In this document: positions 1 to 51,902 of the stretch, piece by piece | How the letters are laid out: each line of letters starts with the position of its first letter | Numbering within the stretch: position 1 is the first letter of the stretch | Origin: Clostridia bacterium | GTDB lineage: Bacteria; Bacillota; Clostridia; TANB77; CAG-508 | DNA: 51,902 nt | Direction of reading: 5' to 3' | NCBI GenBank assembly: GCA_022797635.1 | Contig: JAAWKZ010000005.1 | Span: 1 to 51,902, forward strand | Made by a program: the position numbers and the translations under genes | Notes under the pieces: model-generated | The model's database searches: none | The model's input: only the letters and a program-made list of their open reading frames with translations | What the model was told of the DNA's origin: nothing

Positions 1-276
1 CACTTCTTCTGGTTCTGTTGGAGTATCTGGCCCTCCTCCATTTCCTGTTCCATTCATATATTTATCTACCATATTATCTACTTCATTCATATATTCTTGT
101 TCATTTTTTATGGCTTCTGCTGTTTTGTTTTTTGCCTCTTGCGCCTTTTTAAATATACTGTTTTCTCCCATTGTATACATGATGGTGATTCCTGCTAAAA
201 TAAGTAATACTACTATAGTTACTACTAATGCTACAAGTGTGATACCCTCTTGCTTCTTCCTTAATTTTTCTTTCAT
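1..276 (-). CDS. Type IV pilin-like leader protein, 5' part (continues off the left edge); not in ORF track
   Basis: Manual translation from ATG at 276 (GGAGG upstream): MKEKLRKKQEG-ITLVALVVTIVVLLILAGITIMYTMGENSIFKKAQEAK..., same leader as the DGR target 29010..31829. Confidence 0.8.
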   Translation of the reverse strand, partial: MKEKLRKKQEGITLVALVVTIVVLLILAGITIMYTMGENSIFKKAQEAKNKTAEAIKNEQEYMNEVDNMVDKYMNGTGNGGGPDTPTEPEEV

Positions 277-556
277 CCCTTCTATTTCCTCCGTTTCTTT
301 TTTATGCACTTTGTATTTTGTTATTTTTTCTCAATTCATTGCATAAATCTTTTGTTTTAATATTTCTTAATTTAATGAAAAATATTCTAGTTCTCATTAT
401 ATTTTTTCATCAATCAATCCATAACATTTTGTTTTATTTTAGCAAAACATGTCACAAAATGTCAATAGATTACTTTGAAAAATATTAAGCTTTAGATTAA
501 TATTTATAAAACAAAAAAAGAAAAGCTATCTTTCTAACTTTTCTCTTTCCTTCTCC

Positions 557-967
557 CTATCTTCTTCCACACCCACAATTGCAATTACAGTTGCAGTTAT
601 AATTTGGTCTTCTTGCCTGTGTTGGTACTAAAGTTGCCTCATTGGCTAAATTAACACTATTACAAGGACTCGTATTGTTTATGGTTATTGGTCTTTCAAT
701 AATCCTACAATTTCCTGTATTTTGATTTTCTAATATTCTAAGTAATCTGCAAATCCATGCGGATAGCACAGCTGTTACATAAGCTAAAATAGCATATAAT
801 ATAGCATATACTAAAAAACTTGCGTCAAAGAATGCAAATGTTATCACTAAGAAAATGGCAAAAAATGTTGCTGCTACTAAAAGTGGATTTTTTAATACTT
901 TTTGTAACACAATTGCTAATATAACAGTAGCAACAGGAAAAGCAAAAAATATCAATAAAGTATTCAT
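557..967 (-). CDS. Small membrane protein (DUF2651/YbeF-like) with Cys-rich tail
   Basis: Three hydrophobic segments followed by a NCNCNCNCGCG tail; AGGAG RBS. Confidence 0.55.
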   Translation of the reverse strand: MNTLLIFFAFPVATVILAIVLQKVLKNPLLVAATFFAIFLVITFAFFDASFLVYAILYAILAYVTAVLSAWICRLLRILENQNTGNCRIIERPITINNTSPCNSVNLANEATLVPTQARRPNYNCNCNCNCGCGRR

Positions 968-1032
968 ATGTCTTTCTCCTATTCTTTTATTTTTTCTATC
1001 TGTTATATTTTATGTTACTTTTTGTTTTTTGG

Positions 1033-1797
1033 TTACAATTCTTGGTCGCAAACTTTCTTTTCTTCATAATCTACATGCATTAAAAATAGTCCTTGTGCTG
1101 CTAATGTCTTTCCTGCCTTTTGTCTATCTTTTGCTTCTAAAATCGCTTTCATCTCTTTTGGCTCTCTGTTTCCTAGTCCTATCTCTACTAAAGTTCCTGC
1201 TATAATACGAACCATGTTATATAAAAAGCCATTTCCTGTTAGCATGATAATAACTCTTGTTTGTTCTTTTAAGACTTGTGCTTGATAAATTGTTCTTACG
1301 CTACTTTTACTACTAGTTCCACTCGATTTAAAGCTACCAAAGTCATGTTCTCCCACTAAATAATTTGCCGCTTCTTGCATTTTTCCTACATCTAATGGTT
1401 GTGATACATGATAAGTTGTATTTCTATAAATAGCCATCCCTTGTTCTGAGTTATCTATAATATAGGCATAAGTTTTTTTGTGACAATGATAACGACTATG
1501 AAATTCTATTGGCACTTCTTCTGCTTTTAAAATGCGAATAGACTTTTTTAATTGTGAATTAATGGCTGTTGCCATTTTCTCAATTGGAAAGTCTGATTCT
1601 ATTTTAAAGTTTGCCACTTGTCCAAAAGCATGTACTCCTGCGTCAGTTCTTCCAGAACCTATTAATTCCACTTCCTCTCTTGTTACACTTTGAATTGCTC
1701 TTTCTATTTCTCCTTGAATATTCAAATGGTTTGGTTGCTTTTGCCAACCGTTATAGTCCTTTCCCTCATATTCAATTGTTAATTTTATATTTCTCAT
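1033..1797 (-). CDS. truA: tRNA pseudouridine(38-40) synthase
   Basis: GSGRTDAGVHA and GFLYNMVR motifs; start moved to ATG 1797 after AAGGAG. Confidence 0.95.
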   Translation of the reverse strand: MRNIKLTIEYEGKDYNGWQKQPNHLNIQGEIERAIQSVTREEVELIGSGRTDAGVHAFGQVANFKIESDFPIEKMATAINSQLKKSIRILKAEEVPIEFHSRYHCHKKTYAYIIDNSEQGMAIYRNTTYHVSQPLDVGKMQEAANYLVGEHDFGSFKSSGTSSKSSVRTIYQAQVLKEQTRVIIMLTGNGFLYNMVRIIAGTLVEIGLGNREPKEMKAILEAKDRQKAGKTLAAQGLFLMHVDYEEKKVCDQEL

Positions 1798-1856
1798 TTG
1801 TTTTCTCCTTTTATTTATTTGCCTTATCATACTATACTTTTACTTTTATTGCAACT

Positions 1857-1939
1857 TGTCAGTTAGGGGACGTTAGTTTAACTGACATTTTGGTAAAAAA
1901 TGGTAGAATGTCAGTTAAACTAACGTCCCCTAACTGACA
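1857..1939. repeat. REP/REPIN-like palindrome, copy A (perfect 33-bp inverted arms)
   Basis: tgtcagttaggggacgttagtttaactgacatt (1857-1889) is the exact reverse complement of 1907-1939. Confidence 0.85.
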
Positions 1940-1990
1940 CACTTGACAAATCCAGATTTTTCCTGCATAATAAGTAATGGAGTGAAAATT

Positions 1991-2899
1991 ATGTCAATTA
2001 AACTAATTGCAACTGATTTGGATGGAACTATGCTAGCTCAAGATAATTCCATTCCACAAGCAAATTTAGAAGCTATTAAAACAATACAAAATAAACGTAT
2101 TCCTCTTGCTATCTGCACGGGGAAAAGTTATGCTATCTCAAAAGATATTTGCAATCAATGCAATGCTCAATATGGCATTTTTGGAAATGGTACACAAATT
2201 ATTGATTTAAAAGAACAAAAAGAAATTTATCGTCATTGTTTAACAATGGAAGAATTAACTTTCTGCTATCAATTAGCAGGAAAGCACCACTTACACATTC
2301 ATGCTTATGGAGATAATTTTGTCATTACGGAAGAATTAAAATATATGGACCTTCGTAATTATGCAACATATTTTAAATCACAACATTCTGTTTTTGGAAA
2401 ATATGACACATCTTTCAATTTAATGTTGCATAATAGCAAAACTGAACTTTCTTTTTATATTGTAAAAAACTTATTGCAATATATTCACGAACATAATCTT
2501 ACCATTTTTAATGTTATTTTATCAACAGAAAATAACTTAGAAGAAATTCGTTCTGAATTGGAAAGTAAATCGACTTTAACAGTTCAATTTATTTCTAAAA
2601 AAGGAAATTACAAAGATGAATTATTAAATAAAGAATATGATTATTTTTGTATAGCTCCACAACATATTGGTAAAGGTTCTGCTTTGAATTTCTTAAAAGA
2701 CTATCTAAAAATTAACACCAATGACACTATGGCCATTGGTGATAACTTAAATGATATTGATTTATTAAAAAGCTCTGGTGTGGGTATTGCTGTTGCTAAT
2801 GCTTACGAACCTGTTAAGGAAGTAGCTAATTATACTACTAAAAATTCTGCTAGTGATGGCGGTTTTGCAGAAGCAGTTTATCAGTTTATAGAATTTTAA
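1991..2899 (+). CDS. Cof-type HAD-IIB hydrolase
   Basis: DLDGT motif I and GDNLND motif IV; ATG 1991 after GGAG. Confidence 0.9.
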   Translation: MSIKLIATDLDGTMLAQDNSIPQANLEAIKTIQNKRIPLAICTGKSYAISKDICNQCNAQYGIFGNGTQIIDLKEQKEIYRHCLTMEELTFCYQLAGKHHLHIHAYGDNFVITEELKYMDLRNYATYFKSQHSVFGKYDTSFNLMLHNSKTELSFYIVKNLLQYIHEHNLTIFNVILSTENNLEEIRSELESKSTLTVQFISKKGNYKDELLNKEYDYFCIAPQHIGKGSALNFLKDYLKINTNDTMAIGDNLNDIDLLKSSGVGIAVANAYEPVKEVANYTTKNSASDGGFAEAVYQFIEF

Positions 2900-2936
2900 A
2901 AAAGATACTATGTTTTTATTACACAGTATCTTTTTT
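2899..2936. terminator. Bidirectional intrinsic terminator
   Basis: aaaagatact...agtatctttt between convergent genes. Confidence 0.6.
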
Positions 2937-2939
2937 ATT

Positions 2940-3887
2940 TTACTTTTCTTCTCTTTTCTCTGCTTCTTTTCGTTTTTCTAATTTATTTTGTTCTATGTTT
3001 TGTTGCTTTCTTGCCTTTACTTTTTCTACTCTTTTCAACTTTTCGTCACCAAATCTCTTTGTAACAATATGTTTAATTAAAATATTTTTCAAACTATCTT
3101 CTTTCACATCTACAATTAAAGTTCCCTCTTTGGCAACTGAAATCTTGCCAGTCTCTTCAGAAATAATGACAGCTATTGCATCAGATTCTTTAGAAATTCC
3201 TAAACCTGCACGGTGTCTGGTTCCTAATTCTTTTGCAATATCTTTATCATCTGCTAACGGTAAAATACAAGCTGCTGCTGCAATTTTATTATTCGCTATA
3301 ATAACTGCTCCATCATGTAATGGCGTATTGGGTGTAAACAAGTTTACAATCAGTTGTGGTGAAACTTCCGAGCCGATTCTTACACCAGTATCAGCAATAT
3401 CATTAATTTGAATATCTCTTTCTAAAACAATTAAGCCACCTGTTTTTGATTTAGCAAGTTCTGTTGCAGCAATAACTATTTTATAAATATCTTCCTTTGT
3501 TTTAGTTGCTAAATCTTTATCAAACCCAAAATACTTTGTAATTCTGTTAGTTCCTATTTGCTCTAACATTCTTCTAAGCTCTGGTTGAAAGATAACGATT
3601 AAAGCAATAACTCCATAAGGCATAAAAAAGGTTAAAAAGAAATTCAAAATTCTCAATTGTAATACTTCACTTAAAACCACAATAGCAATAATCCATACAA
3701 TACCTTTCAATAATTGCCATGCTCTTGTTTTTTTAGCATACAATACAAACTTGTAAATTAAATAACCTACAATTACTAAATCTAGTATTAATGTTATTAG
3801 CCTAAATGGATTTTGAGATAGGTCCACCATATACCCTGTAAATGCTTGCCAAATCCCAGTCCAACTGATATTTATATTTTCAAACAT
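2940..3887 (-). CDS. cdaA: Diadenylate cyclase CdaA
   Basis: Three N-terminal TM helices, FQPELRR, LHDGA and GTRHRA motifs. Confidence 0.93.
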   Translation of the reverse strand: MFENINISWTGIWQAFTGYMVDLSQNPFRLITLILDLVIVGYLIYKFVLYAKKTRAWQLLKGIVWIIAIVVLSEVLQLRILNFFLTFFMPYGVIALIVIFQPELRRMLEQIGTNRITKYFGFDKDLATKTKEDIYKIVIAATELAKSKTGGLIVLERDIQINDIADTGVRIGSEVSPQLIVNLFTPNTPLHDGAVIIANNKIAAAACILPLADDKDIAKELGTRHRAGLGISKESDAIAVIISEETGKISVAKEGTLIVDVKEDSLKNILIKHIVTKRFGDEKLKRVEKVKARKQQNIEQNKLEKRKEAEKREEK

Positions 3888-3905
3888 ATATTACCTCTTT
3901 TTTCA

Positions 3906-4031
3906 TTATCTTGCTACAATATAAAAAATTAATGTTGCTGCAATAGATAACACCATCATAGCAGCTAATATAATTGCCATAATTTTTGTTGCTAATTTTC
4001 CTATATTTCTATTTTTTTGTTCTTTTGCCAT
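3906..4031 (-). CDS. 41-aa single-TM small protein; not in ORF track
   Basis: AGGAGG RBS; MAKEQKNRNIGKLATKIMAIILAAMMVLSIAATLIFYIVAR. Confidence 0.7.
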   Translation of the reverse strand: MAKEQKNRNIGKLATKIMAIILAAMMVLSIAATLIFYIVAR

Positions 4032-4256
4032 TTGCTATTTCCTCCTATTTGGATTTTATTTATATTTTAAGGATTTACTATCCCCCATATTTTAGTTATA
4101 GCATAAAAGTCTTACTTTTTCAATAAATAAAAAATTAATTTTTCATTTTATTGACGTTTTCTATTTCTATGATATAATTCATATATTGTGACTACTAGCA
4201 TTTGATAATTATCATTGCTATGTCCAAAAGAAAATTAATACAGAGGTTAACAAATA

Positions 4257-5300
4257 ATGAAAAAAATTGCAATTATCAATGCTTGCACTGATTTGGGCGT
4301 TCACGTAAATGGTGCTAGCTTAGGAGCCCAAATACTAACAAAGGATTTATGTTCTAACAGCACAGTTTCACATTGCTATACATTAAAAGATAATCAGACA
4401 AAAGAACAAGCTAATCCTAAAAATCCAATAGCTACATGTCAAGAAATAGATGACTTTGTACAAGAATTTAATCGTTTATTACTTGCCATGCATGAACTAC
4501 ACTTTGAAGAAAAAATGTCTGAGGAAAACACAAAACTGTATCAGAAAAAAATGCATGATTTAGTATTATCTGTTAAAGCATTAGATACTAAAAATGAAAA
4601 AAGAAATTTAGAACAAATTAATGAGTTTAACCAGAAATTATATTCTCAGGTATTACAAATACTAGAAGATAATGAATTTCCTCTAACAGTAGGTGGAGAC
4701 CATATTATCGCAATTGCTTCTAGCTTAGCATCTATTAAAAAACATCAAAATTTAGGTATCATTTGGTTTGACTCCCACGCCGATTATAATACATATGCTA
4801 CTTCCGTTACAGGAAATTTACATGGACTTCCTTTAGCAGTTGCTACCCATTTTGAAAAAGATATTTTAGCAGATTTTCACCAAGGTCCTTTTTATGACCC
4901 GAAACATACTGTTATTGTTGGTGGAAGAGATATTGACCCTTGGGAATGGAGTAATGTTTTAGAATCTGGTGTTACTGTATTTTCTACTAAAGATATTCAG
5001 AAATATGGAGTAGAAGAAATTTGTAAAAAAGCTTTTGAAATTGCTTCTAATGGGACAAATGGAGTTCACATCAGTTTTGATTTAGATTTAATTGATCCTA
5101 CTGTTGCTCCTGGTGTTTCTGTTCCTTCTATAGATGGTATAAACTTAAAAGAAACATATGAACTAGTAGATGAAATTGTAAAATATTCAAATATCATTAA
5201 GTCTGCTGATTTAGTGGAATACAACCCTATGTTTGACAAAGATAATCAAACTGCAAATCTTGCAAAAGAGATTTTAACGAAGTGGATTGAACACTTTTAA
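4257..5300 (+). CDS. Arginase-family ureohydrolase
   Basis: GGDH, DSHAD, GNLHG, SFDLD and VEYNP motifs. Confidence 0.9.
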   Translation: MKKIAIINACTDLGVHVNGASLGAQILTKDLCSNSTVSHCYTLKDNQTKEQANPKNPIATCQEIDDFVQEFNRLLLAMHELHFEEKMSEENTKLYQKKMHDLVLSVKALDTKNEKRNLEQINEFNQKLYSQVLQILEDNEFPLTVGGDHIIAIASSLASIKKHQNLGIIWFDSHADYNTYATSVTGNLHGLPLAVATHFEKDILADFHQGPFYDPKHTVIVGGRDIDPWEWSNVLESGVTVFSTKDIQKYGVEEICKKAFEIASNGTNGVHISFDLDLIDPTVAPGVSVPSIDGINLKETYELVDEIVKYSNIIKSADLVEYNPMFDKDNQTANLAKEILTKWIEHF

Positions 5301-5308
5301 AATTCATA

Positions 5309-5352
5309 GAAAAAGCAATAGCTCTTATCTTTCAAGTAGCTATTGCTTTTTT
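5309..5352. terminator. Bidirectional intrinsic terminator
   Basis: aaaaagcaatagct...agctattgcttttt between convergent genes. Confidence 0.7.
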
Positions 5353-5420
5353 TAATCTAACTCTTCTATCTTCCCATCATAGTCTTTCAACAATCGATTA
5401 TCGCCATATAACTTTTCCGC

Positions 5421-7862
5421 TTATTTTCTAAGTTCTGCACCTAAACTTTTTTCTAATTCAGCTATAATCTCTGTCATAACGCTATTAATTTCCTCATCTT
5501 TTAAAGTTCTGTCAGGAACTCTGAATTTCAAACTATATGCAACACTCTTTTTGTCTTCTCCTAATTTTTCACTTCTATAAATATCAAATAATTTTGCTTC
5601 CTCTAACATTTTCTTTGATTTCTTTTGAATAATCGCTTCTATTTTTCCTACCTCTACAGATTCGTCCACTAACATACTAATATCTCTTTCCACTGCTGGG
5701 AATTTAGTAATTGGTGCATATTTTTTATTGCTTCTTGCATATTTAGCAATCTTATCTAAGTTAATTTCTGCTAGTAATATTCTTTGTGAAATATCATAAT
5801 TTCTAGTTAATAATGGATTTGCTTCTCCTAGAGTAGCAACAACATCATTTCCCACATTAATATTAGCACATCTTCCAGGATGATACATTTTGTTGTTTAC
5901 TTCTTTTCTCACATCAAATCTTGCCATTCCTGCTACTTCTAAAATGTTTTCTACTAATCCTTTTAATGTATAGAAATCTTCACTTTCACTATACATTCCA
6001 ATCGTTAGAATGTTATTTTCTAAAGGTAACTCGCCTTTTCCAATAGCTTCATTTTTATTTTGATATGTTCTAGAAATATCAAATAATCTTACATCTTTGT
6101 TCTTATAATTGTTATTATTTTGAAGCATTTGCATTATTGTTGGAATAGAAGTCGTTTTCATGACTGTATAATCTTCGCTTAATGGATTTTGAATACGAAC
6201 CGCTTCTTTCAAGTATTCATTATTCCCTGTAATATTACATTTTGCTAAATCCTTTTCACTAATGAAACCAAAAGTACAGATTTCGGATAATCCAAGATTA
6301 ACTAATAATGCTGCCACTTTATCTTGAATGGTCTGTTCTTTATTCTTTCCTCCTAAAGTTGTCTCACTATTGATTAGTGTTGTTCCTAATTTATCATATC
6401 CATGAAATCTTAATACTTCCTCTGCTACATCTGCTAATTGTTCCACATCTTGTCTAAAATATGGAGGAATGACTGTTTCATTTTGTACTTTCATTTCTAG
6501 TTTTTCTAAAATGTCTATCATTTCCTCTTTCGTAGTTTCAATTCCAAGTAAACTATTAATTCTATCTACTTGTAAAGGAATCTGATTTACTTTTTGTTTT
6601 GTTGGGTATACATCAATTTTTCCTTCAACTGCTTCTCCTGCCCCTAATTCTTCTACTAATTCAACTGCACGATTTACTACTTTCAAAGCATTTTCAGGTG
6701 ACAATCCTTTCTCATAACGACTTGAGGCTTCTGTTCTTAAGCCAACTGCTTTAGCAGTTTTTCTTACACTTCCTCCATAGAACACTGCCGATTCAAATAC
6801 AACTATTTTTGTATCTTCTTCTATTTCAGAATTTTGGCCACCCATAACACCTGCAATTGCCACTGGTTTCTTTTCATCAGCTATAACAAGCATTGTTTCA
6901 TCTAGATTTCTTTCTTGGTCATCTAAAGTTGTAATTTTTTCATCTGCTTTAGCACGTCTTACGGTAATATGCTTACCTTCAATAGAGTTAATGTCAAAAG
7001 CATGCATTGGTTGCCCTAATTCAAGCATAACATAGTTTGTAATATCTACAATGTTATTAATACTTCTTACGCCACAAGCATTTAATCTTTTTACCATCCA
7101 TTCTGGTGATGGACCAATTTTAACATTTTTTACTACTCTTGCAATATATCTATAGCAAAGGTCTGGAGCTTCAATGCTAACAGTTAATCCCTCAATATTA
7201 TCTTTATCTGGTACTTTCATTTCCTCCAAGTTTTTATGTGGATTTTTAAAAGTTTTATTTAAAGATACTGCAGTTTCTCTTCCTAAACCTTCAATTGATA
7301 AACAATCTGGTCTATTAGGTGTAATTTCAAAATCAATAATGGTTTGATTTAGACCTAATACTTCCTTGATATCTTTCCCTACACTTTTTTCTAACTCTTC
7401 ATTTTTTCCTATTTTCTCATTTTGCTTAGAAGACAAAATCATAATGCCATTCTCAATTTGATTAGGATAATTATGGATATCTAATCCCAATTCTCCTACA
7501 GAGCACATCATTCCGCAAGAATCTACACCTCTTAATTTACCTGTTTTAATTTGTACCCCACCTGGCAAACTCGAACCATCTTTTGCAATAGGAACAATAT
7601 CATTTTCATGAATATTATTTGCTCCTGTTACAATTTGTACAATTTCTCCATCTCCTACATCTACTTTTGTTACTACCATATGATCAGAATCCAAATGTGG
7701 TTTAATTTCCAAAATCTTTCCTACTACTACATTCTGAATATCTCCACCTTGTTCCTCTATGTTCTCTACCTTAGAACCAGTCATTGTCAAAATATCCCCT
7801 AATTCTTTTGGGCTTACATCAATATCCGAATATTCTTTTAACCATTCTATACTTGCTTTCAA
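5421..7862 (-). CDS. pheT: Phenylalanine-tRNA ligase beta subunit
   Basis: TPNRPDCLS and DITNYVMLELGQP motifs, FDX-ACB C-terminus; likely TTG start at 7862 after GGAGG. Confidence 0.96.
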   Translation of the reverse strand: MKASIEWLKEYSDIDVSPKELGDILTMTGSKVENIEEQGGDIQNVVVGKILEIKPHLDSDHMVVTKVDVGDGEIVQIVTGANNIHENDIVPIAKDGSSLPGGVQIKTGKLRGVDSCGMMCSVGELGLDIHNYPNQIENGIMILSSKQNEKIGKNEELEKSVGKDIKEVLGLNQTIIDFEITPNRPDCLSIEGLGRETAVSLNKTFKNPHKNLEEMKVPDKDNIEGLTVSIEAPDLCYRYIARVVKNVKIGPSPEWMVKRLNACGVRSINNIVDITNYVMLELGQPMHAFDINSIEGKHITVRRAKADEKITTLDDQERNLDETMLVIADEKKPVAIAGVMGGQNSEIEEDTKIVVFESAVFYGGSVRKTAKAVGLRTEASSRYEKGLSPENALKVVNRAVELVEELGAGEAVEGKIDVYPTKQKVNQIPLQVDRINSLLGIETTKEEMIDILEKLEMKVQNETVIPPYFRQDVEQLADVAEEVLRFHGYDKLGTTLINSETTLGGKNKEQTIQDKVAALLVNLGLSEICTFGFISEKDLAKCNITGNNEYLKEAVRIQNPLSEDYTVMKTTSIPTIMQMLQNNNNYKNKDVRLFDISRTYQNKNEAIGKGELPLENNILTIGMYSESEDFYTLKGLVENILEVAGMARFDVRKEVNNKMYHPGRCANINVGNDVVATLGEANPLLTRNYDISQRILLAEINLDKIAKYARSNKKYAPITKFPAVERDISMLVDESVEVGKIEAIIQKKSKKMLEEAKLFDIYRSEKLGEDKKSVAYSLKFRVPDRTLKDEEINSVMTEIIAELEKSLGAELRK

Positions 7863-7880
7863 TTTACCTTCCTCCTTCAT

Positions 7881-7932
7881 ATGTCGCACAAACTAACGTC
7901 CCCAAGTGCAACATGTGTCACCAAGCGCGACA
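7881..7932. repeat. REP-like palindrome, copy B (inside the pheS-pheT junction)
   Basis: atgtcgcac-aaactaacgtcccc-aagtgcaacat core. Confidence 0.7.
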
Positions 7933-8952
7933 CTAAAATTGTTTTAAAAATCTTACATCATTTTCATATAATAAACGCATATCATCAATACCGAATTTTG
8001 CCATGGCAATTCTTTCTACGCCAAAGCCAAAGGCAAACCCTGAATATTCTTCTGGGTCAATACCGCAATTACGAAGTACATTAGGATGTACCATTCCGCA
8101 ACCTAAAAGTTCTATCCAACCTTCTCCCTTACATACTCTGCAACCTTTTCCACCACATACGAAACAAGATACATCTGCTTCTGCGCTTGGCTCTGTAAAT
8201 GGGAAGTGATGTGGTCTAAATCTAATTTGCGTTTTTTCTCCTAAACACTTCTTAGCAAACATTTCTAAAGTTCCTTTTAAATCTGCCATAGAAATATTTT
8301 TATCAATTACCAATCCTTCGATTTGATGAAACACTGGTGAATGAGTAGCATCCACACTATCTGAACGGTATACAGCACCTGGGCAAATAACCTTAATTGG
8401 TGGTTTTTGTGTTTCCATGACTCTTGCTTGCACTGGTGATGTTTGTGAACGAAGTACAATATCATCTGTAATATAGAAAGTATCTTGTACATCTCTTGCT
8501 GGGTGGTCTGGTGGAGTATTTAACTTATCAAAATTGTATGTTGCAAGTTCTACTTCTGGTCCATCTGCAATTTGGTATCCCATACCAATAAAAATATCCT
8601 TAACATCATTCACTACTTGTGTAATTGGATGCACACTTCCTAACATCATTTTTTTGCTTGGCTCTGTTACATCTATATTTTCTGTTGCTAGTCTTTCTTC
8701 AATTGCTCTATTAGCAAAGCTTTTTTCTTCTTCTTCAATTTTAGTTTCTAATTCATCTCTTACTTGATTGACTAAACTTCCTACAATTGGTCTTTCTTCA
8801 GGGCTAAGTCCCCCCATACTTCTTAAAATTAAAGTAAGTTCTCCTTTTTTTCCTAAATACTGAACCCTTACTTCATCTAGTTCTTTTGCATTTTTAGCAT
8901 TTTGAATTGCTTCTAAAGCCTTTTCTTTGATTTGTGAAATTCGCTCTTGCAT
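7933..8952 (-). CDS. pheS: Phenylalanine-tRNA ligase alpha subunit
   Basis: [19 protein letters not shown] and [10 protein letters not shown] motifs. Confidence 0.97.
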
Positions 8953-8997
8953 CTTTGCTTTTCCTCCTCTTATTTTTAGGTGTTTCTTCTAACCTGC

Positions 8998-9240
8998 TAA
9001 AAAGAAAAACGAGCTATCTCATCCCTATTTAGGACGAAATAACTCGTGGTACCACCTAATTTTATTAGTTTTATTTACTAATCTCATTATAGCTATAACG
9101 TAGCCAACGCTTTTTCCTACTTTATCTCTTCAAAAAAAGTCCTAAAAAAGTGAAATTTAGGTAAAAGTTTTGATAATAAACTCTCAGCTAGTTGTTTATC
9201 TCTCTGTTTCAAATTTTCTTCTACTTACTTTGCTTTTTTC
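8998..9240 (-). ncRNA. T-box riboswitch (Phe) upstream of pheST
   Basis: T-box AGGTGGTACCACG at 9045-9057 followed by a terminator hairpin and U-run; GCTGAGA stem-I motif; UUC specifier near 9152-9154; 5' end approximate. Confidence 0.85.
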
Positions 9241-9610
9241 TTGGTTTTCCTTATTTTCTTAAATATTCTAACATGTTTTTATTAGGAAATCAAGATATTT
9301 TATTTAACTTTTACAACCTATCCAAAATTTTCTTACATAATTCCTTTCAATTGCTAACTCTAATTCCTCTATTACTTTATCTTTTTTCCTATATTGTTTT
9401 ATTTCCATCTTTTTCTCCCAATATTTTTAACAACCTTATATCATAAAATACATTTTTTAACAATAATTTATTCATTAATTTTTATAACTCAAAATATATC
9501 AAATATCTTCCTCGACATTTTTTTCCAAAACATATTCCAATTTGTTCTAGAATATAGTATAATAGAATTGTTGTTAAGAAAGTTAATAACAGAATAGGAG
9601 ATTTATTTCT

Positions 9611-10063
9611 ATGTGGACAGTTTGGTTACTTTTAATTGGTATTTTTGCCGTTGCAGAAATTATTACTCCAGGATTTTTAGTTATTTGGCTAAGTGCTGGT
9701 AGTTTCTGTGGTATGATTACAAGTTTCTTTACAGACAATATTATTATTCAAACTACTGTATTTGTTATTTCTTCAGCTGTGTTTATTTTCTTTACTAGAC
9801 CACTTGCTAGAAAATTAGATAAGAAAAGTAAAACTGTTGTAACTAATGCATTTGCCATTGTTGGTAAAAAGGCAATTGTTTTACAAGATATCAACTCTAC
9901 GCTAAGTACTGGACAAATCAAAGTGGATGGTCAAGTTTGGTCTGCTAAGTGTGCAGCAGAAGAGCTTATACCAAAAGATACAGAAGTTTTTGTATTAGCA
10001 ATCGATGGTGTAAAAGCGGTTGTGTCTACTAAAGCATCAAAACCTGTAGAAGAAAATGTTTAA
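9611..10063 (+). CDS. NfeD-family membrane protein
   Basis: Hydrophobic N-terminus plus OB-fold GQIKVDGQVWSA; upstream of an SPFH gene. Confidence 0.88.
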   Translation: MWTVWLLLIGIFAVAEIITPGFLVIWLSAGSFCGMITSFFTDNIIIQTTVFVISSAVFIFFTRPLARKLDKKSKTVVTNAFAIVGKKAIVLQDINSTLSTGQIKVDGQVWSAKCAAEELIPKDTEVFVLAIDGVKAVVSTKASKPVEENV

Positions 10064-10108
10064 TTTATGTTATTAATATTTTTATATAAATAAGAGGAGG
10101 AAAATTTT

Positions 10109-11017
10109 ATGTGGATTTTATTAGCCCTATTAGTTATCATTTTAATTATTGCATTTAACACAATCAAAATCGTAAAACAATCTGAAGTATACATTATAGA
10201 AAGACTTGGTAAGTTTCATAAAGTAGCTGATGCTGGTCTTACCATTATTATTCCATTTGTAGACCATGTACGTAGTGTAGTAAGTTTAAAACAGCAAACA
10301 ATGGATATTCCACCACAAGGTGTGATTACACAAGATAATGTTACTATTACTATTGATACTGTAGTATTCTATAGAGTAACAGACCCTGCTAAAGCAGTTT
10401 ATGAAATTCAAAGTTTAAAGAAAGGTATTGAATATTTAGCAATTACTACTATCCGTGATATTGTTGGTAAAATGGATTTAGATGATACATTTAGTTCTCG
10501 TGATGCTATTAATGATAAATTAAGAGTTATCTTAGATGAAGCAACTGACCAATGGGGTTGTAAAGTAGACAGAGTTGAAATTAAAGATATTACCCCACCT
10601 GCTGACATCCGTGATGCCATGGAAAAACAAATGAATGCAGAAAGAAATAAAAGAGCTTTAATTCTTCAAGCTGAAGGTGAAAGACAATCTGCTATTACTC
10701 TTGCTGAAGGTAAAAAAGAAGCTGCTATTTTGGAAGCCGAAGCTGATAAAGAATCTAAAATAAGACGTGCAACTGGTGAAGCTGAAGCAATTAAGAAAGT
10801 AGCTGAAGCGAAAGCAGAAGAAATTCATTTAGTATATGATGCTATGATGAAATCAAACCCTGATGAAAAACTAGTACAATTAAAATCTTTAGAAGCATTA
10901 AAAGAAGTAGCTCAAGGTGAGGCTAACAAAATATTTATTCCCTTTGAAGCAACTAAAGCATTAAGTAGCTTAGGTTCTGCATCAGAAATATTTAAAGATA
11001 AAAAAAGTAAAGACTAA
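10109..11017 (+). CDS. SPFH/band-7 (stomatin/QmcA-like) protein
   Basis: IERLGKF, ITQDNV and QMNAERNKRA motifs. Confidence 0.92.
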   Translation: MWILLALLVIILIIAFNTIKIVKQSEVYIIERLGKFHKVADAGLTIIIPFVDHVRSVVSLKQQTMDIPPQGVITQDNVTITIDTVVFYRVTDPAKAVYEIQSLKKGIEYLAITTIRDIVGKMDLDDTFSSRDAINDKLRVILDEATDQWGCKVDRVEIKDITPPADIRDAMEKQMNAERNKRALILQAEGERQSAITLAEGKKEAAILEAEADKESKIRRATGEAEAIKKVAEAKAEEIHLVYDAMMKSNPDEKLVQLKSLEALKEVAQGEANKIFIPFEATKALSSLGSASEIFKDKKSKD

Positions 11018-11069
11018 AAAGTAAGAGATCAACTTTTCACCAAGTTGATCTTCTATTTTGCCCATATAC

Positions 11070-11098
11070 TTGACATAATGTTCTTGAACTGATATAAT
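11070..11098 (+). promoter_or_regulatory. Perfect sigmaA promoter with extended -10
   Basis: TTGACA (11070-75), 17-nt spacer ending TGA, TATAAT (11093-98). Confidence 0.8.
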
Positions 11099-11132
11099 AA
11101 TTATTATATCCCAATTGAAAGGAGCAAAACAA

Positions 11133-11666
11133 ATGGATATGAACAACATGACCTCGTCGACAACTATCGCTATGCAGGAGGACGCCATGTGGGCTGACTA
11201 CTTTGCTGAGCAGGCCGAGCGGATTGCTCGAATTCCTGCGGAAGAAGCCGCCATGTGGGACCAGTACCACGCTGAACAGCAGATGTCTGCCTGGCTTGAG
11301 AGCAGCGAGGATAGGCAAGAAGTCGATACCACAGGAGACTGTGAGGGCGAGGCAGACGATGTCGACCGTTTTGATGTTGATCATTATGGTCGATTCATGA
11401 TTACCAGCACTGGACCCGCCCACATGTATCCTGTCGACAAACCTATCATTAACCCTATCTATGGTCACCCTGCCGATTCTACTGATATTCCCGCCGACGA
11501 TTCTGTCAAAGGAAAGAAAAAGCAGCAACGGACCTCTAAGGACCGGCGCTACGTCCATCTGGTCAAGGCCACTGATCGTGGCAAGGCTCTTGGCAAAACG
11601 CCTGGTAAGAAGGGTAAATCCTATCGCCAGTTGAAGCAGGAAGGAATGCCTCTGGGTAGCGTTTAA
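11133..11666 (+). CDS. GC-rich orphan protein, acidic N-half and Lys-rich C-tail
   Basis: AAAGGAG RBS before ATG 11133, own promoter and terminator; no recognisable motif. Confidence 0.65.
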   Translation: MDMNNMTSSTTIAMQEDAMWADYFAEQAERIARIPAEEAAMWDQYHAEQQMSAWLESSEDRQEVDTTGDCEGEADDVDRFDVDHYGRFMITSTGPAHMYPVDKPIINPIYGHPADSTDIPADDSVKGKKKQQRTSKDRRYVHLVKATDRGKALGKTPGKKGKSYRQLKQEGMPLGSV

Positions 11667-11708
11667 CGCTCCTCCCCTTTTAATACTTTGTGTGAAGGGG
11701 GTGTAAAA

Positions 11709-11745
11709 AGGAAGCCCTGGTGTAAAAGCCAGTGCTTCCTTCTTT
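11709..11745. terminator. Intrinsic terminator between the orphan gene and rarA
   Basis: aggaagccctgg-tgtaaaag-ccagtgcttcct followed by a T-run. Confidence 0.65.
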
Positions 11746-12986
11746 TAATCTATTGTATCATCTGGAATATAATATTTTGTTTCCAACATTTTATCTGGTA
11801 AATACTGTTGTTCTACAACATGTCCTGGGTAGTCATGTGGATATTTATATCCTACTCCATATCCTTCTTTTGCCATTCCCTCTGCTGGAGCATTTCGTAT
11901 GTGCATTGGTATTGTACCTGTATCTTTATTAGCTACATCTTCTAGTGCTTTATTAATTCCTAAATAAGATGCATTTGACTTTTTAGACGTTGCTACATAC
12001 ACTGCAGCCTCTGCTAAAATAATTCTTGCTTCTGGCATTCCAACCATAGTAACTGCCTGCATTGCTGATGTAGCTACTACTAATGCATTTGGATTCGCCA
12101 TTCCTACATCTTCGGCTGCCGCAATCACAATTCTTCTTGCCATAAATACAGGATCTTCCCCTGCATTTAATGCTCTCGCTAGATAGAAAAGTGCCGCATC
12201 TGGATTAGTCCCACGCATAGATTTAATAAATGCGCTAATATTATCATAATGGCTATCTCCACTTTTATCAAATACTGCTTTTCTAGTTTGTACACATTCT
12301 TTTACGATTTCATCTGTTAGTATAATAACACCTTTTTCATTCATTTGCGTAGTTAACACTGCTACTTCTAACCCGTTTAATGCTGTTCTTACATCTCCAT
12401 TAGAAGTTTGCGCTAATTTTCTTAGTGTACTATCTTCTACTTCTATCGTATAACTTACTAATCCCTCAGGTGATACCAAAGACTTTCTTAATACTTGAAA
12501 AATGTCTTCCTCTGTTAATGGCTGTAAATGAAATACCATAGACCTTGAAATTAAAGCCTTATTCACTTCAAAATATGGATTTTCTGTTGTAGCTCCTATT
12601 AAAATAACCGTTCCATTTTCTACAAAAGGAAGTAAAGCATCTTGTTGTAATTTATTAAAACGATGAATCTCGTCAATAAATAAAATACATTTTCCAGATG
12701 GATTCAGTAATACATTTTGTGCTGTTTCAACTGCATTCTTAATATCAGAAACCCCTGAAGTTACAGCATTAATCTTAATAAATTTATATTTAGTAGTATT
12801 ACTAATTACTCTTGCAAGTGAAGTCTTACCACAGCCTGGAGGTCCCCATAGTATGATACTAGAAAGTCTGTCTGCTTTAATGGTGCGGTATAAAATCTTA
12901 TCTTTACCTAATATATGCTCCTGCCCAACATAATCGTCTAATGTTTTTGGGCTCATTCTATAAGCCAGTGGTTTGCTTAAATCCAT
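11745..12986 (-). CDS. rarA: Replication-associated recombination protein A (RarA/MgsA)
   Basis: [30 protein letters not shown] and SAFIKSMRG motifs. Confidence 0.94.
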
Positions 12987-12989
12987 AAT

Positions 12990-13604
12990 CTATACTCCTT
13001 TTGCTAAGTTTCCCAATCCTTTACGAATAATATCTTCTACACTCAAAGATTTCATATCCACTTTTTCTAAAGCTTGTACAATCTCTTTTTTGCTATAGCC
13101 TAGTACCTGTAATGCACTTACAGCTTCTGACACCTTCTCGTCTTCTAATATTGCTTCTTGGAAAGAACTTTCCTCCTCTGTTGATACTGCAATTTCTTGT
13201 TCCTTCTTTAATTTATCTTTTAGCTCTAGAATAGTTCTCTGAGCTGTTTTTGGACCAATTCCTGGTAATTTCTTTAGCATTCCCACATCATTGCTAATTA
13301 CTGCTAATGCAAATTGAGATGGTGTTATATTAGACAGAATCGTTAAAGCTCCCTTTGCTCCTATTCCACTAACACTTAACAATAGCTCAAACATTCTCAA
13401 TTCTTCATTGGTTAAAAATCCGTATAGGCTAACATCATCTTCTCTTACTCTCATAAATGTAAAAATTTTAACTTTTTCTCCTACTGCCCCTAACTTTTCT
13501 ATTGTAGATTCTGGCATAAATATTTTATATCCTATTCCATTAGTTTCTACTACAATATATCCTTTTGTTTTAATTTCTAAAGATCCCTTTACATATGCTA
13601 ACAT
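12990..13604 (-). CDS. ruvA: Holliday junction DNA-binding protein RuvA
   Basis: VREDDVSLYGF and HhH motifs VSGIGAKGA, LPGIGPKTAQR; ATG 13604 after AAGGAG. Confidence 0.95.
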   Translation of the reverse strand: MLAYVKGSLEIKTKGYIVVETNGIGYKIFMPESTIEKLGAVGEKVKIFTFMRVREDDVSLYGFLTNEELRMFELLLSVSGIGAKGALTILSNITPSQFALAVISNDVGMLKKLPGIGPKTAQRTILELKDKLKKEQEIAVSTEEESSFQEAILEDEKVSEAVSALQVLGYSKKEIVQALEKVDMKSLSVEDIIRKGLGNLAKGV

Positions 13605-13745
13605 AATTTTCTCCTTGTTTGTATTTTGATTTATTTTATCATAACTAAAAAAATTTGCAAGCATTTATTGCAAATTTTTGTTTGTTTCGTATTGACCCTA
13701 TCTTTTTTTAATGGTATACTTTAAACTGTTAAAGGAGTATACATT

Positions 13746-14435
13746 ATGGATAATTGGTTAAATCGTACAGAATATCTAATTGGAAAAAAATCTATTGAGA
13801 AATTAAAAAACGCTCATGTAGCTATTTTGGGGTTGGGAGGCGTTGGTTCTTATACCATTGAAGCTCTTGCTCGTAGTGGTATTGGTCATCTTACTTTAGT
13901 TGACAAAGATGTTGTTGATATAACAAATATCAATCGTCAATTAATTGCTGATACTACAACCGTTGGTAAACTTAAAGTTGATATTGCAAAAGAAAGATTA
14001 CTAAAAATCAATCCTAATTTAGAAATTAGCACTTATCCAACTTTTTACAATAGCACAAAAGCTGAAGAGTTTTTTGCTATTTCTTATGATTATATTATAG
14101 ACGCTATTGATACTGTAAGTTCTAAACTTTCTTTAGTAGAAGAAGCATTTAAACGCCATATTCCTATCATTTCTTGTATGGGAACAGGCAACAAACTAGA
14201 CCCTACTCAATTTGAAGTATCAGATATCACTAAAACTTCTGTATGTCCTCTTGCTAAGGTTATGCGAAAAGAACTAAAAGAACGTGGCATACCTCATTTA
14301 AAAGTAGTATATTCTAAAGAAATTCCTAAGCGCTTTGATGAAGAACATAAACAAACACCTGCTAGTATTAGCTTTGTTCCTTCTGTCGCTGGTCTAATTT
14401 TAGCTAGTGAAGTAATTAAAGATTTAATCAAATAA
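13746..14435 (+). CDS. tcdA: tRNA threonylcarbamoyladenosine dehydratase (ThiF family)
   Basis: GLGGVGS, TNINRQ, NKLDPT and CPLAKVMRKELK motifs. Confidence 0.85.
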   Translation: MDNWLNRTEYLIGKKSIEKLKNAHVAILGLGGVGSYTIEALARSGIGHLTLVDKDVVDITNINRQLIADTTTVGKLKVDIAKERLLKINPNLEISTYPTFYNSTKAEEFFAISYDYIIDAIDTVSSKLSLVEEAFKRHIPIISCMGTGNKLDPTQFEVSDITKTSVCPLAKVMRKELKERGIPHLKVVYSKEIPKRFDEEHKQTPASISFVPSVAGLILASEVIKDLIK

Positions 14436-14569
14436 TACATTTTATCTACTTTTATGGACTAATAGGCTAATTAATTAGACTAATTTTGCAAAAATCCTTG
14501 TATTTTTTTTCATTCTGTGTTAATATAGTTAATAGTCGATTTAAGATTTCACATAGGAGGTGCAATTCA

Positions 14570-14767
14570 ATGGCAAAATGTGATATTTGTGGAAAAACAT
14601 TATCTCATGGAAATAAAATTAGTATCGCTCGTTCTCACGTTAGTAGAAGAGCTACTAGAACATTTAAGCCAAATCTAAGAAGAGTAAAAGCAGTTATTAA
14701 TGGACAATCAAAAACAATTCATGCTTGTTCAAAATGTTTACGTTCTGGAAAAGTTGTTAGAGCTTAA
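14570..14767 (+). CDS. rpmB: 50S ribosomal protein L28
   Basis: MAKCDICGK...RTFKPNL...CSKCLRSGKV; AGGAGG RBS. Confidence 0.95.
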   Translation: MAKCDICGKTLSHGNKISIARSHVSRRATRTFKPNLRRVKAVINGQSKTIHACSKCLRSGKVVRA

Positions 14768-14880
14768 TTATTACTATGAGTAATTTGAAAATAAAAAATT
14801 ATTATATGTTTTAACAAAAATGAGACTATTTTAGAAATAGCCTCTTTTCTTGTTATATTCATCATACATATTTTTATGTA

Positions 14881-14958
14881 CTACTTTTCTTTAATTCCAA
14901 ATAGGAGCTTCACTATTCCCCTTAAACACTTTGGAACTTTCTTTACAACAATTGTCAT
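14881..14958 (-). CDS. spoVM: Stage V sporulation protein M (25 aa); not in ORF track
   Basis: MTIVVKKVPKCLRGIVKLLFGIKEK, amphipathic helix with Pro9; strong RBS; convergent with rpmB as in Bacillus. Confidence 0.75.
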   Translation of the reverse strand: MTIVVKKVPKCLRGIVKLLFGIKEK

Positions 14959-15005
14959 TTCTATTCCCTCCCCTTTTGTCAAATTTTAGATAAACTATCT
15001 TCTTC

Positions 15006-15158
15006 TCATTTACAAGATAGCCATGCAAGCCCAACAATTACAACAGCAATTCCTATAGCAAATAGCCAGCCTGATATAGGAAGTAATAAAACTAGTAAAA
15101 TTCCAAGACCTAATCCTATTAAACATACCCCTAGTGTCTTTTTTAGTGCACACAACAT
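15006..15158 (-). CDS. 50-aa two-TM small protein; not in ORF track
   Basis: AGGAGG RBS; MLCALKKTLGVCFIGLGLGILLVLLLPISGWLFAIGIAVVIVGLAWLSCK. Confidence 0.7.
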   Translation of the reverse strand: MLCALKKTLGVCLIGLGLGILLVLLLPISGWLFAIGIAVVIVGLAWLSCK

Positions 15159-15332
15159 AATATTTTATCCTCCTATCTTCTATATTAATATTATATTCTC
15201 TTTCTTGTTATTGGTTACCTATTTATGTTCTCTATTCATTTCACAAGCTTATCCTATTAAAATATTTACTTTTTCTTTGCAAACTGTTATACTATTATTA
15301 AATCTTATAACGCTTGAAAGGTATGAATCATT

Positions 15333-15962
15333 ATGAAAAAAGAACAAGTAATTGAAATTTTCGAAATATTAAAAAAAGAATATCCAGATGCACAATGTAG
15401 TTTGAATTTTAACAGCCCATTTGAAATGATGATAGCAGTTATGCTTTCTGCGCAATGTACAGACGAAAGAGTAAACAAAGTAACTGCTGAATTTTTCCCT
15501 CATTATCATACCCCCCAAGATTTCTCAGATATGTCACTAGAAAAAATTGAAAGTCTCATTCATTCTTGTGGCTTTTATCATAATAAGGCTAAAAATATGA
15601 AGCTTGCTTCTCAAAAAATTCTAAAAGACTTTAAAGGTGAAGTTCCTCATACTATGAATGAACTAATATCTATTCCTGGAGTTGGTAGAAAAAGTGCCAA
15701 TGTCGTTATGCTAGAGGCATTTAATGACCCACAAGGAATTGCGGTAGATACTCATGCTAAAAGATTATCTAATCGTATTGGATTTTCTAAGAAAAGTGAA
15801 CCTGAGAAAATTGAGCAAGATTTATTGAAACTAATTCCAAAAGAATATTGGAAAGATGCCAACCACATTTTAATTTGGCATGGCAGAAATATCTGCAAAT
15901 CACAAAATCCACAATGTGAAAAATGTGCAGTCCGTCACTTGTGTCAAAATCCTATCAAATAA
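15333..15962 (+). CDS. nth: Endonuclease III
   Basis: LSAQCTD, PGVGRKSANV, AVDTH and C-terminal 4Fe-4S Cys cluster. Confidence 0.95.
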   Translation: MKKEQVIEIFEILKKEYPDAQCSLNFNSPFEMMIAVMLSAQCTDERVNKVTAEFFPHYHTPQDFSDMSLEKIESLIHSCGFYHNKAKNMKLASQKILKDFKGEVPHTMNELISIPGVGRKSANVVMLEAFNDPQGIAVDTHAKRLSNRIGFSKKSEPEKIEQDLLKLIPKEYWKDANHILIWHGRNICKSQNPQCEKCAVRHLCQNPIK

Positions 15963-15978
15963 TTTATAAAAAAACAAT

Positions 15979-16007
15979 GAATATTTTTTATCTAAATTTC
16001 CATACTA
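15979..16007 (+). promoter_or_regulatory. SigG-like forespore promoter
   Basis: GAATA, 17 nt, CATACTA upstream of the small Cys-rich ORF. Confidence 0.5.
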
Positions 16008-16028
16008 AGTTATTAGAAGGTGATTGTT

Positions 16029-16178
16029 TTGACTAATATTAATTGTTCTGAGAATTGTAAATATCAAAAAGATGGCAACTGTACTTTTGAAAATATTAAT
16101 CAAAAGAAAATGACATCTCATACAGATTGTGCTTATTTTACGCCTAAAACTACTACTTCTTGTTTCTCTAAAAAATAG
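16029..16178 (+). CDS. 49-aa Cys-rich small protein; not in ORF track
   Basis: AAGGTG RBS, TTG start; MTNINCSENCKYQKDGNCTFEN...DCAYFTPK. Confidence 0.6.
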   Translation: MTNINCSENCKYQKDGNCTFENINQKKMTSHTDCAYFTPKTTTSCFSKK

Positions 16179-16252
16179 ATTTTTATTTGACTTCCCTAAT
16201 TTTTTGGTATATAGTAAACTTATTCTACTAAAAAATTAAGGAGGTTTTTTAT

Positions 16253-17350
16253 ATGCAATTCACAAAGAAATTAACATTTTTGCTACTAACTTTTCTATTA
16301 TTTCTTTCTCCTTTTGTCTGTGCAACCAATAAAGCTGTAGCATCAACTCCCAAAACTACAAATGAAACAATCAAAGTTTTTAATACTGATTTATATCTTG
16401 GCGGTCAAGATGTCGTAGTTAGCGATGCAGTAAATGGCAATGTTTTTACCTTCGGCTCTACTGTTACTATTAAGGGAGAAATTTTAGGAGACATTTTCGT
16501 CTTAGCAAAATCACTTACTATTAGTGAAACTGCAACTATTCATGGTAATATATTTGTTCTTGCTAATGATATGACAATTAATGGAAAAGTAAATTATGAT
16601 GTATACTTTATAGGACAAGATTTTGAGCTTTCAGCTAAAGCCTATATCAATCGTGATATCAGAATTTTTGCAGCTAATGCAAAATTATATGGTTCTATCA
16701 AAAAAGATGCTTTTCTTTTTGTTGATAATATTTTAATGAATGACAATGGCGAAAATGTTATTGGTGGAAATTTACATTACACTAGCGATAAAGAATTTAC
16801 TTTTCCTGAAAAAGCAATTATGGGTAATGTAAAATATACTCAATATCAAACTCATACTCTTACTACTGGTGAAATTATTTTAAAATATGTAAAACAATTT
16901 ATCTCTGATATTTCACTTGTTATCATTATTATTTTGTTTGCTATTTTCCTAGCTCCTAAATTTATTGATAAAATAAATTATGCTTTAATGAAAAGACCAT
17001 TTATCAGTAGCGGCATTGGTATTTTATCTATTGTTTTAATTCCTGTGTTAGCTCTATTCTTACTTTTTACAGGATTTTTAACATCTTTGTCTATTGTAAT
17101 AGCTGTGCTTTATGGTTTAATTTTAACAATTAGCCTTTCTCTCTTCAGTTTAGCCATTGCAAAGTCACTTTCAGAAAAATGGAATATGACTTCAAAAGGA
17201 AAGTTCATTTTATTATCTATTTTATCAGCAATTGTATTATGGTTTGCTAAACGCATTCCAGTTCTTGGTACATATGTATCTCTATTTATTACTGTAGTAG
17301 GATTAGGAATGTTTATAACATCATTTATAAAAGTGAAAGAAAAAAATTAA
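16253..17350 (+). CDS. Membrane protein with bactofilin-like beta-helical repeats
   Basis: Signal peptide, repeated GN/DIFV-A-x-I-x-G units, C-terminal multi-TM region. Confidence 0.65.
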   Translation: MQFTKKLTFLLLTFLLFLSPFVCATNKAVASTPKTTNETIKVFNTDLYLGGQDVVVSDAVNGNVFTFGSTVTIKGEILGDIFVLAKSLTISETATIHGNIFVLANDMTINGKVNYDVYFIGQDFELSAKAYINRDIRIFAANAKLYGSIKKDAFLFVDNILMNDNGENVIGGNLHYTSDKEFTFPEKAIMGNVKYTQYQTHTLTTGEIILKYVKQFISDISLVIIIILFAIFLAPKFIDKINYALMKRPFISSGIGILSIVLIPVLALFLLFTGFLTSLSIVIAVLYGLILTISLSLFSLAIAKSLSEKWNMTSKGKFILLSILSAIVLWFAKRIPVLGTYVSLFITVVGLGMFITSFIKVKEKN

Positions 17351-17409
17351 ATTTTTAATCAAAAAAATCCTAATATAAAAACACATTATATTAGGATTTT
17401 TTATTTAAT

Positions 17410-18069
17410 TTATTTTCTTAATTTCTCTACTACACTTGCATAATTGTCAGAATCTGTAATAGCGCTACCTGAAACAATAATATCTGCTCCTGCTTCTTTC
17501 ACATAGGCTACTGTCTCTAAATTAATTCCACCATCAGCTTCAATATCCACTTCTATTTGCTTTTCTTGCACATATTTTTTTAATGCTCGTATCTTTTCTA
17601 CCGTTTTAGGAATCAATTCTTGTCTTCCTTGTCCTGGTTCTACTGTCATAACTAATACCAAATGAATAAATGGTAAAAATTCTGCTACTTCTTCAATTTT
17701 AGTATCTGGCTTTACTGAAATTCCAACTCTAACATTATTTTCTTTAATGATATTTATCCATTCCATTACTTGTTCTTTGTCTTTTGCCGCTTCTAAATGG
17801 AAAGTTATAATATTCGGTTCAAATACTAAAAAACTAGAAATATAACTTGGTATATCTTTTACCATTAAATGAACATCTAATGGTAAATTAGAAATACTAC
17901 TTAAATACTCACAATATTCTGTCATTCTGCTTGTTGTGTTATTTTCTACAAATTCTCCATCCATAACATCAATGTGAAAATAATCTATTTTGGCTGTTTC
18001 CAAATTATATAATGTTTGAATTGTATTTTCGCTTTTTAAGCTTAAAAGTGATGCTGAAACTTCTACCAT
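17410..18069 (-). CDS. rpe: Ribulose-phosphate 3-epimerase
   Basis: HIDVMDG, DVHLMV, MTVEPG and DGGIN motifs; ATG 18069 after GGAGG. Confidence 0.93.
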   Translation of the reverse strand: MVEVSASLLSLKSENTIQTLYNLETAKIDYFHIDVMDGEFVENNTTSRMTEYCEYLSSISNLPLDVHLMVKDIPSYISSFLVFEPNIITFHLEAAKDKEQVMEWINIIKENNVRVGISVKPDTKIEEVAEFLPFIHLVLVMTVEPGQGRQELIPKTVEKIRALKKYVQEKQIEVDIEADGGINLETVAYVKEAGADIIVSGSAITDSDNYASVVEKLRK

Positions 18070-18132
18070 ATCTATTCCTCCATTTATCACGAAACCCTAA
18101 ATAAAATTATTTAGGGTTTCACTTATTTAAAA

Positions 18133-20112
18133 TTAATCAATCACTAAAGTTGGATTCTCTACTGATAAATCAAATTGTACTTCTTTTCTCTTTACTTCAT
18201 CTACAAATATTTTTACTGTAACAGTTCCCTTTCCTGAAGCTGTTGCTGTAATATCTGTGCTATCTTTACGTGATGTATCTCTATATACAGTATCACCACC
18301 AACTTCGATTCTTAAGTTTACTGTGCTATTTATTTCAGCTCCTGTTTCTGGATCTGTATCAATGGTACTATCTGCGCCTAATAAAGATTTTAGGTTTAGT
18401 TTAATAGTTCCTGTTTTGATTGCCTCAATACGATTGACAGTAATGGTTATCTTCGTTCCTTCATCAACACTTTCTCCTGCATCAATACTTTGTTTTAGAA
18501 CTTTTCCATTTACTTTTGTTGTATCTTCTTCATAAACAACAGTTACTTCTAAATCAGATAATTTCTTTTTCGCGCTGCTTTCTGTTTCTCCAATGACATA
18601 TGGAATATTTACCTTTTTAATTCCTGTTCCAATGCTAACATAAACTTTTACTTTATCACCAGTTTCTATTTCCTCTCCTTCTTCTGGATCTTGTTTTGTA
18701 ACATAATCTTTTTCAACAGTTTTGCTAGTTTCTTCTATCTTTTCTACTTCCAATTTCATCTCTTCTAATAGTTCTTTTGCTTCGTCAAATTTCATGCCTA
18801 CTACTTTTTTCATTTCAACTTTTTCAACACCTAAACTAACAATAAGCTTGATAGTAGAATTTTCATCTACTGTTTTTCCTTCACTATATGGAGGCTCTTG
18901 TGAAATAATTTTTCCTTCTTCTACTTCTTTATCATGTACTTCTTCTATTTCAATATTAACCTTATCATTTTTATATGCAGCTTTTGCTTCATCAACTGTC
19001 ATGTTTTTCACATCTTTTAACGCTACCTGTGGCACTTTTCCACCATCTAAAATAAGTTTAGTAGCTCCATATCCAATTAGTGGAATTAATACAATAATTG
19101 CTATTGCAATCACTGTTATCCATACTTTCTTAGCAGTTGGATGCTGAGCAAAATAAGTTGCTAATTTTCCTTTTTTCTTTTTATCAGTCGTCTTTCTCGT
19201 CTTTTCTTCCTCCATTTCATCATTTAAACTTGGAATTCTTTGAGTATATTGCATGGTTTCACTATTTCTTTTTACAAAATTCCCTTCAGGATCTTTTAAT
19301 GACATACTTAAATCTTTTAGCATTTCAGTTGCTGACTGGTATCTTAAGCTAATCTCTTTTTCCATTGCTTTCATAATAATTTTATTAATTGCCAAAGGAA
19401 TAGAAGGATTTAATTTGATTGGCTCTACTGGTTTTTCTTGCATATGCTTTAGTGCAATAGATACTGGTGTATCTGCATCAAAAGGTACTCTACCTGTTAG
19501 CATTTCATACATCACAACTCCTAATGAGTAGATATCTGATTTAGCATCTGTATACCCCCCACGTGCATGCTCTGGTGAGAAATAATGAACAGAACCAATA
19601 GTTGTTCCAAATGCTGTAATTGTAGAATTTGAAACTGCTTTTGCAATTCCAAAATCTGTTACTTTTGCAATTCCCTCTTCTGTGATAATAATATTATGTG
19701 GTTTGATATCTCTATGTACAATATTATTTCTATGAGCCATTTCTAAAGCTGACGCTACTTGGATAGCAATGTTAACAGACCATTTCCAAGGAAGTACACC
19801 ATCTTCATTAATGATTTCTTTTAATGTTTTTCCTTGTACTAATTCCATAACAATATAGTAGATATTTTCTTCTTGTCCTACATCATAAATGGATACAATA
19901 TTTGGATGAGTCAAACTTGCTGCTGACTGTGCTTCCGAATTAAATCTTTTTATAAATTCGTCATCTGTTGTAAATTCGTCTCTTAAAACTTTAACGGCAA
20001 CATAACGCTTTAAGATATTACATCTTGCTTTATATACAGTTGCCATACCGCCTTCTCCAATTTTTTCTAGAATTTCATAACGGTTTCCTATTACTTTACC
20101 AACTAAATTCAT
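18133..20112 (-). CDS. prkC: PASTA-domain Ser/Thr kinase PrkC/PknB
   Basis: GEGGMATVY, HRDIKPHN and DFG motifs, TM helix, three PASTA repeats. Confidence 0.95.
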   Translation of the reverse strand: MNLVGKVIGNRYEILEKIGEGGMATVYKARCNILKRYVAVKVLRDEFTTDDEFIKRFNSEAQSAASLTHPNIVSIYDVGQEENIYYIVMELVQGKTLKEIINEDGVLPWKWSVNIAIQVASALEMAHRNNIVHRDIKPHNIIITEEGIAKVTDFGIAKAVSNSTITAFGTTIGSVHYFSPEHARGGYTDAKSDIYSLGVVMYEMLTGRVPFDADTPVSIALKHMQEKPVEPIKLNPSIPLAINKIIMKAMEKEISLRYQSATEMLKDLSMSLKDPEGNFVKRNSETMQYTQRIPSLNDEMEEEKTRKTTDKKKKGKLATYFAQHPTAKKVWITVIAIAIIVLIPLIGYGATKLILDGGKVPQVALKDVKNMTVDEAKAAYKNDKVNIEIEEVHDKEVEEGKIISQEPPYSEGKTVDENSTIKLIVSLGVEKVEMKKVVGMKFDEAKELLEEMKLEVEKIEETSKTVEKDYVTKQDPEEGEEIETGDKVKVYVSIGTGIKKVNIPYVIGETESSAKKKLSDLEVTVVYEEDTTKVNGKVLKQSIDAGESVDEGTKITITVNRIEAIKTGTIKLNLKSLLGADSTIDTDPETGAEINSTVNLRIEVGGDTVYRDTSRKDSTDITATASGKGTVTVKIFVDEVKRKEVQFDLSVENPTLVID

Positions 20113-20125
20113 ATGTTTCTCTCCT

Positions 20126-20851
20126 CTATTTTATTGTTACCACTGTGATATTATCATATCCGCCTGCTTCATTTGCTAAATCTACTAATACTTTTGGTGC
20201 TATTTCCGGATTTTCTTTTACCACTTTATATATGTCTTTTTCATCTACCATATTGGTTAATCCATCTGAGCACATTACTAAAATGTCTCCCACTTCATAA
20301 TTTCTAGCCCTTAAATCTGGCTCTACATATGCTGTACAGCCAAGTGCTTTTGTTAACATATTCTTTTTTGGATGATGATTTGCCTCTTCTCTCGTAATTT
20401 TACCATCCTCTACTAATTGTTGTACATAACTATGGTCTTTTGTTAACTTTCTAATAATTTCTCCTCTAATGCGGTATACTCTACTATCACCAACGTGTCC
20501 TATATATACTTTACTATTATATATGAAGCAAATGTCCAAAGTAGTACCCATTCCTTCTAAATTTGGTTCTTGTTTTGATTTTTCAAAAACTACCATATTA
20601 GCATATTCAATTGCATTTTTGATTAATTCTATAATTGCTTCCTTGTTATGCTCAATTTGGCCAAAATTATTTTCTATATAACTTTTAGCCGATTCTATAG
20701 CAAGTTTACTTGCTACTTCTCCGCCATTATATCCGCCCATTCCATCTGCTAAGATAAACAATTGCAAATCATCATCTGAATTTGGAATAAAATAATAATC
20801 TTGATTAATTTCTCTTGCTTTGCCAATATCTGATTTAGCAAAACCTATCAT
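20126..20851 (-). CDS. stp: PP2C Ser/Thr phosphatase Stp1/PrpC
   Basis: ADGMGG, GDSR, CSDGL and GGYDNIT motifs. Confidence 0.93.
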   Translation of the reverse strand: MIGFAKSDIGKAREINQDYYFIPNSDDDLQLFILADGMGGYNGGEVASKLAIESAKSYIENNFGQIEHNKEAIIELIKNAIEYANMVVFEKSKQEPNLEGMGTTLDICFIYNSKVYIGHVGDSRVYRIRGEIIRKLTKDHSYVQQLVEDGKITREEANHHPKKNMLTKALGCTAYVEPDLRARNYEVGDILVMCSDGLTNMVDEKDIYKVVKENPEIAPKVLVDLANEAGGYDNITVVTIK

Positions 20852-20893
20852 ACACTTTTTCCTCCCGCTATTTTATATTTAAGTTTGCTTTTA

Positions 20894-21913
20894 TTATAAG
20901 TTCTTTCTTCTAAGCTGACCACAAGCAGCATCAATGTCACTTCCCAACTCTCTTCTTATTGTTGCTACGATACCATGGTCATTTAAATAATCTCTAAATT
21001 GAATAATATTTTCATTACTACTTTTTACAAATTTTCCATTTTCAATTTTATTAATTGGAATAAGATTTACATGGCAAATCATTCCCTTTAACAGTTGTAC
21101 TAGTGCTTTTGCATCTTCTAAATTATCATTATTATCTTTTGCCAAAGCATATTCAAAAGAAATACGTTTATTGGTTTTAGCAATATAGTCTTTACAAGCC
21201 TGCATCAATTCCTTTAAAGGATATCGGTTATTAACTGGCATCATTTGGCTTCGTTTTTCGTCTTTAGTAGCATGTAAAGAAATAGATAAAGTGCATTGTA
21301 GCTCTTCATTTGCAAAATCATAAATACGAGGAACTAGACCAGAAGTAGAAATACTAATATGCCTTGCCCCTATATTCAATCCTTTTTGGTGATTGATAAT
21401 ACGAATAGCATGCATTACATTATCATAATTATCAAATGGTTCCCCAATTCCCATAAATACAATATTAGAAATGTGCTCTCCAATATCTTGCTCTACAGCC
21501 AAAATCTGCTCTACAATTTCACCTGAAGTTAAATTTCTTACAAAGGCAATTCCTGTTGAAGCACAAAATTTGCATCCCATTTTACACCCAATTTGAGAAG
21601 ATACACAAATTGTTTTTCCATGATGGTATTCCATCAGTACAGTTTCTATTGCATTCCCATCCAGAACATCAAACAAATATTTTTTAGTACCATCAGAAGA
21701 CTCTTGCTTTCTTAAAATTTCAAAATTACACATAGTATAATTTTGTTTTAATTTCTCTCTTAACTCCAAAGAAAGATTTGTCATTTCATCAAACGATTTC
21801 ACTTTTTCTATATAAAGCCAATTAAAAATTTGCTCTGCCCTATATGGCTTTTCTCCTAGAGAAATAAGTTCTTGCTTTAATTCATCTAAGTTGTAATCTT
21901 TAATATTTTTCAT
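20894..21913 (-). CDS. rlmN: Dual-specificity RNA methyltransferase RlmN
   Basis: CVSSQIGCKMGCKFC, MGIGEP and AACGQL motifs. Confidence 0.96.
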   Translation of the reverse strand: MKNIKDYNLDELKQELISLGEKPYRAEQIFNWLYIEKVKSFDEMTNLSLELREKLKQNYTMCNFEILRKQESSDGTKKYLFDVLDGNAIETVLMEYHHGKTICVSSQIGCKMGCKFCASTGIAFVRNLTSGEIVEQILAVEQDIGEHISNIVFMGIGEPFDNYDNVMHAIRIINHQKGLNIGARHISISTSGLVPRIYDFANEELQCTLSISLHATKDEKRSQMMPVNNRYPLKELMQACKDYIAKTNKRISFEYALAKDNNDNLEDAKALVQLLKGMICHVNLIPINKIENGKFVKSSNENIIQFRDYLNDHGIVATIRRELGSDIDAACGQLRRKNL

Positions 21914-22037
21914 ATAAATTTATTTTCTCCTATATTTCAAGATAGTTATACCACAAATTGTTATTTTTAGCAAGTAAATTAAGAATATATCTATAAATAA
22001 AACAGGCCTAGAGTTTCTAAACTCTAGGCTCAAAATT

Positions 22038-22283
22038 CTATTTGCTCAAAATCTTCACTAATGCTTGTTCAATATTCGAAAATCTCTTTTCAAATACAAT
22101 ATTGGTCATGTCAGCAATTTCTTCAAATTCTCTTAGTTTATCTAATTTTCTCATAGTTACCTTATGATGTCTTTCCATTTCTTGTTTGGCTCTTGTTTGC
22201 TCATTTTTTACTTCTTTTAATAATTCTTTTACTTCTTCAATTAGTGCTTCTAGGGTTGTTTGTTCGTCTAGCTCTTTAGACAT
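22038..22283 (-). CDS. Small coiled-coil hypothetical protein
   Basis: GAGGTG RBS; own TTGACT-17-TATAAT promoter (22354-22326) and hairpin terminator (22006-22030). Confidence 0.7.
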   Translation of the reverse strand: MSKELDEQTTLEALIEEVKELLKEVKNEQTRAKQEMERHHKVTMRKLDKLREFEEIADMTNIVFEKRFSNIEQALVKILSK

Positions 22284-22375
22284 ATTACCACCTCTTTCGT
22301 AAATTTGTATTTTCTATACTGTTATATTATACCATTATGTTATATTTTAGTCAACACATTTTACGAAATTTTGTT

Positions 22376-24139
22376 TCACTTTTCTTCTTCTACAATTTTG
22401 ATATGTACATCATCTAATTGTTTTTGGTGAACTCTACTTGGTGCTCTCATCAATAAATCTCTTGCTTTTTTATTTTTAGGGAAGGCAATTACTTCGCGAA
22501 TATTTTTGCTATCTGCCACTAACATTACCATTCTATCTAGTCCAGGTGCTGCCCCTGCATGTGGTGGCGTTCCATATTGAAAGGCATTATATAATGCTCC
22601 AAATCTAGTTTCTACTTCTTCCTCACTATACCCTGCAATTTCAAAAGCCTTTACCATTAACTCTGGATCATGATTTCTTACTGCACCTGATGCTACTTCA
22701 TAACCATTACACACCACATCATACTGATATGCTAAAATATCTAATGGATTTTTTGTCATTAAAGCTTCCATTCCACCTTGTGGCATAGAAAATGGATTAT
22801 GATTAAAGTCAATTGTTCCTTCATCAGATAACTCATACATTGGAAAATCTACAATATAACATAAACGATATACATCTTTCTCTAATAAATCTAAACGGTT
22901 TCCAATTTCAATACGAATTGCCCCTGCTATTTTCTGTACAGCTTTTAATTCATCTGCCATAAAGAATACACTACAGCCTGGCTTCATATCAATCTTCTCT
23001 TCTAACTCTTTTTGTACTTCTGTCGTAATAAATTTTGCAATTCCACCAGAAATGACATTTTCATTATCTACTTTTACCCATGCTAAGCCTTTTGCACCTG
23101 CTTCTTGCACAGCAAATTCTGTCATAGCGTCAAAGAATTTTCTTCCTTGCTCAGCTCCATTTTCTACAACAATTGCTTTTACTATTTTATCTTTGAAATT
23201 ATTGAATTCCACATGTTCAAAAATATCTGTTACATCTTGAATCACTAATGGATTTCTTAAATCTGGTTTATCACTTCCATACTTCTCCATAGCTTCTAAA
23301 TATGGTATCTTTTTGAAAGGTACTTCATCTACTTTCCAATCTGTATGTGTTTTAAATACAGTTGTAAAAATTTCACCTAATACTTTTAGTACATCTTCTT
23401 GTTCTGCAAAACTCATTTCAAAGTCTAATTGATAAAATTCTCCTGGTGCCCTATCAGCTCTAGGATCTTCATCTCTAAAGCATGGTGCAATCTGATAATA
23501 TTTATCAAATCCTGAAACCATTAATAATTGCTTAAATTGTTGTGGTGCTTGTGGAAGTGCATAAAACTCTCCTGCGTGTAGCCTACTTGGTACTAAATAA
23601 TCTCTTGCACCCTCTGGTGAAGAATTTGCTAGAATTGGAGTTTGAATCTCTGTAAAGCCCAATTCATCCATCTTCTTACGAATAGTTTTCATTACTTCAC
23701 TACGAATCAATATGGTTTTATGAAGTTTATCATTTCTTAAATCTAAAAAACGATATTCTAGTCTTAAGTCTTCTTTTACTTCTCCTACCTTATCTGAATT
23801 CACTTCAAATGGTAATATATTTTTACATTTTCCTAAGATCTCTATTTTCTTAGCATCTATTTCAATTTCACCTGTAGGAATTTTATCATTTTTACTCGAC
23901 CTTTCAATTACATTTCCTACTACTTGAAGCACGCATTCTGTTACAATATTATCTAATACAGCTTTATCAATTTCTTTGTTGTCTGCTGAAATAACTACTT
24001 GAGTAATTCCAAATTGATCACGCAAATCAATAAAAGCCATAGAACCTAAATTCCTAATTTTTTGTACCCAGCCTGCAATTGTTACTTCTTCTCCTACATT
24101 TTTAATAGTTAGTTCTCCACAATTATGATTTCTATACAT
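22376..24139 (-). CDS. aspS: Aspartate-tRNA ligase
   Basis: PEGARDY, LPQAPQQFKQ, CFRDED and GLDR motifs, GAD insert. Confidence 0.96.
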   Translation of the reverse strand: MYRNHNCGELTIKNVGEEVTIAGWVQKIRNLGSMAFIDLRDQFGITQVVISADNKEIDKAVLDNIVTECVLQVVGNVIERSSKNDKIPTGEIEIDAKKIEILGKCKNILPFEVNSDKVGEVKEDLRLEYRFLDLRNDKLHKTILIRSEVMKTIRKKMDELGFTEIQTPILANSSPEGARDYLVPSRLHAGEFYALPQAPQQFKQLLMVSGFDKYYQIAPCFRDEDPRADRAPGEFYQLDFEMSFAEQEDVLKVLGEIFTTVFKTHTDWKVDEVPFKKIPYLEAMEKYGSDKPDLRNPLVIQDVTDIFEHVEFNNFKDKIVKAIVVENGAEQGRKFFDAMTEFAVQEAGAKGLAWVKVDNENVISGGIAKFITTEVQKELEEKIDMKPGCSVFFMADELKAVQKIAGAIRIEIGNRLDLLEKDVYRLCYIVDFPMYELSDEGTIDFNHNPFSMPQGGMEALMTKNPLDILAYQYDVVCNGYEVASGAVRNHDPELMVKAFEIAGYSEEEVETRFGALYNAFQYGTPPHAGAAPGLDRMVMLVADSKNIREVIAFPKNKKARDLLMRAPSRVHQKQLDDVHIKIVEEEK

Positions 24140-24219
24140 ATGTATTCTCCCTCTTAATTACATTTGCCTTATTATACACCATTTAGCGTAACGTTACAAT
24201 ATTCTATTAAGAAAAAAAG

Positions 24220-24253
24220 AAACCTAATGAACTAAATTTAGTTCATTAGGTTT
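24220..24253. terminator. Perfect 34-bp palindrome ending the DGR operon
   Basis: aaacctaatgaactaaa|tttagttcattaggttt flanked by A/T runs, ~25 nt after the RT stop. Confidence 0.75.
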
Positions 24254-24277
24254 TTTTGGTTGAAGTGTTAATTTTCC

Positions 24278-25393
24278 TTAAAAATTTAATTTGTCATAAA
24301 CATATCTGTCCATTTTCTTAATAACTTTATAACTATTTCCCCTTTTCATATGGCCTCTCCAACTATAATAGGAATTCCATACTTGCTCTTTTGTCATTTT
24401 TCCTTCTTCTATCCACCTTTTAAAAGTTTTTATCTTTTTTCTCATTCTGGGAGTTGCATCTCTATTCATTTTCCTAATTACTTTTCCTGTTTGGGTACAA
24501 AAGAATTTTGTTTTCAAAAATTTAAAACCAGTAGCAAACTTTTGTATTTTAGTTTTCTTTTCATTTAGCATCAATCCTAGTTCAGCAACTTTCACTTTTA
24601 TTTTAGCTAATGTTTCTTTTGCTTCTTCTAAAGTTGCCGTAAAAAAGTAAAAATCATCCACATATCTTGCATAACATTTCACTCTTAACGTATCTTTGAT
24701 ATAATGGTCTAAGGGGGTTACAGCAATATTGGTATAAATCTGGGATGTATGGGCCCCAAGTCCAAAACTAGTATCACCATATAATTCCATACATAAATTA
24801 GCAACATGTCTAATCTTTTCATCATAAATACGTTTTTGGTGTTCTTTGTATACTACATAATGTGGTGCAGAATTGAAAAAGTCTTTAAAATCACAAGTAA
24901 CAATATAGCCATTTAAGCCATATTTTCTAAAGTGTCTTTGCATATGGCAATTCACTCTATCTAAGGTATGATCCATTCCTTTTCCTACTCTATTTGCTGC
25001 ATTATCATAAATAAATGTATTATCATAAATAGGAACAATTACATGGTCACATAAATCACGCTGAATAATTCTCTCACTTAACTTTTGTGCTTGAATTTTT
25101 CTTCTTTTTCCTCTTTCACAAACATAGAAAATATAGGGCTTTGAAAGCTTTAATTTATCTGTTTGTAAAGTTTCATAAATTTTATAAGTGGTAGAAATTC
25201 TTTTTTTAGCATAATTCTGTGTAGAAGCCTTCCATAATACATTTCTCATGCATTTTGTGCCAGCTTGATATAGATTTTCATAAGAAAATACTTCTTCAAA
25301 ACTACCACATGCTTCACTTTTCTTTCTTCTTTTTTCTTCCCTCATAGCTTTTCTTCTTTGGTATCTTAGTTCATGTCTTTCTTCACTTGTCAT
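24278..25393 (-). CDS. DGR reverse transcriptase
   Basis: GKRRKI, ERIIQR, DFKDFF, GAHTSQ (DGR-type SQ), LDHYIK, RYVDD and LNEKKT motifs; 371 aa, no maturase/HNH extension. Confidence 0.93.
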   Translation of the reverse strand: MTSEERHELRYQRRKAMREEKRRKKSEACGSFEEVFSYENLYQAGTKCMRNVLWKASTQNYAKKRISTTYKIYETLQTDKLKLSKPYIFYVCERGKRRKIQAQKLSERIIQRDLCDHVIVPIYDNTFIYDNAANRVGKGMDHTLDRVNCHMQRHFRKYGLNGYIVTCDFKDFFNSAPHYVVYKEHQKRIYDEKIRHVANLCMELYGDTSFGLGAHTSQIYTNIAVTPLDHYIKDTLRVKCYARYVDDFYFFTATLEEAKETLAKIKVKVAELGLMLNEKKTKIQKFATGFKFLKTKFFCTQTGKVIRKMNRDATPRMRKKIKTFKRWIEEGKMTKEQVWNSYYSWRGHMKRGNSYKVIKKMDRYVYDKLNF

Positions 25394-25403
25394 TTGTATG
25401 TTT

Positions 25404-25770
25404 AACCTCCGTACATTATAATTGCGAAGTAGAACTGACTATGAAATTGACACACTATAAAAATATGTCAACCATGCAAGCAGCGTCCAGTCATCTACAT
25501 CAAAGGTTCTTTTTGGTTTGTAATTACCACAAACTCAGGAACAAATTTCCCTTTCACAAAAGTTTTGATTCACTTTTTACAGTTACTATGTCTTACTTAT
25601 ATCTTGTGAAATCCAGGCGCAACGCCACCAGTGTTGCTCGCGTTGTTATTGTTGTTAGTGTTACCGTTGCTGTTGACATTGCAGAAGTTGTTGCTGTTGT
25701 TGTAATTAGGTGAACGAAGCCACCACCAGTTCGTACTGCCTGACAACGTAATTATCGAAATTTGACCTAT
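25404..25770 (-). ncRNA. DGR template cassette 7 (TR7 25609-25743)
   Basis: TR reads SGSTNWWWLRSPNYNNSNNFCNVNSNGNTNNNNNASNTGGVAPGF; spacer end contains the RT Shine-Dalgarno. Confidence 0.88.
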
Positions 25771-25853
25771 ACTTCCTTATATTTTTCTTAATAACCTTGA
25801 TTACAGAATTTTATTTTTTCCTAATTAAACACATAATTGACATATTAATTTTT

Positions 25854-26217
25854 AACCTTTGTACATATTTAATGCAAAGCAGAACTGGCTATGAAATTGA
25901 CATTCACTAAGAACTTATCAACCATGCAAATAGCGTCCAGCCATCTACATCAAAGGTTCTTTTCGGTTTGTGGTAACCACAAACTCAGGAACAGATCTCC
26001 CTTTCACAAAAGTTTTGCTTCACTTTTTACAGTTACTATGTCTCACTTATATCTTGTGAAATCCAGGCGCAACGCCATTGTTATTGCTCGCGTTGTTCCA
26101 GTCTGAAGCACCGTTGTTGTTGACATTGCAGAAGTTGCTGCTGTTGTTGTAATTAGGTGAACGAAGCCACCACCAGTTCGTACTGCCTGACAACGTAATT
26201 ATCGAGATTTGACCTAT
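25854..26217 (-). ncRNA. DGR template cassette 6 (TR6 26059-26190, one codon shorter)
   Basis: SGSTNWWWLRSPNYNNSSNFCNVNNNGASDWNNASNNNGVAPGF plus conserved leader and spacer. Confidence 0.88.
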
Positions 26218-26278
26218 ATTGAAATTTTATACTATTTTGTTATAACTTTAATTTTTTATTTAACTTATTTATTTTTCA

Positions 26279-26637
26279 AACCTTTGTACACCATTTATAG
26301 TAGAACTGACTATGAAATTGACATATAAAAAATATGTCAACCATGCAAGCAGCGTCCAGTCATCTACATCAAAGGTTCTTTTCAGTTTATATTTACTATA
26401 AACTTAGGAACAAATCTCCCTTTCACAAAAGTTTTGCTTCACCTTTTATTGGTTACTATGTCTTACTTATATCTTGTGAAATCCAGGCGCAACGCCATTG
26501 CTGTTGCTCGCGTTGTTATTGTTGCTGTTGCCGTTGCTGTCGATATTGCAGAAGTTGTTGCTGTTGTTGTAATTAGGTGAACGAAGCCACCACCAGTTCG
26601 TACTGCCTGACAACGTAATTATCGAGATTTGACCTAT
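26279..26637 (-). ncRNA. DGR template cassette 5 (TR5 26479-26610, one codon shorter)
   Basis: SGSTNWWWLRSPNYNNSNNFCNIDSNGNSNNNNASNSNGVAPGF. Confidence 0.88.
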
Positions 26638-26747
26638 ATTTCTTTAAAATCTCACTGTTTCTAGTCTCATACTGTCTTTCGATACTACTCATTATAAAAC
26701 TTTTCTATTTCCTTACTTAACATACATTTATTGGTATATTAATTTTC

Positions 26748-27115
26748 AACCTTTGTACATACTTAATGCAAAGCAGAACTGGCTATGAAATTGACATTCA
26801 CTAAGAACTTATCAACCATGCAAGCAGCGTCCAGCCATCTACATCAAAGGTTCTTTTCGGTTTGTATTTACTACAAACTCAGGAACAAATTTCCCTTTCA
26901 CAAAAGTTTTGATTCACCTTTTATTGGTTACTATGTCTTACTTATATCTTGTGAAATCCAGGCGCAACGCCATTGTTGTTGCTCGCGTTGTTCCAGTTGT
27001 CTGTGTTGCCGTTGCTGTTGACATTGCAGAAGTTGCTGCTGTTGTTGTAATTAGGTGAACGAAGCCACCAGTTGACCGTACTGCCTGACAACGTAATTAT
27101 CGAAATTTGACCTAT
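26748..27115 (-). ncRNA. DGR template cassette 4 (TR4 26954-27088)
   Basis: SGSTVNWWLRSPNYNNSSNFCNVNSNGNTDNWNNASNNNGVAPGF. Confidence 0.88.
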
Positions 27116-27200
27116 TCTATACATGTTCTAATTCTCTATAAACTTTAAAATAATATTTCATTTTATCCTATGCTTGACACATACTGATACTTTAATTTTT

Positions 27201-27560
27201 AACCCTTGTACACTATTTACAGTAGAACTGACTATGAAATTGACATAAAAAATATGCCAACCATGCAAGCAGCGTCCAGTCATCTACATCAAAGGTTCTT
27301 TTTGGTTTGTAATTTCTACAAACTCAGGAACAAATTTCCCTTTCACAAAAGTTTTGCTTCACCTTTTATTGGTTACTATGTCTTACTTATATCTTGTGAA
27401 ATCCAGGCGCAACGCCATTGTTGTTGCTCGCGTTGTTGCTGTTGTTAGTGTTACCGTTGTTGTTGACATTGCAGAAGTAGTTGCTGCCGTCGTAACCAGG
27501 TGAACGAAGCCACCACCAGTTCGTACTGCCTGACAACGTAATTATTAAAATTTGACCTAT
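27201..27560 (-). ncRNA. DGR template cassette 3 (TR3 27399-27533)
   Basis: SGSTNWWWLRSPGYDGSNYFCNVNNNGNTNNSNNASNNNGVAPGF. Confidence 0.88.
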
Positions 27561-27656
27561 ACTATTTTATATTTTTAAAACCTTAATGATAGAATTTTAC
27601 TTTATTTCCTTACTTAACATATATTGACATATTATTGAATATTAATATCTTCTTTT

Positions 27657-28010
27657 AACCTCTGTACGAAGTAGAACTGACTATGAAATTGACACATAAA
27701 AATATGTCAACCATGTAAACAGCGTCCAGCCATCTACATCAAAGGTTCTTTTTGGTTCGTAATTTCTACAAACTCAGGAACAAATTTCCCTTTCACAAAA
27801 GTTTTACTTCACCTTTTATAGGTTACTATGTCTTACTTATATCTTGTGAAATCCAGGCGCAGCGCCACTATGGTTGCTCGCACCGTCCGCGTTATCCGTG
27901 TCACCACTGCTGCCGACATAACAGAAGTAGTATCTGTCGCTGTAATAAGGTGAACGAAGCCACCACCAGAGCGTACTGCCTGACAACGCAATTATCAAAA
28001 TTTGACCTAT
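27657..28010 (-). ncRNA. DGR template cassette 2 (adenine-poor, VR-like core 27849-27983)
   Basis: SGSTLWWWLRSPYYSDRYYFCYVGSSGDTDNADGASNHSGAAPGF in intact leader/spacer flanks. Confidence 0.8.
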
Positions 28011-28107
28011 TCTATTTTATATTTTTAAAACCTTAATGATAGAATTTTACTTTATTTCCTTATTTAACATATATTGACATATTATTGAATATTAATATCT
28101 TAATTTT

Positions 28108-28465
28108 AACCTTTGTACTTTTTATAATAGAACTGGCTATGAAATTGACACATAAGATATGTCAACCATGCAAACAGCGTCCAGCCATCTACATCAAAGG
28201 TTCTTTTTGGTTCGTAATTTCTACAAACTCAGGAACAAATTTCCCTTTCACAAAAGTTTTGATTCACCTTTTATTGGTTACTATGTCTTACTTATATTTT
28301 GTGAAATCCAGGCGCAACACCATTGTTGTTGCTCGCGTTGTTGGCATTGTCTGTGTTGCCGCTGCTATTGACATTGCAGAAGTTGTTGCTGTTGTGGTAA
28401 TAAGGTGAACGAAGCCACCACCAGTGCGTACTGCCTGACAACGTAATTATCGAAATTTGACCTAT
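28108..28465 (-). ncRNA. DGR template cassette 1 (TR1 28304-28438), cognate template of the adjacent VR
   Basis: SGSTHWWWLRSPYYHNSNNFCNVNSSGNTDNANNASNNNGVAPGF; 12 of 13 mismatches to VR are at TR adenines. Confidence 0.92.
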
Positions 28466-28887
28466 AGTGTTTTAAATCTTTCAGCATCTGATTTCATGAT
28501 ACTTTTTAAAAGTCTCTGTTCTTCTGACAAAAGTCTTCCCCATTCCTGAAAAGCATACTCTTTCCATTCTTTATTTTCTTCTGGGTTCAGTTCTAATCTT
28601 GACTTCAATTCTGTCAATGGCAATTCCATATTTTCACAAGCAGCTAATGCTTGTTGAAAATGCATTTTACGATTTTGCGCATCTATTTTATTTTCTGGAA
28701 CAATATTATTGGCGATATTAGCCTCATAATATACTTTTCTTGCCAAACTACAAATATCTTTTGTCAAAAAGAATGTTAATCTTTTTGGAGATTTCAAGCA
28801 ATATGTCAAAGTATGCGCTGACAATTTCCTTGCATTCTCCAAAAATAAAGTTTTACTTTCATTTCTTTTACTTACATATACTGACAT
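28462..28887 (-). CDS. avd: DGR accessory variability determinant (Avd-like four-helix bundle)
   Basis: 141 aa, basic and helical, MSV..SKR.ES start; canonical position between target and TR; assignment largely positional. Confidence 0.8.
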   Translation of the reverse strand: MSVYVSKRNESKTLFLENARKLSAHTLTYCLKSPKRLTFFLTKDICSLARKVYYEANIANNIVPENKIDAQNRKMHFQQALAACENMELPLTELKSRLELNPEENKEWKEYAFQEWGRLLSEEQRLLKSIMKSDAERFKTL

Positions 28888-28912
28888 AATTGCTCTCCCT
28901 TTTATATAATTT

Positions 28913-28934
28913 TGTCCCTCCTTTCGGAGGGACA
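28913..28934 (-). promoter_or_regulatory. Candidate DGR target-recognition hairpin downstream of VR
   Basis: Perfect 9-bp stem tgtccctcc/ggagggaca with a GAAA loop on the minus strand, 75 nt after the target stop. Confidence 0.65.
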
Positions 28935-29009
28935 GATTTTTTCACCGTTTCTGGCTCATACCTCTATTTTGTTCTCTCTTCGCTCGTTGTTCGTGTCAAG
29001 GGCCAGATC

Positions 29010-31829
29010 CTAGATGCAAAAGCCAGGCGCAACACCAAAGTAGTTGCTCGCGTGGTTGGCATAGACTGTGTTGCCGCTGCTATAGACATAGCAGAAGTAG
29101 CTGCTGTTGTGGTAATAAGGCGAACGAAGCCACCACCAGTACGTACTGCCTGAGGCATTGTACTTTTGACGTCCTGTGCTCGAACTGTTCCATGCGTCTG
29201 TTACTCCTTGGTAATATTTATACTGTGGTCCTTCTGATGTGATTGCATAGCCGTATGTTCCACTTCCATTATATCCGTTATTTACTACCTCGCTTGCTGC
29301 TAATAACCATAAGTAATCATTACATGTTGCTACACTACTTGCACTATTATATGTTCCAATGTACTTCTTCTTTACTTGTTTGATATATGCTTTATTACTT
29401 AGCTTGTCTTTTCCTTCTGCTCCATTTAAAAATGTTCTCATTGCTGTATTTGCCCAGCCTCCACTGTTTGTATTACTACTGTTCATTTGCTTATATGTGT
29501 TTCCTGTCATGAAATCTAAGAATTCAAAACTTATACTTGCCTTACTATGGTTTCCTCCATACACTCCACTATTTACTAAATCATCGTGTTTAAATCCTAA
29601 TACTCTTACTCTTCTTTCATCTGTACCATATCTTACTTTATAGATATCTCCTACTTTTATGGTTTTACTTGTTCCATTTACTGTCACCGTTGCTTGTGTT
29701 GAACTGCTTGTAACACTACTATTTGCAATAGCTTTTGCCATCTCATTTAGTTCATCCCATGATGCTGCTATTTGATCCACTGCTTTTACTGTTACACTAC
29801 ATGTTGCTGATTTATTACTTCCATCCGCTGTCTTTACTGTGATTGTTGCAGTTCCTGCTTTTACACCTGTTACTAAACCTGTATTGCTTACTGTTGCTAC
29901 TCCTGTATTGCTTGAACTCCATGTTACTGATTTATTTTTTGTACCTGCTGGTGTTACTGTTGCTGTCAATTGTGTTGTCTTTCCTTCATCCATTGAAGCT
30001 GTTGTTGGGCTTACTGTTATTCCTGTTGCCAATTGATTTACAGTTACTGCTCCTGACACTGTTTCTACCTTATTTCCTGCATTATCTACTGTTAATACAT
30101 GTAAATAATATGTTCCTGCCGTTGTTGTTGACCATGTAATACTTTGACTATTGCTACTGAATGTTCCTCCTGTATAGCTACTTGCATTTGTTCCTAGCCT
30201 TGTAGCACTTGTTGTGAATACCCATTTACACTCTGCTGCTTTTGGTCCACTTTCATTATCTTGATGTGTTACTGTTGCTGTAATATTTGCTCCTGTATTT
30301 GCACTTGTTGTTAAATTACTAATTGTTGCCTTTGGATCTACTCCATCTCTTATTGCTACATATGCTGAATCTCCAGCGTTTGTTCCATCGTATAGTCTTG
30401 CATATACACTGTCTCCATGGTTCAACTCTGATACAGTTGTAGTCTTTGTTCCTGCTGGAACTGTTGTCCATGTTCCACTGATTCCATTCTTTTGCCATTG
30501 AATCTGTAAATTTGTTGAAGTAGTTAGTGTAATACTTGCTTTTCCACTTGACCATGTTGGACTACTTGCTATAATACTTCCTGTTGTTAAGTCCGAACCA
30601 GCTCCACCTACTGTTCCTGTTTTAATTCCAGTTGATGTTCCAGCTCCTTCATTCTCTGCTTTATCTTTTGTTGTTACTTTTACATCATAATTTGTATTTT
30701 GTGTTAATCCTGTAAAAGTATAGCTTGCATTTGTTCCTGTATATTTTGCTGTACCATAACTACTGTCTGATGACTTTTTAATGAAGAAACTATAGCTTGG
30801 ACTTGTTGCCATTCCCCATTCTGCATCTGTTGCTGATGCTGTTACTGTAATGCTATTTGTTGTTACACTTCCTTTAGCAACTGATACAATTGGTGCTCCT
30901 CCATCTCTAATTTCTACTGTTGCTACATCACCTTCATTTCTTCCATCTGTTGCTCTTGCATAAACTGTGTCGTTATGATTTAAGTTACCAATTGGTCCAT
31001 TATATGGTTGCCATGTTCCATCAATTCCATTAACTTGATATTCCAATTTAAATCTTGATTCTGCATCTTTTAACATTAATTCTATACTTGCTTTTCCAGC
31101 TGACCAAGTAGTTATTCCTTTTTGTTGAATTGTTCCATATCTTAATTCACCTGTTAATTCACTAATAACTGTCTCACTTGTTCCTTTTTTATTTTTTACA
31201 ACTACTTTTATATCATATATTTTGTCTGGGTCTAAATTAGTAAAGTCTGCAGTTAAATCTGTTGTATTTTGTTTTCCTGCCAACTCATGATAAGTTACCT
31301 CATCTGACTTTTTATAGTAATAGCTTAACTTTCCCTCTTCTAATCTTCTTACTGTTACTGCTACTGAAATACTATCGCTTGATTTAGTAGTTACTGTAAT
31401 TGATCCTACTTTTGGTGGTAGTTTGTCACCTTGTACCACTTCTCCTACTGAAATTTCTCCATCAGGTGTCACAATAATTTCTACTACACATCCATCTGTT
31501 GTATCTACTATATATACATCATTTTCTCCATCTTTATCTGGTCCTGTTACATCTTTATCACTCTCAATAATTCCTGCATCAATTAATTTATCCCAAAATT
31601 CATCTAGTCCAACATCTGGATTAGTTTGTTTTTGCATCCACCAATCCATAAGAGCAATCTCTATTTTTTCTCTTGCTTGTGCTGTTTGTGTCTTTTCCTT
31701 AGCTGCTACAGCTTTTTGAAATATACTATTATCTCCCATAACATAGTTAATAGTTATACCTGCTAAAATAAGTAAAACTACAATTGTAACTACTAATGCT
31801 ATTAAAGTAATACCTTTGTTTCTTTTCAT
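29010..31829 (-). CDS. DGR target: pilin-leader surface protein with FN3-like repeats, Big_2 Ig domain and C-terminal WWLRSP (DUF6273/CLec-like) variable domain
   Basis: MKRNKG-ITLIALVVTIVVLLILAG leader; FTGLTQNTNYDVKV (FN3); VTWSSSNTGVATV (Big_2); VR at the 3' end. Confidence 0.92.
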   Translation of the reverse strand: MKRNKGITLIALVVTIVVLLILAGITINYVMGDNSIFQKAVAAKEKTQTAQAREKIEIALMDWWMQKQTNPDVGLDEFWDKLIDAGIIESDKDVTGPDKDGENDVYIVDTTDGCVVEIIVTPDGEISVGEVVQGDKLPPKVGSITVTTKSSDSISVAVTVRRLEEGKLSYYYKKSDEVTYHELAGKQNTTDLTADFTNLDPDKIYDIKVVVKNKKGTSETVISELTGELRYGTIQQKGITTWSAGKASIELMLKDAESRFKLEYQVNGIDGTWQPYNGPIGNLNHNDTVYARATDGRNEGDVATVEIRDGGAPIVSVAKGSVTTNSITVTASATDAEWGMATSPSYSFFIKKSSDSSYGTAKYTGTNASYTFTGLTQNTNYDVKVTTKDKAENEGAGTSTGIKTGTVGGAGSDLTTGSIIASSPTWSSGKASITLTTSTNLQIQWQKNGISGTWTTVPAGTKTTTVSELNHGDSVYARLYDGTNAGDSAYVAIRDGVDPKATISNLTTSANTGANITATVTHQDNESGPKAAECKWVFTTSATRLGTNASSYTGGTFSSNSQSITWSTTTAGTYYLHVLTVDNAGNKVETVSGAVTVNQLATGITVSPTTASMDEGKTTQLTATVTPAGTKNKSVTWSSSNTGVATVSNTGLVTGVKAGTATITVKTADGSNKSATCSVTVKAVDQIAASWDELNEMAKAIANSSVTSSSTQATVTVNGTSKTIKVGDIYKVRYGTDERRVRVLGFKHDDLVNSGVYGGNHSKASISFEFLDFMTGNTYKQMNSSNTNSGGWANTAMRTFLNGAEGKDKLSNKAYIKQVKKKYIGTYNSASSVATCNDYLWLLAASEVVNNGYNGSGTYGYAITSEGPQYKYYQGVTDAWNSSSTGRQKYNASGSTYWWWLRSPYYHNSSYFCYVYSSGNTVYANHASNYFGVAPGFCI
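29019..29153 (-). repeat. DGR variable repeat (VR)
   Basis: Colinear 135-nt match to TR1; encodes SGSTYWWWLRSPYYHNSSYFCYVYSSGNTVYANHASNYFGVAPGF. Confidence 0.93.
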
Positions 31830-31848
31830 ATTCTCCCTCCTTCCTTTC

Positions 31849-32346
31849 TTATTTTGCTTCTATTTTAAAGTCTTTTGCATTTACTGCATCTTTTCCACTA
31901 ATAATAACATTTAATTGTTCTGTTGCTCCTGGTTCAATATCTTTTATTACTGGGCTTAATACATCTATTGCTTGATTGTTTTCATCTAAAATTGTGATCT
32001 TTACAATTTCTGCATTATGTTTTATGCTTCCTATGTTTTTCATATCTGCTAATAATACACTTCTTCCTTCTTCATAAGTAAATTGAATATTGGTAAATTC
32101 TATATTATTATATCTTTTTGTCTTATTAAACTCTGTGCTATTATTAATTTTTGTTCCGTCTTCTATATTGGTAGCATATTTTTCTGTATTATTTTCTGTT
32201 GGTTTTAGAATATTTCCTTGTGTTTCTTTTGTTTTGTCTCCTGATCCTTTTGTAACTAATACTACAACTAATAATGCTATTAATACTACTCCTACTAATA
32301 TTAAAATTCCTTTCTTTTCTTTACCTGTCATTTTTTTATCCTCCAT
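31849..32346 (-). CDS. Membrane-anchored Ig-like (FxLYD-like) protein, apparent first gene of the DGR operon
   Basis: N-terminal TM helix, beta-rich C-terminus (KDIEPGATEQL); 19 nt upstream of the target ATG. Confidence 0.7.
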   Translation of the reverse strand: MEDKKMTGKEKKGILILVGVVLIALLVVVLVTKGSGDKTKETQGNILKPTENNTEKYATNIEDGTKINNSTEFNKTKRYNNIEFTNIQFTYEEGRSVLLADMKNIGSIKHNAEIVKITILDENNQAIDVLSPVIKDIEPGATEQLNVIISGKDAVNAKDFKIEAK

Positions 32347-32972
32347 TTTCTATTTATTTGGGCAGCTTTTACTGTCTCATTTCTATATATTATTTGGTCT
32401 TTTTTTCCAAACTATATATTCTTTGTTCTAAAATTTTCTTTTTGCCTAGTAAAATCGCCACTAGAAAATGGTCATTTGCATTTTACTATTTTCAAAAAGA
32501 AAGATTAGCTTTTCTATATGAAACTGCCAAAAAACTATTCAAAATCCCTTATTTTACACTTTTAGATAGTTTTCGACATATTTCGTATCGTTTTGTCCTC
32601 TATCCTGTGTCAATCACCCCAATTTCCGCACAAAAAGGACAGCCTATACAATTGCATAGCCTATCCTTAAAGTTTCTATATTTTATATATATTTTTTGCT
32701 CTATAAATAAAACTGACTTTTTCATTTGCAACTCTCCTATTACCTATTCTTACGTATCACTTATTGTTGATAATATTTTAACGAAGTTGACTTCTATTTT
32801 ACAAAATTAAAACAAATTGTTTTGCGTTTTTTGTATTTTTTTATGCTTTTTTGTCATGTATTTTTTTTCACTCTTAGCGTAAAGCAAAATAGAAAAGTTT
32901 TGACAAATAAATATTGAATTTTCTGGTATTTTTTTATATAATGGTGGAAAAATATATACGAGGAGTTTTTAT

Positions 32973-34370
32973 ATGGAAATTAAACGCGTTTTAATAAAAG
33001 ATTTATACAGAAATACAGATACTCATATTGGAAGTACCATTCAAATTTCTGGTTGGGTTAAAACCTTACGTGATTCTAAGAATTTTGGTTTTATTGAATT
33101 AAATGATGGTAGCTTTTTCAAAAACATTCAAGTTGTTTTTGATTCTGCACTTTCTAATTTTGAAGAAGTTCGAAAATTATCTATCAGTTCTTCTATTATC
33201 GTAACAGGGCAAATTGTAAAAACTGAAAATGCAAAACAACCTTTTGAATTAAAAGCAAAAAGTATTGAAATTTTCAATCAAGCGGATTTAGATTATCCAC
33301 TTCAAAAGAAAAGACATTCTTTTGAATATTTAAGAACTATTTCACATTTACGTCCTAGAACCAATACATTTAATGCTGTATTTAGAGTTAGAAGTGTACT
33401 TTCTTTTGCTATACACAAATTTTTTCAAGAAAGAGGATTCGTTTATGTACACACACCTATCATTACTGGAAGTGACTGTGAAGGAGCAGGCGAAATGTTT
33501 AGAGTTACTACCATGGATATGGAAAACCCTGTCAAATGTGAAGATGGAAATGTAGACTATTCTCAAGATTTCTTTGGTAAACAATCTCACCTAACAGTTA
33601 GTGGGCAATTAGATGTAGAAACTTTTGCACATGCCTTTCGTAATGTATATACTTTTGGTCCTACCTTTAGAGCTGAAAACTCTAATACGGTTAAGCATGC
33701 TGCTGAGTTTTGGATGATTGAACCTGAAATTTGCTTCGCTGATTTGCAAGATGACATGAATCTAGCAGAAGATATGATTAAATATATTATTTCTTATGTA
33801 TTAGAAAATGCCCCTGAAGAAATGGAGTTCTTTAATCAGTTTATTGATACTAGCTTATTAGAAAGATTACATCATGTAGTCAACTCTGATTTTGGAAGAA
33901 TTACTTATACAGAAGCAATCAAAGAATTAGAAAAAGTAAATGATCAATTTGAATATCCTGTTCATTGGGGCACTGACATTCAAACAGAACATGAAAGGTA
34001 CTTAAGTGAAAAACTTTTTGGAAAACCAGTTTTTGTTACTGATTATCCAAAAGAAATCAAGGCTTTTTATATGAAACAAAATGATGATGGTAAAACAGTT
34101 GCTGCAACCGATTTACTAGTACCCGGTATTGGAGAAATTATTGGTGGTAGTCAAAGAGAAGATGACTTTGAGAAATTAGACAAACGTTTAGAAGAACTCG
34201 GGTTAAATAAAGAAGACTACTGGTGGTACATGGACTTAAGAAGATATGGAAGTTGTGTTCACAGTGGTTTTGGACTTGGATTCGAAAGAATGATGATGTA
34301 TTTAACTGGTATGCAAAATATTCGTGATGTACTACCTTTCCCTAGAACACCAAATAATTGTGAATTTTAA
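32973..34370 (+). CDS. asnS: Asparagine-tRNA ligase
   Basis: [22 protein letters not shown] and GLGFER motifs. Confidence 0.96.
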
Positions 34371-34374
34371 AAAA

Positions 34375-34425
34375 GTCGCACTGAGGAACACATGTCGCAC
34401 AAACTAACGTCCCCAAGTGCGACAT
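34375..34425. repeat. REP-like palindrome, copy C
   Basis: gtcgcact...atgtcgcac-aaactaacgtcccc-aagtgcgacat. Confidence 0.75.
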
Positions 34426-34589
34426 TTTTTGCTTTATTTGCCAATTCGTGGTATAATATAGCATATATCTTTTTATTAAATAATGTCATTGACATTATTT
34501 AAAATTCCATATGAAAGGCTTTCGGGCTTTTTATATGTTTAAATATACAAATTCCTATCCACATTTATTATTTTAGGAGGTTTTACACC

Positions 34590-35480
34590 ATGAAAAAACG
34601 TCAACTTTTAGCAACCCTCTTGGCGCTTGTACTTATGGTTTCGGCTTTGCCGATTACCGCCAGCGCCGCTTACTACTGCGAGTCCGTGTCTATCAGTGTG
34701 GATGGCATCTTCATTGATGATGTAGATGCCTACTTGGATGATGACGACTGTGTTCGGGTTTCTACATCCGAGGATCTGCTTAAAATCTTCCCCAGAGAAT
34801 TAGAGGACACAGTTATCGCATACGACCCTTGGGACGGTATTGTTGTCGAAGATTATGTCAATGACTTCGGCTACGAATCACACTTGAAGGTCAGCTATGA
34901 CAACGGCAAATATTTTTGCTACACCCTCTATATCTACACCGATACGAACAACAGCTGTGGAAATAATTGGTCTGGTACAGATTGGGAATATCCCGAAGTA
35001 TATATCAATGGCATCTATACCCCGATGTCTGATATTTATCAGTACTGGAACATTGATTTTTCCAAATACAGCACCACCACTTTTTCTGGCAACCGGGTCT
35101 ATCTGAACAATGACGGCAACTCTCCAGTTGAAGTTGTGGTGAATGGACGTCTTATTCATTTTCCTGATCAACAGCCCATTATCATGGCTCCAGGCAGAAC
35201 AATGGTGCCTGTACGTACCATTGCCGAGATGCTTGGCTTCAGGGTAGATTGGGACACCAAGCAGAACTGTGCTGTTATCACACAGGGAAATAATACTATG
35301 TATATCTACCCTGGTAGCACCAGCTATCTGTTCAATGGCAAATATTATACCATGGATGTTCAACCCGTGGTGCTGAATGGAAGGACTATGGTTCCTCTTC
35401 GCTTCGTCGCTGAAGCTTTTGGATACACTGTCAATTTCCATAGTGGTAACGTCTTTACCGTATTTCTGAACTCAAGGTAG
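34590..35480 (+). CDS. Secreted protein with copper-amine-oxidase N-terminal (stalk)-like domain, GC-rich
   Basis: Signal peptide; GRTMVPVRTIAEMLG and GRTMVPLRFVAEAFG repeats; AGGAGG RBS. Confidence 0.85.
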   Translation: MKKRQLLATLLALVLMVSALPITASAAYYCESVSISVDGIFIDDVDAYLDDDDCVRVSTSEDLLKIFPRELEDTVIAYDPWDGIVVEDYVNDFGYESHLKVSYDNGKYFCYTLYIYTDTNNSCGNNWSGTDWEYPEVYINGIYTPMSDIYQYWNIDFSKYSTTTFSGNRVYLNNDGNSPVEVVVNGRLIHFPDQQPIIMAPGRTMVPVRTIAEMLGFRVDWDTKQNCAVITQGNNTMYIYPGSTSYLFNGKYYTMDVQPVVLNGRTMVPLRFVAEAFGYTVNFHSGNVFTVFLNSR

Positions 35481-35526
35481 TCTCTCAATTATACGAATTT
35501 GTATGTTTTTAGTTCTTAACAGAGCT

Positions 35527-35564
35527 AACCACCCCGCCAGTTTTCTTAGCTGGCGGGGTGGTTT
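35527..35564 (+). terminator. GC-rich intrinsic terminator
   Basis: aaccaccccgccag...ctggcggggtggtt. Confidence 0.8.
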
Positions 35565-35565
35565 A

Positions 35566-35615
35566 TATCGCACTAGGGACAGATGTCACACAAACTAACG
35601 TCCCCTAGCGCGACA
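35566..35615. repeat. REP-like palindrome, copy D
   Basis: tcgcactagggac...aaactaacgtcccctagcgcga. Confidence 0.75.
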
Positions 35616-36397
35616 TTTTTCTTCTTACATATTCATAAATCATAATACTAGCAGCAACAGATGCATTTAAACTCTCTGTCTTTCCGAAGCATCGGAATTT
35701 TTACTTTTATATCTGCCATATCTTGAACTTCTCTAGAAACTCCCTTTGACTCATTTCCAATCACTATTACCTTTTTACGATAGTCTACTTCATAAATGCT
35801 TTTGCTCTCCTCTAGTGAAGTCGCCATTATCTCAAACTTATGTCTTCTTATATTTTGCAAAGTTTTTTGTAAATTCTGTGTTGTAATAATATTCATTCTA
35901 AAAATCGCTCCCATTGTAGAACGTACTACTTTAGGATTATATGGATCTGCACAATCTCCAGTTAAAATAATTTGTTTCAAGGCAGCACTATCTGCAGTCC
36001 TTAAAATTGTTCCCAAATTTCCTGGGTCTTGTACTCCGTCTAAAGCTAAAATAATATCTTCATTATAAGCAATATTATCACTATTATCTCCCTTTTCTAC
36101 TACCGCTAAAATCCCCTGTGGATTGACAACATCTGTAATACTTTGAAATAACTTTTTAGTAACATAAATACAATTATATTTAGCAATTTCATATAAAAGG
36201 CTTTGTTCTATACTGCCATCATTATCACAATCTTCACAAACTACTATCATTTTAATAGTAACATTTTCTTCAATTGCTTCTTTTACTAGTTTAATACCTT
36301 CTACTAAATATTCTTTTGTTTCATCTCGAAACTTTTTATCTTTCAATTTCTTAATATATTTAATTTGCTCATTGTCTTTACTTGAAATAATTTGCAT
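35605..36397 (-). CDS. TrmH/SpoU-family RNA methyltransferase with a +1 frameshift at 35686
   Basis: QDPGNLGTILR and IGNESKG in frame 0; GKTESLNASVAASIMIYE continues in the +1 frame to TAG at 35605. Confidence 0.88.
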
Positions 36398-36411
36398 TTT
36401 GTCACTCCTAT

Positions 36412-39400
36412 CTAACTACACAAATTTAAAAATTCTTTTACTTTGCTTATAATCTCTTTTTCTGTACGTTCTCTAACTTTGAAAGTAACATATGGCTCAA
36501 TTCCCTTCGAAAAACGAATGGCAATACCATATTGTTCATACAACTTCTCCATTTTTTCTGGTGTCATAACTTCTCTTGCAAAATAGAATACTATACTTTC
36601 TGGTCTTTGACTAATCTTAGTTGCTCCCACTTTTCTTGCTAGTTCTTTTATTCTAGCAATTTCTAATAAATTTTCTAATTCCACTGGTAGTTTTCCATAA
36701 CGGTCAATTACTTCATCTACTACATTTTGAATATCCTCTTCTGTTCTACAAAGAGCAATATTTTGATAAATTTCAATCTTTTGACTGCTATTATCAATAA
36801 AACTATCTGGTATATAGCTAGAAACAGATAAATCAATTTGTACATCTTGTTCTTCTCTTACTTCTATTCCTTGCATATTTTTGATGACTTCATCTAATAG
36901 CTTACAATACGTATCATATCCTACTTGTTCCATATGCCCATGCTGCATTTCTCCAAGCATGCTTCCTGCTCCGCGTATTTCTAAATCCCTCATTGCAATT
37001 TTAAATCCAGAACCAAATTCTGTAAATTCCTTTATTGCCTTTAATCTCTTGTCAGCTACTTCTGATAGTAGTTTATCTCTTCTATACATAATATAAGAAT
37101 ATGCTTGTTTTTCTCCTCTTCCAACTCTTCCTCTAATTTGATATAGCTGTGCTAATCCTAGCCTATCTGCATTTTCTACAATAATGGTATTAGCATTAGG
37201 AATATCAATTCCTGATTCTAAAATAGTAGTACAAACTAGTACATTAATTTCTTTTTTGATAAAGCTCTCCATAATTTCTTCTAGCTCTCTGCCAGACATT
37301 TGCCCATGAGCAAATCCTACTTTTGCTTCTGGAACTAGATGCGAAATTTCAGATGCTTTCTTCTCAATTCCCTCTACTTGGTTATATAGATAAAAGATTT
37401 GTCCTTCTCTTTCTAATTCTCTAGTAATAGCTTCTTGTACTACCTCTTTGTCATATTCTAATACATAAGTCTGTACAGGTTTTCTATTATGTGGTGGTTC
37501 ATAGATAACTGACATATCTCTTACGCCCACAATAGACATATGAAGCGTTCTAGGAATTGGCGTCGCTGTCATAGTTAACACATCTACATTATTTTTTAAT
37601 TGTTTGATTCTCTCTTTGTCTTTTACTCCAAAACGATGCTCTTCATCAATAATTAGTAGGCCTAAATCTTTGAAAATAACGTCTTGACTTAATAATCTAT
37701 GTGTTCCAACTACAACATCTACTTCTCCTAATTTTAGCTTTTTTACGATTTCATTTTGTTCTTTTTTGGTTCTAAAACGATTGAGCAATTCTACTTTCAT
37801 CGCAAATTCGCCCATTCTTGTCTTAAACTCCTCATACTGTTGATTGGCTAAAATAGTAGTTGGCACTAAATAAGCCACTTGTTTTTGGTCCATGACTGCC
37901 TTAAAAGCAGCACGAATAGCAACTTCCGTTTTTCCATATCCCACATCACCACAAAGAAGTCTGTCCATAGGAGTATCTCTTTCCATGTCTTTTTTTACTT
38001 CTTCAATACATCTTAGTTGATCCTCTGTCTCACTATATGGGAAGCTATCTTCAAATTGTGTTTGCCAAGGTGTATCTGGTGCATAGGCATATCCTTTTAT
38101 TTTTTGCCTTTTTGCATACAATTCTACTAAATCTTTTGCAATTTCTTCTAAATGCTTTTTAACTTTATTAGTAGTTGCACTCCATTCCTTTCCTCCTAAT
38201 TTATTTAATTTAGGACTAGAAGATTCACCACCACCAATATACTTTCTAACAGTATCTAAGTTATTAGTAGGTACATAAAGCATGTCATCATTTCTATATT
38301 GAATTTTAATATAATCTTTAGTCACATCATCTGCTGTAATAGTATTGACTCCTACAAATTGCCCAATACCATGTGTTTGATGCACAACAAAATCGCCTGG
38401 TTTTAAGTCTGCAAATACTATTTTTTCAGCTTGTTTAAAATTATTCGTTAATTTCTTTCTTTTGGGCTGTACCTCAAAGCTAGCTTCCATACTAATAACT
38501 ACTAAACCAATATCTACATTTTCAAAACCACTCGATAAACTACCTAAAGTGACAATAATTTCACCTGTTCTTATCACTACTTCACTTTCTTTTTCACCCT
38601 CTGCCATCTGCTCTTTTAAATTAGGCTCATAGCGATAATTCATCTCATTCTCTTTTAAAATATCACATACTTTTTTACTATTTAATTCATTTCCTGTCAA
38701 TAAAATAACTTTCTTTTTTTCTTTCTGATAAATCTTCAAATCCGAAAGTAACATTTCTAGTTCTAAACTATGAAAATGAATTTCCCTAGTATCAAAATGA
38801 AATTTTGTCATATTCTTTAAAATGTCATTTTGCTCTAAGTACAGTATTTGTTTTTGCTCCAAGTTATATTCAAAATTGCTCATATTTTGAATCGCTTCTG
38901 GTACAAACCTTTCTTTTTCAATTAAAGAATCCATCAAATGATTATTATCTAAGATAATATTTTCTTGTCTTTGACCTATTTTAGAGTTTTCATCTAATAC
39001 AAGCAAATATTCTTTTGATAAATAATCTAAAAAGTTTTCTTGCTGTTCATAAAATTGATTGAAATATTTATCAACTTTGCTGCTATACACACCTTGTTCA
39101 ATCAATTCTATATCTTCTTTTTCCTCTGGGTATTTTTCTTTTATTTTGCTCACAGCTTGCTTGACATCTTTTACTAATAATTCATGTGCTGGAAAAATGA
39201 TAATACTTTTTAACATTTCTGTTGATCTTTGAGAGGCAAGTTTAAAATAACGAATGGAATCTACTTCATCTCCCCAAAACTCAATTCTCACTCCAATATT
39301 TTCTGAGAGCCCTATATCTAAAATACCACCACGAATAGAAAACTGTCCTTTGTTTTCTACTAACTCATTTCGTTCATACCCTAGCTCTACCAAAGTATTC

Positions 39401-39858
39401 TTTAACTTTTCTAAAGAATATGGCTTACCAACAATAAACTCTACCATATCTTGATAAAGTTCTTTTTTGGAAATCATATTTTGCATCACTGTTTCAATTG
39501 TAGTAACTACAATAATTGGTCTTTTTTCTTTTTGAGCTAGTACCATTTGATTTAGTACTGCGATTCTTTCATATGGTAAATCTTTGCTTTGTGCTACATA
39601 GTCATATGCTGCCACTTCTCTTTTCGGAAAATACCATACTTTTTCTCCAAACTTTTCCATATCTTGGCATAACTTTTTAGCCTGTATCTCATTATAAGTT
39701 AATAAACAGATTGGTTGTCTTAGCTCTTGGTATAATGCTGTTAAAGCATGTGCTTTTTCTACGTCAACTAAGCCCGATAAAGATATCGGGCTTGTTTTCT
39801 TTTTTATCTCATCTATTACATCTTGAAATTTTTTTGTTTTTACTAATCCTTGTATCAT
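36412..39858 (-). CDS. mfd: Transcription-repair coupling factor
   Basis: GDVGYGKT, DEEHRFG, TATPIPRT and QIRGRVGR motifs, TRCF C-terminal domain. Confidence 0.97.
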   Translation of the reverse strand: MIQGLVKTKKFQDVIDEIKKKTSPISLSGLVDVEKAHALTALYQELRQPICLLTYNEIQAKKLCQDMEKFGEKVWYFPKREVAAYDYVAQSKDLPYERIAVLNQMVLAQKEKRPIIVVTTIETVMQNMISKKELYQDMVEFIVGKPYSLEKLKNTLVELGYERNELVENKGQFSIRGGILDIGLSENIGVRIEFWGDEVDSIRYFKLASQRSTEMLKSIIIFPAHELLVKDVKQAVSKIKEKYPEEKEDIELIEQGVYSSKVDKYFNQFYEQQENFLDYLSKEYLLVLDENSKIGQRQENIILDNNHLMDSLIEKERFVPEAIQNMSNFEYNLEQKQILYLEQNDILKNMTKFHFDTREIHFHSLELEMLLSDLKIYQKEKKKVILLTGNELNSKKVCDILKENEMNYRYEPNLKEQMAEGEKESEVVIRTGEIIVTLGSLSSGFENVDIGLVVISMEASFEVQPKRKKLTNNFKQAEKIVFADLKPGDFVVHQTHGIGQFVGVNTITADDVTKDYIKIQYRNDDMLYVPTNNLDTVRKYIGGGESSSPKLNKLGGKEWSATTNKVKKHLEEIAKDLVELYAKRQKIKGYAYAPDTPWQTQFEDSFPYSETEDQLRCIEEVKKDMERDTPMDRLLCGDVGYGKTEVAIRAAFKAVMDQKQVAYLVPTTILANQQYEEFKTRMGEFAMKVELLNRFRTKKEQNEIVKKLKLGEVDVVVGTHRLLSQDVIFKDLGLLIIDEEHRFGVKDKERIKQLKNNVDVLTMTATPIPRTLHMSIVGVRDMSVIYEPPHNRKPVQTYVLEYDKEVVQEAITRELEREGQIFYLYNQVEGIEKKASEISHLVPEAKVGFAHGQMSGRELEEIMESFIKKEINVLVCTTILESGIDIPNANTIIVENADRLGLAQLYQIRGRVGRGEKQAYSYIMYRRDKLLSEVADKRLKAIKEFTEFGSGFKIAMRDLEIRGAGSMLGEMQHGHMEQVGYDTYCKLLDEVIKNMQGIEVREEQDVQIDLSVSSYIPDSFIDNSSQKIEIYQNIALCRTEEDIQNVVDEVIDRYGKLPVELENLLEIARIKELARKVGATKISQRPESIVFYFAREVMTPEKMEKLYEQYGIAIRFSKGIEPYVTFKVRERTEKEIISKVKEFLNLCS

Positions 39859-40062
39859 TTGAGTTTCCTTCTATTTTATTGATACTTCTAAAAGTATATC
39901 ATTTTTGTGGAAAATTATCAATAATTTATTTTAGAGTACACAAAAAATTCCTAAAATTTTACATTTAAGAATAATATGATGTTTTTAATTACTTTTCAAA
40001 TGAAAACAGAAACTTTTTCATAAAAAGACACCCCACATTTCTGCAGGGCATACTCAAGAAAG

Positions 40063-42678
40063 TTATAGCCATTCTCCATATCTTTTAATATATTCTTTTT
40101 TAACAATGCTTGCAATAAAACAGTATAAAATTGGAACACCTATAATAACAATAACAATATATTTTAGTGGAACCGCCGTTAATCCTAGTAATGCTCCTAA
40201 TGGCGTAAATGGCACAGCTATTGCAATTAGGCTTAATAATATAGATGTTGCATATACAGCATAAGAACTATTACTCTGTATAAATGGTACTTTTGCAGTC
40301 CTAATAATATGCAATCCTACTAAATTAGAAACTACTCCATAAGAAAACCAAATAGATTGAAAAATTGCCGCTTCTCTAATCTGAAAACCAAACCATAAAA
40401 TAACAAAAATGAACAAATCAAATATCGAACTAGTTGGTCCCATCCATAGCATAAAATGCTTGATACTATTCATGCTCCACCTTTTTGGCTTTTGTAAATA
40501 TTCATGGTCCACATGATCATAAGGAAGTGATAATTGACCTATATCATATAATAAGCTTTGCACTAATAACTGAATTGGAGTAATTGGAAAAAATGGTAAG
40601 AAAATACTAGCAATCAAAATAGACAATACCTCTCCAAAATTGAAACTGACTGCCATTTTAATATACTTTAACAAATTGCCAAAAGTCTTTCTTCCCTCCA
40701 TTACCCCATCTGTTAGTACATTTAAGTTTTTCTTTAATAAGATAATATCTGCTGTTTCCTTTGTAATATCTACTGCTGTATCTACTGAAATTCCTACTTC
40801 ACTGTTTTTAAGTGATGGTGCATCATTAATTCCATCTCCCATATATCCTACAATGTTTCCCTGCTCTTTTAAAACACGTACAATCCTTGCTTTTTGAATA
40901 GGAGAAAGCTTAGCAAATACATTCGTCTTTTTCAAGAGCCTTGCTAGCGCCATATCAGATAGTTTATCAACTTTACTTCCTAACACAATTTTATCTGTAT
41001 TAATATCTACCTTTTGACAAATTGATTTTGTAACATATTCATTATCTCCTGTTAGAACTATAACACGAATTCCATCACGGTTTAGTCTCGCAATTTCTTC
41101 TTTGCTACTTTTTTTTGGAGGATCTAAAAAACCTACAAAACCAATTAATGTCATCTTTTCCTCATCTTTTTTAGAAAAAAACTTTTTTTCATTTACTTCT
41201 TTTACACAAATTGCAATTACTCTTAGTCCATTTTCATTTAGCTCTTTTGTCATTTTCTTTATTTTTGATTTTATTTCACTTGTAATAGGTTTTACGTCTT
41301 GTTCTAACACTGTATTACAAATGCTTAAAGTTTCCTCTACTGCTCCCTTTGTAATCATAATTACTTTAGGTTTTTTTTCTTTCTTAATACTCAAAATAAC
41401 AGATAGCCTTCTTCTAGAAAAATCAAATGGTACTTCATCTACTTTGGCATATTCTTCTGCAATTTTTTGTAGTCCACTTTCTGTTACTCTTTTAATAACT
41501 GCCTCATCAATATTTCCTTTTAGTCCTGTTTGAAAATATGAATTTAAAAATGCTGTTTCTAAAACCTTACTATCTTCTTCTCCTACAAGATTTAAGTATT
41601 TCTCTAATACAATTTTATCCTCGGTTAATGTTCCTGTTTTATCTGTACATAAAATATTCATGGCTCCAAAAGATTGAATACTATCTAACTTTTTTACAAT
41701 TGTCTTTTTTTTAGACATATTCATTGCACCTTTTGCTAAACTAGAAGATAAAATCACTGGTAATAATAGTGGTGTAATTCCTATTGCAATAGCTACAGCA
41801 AATGTAAAGGCAGTTAAAGTATCATGTTTAAAACTATTTACTAAAAATGTAATGGGAATTAATACTAACATAAATCGAATCAATAACTTACTGACACTTT
41901 CTATTCCCTTTTGAAAGTTTGTTTTTGGCTTACCTTGTTCTATTGATTGTGCTATCTTACCAAAATAAGTGTCATCTGCAATTCTAAAAACAATTCCTTT
42001 TCCTATACCACTCATAACATTGGTTCCCATAAAGCAAATAGTATCTAAATCTGTAATATCATCTATTTTTTTATTTTCTGTGCTTTGTACTTTTCGTACA
42101 CTATCTGATTCTCCTGTTAAAGAAGATTGTACTACATATAAATCTTTTTGCTCTACAATTCTCAAATCCGCTGGTATGAGCTCTCCTGCAGATAATAATA
42201 CAACATCTCCTATTGTAATTTCATCTAAATATATTTTTTCTTCCTTTCCATCTCTCAAAACGGTGGTTTTGACTGCTACTAACTTTTTTAGTTTCTCTGC
42301 TGCTTTGTTCGATTTAAATACTTCAAAAAACTCTAAAAAAGTACTAATAATAATTAAGGAAATTACTACTATCAAATTTGCATAACTAGGCTCTTCTGGC
42401 AAAATCACATCTATATAGAACAATACAAAAGCAATACCTAATAAAATCAAGTTAAATGGACTAAAAAAACTTTGCCACAAATAATGATACCATTTCTTTG
42501 CTTTTGCTTGTTTCATTTGATTCTTTCCATATTTTTCTTGCCTTTTGATAACATCTTCTTGAGATAATCCTTCAAGAGAAAATTGGTTATTTTGTAAAAA
42601 TGTCTCTATACTACTATTATTTATCTCTCCGTAAACTTTCTGAATATCTATTTTCTCCTCTTGTTCTTGTTCGGACAT
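40063..42678 (-). CDS. mgtA: Mg2+-translocating P-type ATPase
   Basis: TGES, DKTGTLT, PFDFSRRR, GDGINDAP and NFGEVLS motifs. Confidence 0.88.
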   Translation of the reverse strand: MSEQEQEEKIDIQKVYGEINNSSIETFLQNNQFSLEGLSQEDVIKRQEKYGKNQMKQAKAKKWYHYLWQSFFSPFNLILLGIAFVLFYIDVILPEEPSYANLIVVISLIIISTFLEFFEVFKSNKAAEKLKKLVAVKTTVLRDGKEEKIYLDEITIGDVVLLSAGELIPADLRIVEQKDLYVVQSSLTGESDSVRKVQSTENKKIDDITDLDTICFMGTNVMSGIGKGIVFRIADDTYFGKIAQSIEQGKPKTNFQKGIESVSKLLIRFMLVLIPITFLVNSFKHDTLTAFTFAVAIAIGITPLLLPVILSSSLAKGAMNMSKKKTIVKKLDSIQSFGAMNILCTDKTGTLTEDKIVLEKYLNLVGEEDSKVLETAFLNSYFQTGLKGNIDEAVIKRVTESGLQKIAEEYAKVDEVPFDFSRRRLSVILSIKKEKKPKVIMITKGAVEETLSICNTVLEQDVKPITSEIKSKIKKMTKELNENGLRVIAICVKEVNEKKFFSKKDEEKMTLIGFVGFLDPPKKSSKEEIARLNRDGIRVIVLTGDNEYVTKSICQKVDINTDKIVLGSKVDKLSDMALARLLKKTNVFAKLSPIQKARIVRVLKEQGNIVGYMGDGINDAPSLKNSEVGISVDTAVDITKETADIILLKKNLNVLTDGVMEGRKTFGNLLKYIKMAVSFNFGEVLSILIASIFLPFFPITPIQLLVQSLLYDIGQLSLPYDHVDHEYLQKPKRWSMNSIKHFMLWMGPTSSIFDLFIFVILWFGFQIREAAIFQSIWFSYGVVSNLVGLHIIRTAKVPFIQSNSSYAVYATSILLSLIAIAVPFTPLGALLGLTAVPLKYIVIVIIGVPILYCFIASIVKKEYIKRYGEWL

Positions 42679-42748
42679 AATTTTCTCCTTTTTTGCATAT
42701 ATTTTTTCTTAAGTTTATTGTGCTACTTTTTTCAAGTTTTATACAATT

Positions 42749-42814
42749 TGTCAGATTGGGGACGTTCCTTTTTCTGACATCTTTGTCACAAAAAGGAACG
42801 TCCCCAATCTGACA
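42749..42814. repeat. REPIN-like palindrome, copy E
   Basis: tgtcagattggggacgttcctttt ... aaaaggaacgtccccaatctgaca. Confidence 0.8.
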
Positions 42815-42834
42815 CCAAAAAGGAGATTTATATA

Positions 42835-43968
42835 ATGATAAAAGATTTGCCACTATCGAACTATGCAGAATTAGAACATACACCAAATAAAAATAAAATA
42901 AAAATCTGGGTATGTTCTTTAAAACAAAATGGAATTACTATTTTATTTTGCCTTTTCGTCATTTGCTTAGTTCTATTTTCTAGAACTAATCTATCTGCTG
43001 CAAAAAATGGACTTATTCTATGGGCTACTGCTGTTGTACCTTCTTTATTTCCTTTTTTTGTTGCAACTGAAATGCTGAGCTATACAAATGTTGTTTCTTG
43101 TTTAGGAAAATCGCTCACATCTATTATGCGTCCATTATTTGGAGTTCCTGGAGAAGCTGCATTTGCTTTTATTATGGGATTAATTTCTGGCTATCCAGTA
43201 GGTGCTAAAATTGTTAGTAACTTTATGGAACAAGGCATTTGTAGTAAAGAAGAAGCTGAAAGGATGCTTGCCTTCACCAACAATTCTGGTCCTTTATTTA
43301 TTGTAGGTACAGTTGGAATTACTTTATTTGGTAATACCACTATTGGCACTTTGCTTCTAATTACACATATTCTAGCTTGCATTAGTGTTGGTATTATTTT
43401 AAATATATGTACATGTCATAAAAGAAAAAATGAATTTATACCTTCTCATACTTCAATTGGTAAAAATCATAATAAGAAACAAGATAATAAGGCTACACCT
43501 CCTACCTTCTCTTCTCTAGGAGAAATCTTAGGCAATAGTATTAAAAATGCTACCTCAACAATTCTACTTATTGGGGGATTTGTCGTATTATTTTCTGTTA
43601 TCATTTCTATCTTGAACCAAAGCCATTTGTTAGATAGTTTTTCTAATATCTGCTCTCCTATATTTACTACATTTAAAGCACCGAGCGAATTTTGTAAACC
43701 TTTGCTTTCAGGAATTGTAGAATTAACAAACGGTGTTAGTTTAATTGCTGGAATCCCTACTAAAGATATTTCTATCAGTATTATTTTTAGTGCATTTTTA
43801 CTAGGTTTTGGTGGATTTTCTGTATTACTTCAAGTATTTAGTATTGTTAGTAAAAATGGTATATCCATTAAAAAATATGCCTATGGTAAATTATTACAAG
43901 GTTTTTTGGCAGCTTTGTATACAGGTCTTGCTATTCAATTTATTCCTTTTTTACAGTTTAACTTGTAA
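42835..43968 (+). CDS. ylbJ: Sporulation integral membrane protein YlbJ
   Basis: VVPSLFPFF, SGYPVGAK, NNSGPLFI, ELTNG and GFGGFSV motifs; start uncertain. Confidence 0.85.
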   Translation: MIKDLPLSNYAELEHTPNKNKIKIWVCSLKQNGITILFCLFVICLVLFSRTNLSAAKNGLILWATAVVPSLFPFFVATEMLSYTNVVSCLGKSLTSIMRPLFGVPGEAAFAFIMGLISGYPVGAKIVSNFMEQGICSKEEAERMLAFTNNSGPLFIVGTVGITLFGNTTIGTLLLITHILACISVGIILNICTCHKRKNEFIPSHTSIGKNHNKKQDNKATPPTFSSLGEILGNSIKNATSTILLIGGFVVLFSVIISILNQSHLLDSFSNICSPIFTTFKAPSEFCKPLLSGIVELTNGVSLIAGIPTKDISISIIFSAFLLGFGGFSVLLQVFSIVSKNGISIKKYAYGKLLQGFLAALYTGLAIQFIPFLQFNL

Positions 43969-44049
43969 TGTCAGGCTGGTAACATACCTTAACAGACATA
44001 TTTTCTATTTTATAGAATACTATTTATTAATAGAGAAAGGATAGATTTT

Positions 44050-44271
44050 ATGGATAAAAATGATATGAATTTTAATTTTCCACCTTATATGAATTATGAT
44101 ATTGGTTGTGATCCAATTATGGGTGATCCTAACATGTTTAATCCTATGATGCAATATGAACAAGGATTTATGTATTATCGTTATTTAACACAACAAATAG
44201 AATATAAAATTAAGTGTAAAGAGTATGAAAAAATGTGTGGTAATTCTAGAAGCGAAAGAAGAGTGGAATAG
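44050..44271 (+). CDS. Small hypothetical protein
   Basis: AAGGA RBS; Met/Asn/Tyr-rich; downstream terminator near 44317-44353. Confidence 0.6.
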   Translation: MDKNDMNFNFPPYMNYDIGCDPIMGDPNMFNPMMQYEQGFMYYRYLTQQIEYKIKCKEYEKMCGNSRSERRVE

Positions 44272-44369
44272 AGAATACTTTTTATATTTTACTAGACTCA
44301 AATATTAAGTAAGTAAAAAACCAATAGGCCTCAACTTAAGCCTACTGGTTTTTTCTATCCTTTTTTAGT

Positions 44370-45047
44370 CTAATATTTAATTGGTTGATTATTTTCATCA
44401 AAATAAGTTGCCTTCCCCTCATAAGACGAAAGTGTAATATTCTTATATTTAAATGGGATAATTATATTTTCTTCTCTATCTATAAACCCCCAATGACCAT
44501 CCCTAAACGCAGGTGCAAGTCCATCAATAAACGACCATAATCCATCATATTTAAATTCAGTAATCTCATTTCCATAACAATCTATAAAAGCCCATTTGTA
44601 TCCTTTTCTTACTGACGCTATCCCTTCACTAAATAAATTTGCATAATCATATTGAAATAGTATTACTGTTTCTCCATATTCATTTACATATCCCCATTTT
44701 CCATTTTTTTCTTTTGGAAATATACTATTACTTAAATCAATTGTGTTATGTCTATTATTTGGTTCTTCCATAAAAGTAAACTCAACATTACTTCCAATAG
44801 CTGTGATATTTACTTTACTATCTTCTAATCTATCATCTCTTTCTTCTTGTAAAACTTCATTTACATTAAGCATATTCTCTAATATTAAAGAAGAACAATC
44901 ATCAACTAGAATATCATAACTAATTGTGAGAATTGTAATAAGTAAACATCTCTTTACATTTTTTATGTTGCTCTTATCTTCCAAAACACTCTTTAAAAGA
45001 ACGCAGATAATAGTTAAAATTAATATAATAACGAGCTTGATATTCAT
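44370..45047 (-). CDS. WG-repeat (KWG) membrane protein
   Basis: GKWGYVN, KWAFID and HWGFID repeats; AAGGAGG RBS. Confidence 0.85.
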   Translation of the reverse strand: MNIKLVIILILTIICVLLKSVLEDKSNIKNVKRCLLITILTISYDILVDDCSSLILENMLNVNEVLQEERDDRLEDSKVNITAIGSNVEFTFMEEPNNRHNTIDLSNSIFPKEKNGKWGYVNEYGETVILFQYDYANLFSEGIASVRKGYKWAFIDCYGNEITEFKYDGLWSFIDGLAPAFRDGHWGFIDREENIIIPFKYKNITLSSYEGKATYFDENNQPIKY

Positions 45048-45367
45048 AAATTCATCCTCCTTATTATTCTCTTTTTATCTTTCTTCTCTTTAGTTTTTTC
45101 TTACTTATTACTTTTCTTTTTTTAAATCCTCCTCTTCTTAGATTATAACCTTATTTCTGTAATTCTGTAGAACTATTCACCTACCTTTCACTTTATATTC
45201 TACCAAAAAATAAAGTTAGTACATTACTTTTCTCTTATCTTACCTTTATAAAATGAATTCTAATGATTATTCATAATTCTTATTTATCTAAAAAGTTTTT
45301 ACAAAAAAAAAATAACTTACAGATATTTATTTTTCAATTTTTCAAACTGTAAGCTATTAAATATTTA

Positions 45368-45444
45368 TGGTAGCGACGGTGGGGCTCGAACCTACGACCT
45401 ACCGGGTATGAACCGGTTGCTCTAGCCAACTGAGCTACGTCGCC
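45368..45444 (-). tRNA. tRNA-Met (CAT), elongator type
   Basis: GGCGACGTAGCTCAG...ACCGG-TTCATAC-CCGGT...GGTTCGAG...CGTCGCTACCA; 77 nt with encoded CCA. Confidence 0.93.
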
Positions 45445-45551
45445 ATTTGATTTATTTATTCTTTATAATATCATTTAGTAATATCTTTGTCAAGTAAAAA
45501 CAAAAAAAAGTTGAGGTTTTCTCAACTTTTTTCTCATTTCTTTTATTTTTG

Positions 45552-45848
45552 TTATATTTCTCTTCCTTCTTTTCCTTTTGTAGTTTCCCTTTTTTCAGCT
45601 GCTTCTACTGCTTTTGCAGTATCTACTTCTGCTCTTTCTACAATGCCTTTAGACTTTCCACCCTTAGGAGCAGAATTAGAAACATAAAAACTTCTTTCTA
45701 AAGTATCTACTCTACTTAGTGACTCTTTTAGTTCTTGCATTTTAGGGTCTTCACTTTTTTCTATATCTACTTCTTCGTCTGGACAATCTACATCTATAAA
45801 TATCATTTTTAAAAAATTTAAAATTCCATTTTTTTCTCTTACTCTCAT
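45552..45848 (-). CDS. Hypothetical charged protein
   Basis: GGAGG RBS, 98 aa, no recognisable motif. Confidence 0.6.
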   Translation of the reverse strand: MRVREKNGILNFLKMIFIDVDCPDEEVDIEKSEDPKMQELKESLSRVDTLERSFYVSNSAPKGGKSKGIVERAEVDTAKAVEAAEKRETTKGKEGREI

Positions 45849-45971
45849 ATTTTTTCTTCCTCCATAGGTTTATTTCCCATCACATACTATATTATACCAC
45901 ATTTTTCCTATTAAATCAAGCCTTTGGAGCTAAGTTAGTTATTAGCAAATAGAGATTAAAGAATTCTTATC

Positions 45972-47189
45972 TTAATTCATATAATCTCTTAGCTTTTTGC
46001 TTCTACTTGGGTGTCTTAGTTTCCTTAATGCTTTTGCTTCAATTTGTCTAATTCTTTCACGTGTAACCATGAACTCTTTTCCTACTTCTTCTAGAGTACG
46101 TGCTTTTCCATCTTCTAATCCAAATCTTAATTTTAAAACTTTCGCTTCCCTTGGAGTTAGTGTATTCATTACTTCTTCCAATTGCTCACGAAGTAAGGTA
46201 TAAGCTGCTGAATCTTGTGGAGCAGGGCTATCTTCATCTTGTATAAAATCACCTAAATGACTGTCGTCTTCTTCACCTATTGGTGTCTCTAATGACACTG
46301 GATCTTGTGCAATTTTTTGGATCTCCATTACTCTTTCTACTGGTATTTCCATCTCTTTTGCAATTTCTTCTGGTGATGGTTCACGCCCCATTTGTTGTAA
46401 AAGATGTCTTGATGTCCTAATTAATTTGTTAATGGTTTCTACCATATGAACAGGAATACGAATTGTCCTTGCTTGATCTGCTATCGCTCTTGTAATAGCT
46501 TGCCTAATCCACCAGGTTGCATAAGTACTGAATTTGAAGCCTTTAGTATAATCAAATTTTTCTACCGCCTTGATTAAGCCCATGTTACCTTCTTGAATTA
46601 AATCTAAGAAAAGCATTCCTCTTCCTACATACTTTTTGGCAATACTAACTACTAATCTCAAGTTAGATTCTGTTAATCTTTGTTTTGCCTCTTCGCTACC
46701 TGCTAAAATTTCTGTTGCTAATTCTAGTTCTTGGTCATAAGTTAAAAGTGGAATTTTTCCAATTTCTCTTAAATACATTCTAACAGGGTCATCTATACTA
46801 ACCCCTTCAATATTAGTTAAGTCAATTTCTTCTAACTTAATATCTTCTACATCTTGTAGGTCTTCCAAATCTGGTTCTACATCTAAATCATCATCTTGTA
46901 AAACACTAACACCTAAATCTTCAAAAGCATCAAATACTTTGTCTATTTGATCTGGATTAGTATCTTCTAATTCGTTTGCAAGTTCTCCATAAGTAATTTT
47001 TCCGTTTTCTTTTGCTTTTTTCAAAATAGTTTCTACTTTTGCTTTACTTACTTCATCTATTTCTTTCTTAGTATCTGCTAATTTCTCTTTTGCTTCAGAT
47101 TTTGAATTAAGTTCATCTTTATTTTCTGCTATCTTCTTTTTCACTTTTTTATTTTCTTCTACTGGCTCTTTTTTCTCTACTTTTTTCAT
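45972..47189 (-). CDS. rpoD: Primary sigma factor SigA/RpoD
   Basis: [31 protein letters not shown] and TRERIRQIE motifs. Confidence 0.98.
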
Positions 47190-47201
47190 TTTTTCAGCCT
47201 C

Positions 47202-48986
47202 CTACTTCATTTTTGCCAATTTTAAAATAACCTCATTCAATTCATTTTCTAATTGGCTTATATTTTCTGCACTATCTCCATCTAGCTTCTTCAATATCTG
47301 ATTTCTTCTTTGTACTAGTCTTTCTTTTTCATAAATACTAATTAAATCATCTATCGCCTTGTCAACATCTGTAATTTCAAAATCATATGCCATAATTTCT
47401 GTTAAATGACTAATCATATTTTCTTCTTCAAATTTGTCTAATATTTGACTAGTATTACTATTTCCTTTTTCTAATTCTTCATACAACTTTTTTAAAATTA
47501 CTTTATTTAATGAATGTTGAAAGTTTTCAGGTAAAATTACTTCTTTTAATCTGCTATACGTCTTTGCTTCTTCATTAATCAACAAATAAATGACCATATT
47601 TTCTCTTTTAATAACTGCTTCTGAAACCTCTTGTGTCTTTTCCTGATTTTTATTGTTCATTACACGTACTGGTCTCTCTAATTTCTTTGTTCCTGAATTT
47701 CCTGCATACATCAATTTATTAATTTCTGCTTGTATAGCTTCTTTTGATATTTTATAATCTTTAGAAAGTTTCTCAACATAAATTTCTCTTTCCATTTGAT
47801 TACTTACTTTTGCTAAAATTTTCGCAATTTCATTTAAAAATTTAATTTTGTCATTAGTTACTTCTAAATTCATATCTTTTTTAAGAATTTTTACTCTGAA
47901 TTCTACTAAAGAGATAGCATTTTCTACACATTTTTGGAATCTCTCTGGTCCATATTTTACAACATATTCATCTGGATCTTTTGCTCCTTCAATTTGCAAA
48001 ATGCGAAGATCACATCCCATATTTTGCAAAATTTCCATTCCTCTTAATATAGCATTTTGTCCAGCTCCATCTGCATCATATCCCAAAATAATCTTTTCAC
48101 TATGTCTTCTAAGTAACCTACCTTGTGCTTCTGTTAAAGCAGTTCCTAAAGAAGCTACTACATTTGTAATCCCTCTTTGATACAAAGAAATTGCATCCAT
48201 GTAGCCTTCTACGATAATAATTTTTTTTGTATCATGACGTTTTGCTACATTTAATCCAAATAAATGCCTGCCTTTGCTATATACAATATTTTCTGGTGAA
48301 TTGATATATTTAGGTTTACTATCATCTAATACTCTACCACCAAATGCAATTACTTTATCTCTAATATCTTGTATCGGAAACATAAGTCGCTTTCGAAAGC
48401 TATCCATATATTTACCATCTGGCGCTTTTTTAATAAGGCTAGATGCTAACATTTCTTCTTCTGTATAACCTTTTCCTTTGAGTATTTGATATAACTCATC
48501 AAAATTGCCTGCATATCCTATTAAGAAAGCTTTTAAAGTATTGTTATCTAGCTTTCTTTTCTTAATATACTCTTGTGCTGTTTTTGACGCTGGCTTGTAC
48601 AAATTTTCATGATAAAATTCTGCTGCAATTTGATTAATTTCATAGACTTTTGATTTTAATCTAGCCGTTTTTTCGTCTTCACCATTATCTAAAGTTGGTA
48701 ATTCGATATTCGCTCTTTCTGCTAAAAGCTCTAGTGTTTCTTTAAAATTTATACTTTCAATTTTGCTAACAAAATGAATAACATTTCCTCCTGCATTGCA
48801 GCCAAAGCAATGAAATATTTGCTTGTCTGGTGAAACAGCAAAAGAAGGAGATTTTTCTTTATGAAATGGACATAATCCAAAAAAGTTTCTCCCACTTCTT
48901 TTTAAAGTAACATATTGTGAAATAACATCTACAATATCATTATTACTTCTAATTTCTTCAATTAGTTCATCACTATATCTTACCAA
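47202..48986 (-). CDS. dnaG: DNA primase
   Basis: CPFHKEKSPSF zinc finger, KYINSPE, EGYMD and YDAD motifs. Confidence 0.97.
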   Translation of the reverse strand: MVRYSDELIEEIRSNNDIVDVISQYVTLKRSGRNFFGLCPFHKEKSPSFAVSPDKQIFHCFGCNAGGNVIHFVSKIESINFKETLELLAERANIELPTLDNGEDEKTARLKSKVYEINQIAAEFYHENLYKPASKTAQEYIKKRKLDNNTLKAFLIGYAGNFDELYQILKGKGYTEEEMLASSLIKKAPDGKYMDSFRKRLMFPIQDIRDKVIAFGGRVLDDSKPKYINSPENIVYSKGRHLFGLNVAKRHDTKKIIIVEGYMDAISLYQRGITNVVASLGTALTEAQGRLLRRHSEKIILGYDADGAGQNAILRGMEILQNMGCDLRILQIEGAKDPDEYVVKYGPERFQKCVENAISLVEFRVKILKKDMNLEVTNDKIKFLNEIAKILAKVSNQMEREIYVEKLSKDYKISKEAIQAEINKLMYAGNSGTKKLERPVRVMNNKNQEKTQEVSEAVIKRENMVIYLLINEEAKTYSRLKEVILPENFQHSLNKVILKKLYEELEKGNSNTSQILDKFEEENMISHLTEIMAYDFEITDVDKAIDDLISIYEKERLVQRRNQILKKLDGDSAENISQLENELNEVILKLAKMK

Positions 48987-49094
48987 TTCAGAAACGCTAC
49001 CTTTCTATATCTTATCCTCTCAATCTCTTATCATAAAGTATATTATTTTACTTATCTTTCCATTAAACCGTATTAGTATTCTTATTATTATATT

Positions 49095-49120
49095 ATTCGA
49101 CAAAAAAAAGATAAATCCTT
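49095..49120 (-). promoter_or_regulatory. SigH-like promoter overlapping a Spo0A-box-like TGTCGAA, upstream of dnaG-sigA
   Basis: AGGATTT, 14 nt, GAAT on the minus strand; TGTCGAA at 49102-49096. Confidence 0.5.
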
Positions 49121-49145
49121 CTTTACAATTTGACAATTCCATTAT

Positions 49146-49196
49146 TTGTCAGTTATGGGACATATGTCAGTTAAACTAACGTCCCCAAACTGACAA
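49146..49196. repeat. REP-like palindrome, copy F
   Basis: ttgtcagttatgggac...atgtcagttaaactaacgtccccaaactgacaa. Confidence 0.75.
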
Positions 49197-49244
49197 AAAC
49201 GAATAACAGTGTAACCTTTTTTAGGTTACACTGCTTAGTATTCA

Positions 49245-49823
49245 TTATAAATTGGTTGTTCCTTCATTACTATCAAACGGAATGAATTTATTAACCATAC
49301 TTGTATTTAAATCAATTTCTTCATGTGGTGTTCTATACTCATCAAATGATAAACTTATCTTATTATCAATTAATTCCTCTACTTCTTCTTGTGAAGCATG
49401 TTCTGCTAAAACTAATTCACTAACTAAAATTTGTTTTGCATTGGAAAGCATTTTCTTTTCGCCAGTAGATAATCCTTTTTCTTTTTGTTTAAAAGCTAGA
49501 TTTCTAACAACATCCGCGATCTCATATACATCTCCACTTTTCATTTTTTCCATATTATCTCTATATCTTTTATTCCAATTTTGGGACATCTCTGTTTCGT
49601 CCTCTCCCAAAATAGAAATAACTTTTTCAGCTTCTTCTTTTCCTATTATATTTCTTACACCAATTTGTTCTGCCTTTGCTGTTGGAACCATTACTTTTAC
49701 TTCTCCTGGCATTTTGATAATATAATAAGCTTGGTTTTCTCCTAGAATATTTTTTTCTTCTATTGCATCTATTGTACCTGCTCCGTGCATTGGATATACA
49801 ATTTTATCACCTACATTAAACAT
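49245..49823 (-). CDS. carD: CarD-family transcriptional regulator
   Basis: MFNVGDKIVYPMHGAG, NWNKRYR and LSTGEKKM motifs; ATG 49823 after GGAGGG. Confidence 0.92.
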   Translation of the reverse strand: MFNVGDKIVYPMHGAGTIDAIEEKNILGENQAYYIIKMPGEVKVMVPTAKAEQIGVRNIIGKEEAEKVISILGEDETEMSQNWNKRYRDNMEKMKSGDVYEIADVVRNLAFKQKEKGLSTGEKKMLSNAKQILVSELVLAEHASQEEVEELIDNKISLSFDEYRTPHEEIDLNTSMVNKFIPFDSNEGTTNL

Positions 49824-50022
49824 GTAAGCCCTCCTTCCCATTTGCCAAATAAATTAGTTAGTTAAGAACGGGATTGTCTCTTCTTAAACCACATAACTAT
49901 TATACTACAAAATTTGGTAAAAGTCAAAGCTTTTACTATTATTTTTTTCTTGTATTTTCCTTGTTTTCCTGTATTTTCAAGGTTTTCCAAGATTTAATAT
50001 TTTTTTATATTTATGTTACTTT

Positions 50023-50484
50023 TTATTTGCTTGTTGAACCAAACCCCCCTGTTCTTTCGCCTTCTGCCTCGTCATTGTCAACCACTTCAAACTTTTGGAA
50101 AATAGCTTGTCCAATACATTCGCCTTTTTTAATTTCAATATCTTCTGCTTTTATATTAAAAAATGCAAACATAAAGTGTCCATCATTATCTGGATTTTCA
50201 TAATAATCTGCATCTATAATTCCTACACTATTTGCCATAACTAATCCTTTTTTCTTCGGATTAGAGCTTCTATTACAAAGCATCATATATTCACCTTCTG
50301 GCATATATGCTTTTAAACCTGTTTTAATTAATGTTGGTGCTTGTCCTAATTTAAATGCTGGTACAACACAATCTTCTGCTGCTTCTATATCATAACCTGC
50401 TGAATATTTTGTTTTTCTAATTGGCATATGAATATCACTATTTTCAAAACCTTTTGCTACTTCAAATCCTCTTACTTTTCCCAT
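50023..50484 (-). CDS. dut: dUTP diphosphatase
   Basis: SAGYD, RSS, GIIDADY and RTGGFGST motifs. Confidence 0.93.
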   Translation of the reverse strand: MGKVRGFEVAKGFENSDIHMPIRKTKYSAGYDIEAAEDCVVPAFKLGQAPTLIKTGLKAYMPEGEYMMLCNRSSNPKKKGLVMANSVGIIDADYYENPDNDGHFMFAFFNIKAEDIEIKKGECIGQAIFQKFEVVDNDEAEGERTGGFGSTSK

Positions 50485-50746
50485 CTTTTTTCTTCCTTTC
50501 TATTTTTTCGTCATTATATCACAAGTTTTTTAAAAAAGAAACACTTAAATCTCTCTTTTATCTTCTAATTTTTTTGATTGTCAACCCTAAATCTTCTAAA
50601 AAAATTCGCCTTTATATCTGTACATTATATAGTTAATAAACTGTCAACATACTTTAGTACATTGACAGTTTAAATATATTAGTATTTATCATAAAACAGT
50701 TTTGAAATTATAAAATCCGTAACATTCTCTTACATTTCCTACTCTT

Positions 50747-51902
50747 TTAGATACAAAATCCTGGGGCTACAGCACTACTATATCCTGCACTATTATGATG
50801 ACCAACACTGCCACTAGCATTAACATTACAGAAGTCATTTCCACTACTGTAATAAGGCGAACGAAGCCACCAACCATATGCACTTCCTCCTGTCTTCTTT
50901 GTACGTTCACTACTTAATGAGTTCCAGCTCGCTGATATTCCTTGGTAATATTTATACTGGCCTCCCTCTGTTGTAATTGCATATGCATAATATCCACTTT
51001 GATATCCACTATTTACTATTTCGCTTGCTGCTAATAACCATAAATAATCGTTACATGTTGTTACACTACTTGCACTATTATATGTTGCAATATATCTTTT
51101 CTTTACTTGTTTAATATAAGCTTTATTACTTAGTTTTTCCTTTCCGTCTGTTCCATTTAAGAATGTTCTCATAGCGGTTGAACCCCAACCACCAGAATTT
51201 GTGTGACTACTATTCATGTTCTTTTGCGTTGAGCCTGTCATGAAATCCAAAAACTCAAAACTAATACTTGCTTTTGTATGGCTTCCTCCATATATTCCTG
51301 TATTTACTAAATCATCATGTTTGAAACCTAATACTCTTACTTGTCTTTCTTCCCCATTGTATTTTACTTTATAGATTCCACCTACACTTATTTCATAACG
51401 TTCTCCATTTGCTGTATATCCTGTTGCTTTTGTTGAACTACTGTTAATGCTACTATCTTTTGCTATTGCTGTCGCTATTCTGTTCATTGTTGCCCAGCTT
51501 GCATCATCTGATCCTATTGTAACTGGTGTTGGATCTTGTACTGTTATGCTACAGGTTGCCGACTTATTACTTCCATCTGCCGTCTTCGCTGTAATTGTTA
51601 CATTTCCTGCTTTTACTCCTGTTACTACACCACTAGAGTTTACTGTTGCTACTCCTGTATTGCTACTTGTCCATGTTACTCCTTTATTTGATGCATTACT
51701 TGGTGTTACTGTTGCAGTTAATTGCTTTGTTTTCCCTTTTTCTACAGTTGTAGGTGTTGGACTTACTGTTATTCCTGTTGCTAATTGTCTTACTGTTACT
51801 GCCCCTGATACTGTTTCTAATGCATTTCCTGCATTATCTACACTTAATACATGTAAATAGTAGGTTCCTGGTGAACTCGCATTTAAATTTATCGTTTGTC
51901 CA
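50747..51902 (-). CDS. Paralog of the DGR target protein, 3' part (starts beyond the right edge)
   Basis: Frame open to the window end: ...GTYYLHVLSVDNAGN..., Big_2 domain, VRVLGFKHDDL, WWLRSP...VAPGFCI; closely parallels 29010..31829. Confidence 0.9.
   Translation of the reverse strand, partial: GQTINLNASSPGTYYLHVLSVDNAGNALETVSGAVTVRQLATGITVSPTPTTVEKGKTKQLTATVTPSNASNKGVTWTSSNTGVATVNSSGVVTGVKAGNVTITAKTADGSNKSATCSITVQDPTPVTIGSDDASWATMNRIATAIAKDSSINSSSTKATGYTANGERYEISVGGIYKVKYNGEERQVRVLGFKHDDLVNTGIYGGSHTKASISFEFLDFMTGSTQKNMNSSHTNSGGWGSTAMRTFLNGTDGKEKLSNKAYIKQVKKRYIATYNSASSVTTCNDYLWLLAASEIVNSGYQSGYYAYAITTEGGQYKYYQGISASWNSLSSERTKKTGGSAYGWWLRSPYYSSGNDFCNVNASGSVGHHNSAGYSSAVAPGFCI

Follow-up and report, generated by a model that had tools for sequence, protein, structure and literature searches.

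Seven tandem template-RNA cassettes and a single reverse transcriptase in a chromosomal DGR of a Clostridia bacterium

DGRs are usually modelled with one template per enzyme. In the stretch of DNA analyzed here (51,902 nucleotides, denoted the window in the following), the region between the accessory gene and the reverse transcriptase (RT) gene of a chromosomal DGR harbors seven tandem units, every one of which comprises a 27-nt leader, a distinct in-frame template (TR) of 132 or 135 nt and a full-length Rfam RT-2 RNA. Taken as a whole, the observations are best explained by one RT that, together with the accessory protein, serves several dedicated templates, a reading we consider likely. The window is contig C31 of G000, a MAG-like, fragmented assembly of 1.02 Mb in 37 contigs (80% complete), in which most target genes are truncated by contig ends.

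Locus organization and target gene

According to the ORF list and the repeat search, the DGR is located on the minus strand in the order target gene, accessory gene, seven tandem units and DGR-type RT. The features outside the array are as follows.

29010–31829, minus strand: target gene, ORF, 939 aa
29019–29153, minus strand: VR, cognate to TR1, formed by the final 45 codons of the target
28911–28936, no strand assigned: GC-rich inverted repeat 83 nt downstream of the VR, 11 pairs (6 G-C), 4-nt loop
28462–28887, minus strand: accessory gene in the Avd position, ORF, 141 aa, family label by position
24278–25393, minus strand: reverse transcriptase, 371 aa, with LGAHTSQ (GxxxSQ) and YVDD motifs

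The target protein contains Big_2 (1.1e-19), a C-terminal DUF6273 (3.6e-16) and also fn3-like domains as judged by Pfam, and its N-terminus displays a weak prepilin-type N-terminal methylation motif (N_methyl, 0.0011, below cut-off). TR and VR have GGCGTTGCGCCTGG in common and diverge after it, which corresponds to the pattern of IMH versus IMH* following a GC-rich element. The inverted repeat downstream of the VR carries no U-tract on the strand of the target gene and is, from its position and structure, likely the DGR target-site hairpin; it recurs in the related locus L054 with two compensatory pairs and is present in the sister genome G063 also. Together, the IMH/IMH*-like ends and the downstream GC-rich inverted repeat point to a DGR.

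The RT is the sole RT match in G000 and is recognized by RVT_1 (Pfam, 6.8e-15) and by PHROG 1423, reverse transcriptase (4e-74), and its best NCBIfam matches are generic RT families below threshold. GxxxSQ is used as a criterion for DGR-type RTs in the available text of PMC12386605, and the presence of both GxxxSQ and YxDD suggests an RT of this type.

The accessory gene had been named avd in the first-pass annotation. Its place in the gene order agrees with this name, which is a positional label: the protein has no sequence or profile match in Pfam, NCBIfam or the PDB, and matches PHROG 30516 of unknown function (1e-08), with 55 homolog clusters. Its AlphaFold model is all-helical and of low confidence (pLDDT 54.5), too poor for a fold search.

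The seven cassettes

A repeat search returns eight in-register copies of 135 nt, namely the seven TRs and the VR at 29019–29153. The TRs are spaced by 447, 420, 478, 445, 450 and 455 nt (TRF period 450 nt), and the motif TAGGTCAAAT marks the unit starts at positions 28464, 28009, 27559, 27114, 26636, 26216 and 25769, with unit lengths of 455, 450, 445, 478, 420, 447 and 376 nt. Repeat search, TRF and RT-2 matches thus agree with the seven tandem units described in the first-pass annotation, whose spacing of 420–475 nt has to be extended to 420–478 nt, and the leader begins, as noticed there, at a copy of the accessory-gene stop, the first unit start overlapping the TAG stop of that gene.

28010–28464, minus strand: cassette 1; leader 28439–28464, TR1 28304–28438, RT-2 28088–28295 (100.7 bits), AT-rich linker
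27560–28009, minus strand: cassette 2; TR2 27849–27983 (adenine-poor: 27 A, 2 AAC codons), RT-2 27637–27840 (93.2 bits)
27115–27559, minus strand: cassette 3; TR3 27399–27533, RT-2 27181–27390 (106.5 bits)
26637–27114, minus strand: cassette 4; TR4 26954–27088, RT-2 26728–26945 (116.2 bits)
26217–26636, minus strand: cassette 5; TR5 26479–26610 (132 nt), RT-2 26259–26470 (105.3 bits)
25770–26216, minus strand: cassette 6; TR6 26059–26190 (132 nt), RT-2 25834–26050 (111.7 bits)
25394–25769, minus strand: cassette 7; TR7 25609–25743 (cognate: remote VR at G000:C28:18877–19011), RT-2 25384–25600 (117.8 bits)

The GGAGG ribosome-binding site of the RT gene sits in the 3′ helix strand of the cassette 7 RT-2. 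No two TRs are identical (11–34 pairwise differences), and the linkers differ between units. Five of the seven TRs are 135 nt long, and TR5 and TR6 reach 132 nt by two different one-codon deletions. Alignment and translation agree with the earlier description of seven different TRs whose lengths change by whole codons: none contains a stop in the target frame, and WWLRSP, FC and APGF are retained in all of them. All TRs and the cleaner VRs agree in their initial 12 nt, in the TGGTGGCTTCGTTCACCT block and in the GC-rich element at the 3′ end.

In the six A-rich TRs, 35–40 of the 39–43 adenines occupy codon positions 1 and 2, and each of these templates has 8–13 AAC codons; for TR2 the corresponding numbers are 23 of 27 and two. 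This adenine placement and the richness in AAC suggest DGR templates, and TR2 looks as if it had arisen from another TR by adenine mutagenesis.

Integrity of the assembled array

Metagenome assembly might have wrongly expanded a single or short array or merged strains. Such an origin is conceivable inasmuch as G000 is fragmented, no single read or contig covers the whole array, and one of the three sequencing runs considered here may be the source sample. Logan contigs from three DNA runs, each belonging to a different study, nevertheless contain six unit-specific junction pieces with 0–3 other letters, and an assembly artefact is for this reason an unlikely source of the array. The per-contig depths of the junction pieces, to be read as a rough guide, are near those of the RT piece (11–24 versus 14.6 in run X1, 56–80 versus 69.5 in run X2); no VR variation between samples emerged from the Logan contigs, which break at VR borders and lose rare variants. 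As the units moreover differ by 11–34 positions in their TRs and have distinct linkers, and as the related genome G065 independently contains at least two units, we regard wrong expansion or strain merging as highly improbable.

RT-2 and the architecture of the cassette RNA

The element described earlier as a spacer of about 200 nt is Rfam RT-2 (RF03077) in all seven units, covering model positions 1–222 of 222 with 93.2–117.8 bits at a gathering cut-off of 40; E-values of 1e-21 to 1e-28 rule out chance. Leader and RT-2 form a helix of 12 pairs, four of which covary, two of those within the window's own units. It directly adjoins a predicted 12-bp pairing between the TR 3′ end and RT-2, and the duplexes are followed by a stem-loop (alignment columns 252–270) and an A-run. 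Across the units, 12 pairs of the RNA structure are changed on both sides, versus 4.1 ± 1.5 in shuffled alignments (0 of 500 as high) and 1–4 in slid controls. The TR:RT-2 duplex is invariant, so that covariation lends no support to this pairing.

In BPP-1, according to the available text of 10.1101/2023.10.23.563531, an avd:Sp duplex termed the "cPRT stop" lies beside a TR:Sp duplex and is followed by a stem-loop and adenosines, and the core DGR RNA requires 20 nt of upstream avd (PMC6182149, available text). The cassettes, with their predicted TR:RT-2 duplex, appear to follow this cis-priming layout, and since the leader:RT-2 helix beside the TR:RT-2 duplex corresponds to the "cPRT stop" arrangement, each unit is by analogy predicted to be a self-contained DGR RNA. 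RT motif RNAs were introduced as located near RT genes and possibly belonging to retroelements, and the available text of that report goes no further (Weinberg 2017, PMC5737381). The seven spacers are full-length members of RT-2; different from the Rfam entry, as far as its description is available, is the placement as a DGR spacer RNA that pairs with the leader and the 3′ end of the TR, both outside the model. An orphan Rfam motif would thereby gain a role and outside pairing partners.

Within the array, a promoter scan gave only promoter-like matches of 9 of 12 positions, in the AT-rich linkers, and a terminator scan gave none between units. In Logan contigs of the metatranscriptomic run X15, the array and the accessory gene are matched by six identical pieces and the RT and target genes by none; DNA carry-over is possible, and uncovered parts are uninformative.

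Assignment of templates to variable regions

VR-like sequences were compared with the TRs for changes at adenine and at other sites. The adjacent VR differs from TR1 at 12 of 40 adenine sites and at one of 95 other sites (p=1e-6), and from the other six TRs by 7–25 non-A changes. A remote VR on contig C28 (18877–19011) differs from TR7 at 18 of 43 adenines and two of 92 other sites (p=7e-9), and from the next-best TR by six non-A changes and a 3-nt gap. These p-values are optimistic, as each Fisher test uses whichever of the seven templates fits best and the compared sequences are paralogous. The differences in both pairs thus fall at TR adenines, as would be expected of a DGR, and at least two TRs have a cognate VR of their own, with a single RT in the genome.

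G000 encodes 20 DUF6273 paralogs. Of 17 VR-like ends tested, ten diverge from a TR with an adenine bias (p<1e-3), namely those on C31, C28, C24, C33 (67061), C9, C19 (two), C16, C1 and C6 (13945); their GC content is 0.48–0.60 versus 0.38–0.49 in the remaining seven. Eight of these ten carry 7–21 non-A changes relative to their best TR and would be old, decayed, or served by templates absent here. Within G000, a clean VR is found for two of the seven TRs, TR1 and TR7. For TR2, TR3 and TR6 the assemblies compared yielded no clean VR, the best for TR3 having 12 and that for TR6 at least 12 non-A changes.

The sister genome G063 adds further pairs, as four of its nine VR-like sequences fit TR5, TR7 or TR4 with 1–5 non-A changes. 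The one TR in the G063 assembly is unrelated and is the best fit for none of the nine. Orthologous targets in G000 and G063 or G065 were considered for VR comparison and rejected, their flanks being just 66–90% identical and hence no clean orthologs.

Conceivably, TR1, nearest to the accessory gene, is the only template used today; cassettes 2–7 would then be remnants of tandem duplication, and the matches to TR7, TR5 and TR4 would date from earlier activity. The GC hairpin is found at the adjacent VR and at none of the other VRs, most adenine-biased VRs carry the many non-A changes mentioned above, TR2 is adenine-poor, and units can decay, as exemplified by the internally deleted TR in the RT-proximal unit of G065. 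Against this stand all seven RT-2 copies at 93–118 bits with helices kept through compensatory changes, TRs that are all in frame with indels of whole codons, and a C28 VR that is as clean with respect to TR7 as the adjacent VR is with respect to TR1. Exclusive use of TR1 is therefore improbable in our view.

Alternatively, the cDNA of any cassette could enter any VR with the shared ends, so that targets cycle through seven scaffolds. The elements common to all TRs and the cleaner VRs would permit this, the 5′ boundary in BPP-1 is fixed by homology alone according to the available text of PMC5758913, and the adjacent VR has 135 nt in G000 versus 132 nt in G063. However, a mosaic search found no VR that splits into clean segments from two TRs, and frequent cross-homing predicts that every competent VR be clean against some TR, which eight of the ten adenine-biased VRs are not. 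We consider such combinatorial switching distinctly improbable.

Dedication of templates to different paralogous targets, one of two options in the first-pass annotation, is favored by the TR1 and TR7 VRs in G000 and the TR5-, TR7- and TR4-type VRs in G063. The broader proposal of one RT/Avd pair drawing on a template library holds with regard to seven intact cassettes, a lone RT and these VRs, the Avd identity being positional.

Finally, the pilin-like N-terminus of the target and the converted appearance of TR2 would be in line with silent DNA cassettes used for RecA-type gene conversion in the style of pilin antigenic variation, without reverse transcription. This is hardly credible, as the TR/VR differences are adenine-specific and structured RNA and leader helix are kept in each cassette, which conversion at the DNA level would not need.

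Proposed model for one enzyme with several templates

In the reading with dedicated templates, an ancestral intergenic module between accessory gene and RT (leader, TR and RT-2) would have been amplified in tandem, partly as two-unit blocks, to give seven cassettes. Each would fold independently, with the leader paired to RT-2, the adjoining duplex of TR 3′ end and RT-2, and the TR forming a loop, as it does in the ribonucleoprotein of BPP-1. Every such RNA would be bound by the single RT together with the 141-aa protein; after self-priming, the enzyme would copy the TR, making errors at its adenines, and the cDNA would home into a VR with the shared GC-rich element at its end: from TR1 into the adjacent gene, from TR7 into the remote gene, and from TR5 and TR4 (with TR7) into genes known from the sister genome. 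The array, the RNA family, the covarying helices and the adenine-specific TR–VR pairs are observed; that every cassette yields cDNA, that the element is active today and the way in which a cDNA selects its VR are inferred. Since the TRs differ at non-adenine sites (fixed Trp, Gly-Tyr-Asp-Gly, Thr-Gly-Gly, loop length), a given template would maintain a scaffold particular to it among those of the 20 DUF6273 paralogs that it serves. This would provide a 1-Mb gut bacterium with a route to diversify a 20-member surface-protein family while subfamily-specific scaffolds are preserved.

More tentatively, and with clear doubt, a two-tier system may be envisaged in which duplication of cassettes, adenine-biased change and the rewriting of templates, as in TR2, let the template library evolve too. 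At least seven self-priming RNAs would be multiplexed by one RT among roughly 20 paralogous surface proteins, and occasional cross-homing would swap whole scaffolds between genes. Short-read assemblies would systematically hide such arrays, since the single TR of G063 accounts for none of its nine VRs.

Comparison with known DGRs

The architecture had been put forward as undescribed, which is too strong. According to the available text of a survey, at least two TRs occur in 55 of the 271 DGRs with multiple VRs, Stenotrophomonas SKA14 combines two TRs with six VRs, and DUF1566 genes are among the targets (PMC6642488); the Zeta crAss-like phages Lera and ct1yV3 have one RT and three TR–VR pairs (PMC12386605, available text). 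Among the main texts searched, none describes seven whole DGR-RNA cassettes arrayed in tandem. DGRs with two or three TRs being published, the novelty is a seven-unit whole-cassette variant, not a new kind.

The Bordetella phage BPP-1 DGR (mtd-avd-TR-brt) shares the gene order of target, accessory gene, TR, spacer RNA and RT, the C-terminal VR with adenine-specific TR/VR differences, the GC-rich element with diverging IMH/IMH*-like ends, the GC hairpin downstream of the VR and, as far as its RNA is described in the available text, the adjoining leader:spacer and TR-3′-end:spacer duplexes followed by stem-loop and adenosines. It is a phage element with one TR, whereas the present DGR is chromosomal, has seven complete cassettes, targets a DUF6273 protein, uses Rfam RT-2 as spacer and encodes an accessory protein with no detectable Avd signature.

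Lera and ct1yV3 likewise combine several TRs, each with its own VR, with one RT and accessory gene, and also show one clean pair and others with extra non-A changes; they differ in having three TRs, tail-fibre targets and a phage context, the comparison covering these three points. The survey's multi-TR DGRs resemble the present one in having more than one TR per RT and VRs in several paralogous (DUF1566) genes, but are automatic calls, and the main text neither describes whole cassettes in tandem nor gives an RNA structure or assigns targets to individual TRs. In Treponema denticola, one RT also diversifies many remote paralogous targets, C-type-lectin-like, across the chromosome, albeit with a single TR per genome for all of them (PMC4891356, PMC5758913, available text), whereas here the template is multiplied and diversified. 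The whole cis-acting RNA module (leader, TR and spacer) appears here as a portable cassette, of which seven copies share one RT and individual copies are probably assigned to separate paralogous genes. Surveys may underestimate TR copy number and TR–VR assignment where assemblies collapse or break arrays.

Distribution in relatives and wider surveys

TR copy number varies among relatives, with one unit beside RTs of 73% (L054) and 98% identity and at least two units in G065; L054 is a canonical single cassette with A-only TR/VR differences. Loci of close RT homologs number three in genomes, one in metagenomes and none in viral contigs. With an RT-2 HMM that is narrow, three of 151 relatives' genomes score above cut-off (G000 included, the set being re-scanned within a 51-genome genus), and among 150 class-level genomes G000 alone does so, next to one sub-threshold match. 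Of 80 listed viral loci with the 17-nt RT-2 core pattern, 54 are probably chance pattern matches; the other 26 match RT-2 by nhmmer, each in single copy.

Organization of the locus

All elements of the locus lie on the minus strand and are arranged as follows:

29010-31829, minus strand: target ORF, 939 aa
29019-29153, minus strand: variable region (VR) inside the target's 3' end, the eighth 135-nt copy of the repeat search
28911-28936: GC hairpin, without a U-tract on the gene's strand
28462-28887, minus strand: accessory ORF, 141 aa
27849-27983, minus strand: second template repeat, TR2
24278-25393, minus strand: reverse transcriptase (RT) ORF

The RT contains the motifs LGAHTSQ and YVDD, and GxxxSQ is quoted as a hallmark of diversity-generating retroelements (DGRs) (PMC12386605). 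Because these motifs occur together with adenine-specific TR/VR pairs, a GC-rich element common to TR and VR after which the ends diverge, and the GC hairpin, the locus is, on sequence grounds, a DGR. The hairpin is kept, via two compensatory pairs, in the related metagenome contig L054. The accessory protein could not be established as Avd by family, PHROG and PDB profile searches or by an AlphaFold model. It has 55 homolog clusters (42-98% identity) in public assemblies; 50 of these have no contig longer than 8.6 kb, which may reflect assembly breaks around the locus or simply short metagenome contigs.

Between accessory gene and RT the repeat search depicts seven in-register 135-nt copies, with an array period of 450 nt (TRF). 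Each unit is opened by TAGGTCAAAT, at 28464, 28009, 27559, 27114, 26636, 26216 and 25769, giving unit lengths of 455, 450, 445, 478, 420, 447 and 376 nt, respectively; the first of these starts and the stop codon of the accessory gene overlap. The description of seven leader-TR-spacer units in the first-pass annotation is thus correct except for the largest spacing, given as 475 nt and measured as 478 nt.

Templates and their targets

TR1 to TR7, counted from the accessory gene towards the RT, are all distinct (11-34 pairwise differences). None has a stop codon in the target frame, all seven retain WWLRSP, FC and APGF, and the sole indels among them are one-codon deletions, a different one in TR5 than in TR6, so that the properties initially ascribed to the TRs, including whole-codon length differences, are all confirmed. 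Six TRs have 39-43 adenines each, 35-40 of which fall in codon positions 1-2; for TR2 the figure is 23 of 27. TR2 is adenine-poor, with 27 adenines and 2 AAC codons versus 39-43 and 8-13 in each of the other six. Judged from their sequences, the seven TRs behave as templates.

TRs and VRs were compared over the core 132/135 nt. TR1 differs from the adjacent VR at 12/40 A sites and 1/95 non-A sites, the other six TRs by 7-25 non-A changes. A remote VR of the same genome (G000), at 18877-19011 of contig C28, differs from TR7 at 18/43 A sites and 2/92 non-A sites and contains TR7's fixed Thr-Gly-Gly; the second-best TR shows 6 non-A changes and a 3-nt gap. Furthermore, TR3's fixed Gly-Tyr-Asp-Gly is present in another G000 VR, C33:67061. 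Among the VR-like ends of G000 and its sister genome G063, no clean target was found for TR2, TR3 and TR6. Assignment of VRs by adenine mismatch, with each TR tested against the genome, gave clean pairs in G000 for TR1 and TR7 only. The proposal that one RT draws on a library of templates is partly supported: the locus is a multi-template DGR, and of the two uses first proposed, dedicated templates and a hypothetical scaffold switching, the sequence evidence favours dedicated templates.

Besides the seven TRs, the G000 assembly (1,024,865 bases, 37 contigs, 80% complete) harbors 20 gene-like DUF6273 matches, of which 17 were compared with the TRs at their 3' ends (C4, C35 and C27 gave no full-length blastn alignment). 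Adenine-biased divergence from the best TR is found in 10 of the 17 (Fisher p<1e-3, an optimistic value since the best of seven templates was chosen and the sequences are paralogs). Only the adjacent and the C28 VR are clean; the other eight show 7-21 non-A changes. The GC content of the ten is 0.48-0.60, versus 0.38-0.49 in the other seven.

The window contains a further DUF6273 C-terminal domain (50747-51229, minus strand), whose 3' end is without adenine bias toward any TR (17/40 A versus 34/95 non-A changes) and which is therefore a non-diversified paralog. About a dozen paralogs lie at most 1 kb from a contig end (C24, C28, C19, C9, C16, C1, C13, C27, C35, C17, C4); the assembly thus breaks at this gene family, with most targets truncated. 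Downstream of the VRs in C28, C24, C9, C16 and C6:13945 a 3' flank of about 70 nt is conserved (TCTAGGTCTGAAC..., then an A/T-rich hairpin), which is unlike the adjacent target's flank and lacks the GC-rich GAAA hairpin.

Predicted RNA structure of the units

All seven unit spacers match the Rfam family RT-2 (RF03077) over the whole model with 93.2-117.8 bits (cut-off 40). Of the motifs RT-1 to RT-19, Weinberg et al. state no more than that they lie near RT genes and are possibly parts of retroelements (PMC5737381). Nine whole units, namely the seven of the window, one of G063 and one of L054, were folded with RNAalifold. In the predicted structure the 27-nt leader forms a 12-bp helix with a segment of RT-2, and the TR 3' end forms a 12-bp duplex with the segment directly 5' of it on the same RT-2 strand; next come a stem-loop and an A-run. 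Paired cells amount to 97.8%. Pairs changed on both sides number 12, versus 4.1 +/- 1.5 in shuffles (0/500 reach 12) and 1-4 in slid controls, counts that refer to a structure derived from the same small set of nine related sequences. Four covarying pairs fall in the leader helix, one being U-A to C-G in cassettes 5 and 6, while the TR:RT-2 duplex is invariant and covariation hence uninformative for it.

This layout, with leader:RT-2 beside TR-3'-end:RT-2, matches that of the RNP of Bordetella phage BPP-1 as determined by cryo-EM; of 278 DGRs with Avd homologs, 207 are reported to have similar predicted elements (bioRxiv 10.1101/2023.10.23.563531). It also fits the requirement of the core BPP-1 DGR RNA for 20 nt of avd upstream of the TR and 140 nt of spacer (PMC6182149). 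The leader is copied with every unit because it would provide one strand of a required helix. By this predicted fold and the BPP-1 analogy, each of the seven units would be a complete DGR RNA.

In cassette 7 the 3' strand of the closing RT-2 helix (25394-25410) is ACGGAGGUU, which forms the RT's ribosome-binding site via G-U pairs; in cassettes 1-6 this strand is ACAAAGGUU or a close variant. Folding of RT-2 in cassette 7 would sequester that ribosome-binding site.

The array in sequencing runs of three studies and in relatives

Pieces of unit-specific junctions, differing from the window in 0-3 letters, are found in Logan contigs of three DNA sequencing runs from three studies (X1, X2, X3), one of which is possibly the source sample. 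The pieces 26191-26357, 26611-26792, 27086-27287 and 28437-29037 are common to all three, and 25742-25898 (X2), 27832-28101 (X1) and 27408-27651 (X3) occur in single runs; no piece in these contigs spans the whole array. As a rough guide only, per-contig depth of junction pieces is near that of the RT piece, at 11-24 in X1 (RT piece 14.6) and 56-80 in X2 (RT piece 69.5).

Three of 151 related genomes, one of them G000, carry RT-2 above the cut-off (the genus comprises 51 genomes); in a class sample of 150 genomes G000 alone does, and one match is sub-threshold. In G063 the same locus adjoins aspS, with an RT 98% identical and exactly one unit between accessory gene and RT. A second sister genome, G065, has at least two units on a contig that starts inside the array; its RT-proximal unit (L042/L052, 240-320) has lost about 88 nt within the TR with RT-2 intact, a sequence indication that cassettes can decay. 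L054 (RT identity 73%) shows the canonical order of target, GC hairpin, accessory gene, one TR, RT-2 and RT, with A-only TR/VR differences. These relatives thus show one unit or, in G065, at least two, and the array is an element with a single cassette that was expanded in this lineage. Among 80 viral loci listed for a 17-nt pattern, 26 carry one copy each of an RT-2-like RNA; the other 54 are probably chance matches.

The sole assembled TR of G063 (L043/L051) is an eighth type, with 8-18 non-A differences from the seven of G000. It is the best fit for none of nine G063 VR-like sequences (10-31 non-A changes), whereas G000 templates fit four: L059 to TR5 (14/43 A, 1/89 non-A), L061 to TR7 (21/43, 3/92), L066 to TR5 (17/43, 4/89) and L064 to TR4 (17/43, 5/92). 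L070, L075 and L071, excluded by the pattern/length filter, have no fewer than 12 non-A changes to any of the TRs. By the four fits, TR5-, TR7- and TR4-type templates have been used in this clade, and signatures of TRs other than TR1 are thus present, TR7 in G000 and these types in G063. The array of G063 probably collapsed in assembly or was lost. None of eight VR-like sequences of G065 has 5 or fewer non-A changes; the best fit of its VR L080 is G063's TR, with 12.

Relation to described DGRs

Although no description of the architecture was known at first, several TRs in one DGR are already on record in print: Yan et al. report a single TR in 216 of 271 multi-VR DGRs and more in the other 55, one example having two TRs and six VRs (PMC6642488). 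Passages retrieved by term search from the main texts of Wu 2018 and Roux 2021 contain no discussion of multi-TR cassettes, and full-text literature searches, covering the main texts of the surveys, found neither a tandem array of whole TR-plus-spacer cassettes nor a seven-TR DGR. The novelty is one of degree and architecture, not of kind.

History of the array

TRs and RT-2 variants group alike (cassettes 1+2, 4+6 and 3+5+7), and the closest TR pairs include TR5/TR7 (11 differences) and TR4/TR6 (15), a pattern suggestive of duplication of whole cassettes, in one case of a two-unit block. There is an excess of variable TR columns at consensus adenines (25/41 versus 20/88, p=3e-5), to which TR2 contributes much. 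As a product of any other TR, TR2 would require 15-20 A-site and 10-14 non-A changes, versus 2-4 and 26-29 in the reverse direction. By this asymmetry TR2 itself looks adenine-mutagenized, or converted from a VR.

Follow-up and report, generated by a model that had tools for sequence, protein, structure and literature searches.

The closest described counterpart of the locus reported here is the DGR RNA of the Bordetella phage BPP-1. In this RNA the template:primer duplex adjoins a second duplex designated "cPRT Stop", and putative stop duplexes were reported by Handa et al. for 207 out of 278 Avd-type DGRs. For BPP-1 it is also reported that restored complementarity failed to restore cis-primed reverse transcription. 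Among the RT-associated RNA families treated by Weinberg et al. 2017 (PMC5737381), only RT-10 is tied to a DGR in that paper, which speculates on the others. DGRs possessing more than one TR are recorded in two surveys (Yan et al. 2019, PMC6642488; Carrasco-Villanueva et al. 2024, PMC11661182).

Here we describe a DGR with seven tandem cassettes, which is located on the minus strand of a stretch of 51,902 nucleotides from a Clostridia bacterium (contig JAAWKZ010000005.1), the whole of which is called the window. An earlier note on this DNA had claimed that the leader in front of each TR pairs with the spacer behind it. This pairing was confirmed.

Organization of the DGR locus

On the minus strand, a target gene containing a VR is followed by an Avd-like ORF, the seven cassettes and a reverse transcriptase gene. 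The target gene (29010..31829) encodes a product of 939 aa with Big_2 and fn3-like domains (Pfam) and a C-terminal lectin-type variable domain, DUF6273 (residues 780-939, E 3.6e-16). Its VR (29019-29153, minus strand) resides at the 3' end of the gene, as is characteristic of DGRs, and showed 11 mismatches at TR adenines and one elsewhere when compared with the TR of unit 1. The TR of unit 7 has its cognate VR on another contig of the assembly (C28, 18877-19011), from which it differs by 17 mismatches at A and two at other positions. The restriction of TR-VR differences almost solely to TR adenines (11/12 in unit 1 and 17/19 in unit 7) is a further property of a DGR. Directly downstream of the VR, in the interval separating target gene and Avd-like ORF, the scan for terminator-like sites disclosed a G+C-rich hairpin (28911..28936 on the minus strand, entered on the plus strand by the scan), whose counterpart in the relative L038 exhibits base changes.

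The Avd-like ORF (28462..28887, minus strand, 141 aa) was assigned by position; at its stop codon it overlaps with the TAGG in the leader of unit 1. It gave no sequence match in Pfam, NCBIfam or PDB, and none of its 55 homologues contains a Pfam domain. The predicted structure is helical (pLDDT 66), the best Foldseek row being an S23-family four-helix bundle with a probability of 0.95 and an E value of 0.41, which is not significant. The expected place of the ORF weakly suggests that it encodes the Avd accessory protein. The reverse transcriptase (24278..25393, minus strand, 371 aa) contains RVT_1 (Pfam) and matches phrog_1423 (E 4e-74). Its best solved relative is bRT of the Bordetella phage BPP-1 (8ub7_A, E 1.3e-16), with TSQ aligned to TSQ. 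Judged by its domain and by this relative, the enzyme appears to belong to the DGR clade of reverse transcriptases.

The seven complete modules are arranged in tandem with a period of 376-478 nt. Each is composed of a 13-nt leader strand, a linker of 13 nt, a TR of 128-131 nt, one A, a 9-nt template strand and a small stem-loop, followed by the primer strand CUUUUGUGAAA, GG, the stop strand, a 7-bp hairpin, an A-rich stretch and a long multi-stem domain belonging to the Rfam RT-2 RNA. All seven spacers matched this family (RF03077) over its full length (model positions 1-222) with 93.2-117.8 bits, the cut-off being 40.

All positions of the units refer to the minus strand. In unit 1, the leader strand TAGG-T-CAAATTTC (28452..28464) precedes a block (28298..28438) made up of the TR (28308-28438, 131 nt), one A (28307) and the template strand TTTCACAAA (28298-28306). 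The spacer linker of this unit (28230..28256) contains the primer strand CTTTTGTGAAA, GG, the stop strand GAAATTTG, TT and CCTG, and the RT-2 RNA extends over 28088..28295 (100.7 bits). Unit 2 exhibits the leader strand TAGG-T-CAAATTTT with a terminal U-G (27997..28009), the TR (27853-27983) together with the template strand (27843..27983), a linker with the primer strand, GG, GAAATTTG, TT and CCTG (27775..27801), and the RT-2 RNA (27637..27840, 93.2 bits). Its TR is poor in A, comprising 26 A versus 38-42 in the other TRs. The leader strand of unit 3 (27547..27559) likewise reads TAGG-T-CAAATTTT with a terminal U-G; TR (27403-27533) and template strand (27393..27533), spacer linker (27325..27351) and RT-2 RNA (27181..27390, 106.5 bits) follow. 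In unit 4, TAGG-T-CAAATTTC was again found as leader strand (27102..27114), ahead of the TR (26958-27088) with its template strand (26948..27088), the linker (26880..26906) and the RT-2 RNA (26728..26945, 116.2 bits).

Units 5 and 6 deviate in both strands. The leader strand of unit 5, TAGG-T-CAAATCTC (26624..26636, the 8-mer at 26624-26631), contains a T to C change, for which an A to G change in the stop strand GAGATTTG (26411-26418) compensates; this stop strand lies in a linker (26405..26431) that also contains CCTA. The TR of unit 5 (26483-26610, 128 nt) and its template strand occupy 26473..26610, and the RT-2 RNA 26259..26470 (105.3 bits). Unit 6 has the same leader strand, TAGG-T-CAAATCTC (26204..26216, the 8-mer at 26204-26211), a TR of 128 nt (26063-26190; with template strand 26053..26190) and a linker (25986..26012) whose stop strand GAGATCTG (25992-25999) possesses the compensating G and one A-C mismatch, within an RT-2 RNA at 25834..26050 (111.7 bits). 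Unit 7 finally contains the leader strand TAGG-T-CAAATTTC (25757..25769), the TR (25613-25743) with the template strand (25603..25743), the linker (25536..25562) and an RT-2 RNA reaching the start codon of the reverse transcriptase gene (25384..25600, 117.8 bits).

Two adjoining helices in each cassette

Re-reading of the units bore out all leader and spacer sequences and coordinates reported in the earlier note. In units 1, 4 and 7 the leader CAAATTTC is complementary to GAAATTTG of the own spacer, while in units 2 and 3 CAAATTTT faces GAAATTTG with a terminal G-U. Units 5 and 6 change both partners together from U-A to C-G, unit 6 keeping its A-C mismatch. The helix turned out to be longer than noted. 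Immediately 5' of the leader 8-mer, TAGG pairs with CCTG or CCTA situated two bases 3' of the spacer 8-mer, which results in 12 pairs in total. In every cassette the leader is constructed as UAGG-U-8-mer and the spacer as 8-mer-UU-CCUG. In BPP-1-type DGR RNAs the adenosines make A-minor contacts with G:C pairs of the stop duplex. Here the helix is rich in A-U, its G:C pairs being confined to the TAGG/CCUG part, and adenosines are present after the hairpin.

The second pairing that had been put forward, between the 3' end of the TR, TTTCACAA(G/A), and (C)TTTTGTGAAA, was found as well, with 41-42 nt between the strands (approximately 50 nt from start to start). This template:primer helix comprises nine pairs with UUUCACAAG and is 100% paired in the seven units and four cassettes of relatives. 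As all seven units contain CUUUUGUGAAA-GG-GAAAUUUG, the stop strand starts 2 nt after the primer strand, and the TR is looped out, as proposed, between two duplexes separated by 2 nt of the spacer strand. Both helices were predicted by RNAalifold unprompted, on seven as well as on 11 sequences, and with unit 5 alone both the MFE and the centroid fold contained them. The 7-bp hairpin behind the stop strand (alignment columns 268-286), which is also part of the RT-2 consensus, revealed three covarying pairs and is followed by CAAAAAG or CGAAAAG. The folding energy of the whole cassette is ordinary (z = -1.29), 11 of 100 shuffles folding equally well.

Covariation in close relatives and in phages

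A lone 8/8 partner arose within the downstream 337 nt in 30 to 315 of 2000 shuffles (1.5-16%), depending on the unit. A single 8/8 match is by itself thus within reach of chance. The helix rises above chance because of the RNAalifold prediction, the covariation among close relatives, and the partners and covariation found at phage loci. We aligned the seven units with four cassettes from relatives. In these 11 sequences 98.5% of the cells are paired, and four of the 12 pairs changed on both sides. Pairs 26/255 and 27/254 are each UA in nine and CG in two sequences, pair 24/257 is AU in nine, GC in one and GU in one, and pair 28/253 is CG in seven, UG in three and UA in one. Three covarying pairs beyond the change in units 5 and 6 go back to compensatory changes in the relatives. 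None of 500 shuffles matched the observed percentage of paired cells, the number of double-changed cells or the covariation score, and the count of double-changed pairs was matched by four of 500; when the register was slid, the six alternatives yielded 0 to 2 such pairs each. Exceptions to pairing are the A-C mismatch in unit 6 and a G-G mismatch in L039. Units 2 and 3, L037b, L042 and many phage loci contain G-U pairs, which affect several positions. They fit an RNA of the minus strand only, as DNA or the opposite strand would have A-C mismatches in their place. The template:primer helix showed no double-sided variation among close relatives and is therefore uninformative there.

Close relatives of the array are few. 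A scan with the RT protein disclosed three loci in genome contigs, two in metagenome contigs, one of which is unrelated at 24% identity, and one weak locus in viral contigs. The contigs of L036 and L037 break off a short distance upstream of the RT, that of L037 within the array. No cassette match was obtained in L038, which harbors the VR and the Avd-like ORF besides a portion of the RT. Within the family, DNA and RT searches of samples of 200 and 400 genomes revealed this DGR type only in G088 and as a broken copy in G368, the remaining RT matches being approximately 32% identical. The Rfam search for RT-2 found one other genome of the order above the cut-off (G088) and none over the class, in which one genome was unscored.

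Phages yielded a larger sample. Out of 20 tested phage loci with the 17-nt motif, 19 contained a full-length RT-2 RNA. The family-wide test was carried out with an anchor-based script requiring A[AG]GG-N8-N1-3-CC, so that the AAGG and CC anchors are fixed by construction. A perfect upstream 8/8 partner was detected at 55 of 65 distinct phage RT-2 loci, compared with 435 of 4088 non-cognate pairings (10.6%). The phage loci comprise 44 distinct leader/spacer combinations in which all eight positions covary. GG[T/G/C] precedes the leader in 67 of 75 phage loci, and the 3' end of the TR (...GGA, then the duplex) covaries with the primer strand. None of 80 phage RT-2 loci contained another module within 900 nt. 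The RT-2 model shows the primer and stop strands as a conserved linker without pairing, since the sequences with which they pair are located upstream of the variable TR and thus outside the model.

Function of the helices and alternative readings

A comparison with the BPP-1 DGR RNA, which the earlier note had advised, showed that the elements agree in order and spacing, the primer strand being followed after 2 nt by the stop strand, then by a stem-loop and adenosines. We consider it highly probable (approximately 0.85) that leader and spacer form the stop duplex of a DGR RNA, whose template:primer duplex is formed by the TR 3' end and the spacer, each of the seven cassettes presumably being a complete cis-priming RNA. 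Since this layout matches the published RNA of the Bordetella phage, the mechanism is already known, and the pairing is in effect a rediscovered published element and not a new mechanism. By analogy with the phage structure, the RT-Avd complex would grip the spacer stems, and the primer strand would be positioned by the adjacent duplexes such that its final A faces the nucleotide immediately 5' of the template strand, where the TR-VR homology has its 3' edge. The cDNA would be primed from this A, through its 2'-OH as in BPP-1-type RNAs, cross the TR with errors at adenines and halt at the leader:spacer duplex, about 13 nt past the 5' edge of the homology. In a tandem array such a stop may also bar reverse transcription from entering the upstream cassette. 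As restored complementarity gave no rescue in BPP-1, pairing alone may not suffice, and a stop function at this locus cannot be proven by analogy.

The earlier note had moreover regarded the clasps as unit-specific. An own sequence for each clasp would allow a leader to close only its own spacer and would keep the cassettes apart in a long transcript. Such a transcript is plausible, as the scan found no terminator-like site inside the array, which would also fit the independent folding of cassettes in a polycistronic RNA that the earlier note had put forward, and units 5 and 6 indeed differ from the others at one pair on both sides. However, the clasps come in no more than two states, U-A or C-G. 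The spacer strand is identical in units 1-4 and 7, so that their leaders cannot distinguish spacers and these five units are interchangeable. The leaders of units 1, 4 and 7 bind the unit 5 spacer no less well (-12.3 versus -11.4 kcal/mol), and the leader of unit 6 favors the spacer of unit 5 (-14.9 kcal/mol) over its own (-10.4 kcal/mol). Furthermore, the single-cassette DGRs of phages, which need no address, possess the same helix. The claim of specificity was therefore not upheld. We regard an address code as improbable; the choice of the correct partner is probably set by transcription order and proximity.

Two further functions of the paired strands appear very improbable. The helices are just 2 nt apart and could stack coaxially (approximately 21 bp together), so that, in an array without internal terminators, a double-strand-specific RNase might cut them and free single cassettes. 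Contigs of one metatranscriptome match parts of the Avd-like ORF and of units 2-5 exactly, for which carry-over of DNA is possible, and the best sequencing run contained 0.72 of the sampled words. These public data, being contigs, cannot show RNA ends, strand or level, and bins without RNA cover in X15 and X16 are meaningless. Against processing, the solved BPP-1 particle retains both helices intact in the active RNP, and single-cassette phage elements contain the same helices. A promoter scan of the minus strand gave just weak consensus matches in AT-rich tails.

We likewise see little reason to interpret the complementary strands as an inverted repeat acting at the DNA level, i.e. as a recombination or protein-binding site that drives duplication or exchange of cassettes. 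Outside the TRs, units 6 and 5 most resemble units 4 and 3, respectively. That units 5 and 6 nevertheless have the double change in common points to gene conversion and a mosaic history of the array. This would suit a recombination site, but the tolerated G-U pairs speak for RNA, and the helix keeps a fixed register next to the primer strand, in a structured RNA that belongs to a known family. Least probable of all is a functionless chance complementarity spread by tandem duplication: the units are paralogues, whose common features are not independent, and a single match is within the range of the shuffles, but compensatory changes affected four different pairs in independent lineages and the phage loci show cognate partners far in excess of non-cognate ones, in 44 sequence combinations.

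Templates, targets and significance of the array

The assembly, which is 80% complete, contains approximately 18 VR-like gene ends. Clean VR partners were identified there for two of the seven TRs (units 1 and 7), and none for the other five. Contigs C24 and C9 are borderline partners of unit 5, with 16 and 21 mismatches at A and six and nine at other positions, respectively. Unit 2 looks as if it were a cassette mutagenized at adenines; if so, the element can write into its own templates. A joint reading, according to which one Avd/RT pair serves seven self-priming DGR RNAs, the stop duplex acts as an insulator and the template of unit 2 was self-written, is tentative, and we would rate it somewhat below even odds. 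If it were true, a gut bacterium of approximately 1.3 Mb would possess seven template "programmes" for about 18 paralogous lectin-tipped surface proteins, and the stop duplex would double as an insulator confining reverse transcription and folding to one cassette.

The value of the pairing itself, the stop duplex according to our preferred reading, is confirmatory. Natural covariation indicates that base pairing in both the stop and the template:primer duplex is under selection in a second family of DGR RNAs, as is evident from four of 12 pairs in close relatives and the 44 phage combinations; the compensatory mutants of BPP-1 could not show this. The conserved "unpaired" linker of RT-2 gains a function, containing the predicted priming A, start nucleotide and stop site. 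Moreover, the array is a natural case of one RT choosing among several complete template RNAs and bears on how DGRs restrict or direct mutagenesis and on the engineering of multiplexed DGR mutagenesis.

Comparison with known systems

Like the members of the RT-2 family (RF03077), the spacers are located directly upstream of an RT gene. Beyond the RF03077 model, upstream partners of the linker were identified, both here and at the 55 phage loci. In the literature searched, no paper named RT-2 in a stop or primer role. The multi-TR DGRs of the surveys resemble this locus in that one RT is accompanied by several TRs. In their available portions, however, these surveys give counts, not head-to-tail arrays of complete leader-TR-spacer modules, and a literature search for tandem multi-TR arrays yielded no description.

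The likeness to BPP-1 extends to several elements. In both systems the spacer forms a duplex with the sequence just upstream of the TR, which in unit 1 is the 3' end of the accessory gene. The stop strand lies 2 nt from the spacer strand pairing with the TR 3' end, the primer strand ends in A, followed by G, and a short stem-loop and adenosines succeed the stop strand. A stem-loop between the TR and the primer strand, a long stem domain at the 3' end of the spacer and a TR looped out between two duplexes are likewise shared. Differences concern the spacer, which is RT-2 here and RT-10 in BPP-1 (Rfam family, sequence and fold) and measures approximately 215 nt versus 140 nt, the helix (8+4 bp with a 1x2 internal loop versus 11 bp) and the hairpin behind the duplex (7 bp versus 2 bp). 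Whereas engineered compensatory changes gave no rescue in BPP-1, natural ones maintain the pairing here. The element is also present in seven tandem copies at this locus. It is these seven self-contained cassettes, together with the linking of RT-2 to long-range helices, that make the DGR less ordinary.

The DGR locus

The window carries a chromosomal DGR on its minus strand, in which the target gene is followed by a hairpin, a 141-aa ORF, seven cassettes and the reverse transcriptase (RT). By its domain matches the target (29010-31829), 939 aa long, is a surface-type protein that carries, besides Big_2, a DUF6273 lectin-type domain at its C-terminus. Directly after this gene, which bears the variable repeat (VR), lies a G+C-rich hairpin of 11 bp with a 4-nt loop (28911-28936, minus strand); its counterpart at the same place in the related locus L038 is kept with base changes, and it may be the counterpart of the hairpin that DGR target sites require. 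The 141-aa ORF (28462-28887) occupies the position expected for Avd. It had no match in Pfam, NCBIfam or PDB sequences, its structure model reached a pLDDT of 66, and its best fold match, an S23-family four-helix bundle, was non-significant (E 0.41). By position we call it a putative Avd. The seven tandem cassettes, each composed of leader, template repeat (TR) and spacer and 376-478 nt long, span 25394-28464 and are numbered along the minus strand; the RT of 371 aa is encoded at 24278-25393. Downstream of the DGR lie housekeeping genes, aspS and rlmN-like.

The best solved relative of the RT is bRT of the Bordetella phage (8ub7_A, E 1.3e-16), with the TSQ motif aligned. Mismatches between the unit 1 TR and the adjacent VR affected 11 adenines and one other base, those between the unit 7 TR and a VR on contig C28 17 adenines and two other bases. 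A bRT-like RT and adenine-biased TR-VR differences are the defining features of a DGR. The assembly (1.02 Mb, 80% complete) contains about 18 dispersed VR-like gene ends with homology to the TRs, on contigs C1, C6, C9, C13, C16, C17, C19, C24, C27, C28, C29 and C33 and in the window at 50756-50890, many of them 400-1000 nt from a contig end. Clean TR partners were found for only two of them (units 1 and 7), while the ends on C24 and C9 were borderline partners of unit 5.

Long-range pairing between leader and spacer

The earlier note had described a clasp, in which the leader 8-mer pairs with a strand of the spacer of the same unit, and all of its sequences and coordinates proved correct on recheck. 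In units 1, 4 and 7 the leader CAAATTTC pairs with the spacer sequence GAAATTTG, whereas in units 2 and 3 the helix formed by the leader CAAATTTT ends in a U-G pair. In unit 5 the leader CAAATCTC (26624-26631) is complementary to GAGATTTG (26411-26418); unit 6 combines the same leader with GAGATCTG, leaving one A-C mismatch. The clasp is longer than first reported, with 12 pairs in total: a single base separates the leader 8-mer from a TAGG on its 5′ side, and this TAGG pairs with CCUG (CCUA in unit 5), which follows the spacer 8-mer after two bases. The complementarity of the TR 3′ end to the downstream spacer was likewise borne out: UUUCACAA(G/A) pairs with CUUUUGUGAAA, and the two strands are 41-42 nt apart.

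The leader of unit 1 lies at the extreme 3′ end of the 141-aa ORF, whose stop codon overlaps TAGG. About 10 nt ahead of each leader (TAAAA.A.TATAGG) duplicate the 3′ end of this Avd-like ORF in the tails of units 1-6, indicating that the duplicated unit started inside the Avd-like gene. The AT-rich tails themselves, which separate RT-2 from the following leader, are about 42 to 91 nt long (e.g., 28010-28087 and 27560-27636).

By itself an 8/8 leader partner is weak evidence, as, depending on the unit, 30-315 of 2000 shuffles produced one, and the folding energy of the whole cassette was ordinary (z = -1.29). Unconstrained RNAalifold recovered both long-range helices on the seven units and also on 11 sequences, the units plus cassettes from four related contigs whose RTs are 98%, 98%, 73% and 71% identical. 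On the latter set, four of the 12 clasp pairs covaried and 98.5% of the cells were paired. Beyond the pair altered in units 5 and 6, the relatives change further clasp pairs on both sides: L042 has C-G instead of U-A at clasp pair 27/254; in L039 three clasp pairs are exchanged (A-U to G-C, U-A to C-G, C-G to U-A) and one G-G mismatch occurs. In 500 column shuffles the observed percentage paired, number of double-changed cells and covariation score were never reached, while the count of clasp pairs with a double change was attained in four of the 500. With the helix slid to six other registers, 0-2 such pairs resulted. The G-U pairs, present at several positions, fit an RNA helix on the minus strand and not a DNA repeat. 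Thus, the leader-spacer clasp is confirmed as real.

The claim that the clasp is unit-specific did not hold. Units 1-4 and 7 have one common spacer strand. The leaders of units 1, 4 and 7 form a U-G pair with the unit 5 spacer and thereby bind it slightly better than their own, and the unit 6 leader favors the spacer of unit 5 over its own (-14.9 vs -10.4 kcal/mol). The compensatory double change of units 5 and 6 is present and keeps the pairing; it does not serve as an address. Outside the TR, units 5 and 6 are not closest relatives (23 differences, compared with 14 between units 6 and 4 and 12 between units 5 and 3), so that gene conversion or two independent origins probably account for the state they share. 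If all cassettes reside on one transcript, the choice of the right partner would follow from the order of synthesis. No terminator-like site was found within the array, and contigs of one metatranscriptome contain exact pieces of the Avd-like ORF and of units 2-5, which may be DNA carry-over.

The spacers belong to the RT-2 RNA family

The spacers of all seven units matched the RT-2 RNA (Rfam RF03077) over the entire model with 93-118 bits (cut-off 40). This model shows primer strand, GG and stop strand as a linker that is conserved but unpaired (consensus ...uuugcaAAAGGAGagguacuucccu...), the partners of which sit beyond the variable TR and outside the model. As the spacer is a known RNA family, a far larger pairing test became possible. 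Searching phage contigs with a 17-nt RT-2 motif gave at least 110 matching contigs; 80 of these (L061-L140) were taken for analysis. Full-length RT-2 was present in 19 of 20 phage loci tested, the exception (L111) being a chance match.

The 8 nt following A[AG]GG were compared by script with the region 190-420 nt upstream of the motif. An 8/8 upstream partner existed in 55 of 65 distinct phage loci, compared with 435 of 4088 non-cognate combinations, counts that fall short of a formal covariation test and whose anchor regex fixes AAGG and CC by construction. As in the window, the partner (≥7/8) was preceded by GG[T/G/C] in 67 of 75 phage loci. The loci disclosed 44 distinct leader/spacer combinations with several Watson-Crick types at each of the eight positions, and the TR 3′ end, which typically reads ...GGA ahead of the duplex, covaried with the primer strand.

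RT-2-type DGR RNAs, common on phage contigs, are rare in bacterial species representatives of the host order and class: in the order, a profile search exceeded the cut-off in one genome out of 150 others; in the class, none of the 149 scored genomes reached it.

A tandem array of complete DGR RNAs

Two DNA runs, each from a different study, supplied short contigs, none of which alone spans the array; these contigs reproduced the unit-specific junctions 6/7, 5/6, 4/5 and 3/4 and the unit 1 tail exactly. One run also yielded the unit 2 tail, the other a piece connecting the unit 2 TR with the unit 1 tail. The depth of the array contigs resembled that of the flanks (46-65 vs 70-80 in run X2, 11-24 vs 11-15 in run X1).

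The relatives L036, L039 and G088 show one cassette each. L037, whose RT is 98% identical, shows at least two, its contig starting inside a preceding cassette. Its RT-adjacent cassette (L037:229-500) keeps leader and spacer but lacks alignment columns 100-193, which comprise most of the TR together with the template strand; an A to G change in the leader gives a G-U pair. A second cassette within 900 nt was found at none of the 80 phage RT-2 loci; five second matches (up to three mismatches) were spurious or lay inside the same RT-2. A literature search found no head-to-tail array of complete leader-TR-spacer modules, though the supplements of Handa et al., outside this search, may list such DGRs. 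The seven-fold array of complete DGR RNAs is rare.

The unit 2 TR (27853-27983) is poor in adenine (26 A vs 38-42 in the other six TRs). At 29 positions it departs from the consensus of the others; 19 of these are adenines in the consensus (A>G 12, A>T 5, A>C 2), while leader and spacer show just 9-10 differences from units 1 and 3. It has the appearance of a template that has undergone adenine mutagenesis itself or is decaying.

Comparison with the BPP-1 DGR RNA

The DGR RNA of the Bordetella phage, solved by cryo-EM (Handa et al., bioRxiv 10.1101/2023.10.23.563531), contains a template:primer duplex of TR117-129 with Sp47-56, and cDNA is primed from the 2′-OH of Sp A56. Between TR and primer strand lies an Avd-binding stem-loop. 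Two nucleotides on, Sp59-70 pairs with the last avd codons upstream of the TR to form the 'cPRT Stop' duplex, just ahead of which the cDNA terminates. A short stem-loop, adenosines with A-minor contacts, a single-stranded ring and a long RT-binding stem follow. Handa et al. also give putative stop duplexes for 207 of 278 Avd-type DGRs.

The order of elements in the window matches this structure: template strand, stem-loop, primer strand ending in AAA, GG and stop strand, followed by a 7-bp covarying hairpin, CAAAAAG and a multi-stem domain. A further parallel is the unit 1 leader, which lies at the extreme 3′ terminus of the accessory ORF. By this analogy, the two pairings very probably (roughly 85%) represent the known cPRT Stop and template:primer architecture in the RT-2 class of DGR RNA. 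Priming would then use the last A of GUGAAA, copying would begin with the A or G on the 3′ border of the TR-VR homology (28307/28308 in unit 1), and cDNA synthesis would halt within the 13 nt between the TR and the leader helix. Given the match to BPP-1, the picture of a clasp looping out the TR and positioning cis-priming was right in substance, and is already published for another DGR.

In Weinberg et al. (PMC5737381), RT-10 is assigned to BPP-1 and the other RT motifs are only speculated on; a literature search on RT-2 in DGRs found no link of RT-2 to a DGR role. Hence, the observation is confirmed and its mechanism already known from BPP-1, while the natural covariation of both helices (clasp and template:primer), the functional reading that clasp and primer pairing add to the RT-2 linker, and the rare seven-fold tandem array are added here.

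Follow-up and report, generated by a model that had tools for sequence, protein, structure and literature searches.

A gut Clostridia diversity-generating retroelement with seven tandem template cassettes that differ mainly at adenines

Introduction

The templates of diversity-generating retroelements (DGRs) are regarded as unchanging master copies in a one-way flow of information from the template (TR) to the VR of a target gene. In the signature of DGR-type reverse transcriptases (RTs), [LIV]GxxxSQ replaces QGxxxSP, and a catalytic YxDD is also expected. Doulatov and colleagues reportedly found in 2004 that a swap of the IMH makes a TR a target. In Neisseria pilE/pilS and Borrelia vlsE, unexpressed divergent cassettes supply sequence to expressed surface-protein genes.

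The canonical DGR of Bordetella phage BPP-1 has the order mtd-VR/avd/TR-Sp/brt (excerpts of PMC3240598 and PMC5703328). According to the excerpted text of PMC3240598, a hairpin with the loop consensus GRNA is needed downstream of the BPP-1 VR, and the excerpts of both papers describe features of the junction and the hairpin as deciding the direction of transfer. Single TRs with non-adjacent targets were described by Wu et al. (excerpt of PMC5758913). A survey counted 271 multi-VR DGRs, 216 of them with one TR, and gave one example with two TRs and six VRs; DGRs with several TRs are counted and not analysed in the available part of its text (PMC6642488). Weinberg et al. 2017 described RNA motifs that adjoin RT genes, RT-2 among them, placed the RT-10 motif between the TR of phage BPP-1 and its RT, and speculated that other RT motifs serve DGRs (excerpt of PMC5737381).

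The locus described here resembles the BPP-1 DGR in the order of its parts, a GAAA hairpin, A-specific mismatches and an RNA before the RT. However, its TR-plus-RNA module occurs seven times in tandem, and the cassettes appear to serve different, mostly remote VRs. Remote targets in trans that are paralogues with a common C-terminal variable domain are shared with multi-target, single-TR DGRs of the Treponema denticola or Legionella type; in those one TR serves all targets, whereas here different VRs fit different TRs. In contrast to the Neisseria and Borrelia cassettes, the cassettes carry a retroelement RNA handle, and transfer would proceed through an RNA template and an error-prone RT rather than by RecA-type conversion. 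The published DGR literature that was searched yielded no tandem TR-plus-RNA array, template-to-target assignment within one element or adenine-biased divergence between templates, and supplementary tables of the surveys may list similar loci.

Results

Architecture of the retroelement

The window, the whole 51,902-nt stretch that was analysed, belongs to a mouse-gut Clostridia bacterium with a genome assembly (G000) of 37 contigs and 1.02 Mb that is 80% complete. A complete DGR lies on the minus strand of the window, in the order target gene with VR, GC hairpin, avd-like gene, seven TR cassettes and RT gene (Table 1). The anchor GGCAGTACG has eight copies, all on the minus strand, which are the seven TRs and the local VR (0.05 copies expected). 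The seven units are arranged head to tail and measure 420-478 nt each. Every unit consists of a 29-nt leader, a VR-homologous TR core of 125-128 nt, a conserved spacer of ~200 nt and a variable AT-rich tail. The seven cores are distinct, 75-94% identical to one another and each with intact flanks, and the tails are only ~80% identical between most units. A promoter scan was uninformative in this AT-rich region (56 candidates, compared with 34.7 expected). In this DGR a single template module, made up of a TR core and an RT-2-type spacer RNA, has grown to seven copies.

Table 1. Features of the retroelement in the window
Feature	Position	Strand	Remarks
Local DGR target gene	29010..31829	-	ORF, 939 aa; Big_2 and C-terminal DUF6273
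Local VR, 3' end of target gene, cognate template TR1	29019..29153	-	Best match TR1
GC-rich 9-bp hairpin, GAAA loop	28911..28936	-	74 nt downstream of target stop codon
avd-like accessory gene, 141 aa	28462..28887	-	Assigned by position between VR and TR
TR1 core, template of the local VR	28308..28435	-	
RT-2 RNA copy after TR1	28088..28295	-	RF03077, 100.7 bits, full length
TR2 core, VR-like composition in template flanks	27853..27980	-	25 A, 41 G, 2 AAY codons
RT-2 RNA copy after TR2	27637..27840	-	RF03077, 93.2 bits
TR3 core, GGT TAC GAC GGC patch	27403..27530	-	Codon table
RT-2 RNA copy after TR3	27181..27390	-	RF03077, 106.5 bits
TR4 core	26958..27085	-	Best template for one VR of sister genome G041
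RT-2 RNA copy after TR4	26728..26945	-	RF03077, 116.2 bits
TR5 core, 125 nt, one codon shorter	26483..26607	-	Best template for C9, C19 and C29 VRs and G041 L032
RT-2 RNA copy after TR5	26259..26470	-	RF03077, 105.3 bits
TR6 core, 125 nt	26063..26187	-	
RT-2 RNA copy after TR6	25834..26050	-	RF03077, 111.7 bits
TR7 core, template of contig C28 VR	25613..25740	-	17 A / 2 non-A mismatches
RT-2 RNA copy after TR7	25384..25600	-	RF03077, 117.8 bits; directly upstream of RT gene
DGR reverse transcriptase, 371 aa	24278..25393	-	RVT_1 6.8e-15; phrog_1423 4.1e-74

The RT protein contains LGAHTSQ and YVDD. The target protein matches the Pfam families Big_2 (1.1e-19) and DUF6273 (3.6e-16, residues 780-939), and 7 nt separate the 135-nt VR from the stop codon. 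A single-sequence AF2 model of the last 180 residues of the target has a pLDDT of 34.3, too poor for a fold search. The 141-aa ORF is avd-like, a candidate Avd assigned by its position and by conservation of the gene there at loci L025 and L070. Its protein has phrog_30516, of unknown function, as sole match (1e-08), and no sequence match in Pfam, NCBIfam or the PDB; its single-sequence AF2 model is all-helical at low confidence (pLDDT 46.6).

All seven spacers are full-length matches to the Rfam family RF03077, the RT-2 RNA, with scores of 93-118 bits against a gathering score of 40. An RNAalifold analysis of nine copies gave a fold of 60 pairs, four of which have compensatory changes. A conserved, covarying RNA thus follows every core of the seven-cassette array. 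Compared with the RT-2 motif as published, the RNA stands here directly 3' of a TR and occurs seven times in a row, and this placement assigns a DGR role to RT-2.

Relatives of the locus

A search of genomes with the RT protein identified three loci, two of 98% identity (L025 in genome G041 and L026 in G042) and one of 65% (L027 in G043). Assembly left the arrays of G041 and G042 broken, collapsed or truncated by the end of a contig. Across 40 relatives, RT homologues share only ~30% identity. The BPP-1 form is present in G128, a genome of another genus in the same family, which has exactly one TR, one VR (22 mismatches at A and 1 at non-A) and one copy of the same RT-2 RNA. Outside G000, a search of 150 genomes each of the family, the order and the class found RF03077 above the family cut-off only in G128, in a single copy, plus one sub-threshold match. 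Likewise, the spacer DNA was found among 400 genomes of the family only in G128, in a single copy. An invariant 20-mer of the spacer matched nothing in viral contigs, and a spacer 19-mer matched nine metagenome loci, none of them unit-like by blastn.

Template and target recognition sequences

The local VR has the features of BPP-1-style recognition, namely a GC-rich 3' end, an IMH-like junction and a GAAA-looped GC stem of 9 bp. The VR and the TRs share GCGCCTGG, after which the VR continues with CTTTTGCATCTAG and the TR with ATTTCACAAG. The 3' junction of the local VR therefore reads GG followed by CTTTTGCATCTAG, compared with GG followed by ATTTCACAA in the TR. The template-type junction, GG followed by ATTTCACAA, is present in all seven TRs and conserved in G128, where an equivalent GAAA hairpin is located at the matching place. 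Neither the VR-type junction (GG followed by CTTTWGCATCTAG) nor the GC hairpin is present in any of the seven TR units. Around the remote VRs, a search out to 260 nt gave no GC hairpin; these VRs have a different conserved downstream sequence in common.

Pairing of templates with different targets

Numerous other DUF6273 genes of G000 have VR-like ends (23 matches), and the four remote targets tested are all DUF6273 ORFs that end in VRs. Core mismatches between TR1 and the local VR number 11 at TR1 adenines and 1 elsewhere, compared with 7-25 non-A mismatches between this VR and the other TRs. The VR on contig C28 (C28:18877-19011) differs from TR7 at 17 TR7 adenines and at 2 other positions. 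These mismatch profiles show that at least two cassettes are each the template of a different VR. The VR of contig C33 carries the GGT TAC GAC GGC patch of TR3. The VRs of contigs C9, C19 and C29 have a one-codon deletion in common with TR5, their best template, and the C16 VR has a TGG codon in common with TR4 and TR6. These five VRs look older, with 9-21 non-A mismatches to the best TR.

VRs of the sister genomes also fit the templates of G000. In G041 they fit TR5 (15 A and 2 non-A mismatches for L032; 18 and 5 for another), TR7 (22 and 4) and TR4 (18 and 6, L040), and one G042 VR fits TR7 with 15 A and 7 non-A mismatches. The multi-template design is thus common to the sisters. TR3, TR4 and TR5 match further VR families in G000 or two sister genomes. 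The array is thus a template bank for a target family, derived from a single-template ancestor like that of G128. One RT and its Avd-like partner could copy the seven templates into scattered DUF6273 surface-protein genes.

Variation among the template cores

The initial annotation held that the templates themselves differ mainly at adenines, and the cores bear this out. A codon table reproduces each of its instances. TR3 reads GGT TAC GAC GGC AGC AAC TAC where TR5 and TR7 read AAT TAC AAC AAC AGC AAC AAC, six changes that are all at A; TR1 has CAC, TAT and CAC where the consensus has AAC, AAT and AAC; and TR7 has GGT where the consensus has AAT. Tabulation of the substitutions by base against the array consensus gave an enrichment at A that survives correction for A content. 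The gap-free part of the core comprises 122 columns; variation is seen in 26 of the 40 with consensus A and in 19 of the 82 others (odds ratio 6.2, p 1.7e-5), so that 19 of the 45 variable columns are at bases other than A. With the single TR of G128 as the ancestral reference, derived states are present at 24 of 35 ancestral-A sites and at 17 of 68 sites with another base (p 3.7e-5). Given the relatedness of the seven units, these enrichment tests overstate independence. Among the derived core states, A was lost in 28 (18 A>G, 6 A>T and 4 A>C) and gained in 6.

The spacer RNA that follows each TR served as an internal control and shows no A bias (9 of 55 A sites versus 19 of 94 non-A sites), and neither do its A-rich first 55 nt. 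A sites vary at 24 of 35 positions in the core and 10 of 58 in the spacer RNA (p 1.3e-6), whereas non-A sites vary at 17 of 68 and 24 of 114 positions, respectively (p 0.58). Non-A core sites thus vary like the flanking RNA, and the entire excess of the core lies on adenines. The spacer substitutions comprise 18 GC>AT and 12 AT>GC changes in a genome of 30% GC. The cores lost 28 A and gained 6, and the A bias thus opposes the local GC>AT bias. Relaxed constraint alone was rejected as a sufficient explanation, since A sites exceed synonymous sites and change against the GC>AT bias.

All the varying adenines are located within AAY codons, with 13 of 15 varying at position 1 and 11 of 15 at position 2, compared with 0 of 7 adenines in other codons. 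Positions 1 and 2 of the AAY codons vary at 24 of 30 sites, and the synonymous position 3 at 6 of 15 (p 0.017). Set against the A-versus-C ratio of the spacer, the contrast is significant (z 2.75, p 0.006). The excess variation from cassette to cassette is therefore restricted to adenines in AAY codons and runs toward loss of A. With every varying A in an AAY codon, adenine mutagenesis is fully confounded with selection on the binding-site codons. Any nonsynonymous change at positions 1 and 2 of an AAY codon is a change from A to N, so that sites at adenines and sites at binding-site residues are the same sites. In spectrum, the A>G, A>T and A>C changes among the TRs (19/7/5) match those in four TR-to-VR pairs (37/21/9; p 0.67).

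The polarity toward avd-proximal units that had been proposed along with the adenine bias did not hold up. Deviations from consensus A number 5, 19, 7, 4, 3, 5 and 4 from TR1 to TR7 (Spearman rho -0.58, p 0.17), and TR2 alone drives the trend. Among the ordered TR pairs, no TR is an A-only derivative of a sister TR. The cleanest pairs have 7 A and 6 non-A differences (TR7 to TR3) and 15 and 13 (TR1 to TR2), compared with 11 and 1 or 17 and 2 in the true TR-to-VR pairs.

TR2, a cassette with a VR-like core

The composition of the TR2 core (Table 1) differs from that of the other six cores, which contain 37-41 A and 12-16 AAY codons. Nine of the 11 VR-like segments have 21-27 A. The flanks of TR2 are purely of the template type. 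The TR2 and TR1 units are identical at 93 of 97 tail positions, but only at 100 of 128 core positions. Differences private to TR2 are found at 13 of 122 core positions versus 3 of 211 flank positions, and one of them, an A>G in the leader, lies outside the VR homology. A 270-nt unitig of sequencing run X1 (27832-28101) covers the TR2 core together with its leader and template-type 3' junction and has a single mismatch outside them, which shows that TR2 is real.

TR1 and TR2 differ at 13 non-A positions, mostly by third-position transitions, which indicates that TR2 did not arise as a recent mutagenised copy of one of the extant TRs. Non-A differences between TR2 and each extant TR number 10-14, and many of these are likewise third-position transitions. 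Thus, the donor of TR2, if there was one, would have been a diverged sequence. No cognate VR of TR2 was found among 18 VR-like segments of G000, which is 80% complete, and the segments from G041-G043.

Template sequences in populations

Logan contigs of four runs from four studies were analysed, of 24 runs listed; rare variants drop out of such contigs. The TR pieces recovered from these contigs are nearly all identical to the window, which indicates that the templates are not hypervariable in populations. The initial annotation had anticipated A-biased TR polymorphism in reads, and the contigs show one candidate allele, in one of the four runs. In run X4, codon 4 of TR3 is changed from AAC to GGC by two adjacent template-strand A-to-G changes on a 244-nt contig that extends into the unit-specific flank. 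The strain is otherwise near-identical, with 1265 nt of its RT gene identical to the window. A third change, a C>T in the template-specific leader, goes with it, and the allele thus fits an exchange between cassettes as well as new mutagenesis. Three further differences were seen in TR1 in this run and could derive from a VR contig. Run X4 has no cover over 27798-28054, and none of the pieces listed covers 29038-29143 in the local VR.

Discussion

The initial annotation described the templates as self-diversifying. The A bias on which it rested is real, TR2 is VR-like within template flanks and run X4 has the AAC>GGC allele; on the other side, no TR pair differs at A only, no unit has a VR-type junction, and the polarity is not significant. 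It had not seen that the TRs pair with different VRs, and this pairing makes specialisation of the templates a strong rival to self-diversification. We consider the chances about even that feedback of mutagenised sequence into the templates contributed to their divergence. In such feedback, adenine-mutagenised sequence would occasionally replace a template core through homologous recombination across the conserved core ends, and selection would then keep useful versions of the template. The donor could be a rewritten VR or cDNA, and ordinary point mutation and recombination between cassettes would act on top. TR2 is the clearest candidate product of feedback, ahead of the TR3 patch and the AAC>GGC allele. 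The match in spectrum between TR-to-TR and TR-to-VR changes also favours feedback, as does codon 4 of TR1, which has C where its own VR has T and the ancestor A, as if TR1 had changed after that VR position was last written. More tentatively, and with the balance tilted somewhat against it, the element may write into its own template bank, with TR2 as a fossil of such an event and a library that evolves by the element's own chemistry.

Ordinary evolution offers a serious explanation of the same pattern, which we also place somewhat below an even prospect. Each duplicated cassette would have become the template of its own target, AAY-codon mutations would have been fixed by positive selection with the scaffold codons and the RT-2 RNA under purifying selection, and the RT would have played no part in template change. 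Templates that serve different targets would then freeze different residues, and TR-specific non-A bases are indeed common to the paired VRs (the TR3 patch with C33, the TR5 deletion with C9, C19 and C29, and the TGG codon of TR4 and TR6 with C16). The confinement of the variation to AAY codons, with none of the seven other adenines varying, agrees with this account, as do the lack of an A-only TR pair, TRs that have no VR-type recognition features, and TR pieces from four runs that are nearly all identical to the window. With unit tails ~80% identical, the array may also be old enough for many ordinary substitutions. However, A sites vary about twice as much as synonymous third positions and four times as much as A sites of the flanking RNA, against the GC>AT bias, and strong positive selection would be needed. 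TR2 shed ~13 AAY codons and grew rich in G, yet the tail of its unit kept 96% identity with the TR1 tail, which is odd for a selected template and unlike the effect of drift. The double change of AAC to GGC in a near-clonal background is also unlikely to be the product of two independent point mutations.

Within the feedback reading, gene conversion from VR to TR fits as well as direct entry of cDNA. The special case first proposed, in which sister TRs receive mutagenised cDNA itself by homing, rather than sequence from a rewritten VR, and the avd-proximal units are favoured, is unlikely. Such a cDNA would be fully homologous to the sister cassettes, including the leader and the RNA-proximal end, and the private A>G in the TR2 leader does lie outside the VR homology; the most deviant unit, TR2, and the patch-bearing TR3 are avd-proximal. 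However, the polarity is not significant with seven units (rho -0.58, p 0.17), TR2 stands 10-14 non-A differences away from each extant TR, and every unit retains the template-type 3' junction, a presumed block to homing. A spacer-primed cDNA should moreover include the core-adjoining spacer, which shows no A bias; the priming site is known from BPP-1 only (excerpt of PMC5703328). That the array or the VR-like TR2 is an assembly artefact, a chimera of VR and TR reads in a repeat-rich region, is very improbable. The genome is fragmented and incomplete (37 contigs, 80%), and two sister genomes have arrays with visible breaks or collapse, but unitigs of other studies match unit-specific junctions exactly (26611-26792 and 27086-27287 in three or four runs, 27832-28101 in run X1), and each of the seven distinct cores has intact flanks.

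The array shows that a single RT can be supplied with a choice of templates, which widens the reachable sequence space beyond adenine positions. If the A bias and the VR-like TR2 did arise from the element's products, the one-way rule would be leaky and successful variants could be archived in the template. Diversification would then have two tiers, a fast and reversible one in the VRs and a slow and heritable one in the templates, which would set the positions that vary for each target. Feedback of that kind is not described for DGRs in the literature searched. A direct test is possible at this locus: its seven units are internal replicates, the flanking RNA is a control and the single-template relative is an outgroup.

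Codon 4 of the templates and unit content of the array

Codon 4 is a hot spot (see table). The codon reads CAC in TR1, CTC in TR2, GTC in TR4 and AAC in TR3 and TR5 to TR7, and in X4, one of the four sequencing runs compared as Logan contigs, the TR3 codon is GGC. Three VRs carry TAC at this codon, and the sole mismatch between TR1 and the local VR that does not lie at a template adenine also falls here.

The unit content of the array may differ from strain to strain. In run X4, the TR2 region (window 27798-28054) is without contig cover, with the neighbouring parts covered. The cassette nearest the RT gene in the sister genome G042 (L026:244-316) has a TR4-like 5' end of ~45 nt followed by a direct jump into the spacer; either the template is truncated or the assembly is wrong at this point. 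The same element is present in G128, a relative from another genus, in its canonical layout. There, the TR differs from the VR at 22 adenines and one other site, and this complete genome contains no additional copies of the element.

Positions of the features discussed in this section
Feature	Position	Strand	Description
Codon 4	window 28425-28427 (TR1) vs 29140-29142 (local VR)
Canonical form of the element in G128	L070:9000-9990 (contig C8)	minus	one VR, GAAA hairpin, avd, one TR, one RT-2 RNA, RT
Diverged VR-like DUF6273 end	window 50740-50900	minus	about 78% identity to TR1, roughly 50 nt
VRs near contig starts, G000	C24:431-565, C9:783-914, C19:581-712, C16:774-905, C1:900-1034
Mosaic-looking VR, G000	L011:1501-1635 (contig C33)	minus	split fit to TR4 and TR3
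Conserved post-stop stretch of remote VR, G000	L007:1430-1494 (contig C28)	minus	equivalent places after VRs on C24, C9, C16

Further VRs and their downstream sequences

The diverged VR-like end within the window shows 32 mismatches outside template adenines over its full length and is probably a paralogue without a current template. Many contigs of G000, the genome containing the window, have a VR 400-900 nt inside their start. The G000 assembly breaks at paralogous target genes, and thus both the target number and the full architecture are undercounted.

The VR on contig C33 has a mosaic look: TR4 is the best fit for the first third, with two mismatches outside template adenines, and TR3 for the remainder, as if two templates, or one recombinant template since lost, had been used to write it.

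The GC hairpin was not found within 260 nt of the remote VRs. Those on contigs C28, C24, C9 and C16 have a common stretch after the stop codon, running roughly from TAGGTCTGRAC through AAAACAATRCRTTTT to AAAGGYRCTTT, which may serve as the target-recognition element for homing in trans. The opening part of the stretch, the part compared, is also present after several VRs of the sister genomes G041 and G042.

Follow-up and report, generated by a model that had tools for sequence, protein, structure and literature searches.

The DGR locus analyzed here carries seven tandem template (TR) cassettes, and the second of them, TR2, has the adenine-poor composition of a VR although it is housed in a genuine template cassette with a leader, a TR, an RT-2 spacer RNA, and a TR-type 3' flank. 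Our leading explanation, which we offer tentatively, is an old back-flow of adenine-mutagenized information into TR2 followed by silent drift; cassette 2 is probably little used as a donor at present. To our knowledge, DGRs have been described as strictly one-way systems, the template, invariant and adenine rich, serving to rewrite a variable gene. A natural TR with the signature of a product would bear on whether this direction leaks when homologous templates lie side by side, on the evolution of templates, and on whether broad and narrowed libraries can coexist in one array.

The window, i.e., the whole 51,902-nt stretch of DNA that was analyzed (contig C31; GC content, 31.6%), belongs to a 1.02-Mb genome that comprises 37 contigs and is 80% complete. 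Sequencing runs containing this stretch are mostly labeled as mouse or mouse-gut metagenomes. The genes aspS and rlmN adjoin the DGR locus, which is therefore chromosomal. On the minus strand, the order is a target gene with its VR, an avd-like ORF, seven TR cassettes, and the reverse transcriptase (RT) gene. Each TR is followed by an RNA of the Rfam RT-2 family, and the units, of approximately 450 nt, are made up of a conserved leader (~26 nt), a TR (132 to 135 nt), a spacer, and a variable linker. The features are as follows:

29010 to 31829, minus strand: DGR target gene, an ORF of 939 aa with Big_2, fn3-like, and C-terminal DUF6273 domains
29019 to 29153, minus strand: VR of the target gene (3' end), with TR1 as its template
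28462 to 28887, minus strand: avd-like accessory ORF of 141 aa between the VR and TR1, named from its position only
25384 to 28438, minus strand: array of seven tandem units, each with a TR and a full RT-2 RNA, between the avd-like ORF and the RT gene
28304 to 28438, minus strand: TR1, adenine rich, 12 AAY codons, donor of the adjoining VR
28088 to 28295, minus strand: spacer RNA of cassette 1 (RF03077, 100.7 bits)
28012 to 28101, minus strand: linker between cassettes 1 and 2
27849 to 27983, minus strand: TR2, an adenine-poor, VR-like core with TR-type flanks (2 AAY codons, 27 adenines)
27637 to 27840, minus strand: spacer RNA of cassette 2, intact (RF03077, 93.2 bits, the lowest of the seven)
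27562 to 27651, minus strand: linker between cassettes 2 and 3
27399 to 27533, minus strand: TR3, 14 AAY codons
27181 to 27390, minus strand: spacer (RT-2) RNA of cassette 3 (RF03077, 105 to 118 bits for cassettes 3 to 7)
26954 to 27088, minus strand: TR4, 15 AAY codons, with its 5' 47 nt identical in the congener G047
26728 to 26945, minus strand: spacer (RT-2) RNA of cassette 4 (RF03077, bit range as for cassette 3)
26476 to 26610, minus strand: TR5, 15 AAY codons
26259 to 26470, minus strand: spacer (RT-2) RNA of cassette 5 (RF03077, same range)
26056 to 26190, minus strand: TR6, 14 AAY codons
25834 to 26050, minus strand: spacer (RT-2) RNA of cassette 6 (RF03077, same range)
25609 to 25743, minus strand: TR7, 16 AAY codons, template of a VR on contig C28
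25384 to 25600, minus strand: spacer (RT-2) RNA of cassette 7 (RF03077, same range)
24278 to 25393, minus strand: reverse transcriptase of 371 aa (Pfam RVT_1, 6.8e-15)

The target gene encodes a surface-type protein with Pfam matches to Big_2 (1.1e-19) and, at residues 780 to 939, to DUF6273 (3.6e-16). The avd-like ORF has no match in Pfam or NCBIfam, and its equivalent place is held in the related locus L013. As expected of a DGR-type RT, the RT translation contains YVDD and LGAHTSQ, the latter a motif that we take to be diagnostic for DGR RTs. The structured spacer RNA that characterizes a DGR between its TR and RT is present in all seven cassettes: every spacer matches RF03077 at 93 to 118 bits (gathering score, 40), and the spacers have a common fold with compensatory changes in 5 of 54 predicted pairs. 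In this consensus fold, spacer 2 has one broken pair and one G-U pair.

Two TR/VR pairs differ nearly only at TR adenines, as expected of a DGR. The window VR departs from TR1 at 12 of 40 adenines and at one non-adenine position, i.e., almost solely at adenines, and TR1 is therefore its template. A VR on contig C28 (C28:18877-19011) departs from TR7 at 18 of 43 adenines (11 A>G, 6 A>T, and 1 A>C) and at two non-adenine positions. Both active VRs carry the 3' sequence GGCTTT(T/A)G(C/T)ATCTAGG, and the 3' flank of the window VR is of the VR type (GGCTTTTGCATCTAG). No hairpin after the VRs was stronger than those in shuffled sequence. A further VR (C24:431-565; locus L012) fits best as a TR7-TR1-TR7 mosaic, with 4 non-adenine mismatches versus 7 for the best single TR; if this is true, different templates can rewrite parts of one VR. 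The VRs that are currently templated look to be only those on C31 and C28 and perhaps the one on C24. The window also contains a second DUF6273 paralog (approximately 50756 to 50890, minus strand), and 17 other VR-like sites occur in the genome (G000). The DUF6273 paralogs across the genome often lie ~1 kb or less from contig ends, and their VR-like ends have no clean match to the seven TRs (10 to 43 non-adenine mismatches).

In-frame AAY codons number 12, 2, 14, 15, 15, 14, and 16 in TR1 to TR7, respectively, and 4 in the window VR, in agreement with the paucity of AAY codons that a first-pass annotation of this DNA had reported for TR2. The translation of TR2 reads ...YYSDRYYFCYVGSSGDTDNADG..., and the VR-like character attributed to it by the same annotation holds by composition. 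Its 27 adenines, 2 AAY codons, and library of 10^14.0 fall among the values of the tabulated VR-like sequences (22 to 28 adenines, 1 to 6 AAY codons, and libraries of 10^10.6 to 10^15.5), and the other six TRs have 39 to 43 adenines, 12 to 16 AAY codons, and libraries of 10^20.7 to 10^23.7. TR2 thus lacks the adenine-rich, AAY-rich variable part of a functional TR. A functional TR should also be free of stop-prone codons, whereas the AGA at positions 49 to 51 of TR2 can become TGA by adenine mutagenesis, a feature absent from the other 15 tabulated TR and VR sequences. With its 27 adenines, TR2 retains 21 mutable codons, corresponding to ~10^14 possible protein variants, which disagrees with its initial description as a low-mutability store of one variant. 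Its surroundings are those of a template: the leader, spacer, and 3' flank are intact and of the TR type, and the 3' end reads GGATTTCACAAGATA, as in all TRs, with no VR-type recipient element. Regarded as a VR, TR2 has the appropriate composition and distance from the template consensus; it has no target ORF and lies between a linker and leader upstream and a spacer RNA downstream.

Of the 28 differences between TR1 and TR2 over 135 positions, 15 fall at TR1 adenines and 13 elsewhere, and 11 of these 13 are third codon positions, exactly as first counted. Over the full 135 nt, adenines are enriched among the differences (15/40 versus 13/95; Fisher p = 0.004), largely because the conserved ends hold few adenines. 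No enrichment is seen in the variable part (positions 37 to 122; 14/34 adenines versus 13/52 non-adenines; p = 0.15), which weakens the proposed adenine bias. The proposed codon-position bias is real as an excess at third positions, since non-adenine third positions in this part changed in 11 of 27 cases versus 2 of 25 for non-adenine first and second positions (p = 0.01). Adenines changed at the same rate as non-adenine third positions (14/34 versus 11/27; p = 1), which indicates that the sites left free by the encoded fold all changed to the same extent (~41%) and that the structural sites were conserved. Fresh DGR products look unlike TR2, with adenine-to-non-adenine ratios of 12:1 and 18:2. 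A coding-like pattern such as this cannot separate an origin as a VR from selection on a template, since selection reaches a TR by way of the proteins that it templates.

The changes were polarized by comparing each TR with the consensus of the other TRs (the seven of the array and that of L013), leaving out sites at which fewer than five of the seven others agreed (7 sites for TR2). TR2 has 15 private A>N changes, 1 N>A change, and 6 others, and the other six TRs pooled have 19, 5, and 7, respectively. In the proportion of A>N to other private changes, TR2 does not stand apart from the pooled TRs (15:7 versus 19:12; Fisher p = 0.77); in the length of its branch it does, by a factor of approximately four (22 private changes versus 4 to 7; Poisson p = 3e-8). 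The private adenine losses of TR2 run from AT to GC (10 A>G, 4 A>T, and 1 A>C), whereas at non-adenine sites the direction is from GC to AT for 6 of 7 private changes. Relative to the TR consensus, TR2 shows 19 A>N, 6 C>T, and 4 other changes, and resident coding VRs compared with their best TRs give 23, 6, and 4 (C9) and 19, 6, and 6 (C33) in the same classes. At positions 51, 63, 78, 90, 102, and 122, TR2 has bases found in no other TR, and the other TRs have no adenine there. Given these six private non-adenine bases, no present TR, alone or as part of a mosaic, was the donor of a clean event.

Under the back-flow explanation, the TR2 core would once have been rewritten by adenine-mutagenized information running in the reverse direction, either by array cDNA annealing or homing to the TR2 copy or by gene conversion from a VR. 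This rewriting would have removed ~40% of the TR2 adenines in one step; it would not have been recent, and its source would be no TR or VR now in the genome. The core would afterwards have gained silent GC-to-AT changes and one stop-prone codon, and it would have been too unlike its neighbors (no common run of >13 nt) for homogenization with them. Several observations favor such an event. The composition of TR2 falls within the range of the VRs and beyond that of the TRs, its adenine spectrum resembles that of a real product (the C28 VR versus TR7), the fraction of adenines changed (14/34, or ~40%) is the size of one mutagenic event, and its distance to the TR consensus equals that of the resident VRs to their best TRs. 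In addition, drift alone should not create G in an AT-rich window with a preference for T-ending codons. The dominance of A>G was considered as an argument against DGR activity and was rejected, the spectrum of the C28 VR being alike and about half of replaced adenines becoming G in a published survey (PMC6642488). Repeated self-homing as the sole cause was also rejected: at the non-adenine rate of that survey, the rounds needed for 6 to 9 non-adenine errors would strip nearly all adenines, and ~60% remain.

Other observations weigh against back-flow. Adenines and non-adenine third positions changed equally often, and the other TRs show the same mix of changes, so that a longer branch suffices without any excess specific to adenines. 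Fresh products of this DGR carry 1 or 2 non-adenine changes, and TR2 has 6 that the present TRs leave unexplained. The 3' flank of TR2 is of the TR type, without a VR-type element, and in the Bordetella phage it is the 3' element that determines which way transfer runs (PMC3240598). A donor VR is absent from everything searched. A close rival, which we rank only just second, dispenses with reverse flow: cassette 2 would be an old paralog whose core escaped the homogenization or selection that keeps templates adenine rich and diverged in place by point mutation at fold-free sites (AAY adenines and third positions), either because selection for mutability was relaxed or because a narrower, focused library was selected for. 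The equal rates at adenines and non-adenine third positions, the conservation of structural positions, and a mix of changes that differs from those of other TR branches only in the number of changes all agree with divergence in place, as does the lack of long common runs in TR2, which gene conversion would consequently skip. However, this alternative calls for 10 A>G changes in the face of strong AT pressure and must explain how adenines were lost with the structural codons, spacer RNA, and leader intact. The stop-prone AGA also argues against current selection of TR2 as a mutagenic template.

Comparisons with relatives bear on the age of the array. A genus-wide DNA search of 51 genomes gave matches in three, including the window's own genome. 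The G047 contig begins inside the array and contains a spacer, a linker, a truncated TR, a second spacer, and the RT gene; 47 nt of the truncated TR equal TR4, and the RT region is 94% identical. The presence of an array with a TR4-type end in G047 implies that at least part of the array predates these species, and this age, together with the divergence of most linker pairs (49 to 82% identical), favors divergence in place. The shared cassette motif was found in one species-representative genome (locus L013 of G064), in one metagenome contig (L014; 76% identical), and in no viral contig. L013, which is 94.6% identical to the window over 1,613 nt of the RT gene and cassette 7, and L014 each have, as assembled, a single TR and a single spacer RNA copy and thus offer no ortholog of cassette 2. 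For the VR beside avd in L013 (2169 to 2300, minus strand), TR7 is the best of the seven window TRs (79%), and this VR has, by eye, many non-adenine differences from its own adjacent TR, a hint that the L013 array was collapsed in assembly.

Four of the 24 sequencing runs listed (X1, X2, X4, and X6), which are stored as contigs and not as reads, were compared with the window. In X1, a run that differs in sequence from the window and may still be related to its source sample, a 270-nt contig spans 27832 to 28101 with a single difference, a T>C change at 28063 in the linker. The TR2 core is therefore real, lies within TR-type flanks, and is unchanged in X1. The constancy of the core elsewhere, which the first-pass annotation had raised, thus extends to one other mouse-gut run, and it fits divergence in place. 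In X2, depths over the TR2 bins were 0 and 4.5, versus ~15 to 160 in neighboring array bins; this uncovered sequence may reflect a different core in that strain or nothing, and it carries no weight. X4 differs from the window at 12 positions, of which 8 are in TR cores (25726 to 25728, 27520 to 27521, and 28319 to 28329). On the sense strand, these are 110 A>G, 115 A>T, and 120 T>C in TR1, A>G at positions 13 and 14 in TR3, and TGG>CAC at positions 16 to 18 in TR7. Four of the eight (in TR1 and TR3) are at sense adenines, a hint of present-day adenine loss from TRs that favors back-flow, although the contigs concerned are of low depth (3.4 to 7.9). In X1, X2, and X6, three independent runs, contigs break off at the VR edge (29033 to 29037), which would be expected of a VR that is heterogeneous in the populations sampled. 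The loose ends of these contigs were considered as copies of TR2, and this was rejected, since by eye they match the paralogous VR at C19:581.

We searched for a donor or progeny of TR2. BLAST located 18 VR-like sites outside the array in the genome, and TR2, taken as the donor, mismatches each of them at 20 or more non-adenine positions. When mosaics were sought for 19 VR-like sites (these 18 and the window VR), none of the best paths used TR2. The variable part of TR2 has no exact run of >13 nt in common with the rest of the genome, and TR1, TR3, and TR7 have runs of up to 28 to 30 nt in common with other cassettes. TR2 was never the best-matching TR at the full-length VR/TR loci from G047 or G064. 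Two A-to-N patterns of the TR2 core had no match in species-representative genomes, and in the window and its genome, TR2 itself was the sole match. Of 290 matches to DUF6273 homologs, the 120 listed were examined, and none of these 120 was compatible with TR2, the minimum of 10 incompatible residues belonging to the window VR. Among the same 120, TR5, TR1, TR3, and TR7 have VRs with 0 or 1 incompatible residues, and the minima for TR4 and TR6 are 3 and 4, respectively. The best identity to the 29 variable residues of TR2 was 16/29, again in the window's own VR. The 45-aa TR2 peptide, a short query with little power except for near-identical VRs, gave 11 candidates among 5.8 billion proteins (longer lengths), none at E <= 0.001, and an antisense ORF over TR2 (27752 to 28036) used as a query for other assemblies of the core gave no candidate. 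No cognate VR differing only at TR2 adenines was found in the genome, which is 80% complete. The coding VR nearly identical to TR2 that had been predicted was thus not found in the genome, the two congeners, the species-representative genomes, or the 120 listed homologs, and the proposed use of TR2 as a donor has no counterpart among the 19 VR-like sites or these homologs. This result also counts against divergence in place under selection, since a selected template should have progeny and no TR2-compatible VR occurs in the data searched.

If mutagenized information can flow back into the array, TR2 might even be a naturally "locked-in" template, in which a successful binding site was written back and which now offers a focused library of ~10^14. 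We consider this doubtful; if it were true, TR2 would be a heritable record of past selection within a hypermutation system.

The linkers on either side of cassette 2 led to the original interpretation, in which cassette 1 was recently duplicated and a target-gene VR overwrote the core of the copy, now a low-mutability "memory" donor of one variant. The linkers indeed match at 89 of 90 positions (27562 to 27651 versus 28012 to 28101, the mismatch being 27613 versus 28063), whereas other linker pairs are 49 to 82% identical; the T>C change of X1 at 28063 makes the two linkers identical at that site. A 17-nt linker insertion is common to cassettes 1 and 2 alone, TR1 and TR2 have common states at positions 13, 37, 77, 94, and 95, and the VR-like composition of TR2 is also in keeping with a capture. 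Nevertheless, the near-identity is confined to a tract of ~100 nt (27547 to 27651 versus 27997 to 28101, with 2 mismatches). Between cassettes 1 and 2, differences number 2/22 in the leader, 28/135 in the core, 8/179 in the spacer, 4/18 plus 6 gap columns in the stretch after the spacer, and 2/93 in the linker. Spacer 2 is close to spacer 1, as had been noted (171/179), but not specially so, since spacers 2 and 3 also match at 171/179. Local near-identity beside an ordinarily diverged spacer argues against a recent birth of the whole cassette, and under the back-flow explanation, the near-identical linkers would result from a separate, recent, local duplication or conversion. Moreover, a freshly captured VR would bear the non-adenine bases of a present TR, whereas TR2 has 6 private ones; no VR resembling it was found (16/29 residues at best), none of the 19 genomic VR-like sites or 120 listed homologs fits TR2 as the donor, and TR2 would still yield ~10^14 variants. 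The recent duplication followed by overwriting is therefore not supported, and we regard capture of this kind as quite unlikely. A promoter scan of the linkers gave 26 sites versus 13.7 expected in AT-rich DNA and was uninformative.

An assembly artifact, with the VR of a paralogous target gene misplaced into the array, is hardly credible: the array is a 450-nt tandem repeat at which related assemblies break or collapse (as at the start of the G047 contig), and the assembly has 37 contigs and is 80% complete, but in the X1 contig (27832 to 28101) the TR2 core is continuous with the TR-type 3' flank and the linker, the private TR2 bases at positions 14 and 122 lie <=31 nt from cassette-specific flank bases, and no paralogous VR is like the core.

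The locus resembles that of Bordetella phage BPP-1 (TR, IMH/IMH*, avd, and brt) in having an RT and a small accessory ORF, a TR and VR that differ almost only at adenines (here 12 of 13 differences), a VR at the 3' end of a surface-type protein gene, and divergence of the TR and VR just past a common GC-rich 3' end. It differs in that BPP-1 has one TR, whereas seven tandem TR-plus-spacer cassettes are present here, one of them adenine poor. The recipient in the Bordetella phage requires a 3' IMH element, which sets the direction of transfer (PMC3240598); transfer as described there is one-way, whereas here a TR carries an apparent product of transfer.

In a survey (PMC6642488), 79.9% of the DGRs with several VRs hold a single TR and the rest hold more, one example having two TRs and six VRs. 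The same source gives means of 15 A-to-N and 1.5 other substitutions per TR-VR pair, with about half of the replaced adenines becoming G. As in its multi-TR DGRs, different VRs match different TRs in our genome (the window VR with TR1 and the C28 VR with TR7); unlike here, the available part of that text describes no tandem TR-plus-spacer array or adenine-poor TR. Neither was found in our literature search, the scope of which excluded supplements and most subscription journals.

A study of a synthetic Escherichia coli DGR with recombineering-based homing reports "continuously erasing adenine from TR" (bioRxiv 10.64898/2026.07.21.739853). As in TR2, the TR itself is mutated and adenines are lost, which offers a precedent for back-flow. 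That system is engineered with CspRecT and a MutL mutant, whereas TR2 is natural and has a TR-type flank, and the non-adenine changes of TR2 exceed the yield of one or a few such events. Since engineered DGRs suffer erasure of TR adenines, a natural case and its usual prevention are of practical interest. If TR2 is only an old drifting paralog, it would be an ordinary by-product of an unusual array.

All seven spacers agree with the RT-2 RNA of Rfam (RF03077), with covarying pairs; seven copies are present here, one per template, versus one in L013 and L014 as assembled. In the pilS/pilE and vls systems, silent cassettes of fixed sequence bring about antigenic variation by gene conversion. The present array likewise consists of non-expressed donor cassettes beside the expressed gene that they rewrite, but it acts by reverse transcription with adenine mutagenesis, and our searches gave no sign of TR2 serving as a fixed donor like a silent cassette. 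Finally, C-ending codons (AAC, AGC, and GGC) predominate in the TRs and VRs, whereas five ORFs of the window contain 131 AAT codons versus 16 AAC codons; something maintains C-ending codons in the TR/VR system against the genome bias.

Follow-up and report, generated by a model that had tools for sequence, protein, structure and literature searches.

Judged by its sequence, the repeat pair analyzed here is real: a mutagenic retroelement (DGR) copied the template into the target. It lies in a window of 51,902 nucleotides, the whole stretch of DNA that was analyzed, from a Clostridia bacterium (assembly GCA_022797635.1, contig JAAWKZ010000005.1), and consists of a template repeat, TR1, and a variable repeat, VR, at a target gene's end (Table 1). 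A preliminary description had proposed a DGR TR/VR pair with adenine-specific mutagenesis, and this is upheld by the repeats, the reverse transcriptase (RT) domain, the RT-2 RNAs and the mismatch statistics. A TR/VR pair with one mismatch at a non-adenine (non-A) site is routine DGR biology. Less routine, and notable, is that seven complete template-plus-RNA modules serve one RT.

The locus has the order of DUF6273 target gene with VR, weak Avd-like ORF, seven tandem modules of TR and full-length RT-2 RNA, and RT; it is chromosomal and set among housekeeping genes. The target protein matches Big_2 (Pfam, 1.1e-19) and DUF6273 (3.6e-16, residues 780-939), and its N-terminal N_methyl (pilin-like) match is weak, at 18.9 bits against a Pfam cut-off of 21.2. 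As is typical of DGRs, the VR occupies the 3′ end of the target, stopping 9 nt short of the ORF end, inside DUF6273, a candidate C-type-lectin-like, variation-tolerant domain. The RT carries the motifs LGAHTSQ (residue 212) and YVDD (residue 244). SQ in motif 4 ([I/L/V]GxxxSQ) marks DGR RTs, and by its motifs the protein belongs to this type. The small ORF between VR and TR1 is weakly similar, over near full length, to the PHROG family "Avd protein of DGR" (E 0.011, 16.2 bits, residues 2-139). It has no Pfam or NCBIfam family match, a sequence search of the PDB up to E 10 gave nothing, and its AlphaFold model (five helices, pLDDT 42.5, low confidence) is too poor for a fold search. The GC-rich inverted repeat upstream of this ORF may be a terminator or a DGR cruciform; directly after the target stop codon there is a 3-bp stem only. 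According to PMC5758913, an inverted repeat downstream of the IMH is present in only 34% of DGRs. A promoter and terminator scan gave no informative minus-strand promoter for individual modules.

Table 1. Coordinates of the DGR features in the window
Feature	Position	Strand	Basis or remark
RT, 371 aa	24278..25393	-	RVT_1 6.8e-15 (Pfam)
RT-2 RNA, module 7, abutting RT gene	25384..25600	-	117.8 bits
TR7	25609..25743	-	matches remote VR on contig C28
RT-2 RNA, module 6	25834..26050	-	111.7 bits
TR6, 3-nt deletion vs TR1	26056..26190	-	repeat comparison
RT-2 RNA, module 5	26259..26470	-	105.3 bits
TR5, 3-nt deletion vs TR1	26476..26610	-	repeat comparison
RT-2 RNA, module 4	26728..26945	-	116.2 bits
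TR4	26954..27088	-	repeat comparison
RT-2 RNA, module 3	27181..27390	-	106.5 bits
TR3	27399..27533	-	repeat comparison
RT-2 RNA, module 2	27637..27840	-	93.2 bits
TR2, adenine-depleted sister of TR1	27849..27983	-	27 A, 2 AAC
RT-2 RNA (RF03077), module 1, directly after TR1	28088..28295	-	100.7 bits, E 3.3e-23, model 1-222
TR1, donor of VR body	28304..28438	-	1 non-A mismatch to VR
Avd-like accessory ORF, 141 aa, between VR and TR1	28462..28887	-	predicted all-helical
GC-rich inverted repeat, 11 pairs, between target gene and Avd-like ORF	28911..28936	.	~83 nt beyond VR end
Target gene, 939 aa: Big_2, fn3-like repeats, C-terminal DUF6273 holding VR	29010..31829	-	ORF + Pfam
VR, 135 nt	29019..29153	-	90% identical to TR1
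IMH-like VR 3′ end	29022..29033	-	GC-rich block (positions 121-131) common to all TRs, then C at 132
Odd VR site, repeat position 13, codon first base, TAC (Tyr)	29141	-	T vs TR1 C at 28426 (CAC)
Second VR-like 3′ end	50756..50890	-	in Big_2 + DUF6273 ORF cut by window end

The homology of TR1 and VR stops at both ends of the 135 nt. On the minus-strand alignment the mismatches are exactly as first described, 13 in number and 12 of them at TR1 adenines (8 A>T, 2 A>G, 2 A>C). With 40 adenines in the 135 nt of TR1, chance would put at least 12 of the 13 mismatches at A with a probability of 4.3e-6 under the binomial and 1.2e-6 under the hypergeometric distribution. One of the A>C differences, at position 132 (28307/29022), was rejected as a product of mutagenesis, because A stands there in all seven TRs and C in the best-preserved VRs, and because an identical pair (TR GGATTT, VR GGCTTT) recurs in distant relatives. 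The pair is seen in L001, L027 and L031. Position 132 is thus a fixed TR/VR discriminator, which leaves 11 mutagenic A-site changes. It stands directly after the shared GC-rich block, with unrelated sequence beyond, the arrangement expected of an IMH in the VR and a non-identical IMH* in the TR.

Non-A mismatches to VR number one for TR1 and 7-25 for the other TRs (plus 3 gap columns for TR5 and TR6), and every TR except TR1 shows at least 7 non-A mismatches or gap columns. VR equals TR1 at 94 of 95 non-A sites and carries all six TR1-specific derived states, acquired after the TR1/TR2 split (positions 43, 72, 81, 93, 96 and 120). These alignments show TR1 to have templated the VR body, and by the same comparison it is the only possible donor for VR positions 72-135. 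The central signature ACA-GAC-AAT-GCC had been said to fit only TR1; ACA-GAC also fits TR4, and it is AAT-GCC (non-A positions 93-96) that is exclusive to TR1. VR positions 1-69 fit TR5, TR6 and TR7 equally well as TR1, with no non-A mismatches to VR for TR5 over positions 1-69 and for TR6 and TR7 over 1-71. That the DGR was recently active is a reasonable inference.

The single exception to adenine specificity had been given as CAC in TR1 against TAC in VR, with AAC in TR3, TR5, TR6 and TR7, and both statements agree with our alignments. The odd codon is CTC in TR2 and GTC in TR4; position 13 is therefore A in four of the seven TRs. C at this position is one of six derived states common to TR1 and TR2, and VR has the other five. 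Among the 95 non-A sites of TR1, 6 are A in at least three other TRs, and a random hit would fall on such a site with P ~0.06. Position 13 is the 5′-most difference between TR1 and VR (the next is at position 33) and the only one that separates the first 36 nt of TR1 from TR3, TR5, TR6 and TR7; the 19-nt block that follows, positions 14-32, is identical in every TR and VR. In the genome, 7 of 17 VR-like loci have TAC or TAT at the odd codon, TAC being found also in the VRs on contigs C28 and C24, and the target gene and its C28 paralogue are identical over 52 nt spanning the VR start, T at 29141 included. The codon is a truly variable NNC codon, because VRs with the same 3′ end in two close relatives carry AAC, ATC, GTC, ACC, GGC or CGC there. 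One non-A mismatch is an ordinary kind of exception, which the preliminary description overweighted, since at least one such non-A-to-N difference occurs in 86 of 372 surveyed DGRs (23%); the causes named by the authors of that survey are atypical RT incorporation, integration or repair, and unrelated mutation (PMC5758913).

The seven TRs, each with its own complete RT-2 RNA, stand head-to-tail with a period of ~450 nt and share one RT. All seven covariance-model matches to the RNA (93.2-117.8 bits; RF03077 gathering score 40 bits) extend over model positions 1-222. The flanks of modules 1 and 2 form the closest pair, with 94.6% identity. The TR copies have diverged mainly at adenines, with 47 of 84 changes from the majority base being from A and 11 to A. 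TR2 has diverged most in this way, and the other TRs hold 40-44 A and 8-13 AAC. Divergence at non-adenine sites is concentrated in third codon positions, though TRs are untranslated. The pattern suggests that the templates themselves are shaped by the mutational signature of the DGR, together with selection that acts via the target proteins.

In the genome there are ~17 paralogous target 3′ ends (the VR-like loci), and 8 of the 17 target ORFs are cut by contig ends. TR7 and the C28 VR form a second clean pair, with 18 A-site and 2 non-A mismatches, the latter both G:C>A:T transitions. In 15 of the 17 loci there are at least 7 non-A mismatches to any single TR, and at least 4 when mosaics of up to three templates are allowed; most targets look frozen. 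The second VR-like 3′ end in the window has a degenerate IMH and matches no TR: at least 32 non-A mismatches remain whichever TR, or combination of up to two templates, it is compared with. In a mosaic search over the 17 loci, one switch took the VR under study from 1 to 0 non-A mismatches. Elsewhere little was gained (two switches brought C24 from 7 to 4), and we do not take the search as evidence for general mosaicism.

How did T come to stand at 29141? If the element works like the DGR of the Bordetella phage, its RT, probably aided by the Avd-like protein, would copy TR and RT-2 RNA into cDNA, adenines would be misread during the copying, and the cDNA would take the place of the VR in the 3′ end of the target gene. 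We see about an even chance that T at 29141 is an older state at the 5′-most variable codon, kept as TR1-templated rewriting resolved downstream of it. It would then not stem from TR1 as that is now or as it recently was; the most plausible origin would be an earlier A>T on an AAC-bearing template (another array member or a TR ancestor), and the alternative an import from a paralogous target gene. The 5′ junction of the rewriting would have been completed inside the invariant block, selection for Tyr may have helped to retain the T, and VR would be a sequential mosaic instead of stemming from one chimeric cDNA. For an older state speak A>T as the commonest change in VR (8 of 12), the adenine at position 13 in most TRs, the place of the site among the few that are A in other TRs, the variability of the codon in close relatives, the location of the difference at the 5′ edge, and TAC in the C28 and C24 VRs. 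It has been reported that 5′ cDNA integration needs only at least 8 bp of homology and can use internal sites (PMC3240598) and that the 5′ boundary is imprecise across DGRs (PMC5758913). The preliminary description had offered either a VR mosaic of two templates or a later hit on TR1. A mosaic is possible, given the fit of the VR 5′ half to TR5-TR7, but it is not required, because incomplete 5′ rewriting, paralogue exchange or a plain C>T transition give the same sequence.

Against an older state it must be said that a lone non-A mismatch needs no special story, and that the mosaic search turned up no convincing second example among the other 16 VR-like loci. The main rival, which we consider possible though not probable, is that the whole VR was last written from TR1 with CAC and then underwent a C>T transition, spontaneous or through an RT or repair error at a non-adenine, kept perhaps as Tyr was favored. 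The genome has 30.4% GC, the two clean TR/VR pairs have three non-A mismatches between them, each a G:C>A:T transition, and both the frequency of non-A-to-N differences in surveyed DGRs and the Tyr codons at paralogous loci suit a plain transition. If Tyr is favored, a His>Tyr point mutation would be selected, which weakens the argument from P ~0.06. What a plain transition leaves to coincidence is that the hit fell on one of those 6 of 95 sites, that T is the exact base expected from the commonest A-substitution of the VR, and that the same T lies inside the block identical to the C28 paralogue.

A later change in TR1, in which AAC wrote the VR (A>T) and A>C at 28426 followed, appears highly unlikely. 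It would accord with the preferential divergence of TR copies at adenines and with AAC in four of the seven TRs. However, the sister copy TR2 has the C as well; the C therefore probably predates the last TR1-to-VR transfer, which disfavors a later hit. VR already has all six later TR1-specific changes, so the C should be older than the transfer unless it arose twice or spread by conversion; convergence or gene conversion in TR1 and TR2 would likewise count against T as an older state. At 28426 no alternative letter is listed in contigs of X1, X2 and X4, a weak point, as other-module contigs are mixed in.

Equally small is the chance of a single chimeric cDNA, in which the RT, working on TR1 RNA, switched within positions 14-36 to an AAC-bearing module (TR3, TR5, TR6 or TR7) and misread A as T. 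The modules have one and the same sequence at positions 14-32 and almost the same throughout 1-36, the only non-A mismatch disappears once a single switch is allowed, and template switching has been proposed for 5′ integration in BPP-1 (PMC3240598). Yet the outcome in sequence is the same as that of the simpler sequential model, and allowing one or two switches brings no clear improvement at the other 16 VR-like loci.

Public contigs place the stretch in 20 runs of 12 studies (mouse-gut and faecal metagenomes; Logan contigs). Contigs of X1, X2, X4 and X5 cover ~28437-29037 with 0-2 differences, and those of X1, X2 and X4 cover 29144-29311 with none; 29038-29143 is bridged by no listed contig, a gap that carries no evidence either way. 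The break at 29144 says nothing about hypervariability: a graph of 31-mers, on reaching the 52-nt block common to this gene and C28, would end at exactly that point. Letters listed over TR1 come mostly from other-module contigs aligned at 90% likeness. One X4 contig continues for 255 unlike letters beyond 29037. An assembly artefact, joining the 5′ edge of a paralogous target to the VR via shared sequence, is hardly credible: target ORFs cut by contig ends and the 52-nt block would favor it, but with a true C at position 13 the shared block would be 19 nt, presumably too short for a mis-join at usual k-mer sizes, and the public contigs match 29144-29311 without a difference.

A search of 60 relatives, among them 36 from the same genus, found no RF03077. 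In L027, whose RT is 98% identical, one TR stands between Avd-like ORF and RT; by inspection this TR and the L027 VR do not match, so the array may have collapsed in assembly there. The L028 sequence breaks off within the array and has at least two modules. Neither L027 nor L028 holds a TR1 orthologue able to date the C at 28426.

A wider reading, which we regard as rather unlikely, puts the template library itself inside the mutagenic cycle: TRs would occasionally be rewritten at adenines (by leaky self-homing or VR-to-TR back-conversion), VRs would possibly be multi-template, and T at 29141 would be a footprint of cross-template traffic. If true, successful variants would be "hard-wired", as in TR2 and the five shared A-derived TR1/TR2 sites. 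If confirmed, the locus would show a DGR enlarging and updating its repertoire beyond one template, and would be a natural setting in which to study whether templates compete or recombine and whether VRs pass information back to them.

Among known systems, the DGR of Bordetella phage BPP-1 (mtd-VR, avd, TR, spacer RNA, brt) has the same order of target with VR, small accessory ORF, TR, structured RNA and RT. It also shares the adenine-specific TR-to-VR differences and the GC-rich 3′ block followed by a TR/VR-specific difference (IMH/IMH*). The structured RNA motif in its TR-RT gap is RT-10 (PMC5737381). The BPP-1 element is phage-borne with one TR-RNA module, whereas here the locus is chromosomal, with seven modules of the RT-2 family, ~17 paralogous target 3′ ends and weak Avd homology. 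DGRs of the Treponema denticola type, with remote and leftover targets, likewise have one RT and many non-adjacent, mostly frozen-looking targets, but as described they have one TR type per genome (PMC4891356; PMC5758913), in contrast to the seven diverged tandem TRs with one RT here.

More than one TR serving several VRs is known from multi-TR DGRs, for example Stenotrophomonas sp. SKA14 with two TRs and six VRs; in that survey ~20% of multi-VR DGRs have more than one TR, and 216 of 271 have only one (PMC6642488). The present array differs in that each of its seven TRs has a complete RT-2 RNA and that the copies show adenine-biased, codon-structured divergence. We found no published description of such a TR and RNA array in the literature; supplementary tables of surveys may list multi-TR cases.

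The RT-2 motif RF03077 was defined as adjoining RT genes (Weinberg et al. 2017, PMC5737381), as it does here; where that paper treats the RT motifs, only RT-10 is assigned to a DGR, with speculation that others serve DGRs. What differs here is that RT-2 starts directly at the TR 3′ end, as it also does in L001, L027 and L031, and for this reason it likely acts as the DGR spacer/priming RNA. L001, a human-gut metagenome contig with an Avd-like protein 77% identical to ours, has VR, Avd-like ORF, TR and one RT-2 RNA, the same TR/VR discriminator and, by inspection, adenine-specific differences; it differs in having one module and in TR/VR homology that begins at about position 17, with the odd codon outside its TR.

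The diversity-generating retroelement (DGR) occupies the minus strand, and its features are collected in the table below. It is chromosomal, as the neighbouring genes are of the housekeeping type (two class II aminoacyl-tRNA synthetase genes, RlmN, a PASTA kinase, Mfd, DnaG, and a sigma-70 factor). At the sequence level, the element qualifies as a DGR, whose activity and downstream hairpin are putative. Its Avd-like ORF is putative; besides the weak PHROG match, no family or structure support was found for it. The genome comprises 1.02 Mb in 37 contigs, is about 80% complete with 30.4% GC, and has mouse-gut MAGs as its nearest public records.

Features of the DGR locus and of a second target in the window
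Feature	Coordinates	Strand and order	Size	Annotation
Target gene		minus, first	939 aa	Big_2 and C-terminal DUF6273 containing the VR
Target protein N-terminus	31750-31829			Resembles type IV pilin-like methylation signal; 18.9 bits, under Pfam cut-off 21.2
Variable repeat (VR)	29153..29019	minus	135 nt	Within DUF6273
Inverted repeat	28911-28936	between target gene and Avd-like ORF	11 pairs	GC-rich; terminator score on plus strand only; on the minus strand it may be a terminator or a DGR cruciform
Avd-like ORF (putative)		minus, next after target gene, Avd position	141 aa	Weak match to PHROG "Avd protein of DGR" (E 0.011)
Seven template modules		minus, after Avd-like ORF, head-to-tail	~450 nt each	Template repeats TR1 to TR7
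TR1	28438..28304	minus	135 nt	
TR2	27849-27983		135 nt	
Reverse transcriptase		minus, last	371 aa	RVT_1; LGAHTSQ and YVDD
Second target ORF	50747-51901			Big_2 and DUF6273; cut by window end
VR-like 3' end of second target	50756-50890			Degenerate IMH (GC-rich 3' end)

The 135-nt alignment of TR1 with the VR has no gaps, and homology is lost abruptly on either side. The preliminary description had counted 13 differences, 12 of them at TR1 adenines (8 A>T, 2 A>G, and 2 A>C), and the recount gave exactly these numbers. As 40 of the 135 nt of TR1 are adenines, the probability that at least 12 of 13 mismatches fall at A is 4.3e-6 (binomial) or 1.2e-6 (hypergeometric). The A>C difference at repeat position 132 is a fixed discriminator between TR and VR rather than a product of mutagenesis. 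A stands at this site in every one of the seven TRs and C in the best-preserved VRs, a pairing seen again in distant relatives. The sole non-A mismatch affects the opening base of a codon (repeat position 13), where TR1 has C (28426, CAC) and the VR has T (29141, TAC). At this codon TR2 has CTC and TR4 has GTC; AAC, previously reported for TR3, TR5, TR6, and TR7, is indeed present in all four.

The body of the VR can be assigned to TR1 from sequence comparison, since TR1 has the fewest non-A mismatches to it (one, against 7-25 for the other TRs, with 3 further gap columns in TR5 and TR6) and all six TR1-specific states, at positions 43, 72, 81, 93, 96, and 120, are found in the VR. The signature ACA-GAC-AAT-GCC had been proposed as fitting TR1 only; this holds for its AAT-GCC part, and ACA-GAC is found in TR4 as well. 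At the 5' end, the sequences cannot discriminate between templates. Over positions 1-36, TR1 differs from TR3, TR5, TR6, and TR7 at position 13 only, and the first non-A mismatch to the VR comes no earlier than position 70 in TR5 and position 72 in TR6 and TR7.

How the T at 29141 arose can be explained in several ways. The explanation to which we give about an even chance is that it is an older, adenine-derived base, which would have been carried over when rewriting templated by TR1 produced a sequential mosaic. It is favored by where the mismatch falls, as only 6 of the 95 non-A sites of TR1, this one among them, are A in at least three other TRs (P ~0.06 for a chance hit), and by T being the commonest product of A-substitution in the present VR. 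Position 13 is also the 5'-most variable site, and the next 19 nt form a block that every TR and VR has unchanged. Published work agrees with this explanation: in phage BPP-1, 5' cDNA integration requires only at least 8 bp of homology and internal sites are usable (PMC3240598), and the 5' boundary is described as imprecise for DGRs generally (PMC5758913).

A plain C>T point change in the VR is the main rival explanation, which we consider less likely. Differences of the non-A-to-N kind are reported in 86 of 372 DGRs (PMC5758913), the genome has 30% GC, and both non-A mismatches between TR7 and its VR on another contig of the genome (C28) are likewise G:C>A:T transitions; selection for Tyr would favor precisely this mutation at the site. 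It is very unlikely that TR1 was altered after the last transfer, one of two options in the preliminary description, because its C is common to TR2, so that the two templates would need to have converged on it or passed it on by gene conversion. Outside the TRs, no two modules are as alike as 1 and 2 (94.6% identity), and polarisation against TR3-TR7 gives six derived states common to TR1 and TR2 (positions 13, 37, 77, 88, 94, and 95), of which the VR holds five and lacks only position 13. Since all later changes specific to TR1 are present in the VR too, the C at 28426 would most parsimoniously predate the split of TR1 and TR2 and hence the last transfer into the VR. A single chimeric cDNA, copied from an AAC-bearing TR through position 13 and from TR1 thereafter, would eliminate the only non-A mismatch with one template switch and leave none; we nevertheless hold it to be quite improbable. 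An assembly artefact is barely credible, and a small remainder of the probability goes to none of these explanations. The flagged mismatch itself is ordinary.

In this DGR family the codon is an NNC codon that truly varies and not a fixed scaffold residue, because VRs with the same 3' end in two close relatives have AAC, ATC, GTC, ACC, GGC, or CGC there. VR-like 3' ends occur in 17 ORFs of the genome, 8 of them cut by contig ends, and TAC or TAT is found at this codon in 7 of the 17, including those on C28 and C24. Across the VR start, T included, a 52-nt stretch of the C28 target is the same as in the present gene. Clean VR partners of the present TRs number only two, namely the window VR for TR1 and the C28 VR for TR7; the remaining 15 loci have at least 7 non-A mismatches to any single TR. 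At least 32 non-A mismatches separate the VR-like end of the second target in the window from each TR and from each mosaic built of at most two templates; this target is probably frozen. On eight contigs (C1, C9, C13, C16, C17, C19, C24, and C28), target ORFs leave the contig a few hundred bases upstream of the VR. As the assembly breaks inside this paralogous family, it may lack other targets and TR partners. Several remote targets (C28, C24, C6, C16, C19, and C29) have a common conserved stretch just past the stop codon, including an inverted repeat of 4-5 bp that recalls the hairpin after the IMH in BPP-1; at the flagged VR, the post-stop inverted repeat is of 3 bp only.

The window stretch is present as contigs in 20 public runs of 12 studies. 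In contigs from four of these runs that were compared with the window, the VR body is uncovered. The break in coverage at 29144 comes from the 52-nt block that a paralogue also has. One contig of a metagenome run (X4) matches up to 29037 and continues with 255 letters unlike the window VR, which may stem from a different VR allele or from a paralogue.

A more unusual feature than the flagged mismatch is the seven-module template array. Between TR1 and TR2 there are 28 differences over 135 positions, compared with 17 over 315 in their flanks (Fisher P = 3e-6), and 14 of the 21 changes on the TR2 branch are from A. TR2 has been left with 27 A and 2 AAC (other TRs, 40-44 A and 8-13 AAC), and its in-frame translation, rich in Y, D, G, S, and H, resembles a diversified VR, yet TR2 retains a TR-type 3' end and the full RT-2 RNA. 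Of its nine non-A departures from the base that prevails in the other six TRs, seven fall at third codon positions. The TRs together show 84 changes from the majority base, of which 47 replace an A and 11 create one. Of the 37 non-A changes, 24 fall at third codon positions, which make up 41 of the 90 non-A sites. An open frame with the conserved scaffold residues is preserved in each of the seven TRs. The untranslated templates thus appear to evolve like coding sequence with adenine-directed change added, as occasional self-homing or VR-to-TR conversion would yield.

DGRs with more than one TR are on record in a survey (PMC6642488). A tandem array of complete TR-plus-RNA modules was not found described in the literature searched, which included portions of PMC5758913. 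In a mouse MAG locus whose RT is 98% identical (L027:1-1300), a single TR lies between the Avd-like ORF and the RT. The adjacent VR does not match this TR on inspection of the printed pair, which suggests that the array may have collapsed in that assembly.

In each module of the present array, a full-length RT-2 RNA (Rfam RF03077; 93-118 bits) comes immediately after a 135-nt TR. In BPP-1, it is the RT-10 motif that lies in the gap between TR and RT, and other RT motifs have been speculated to serve DGRs (Weinberg et al., PMC5737381). RT-2 occupies that place seven times in the present locus and once in a related locus, L001, and the TRs of L027 and of a further relative, L031, lead into the same conserved TR/RT-2 junction sequence.
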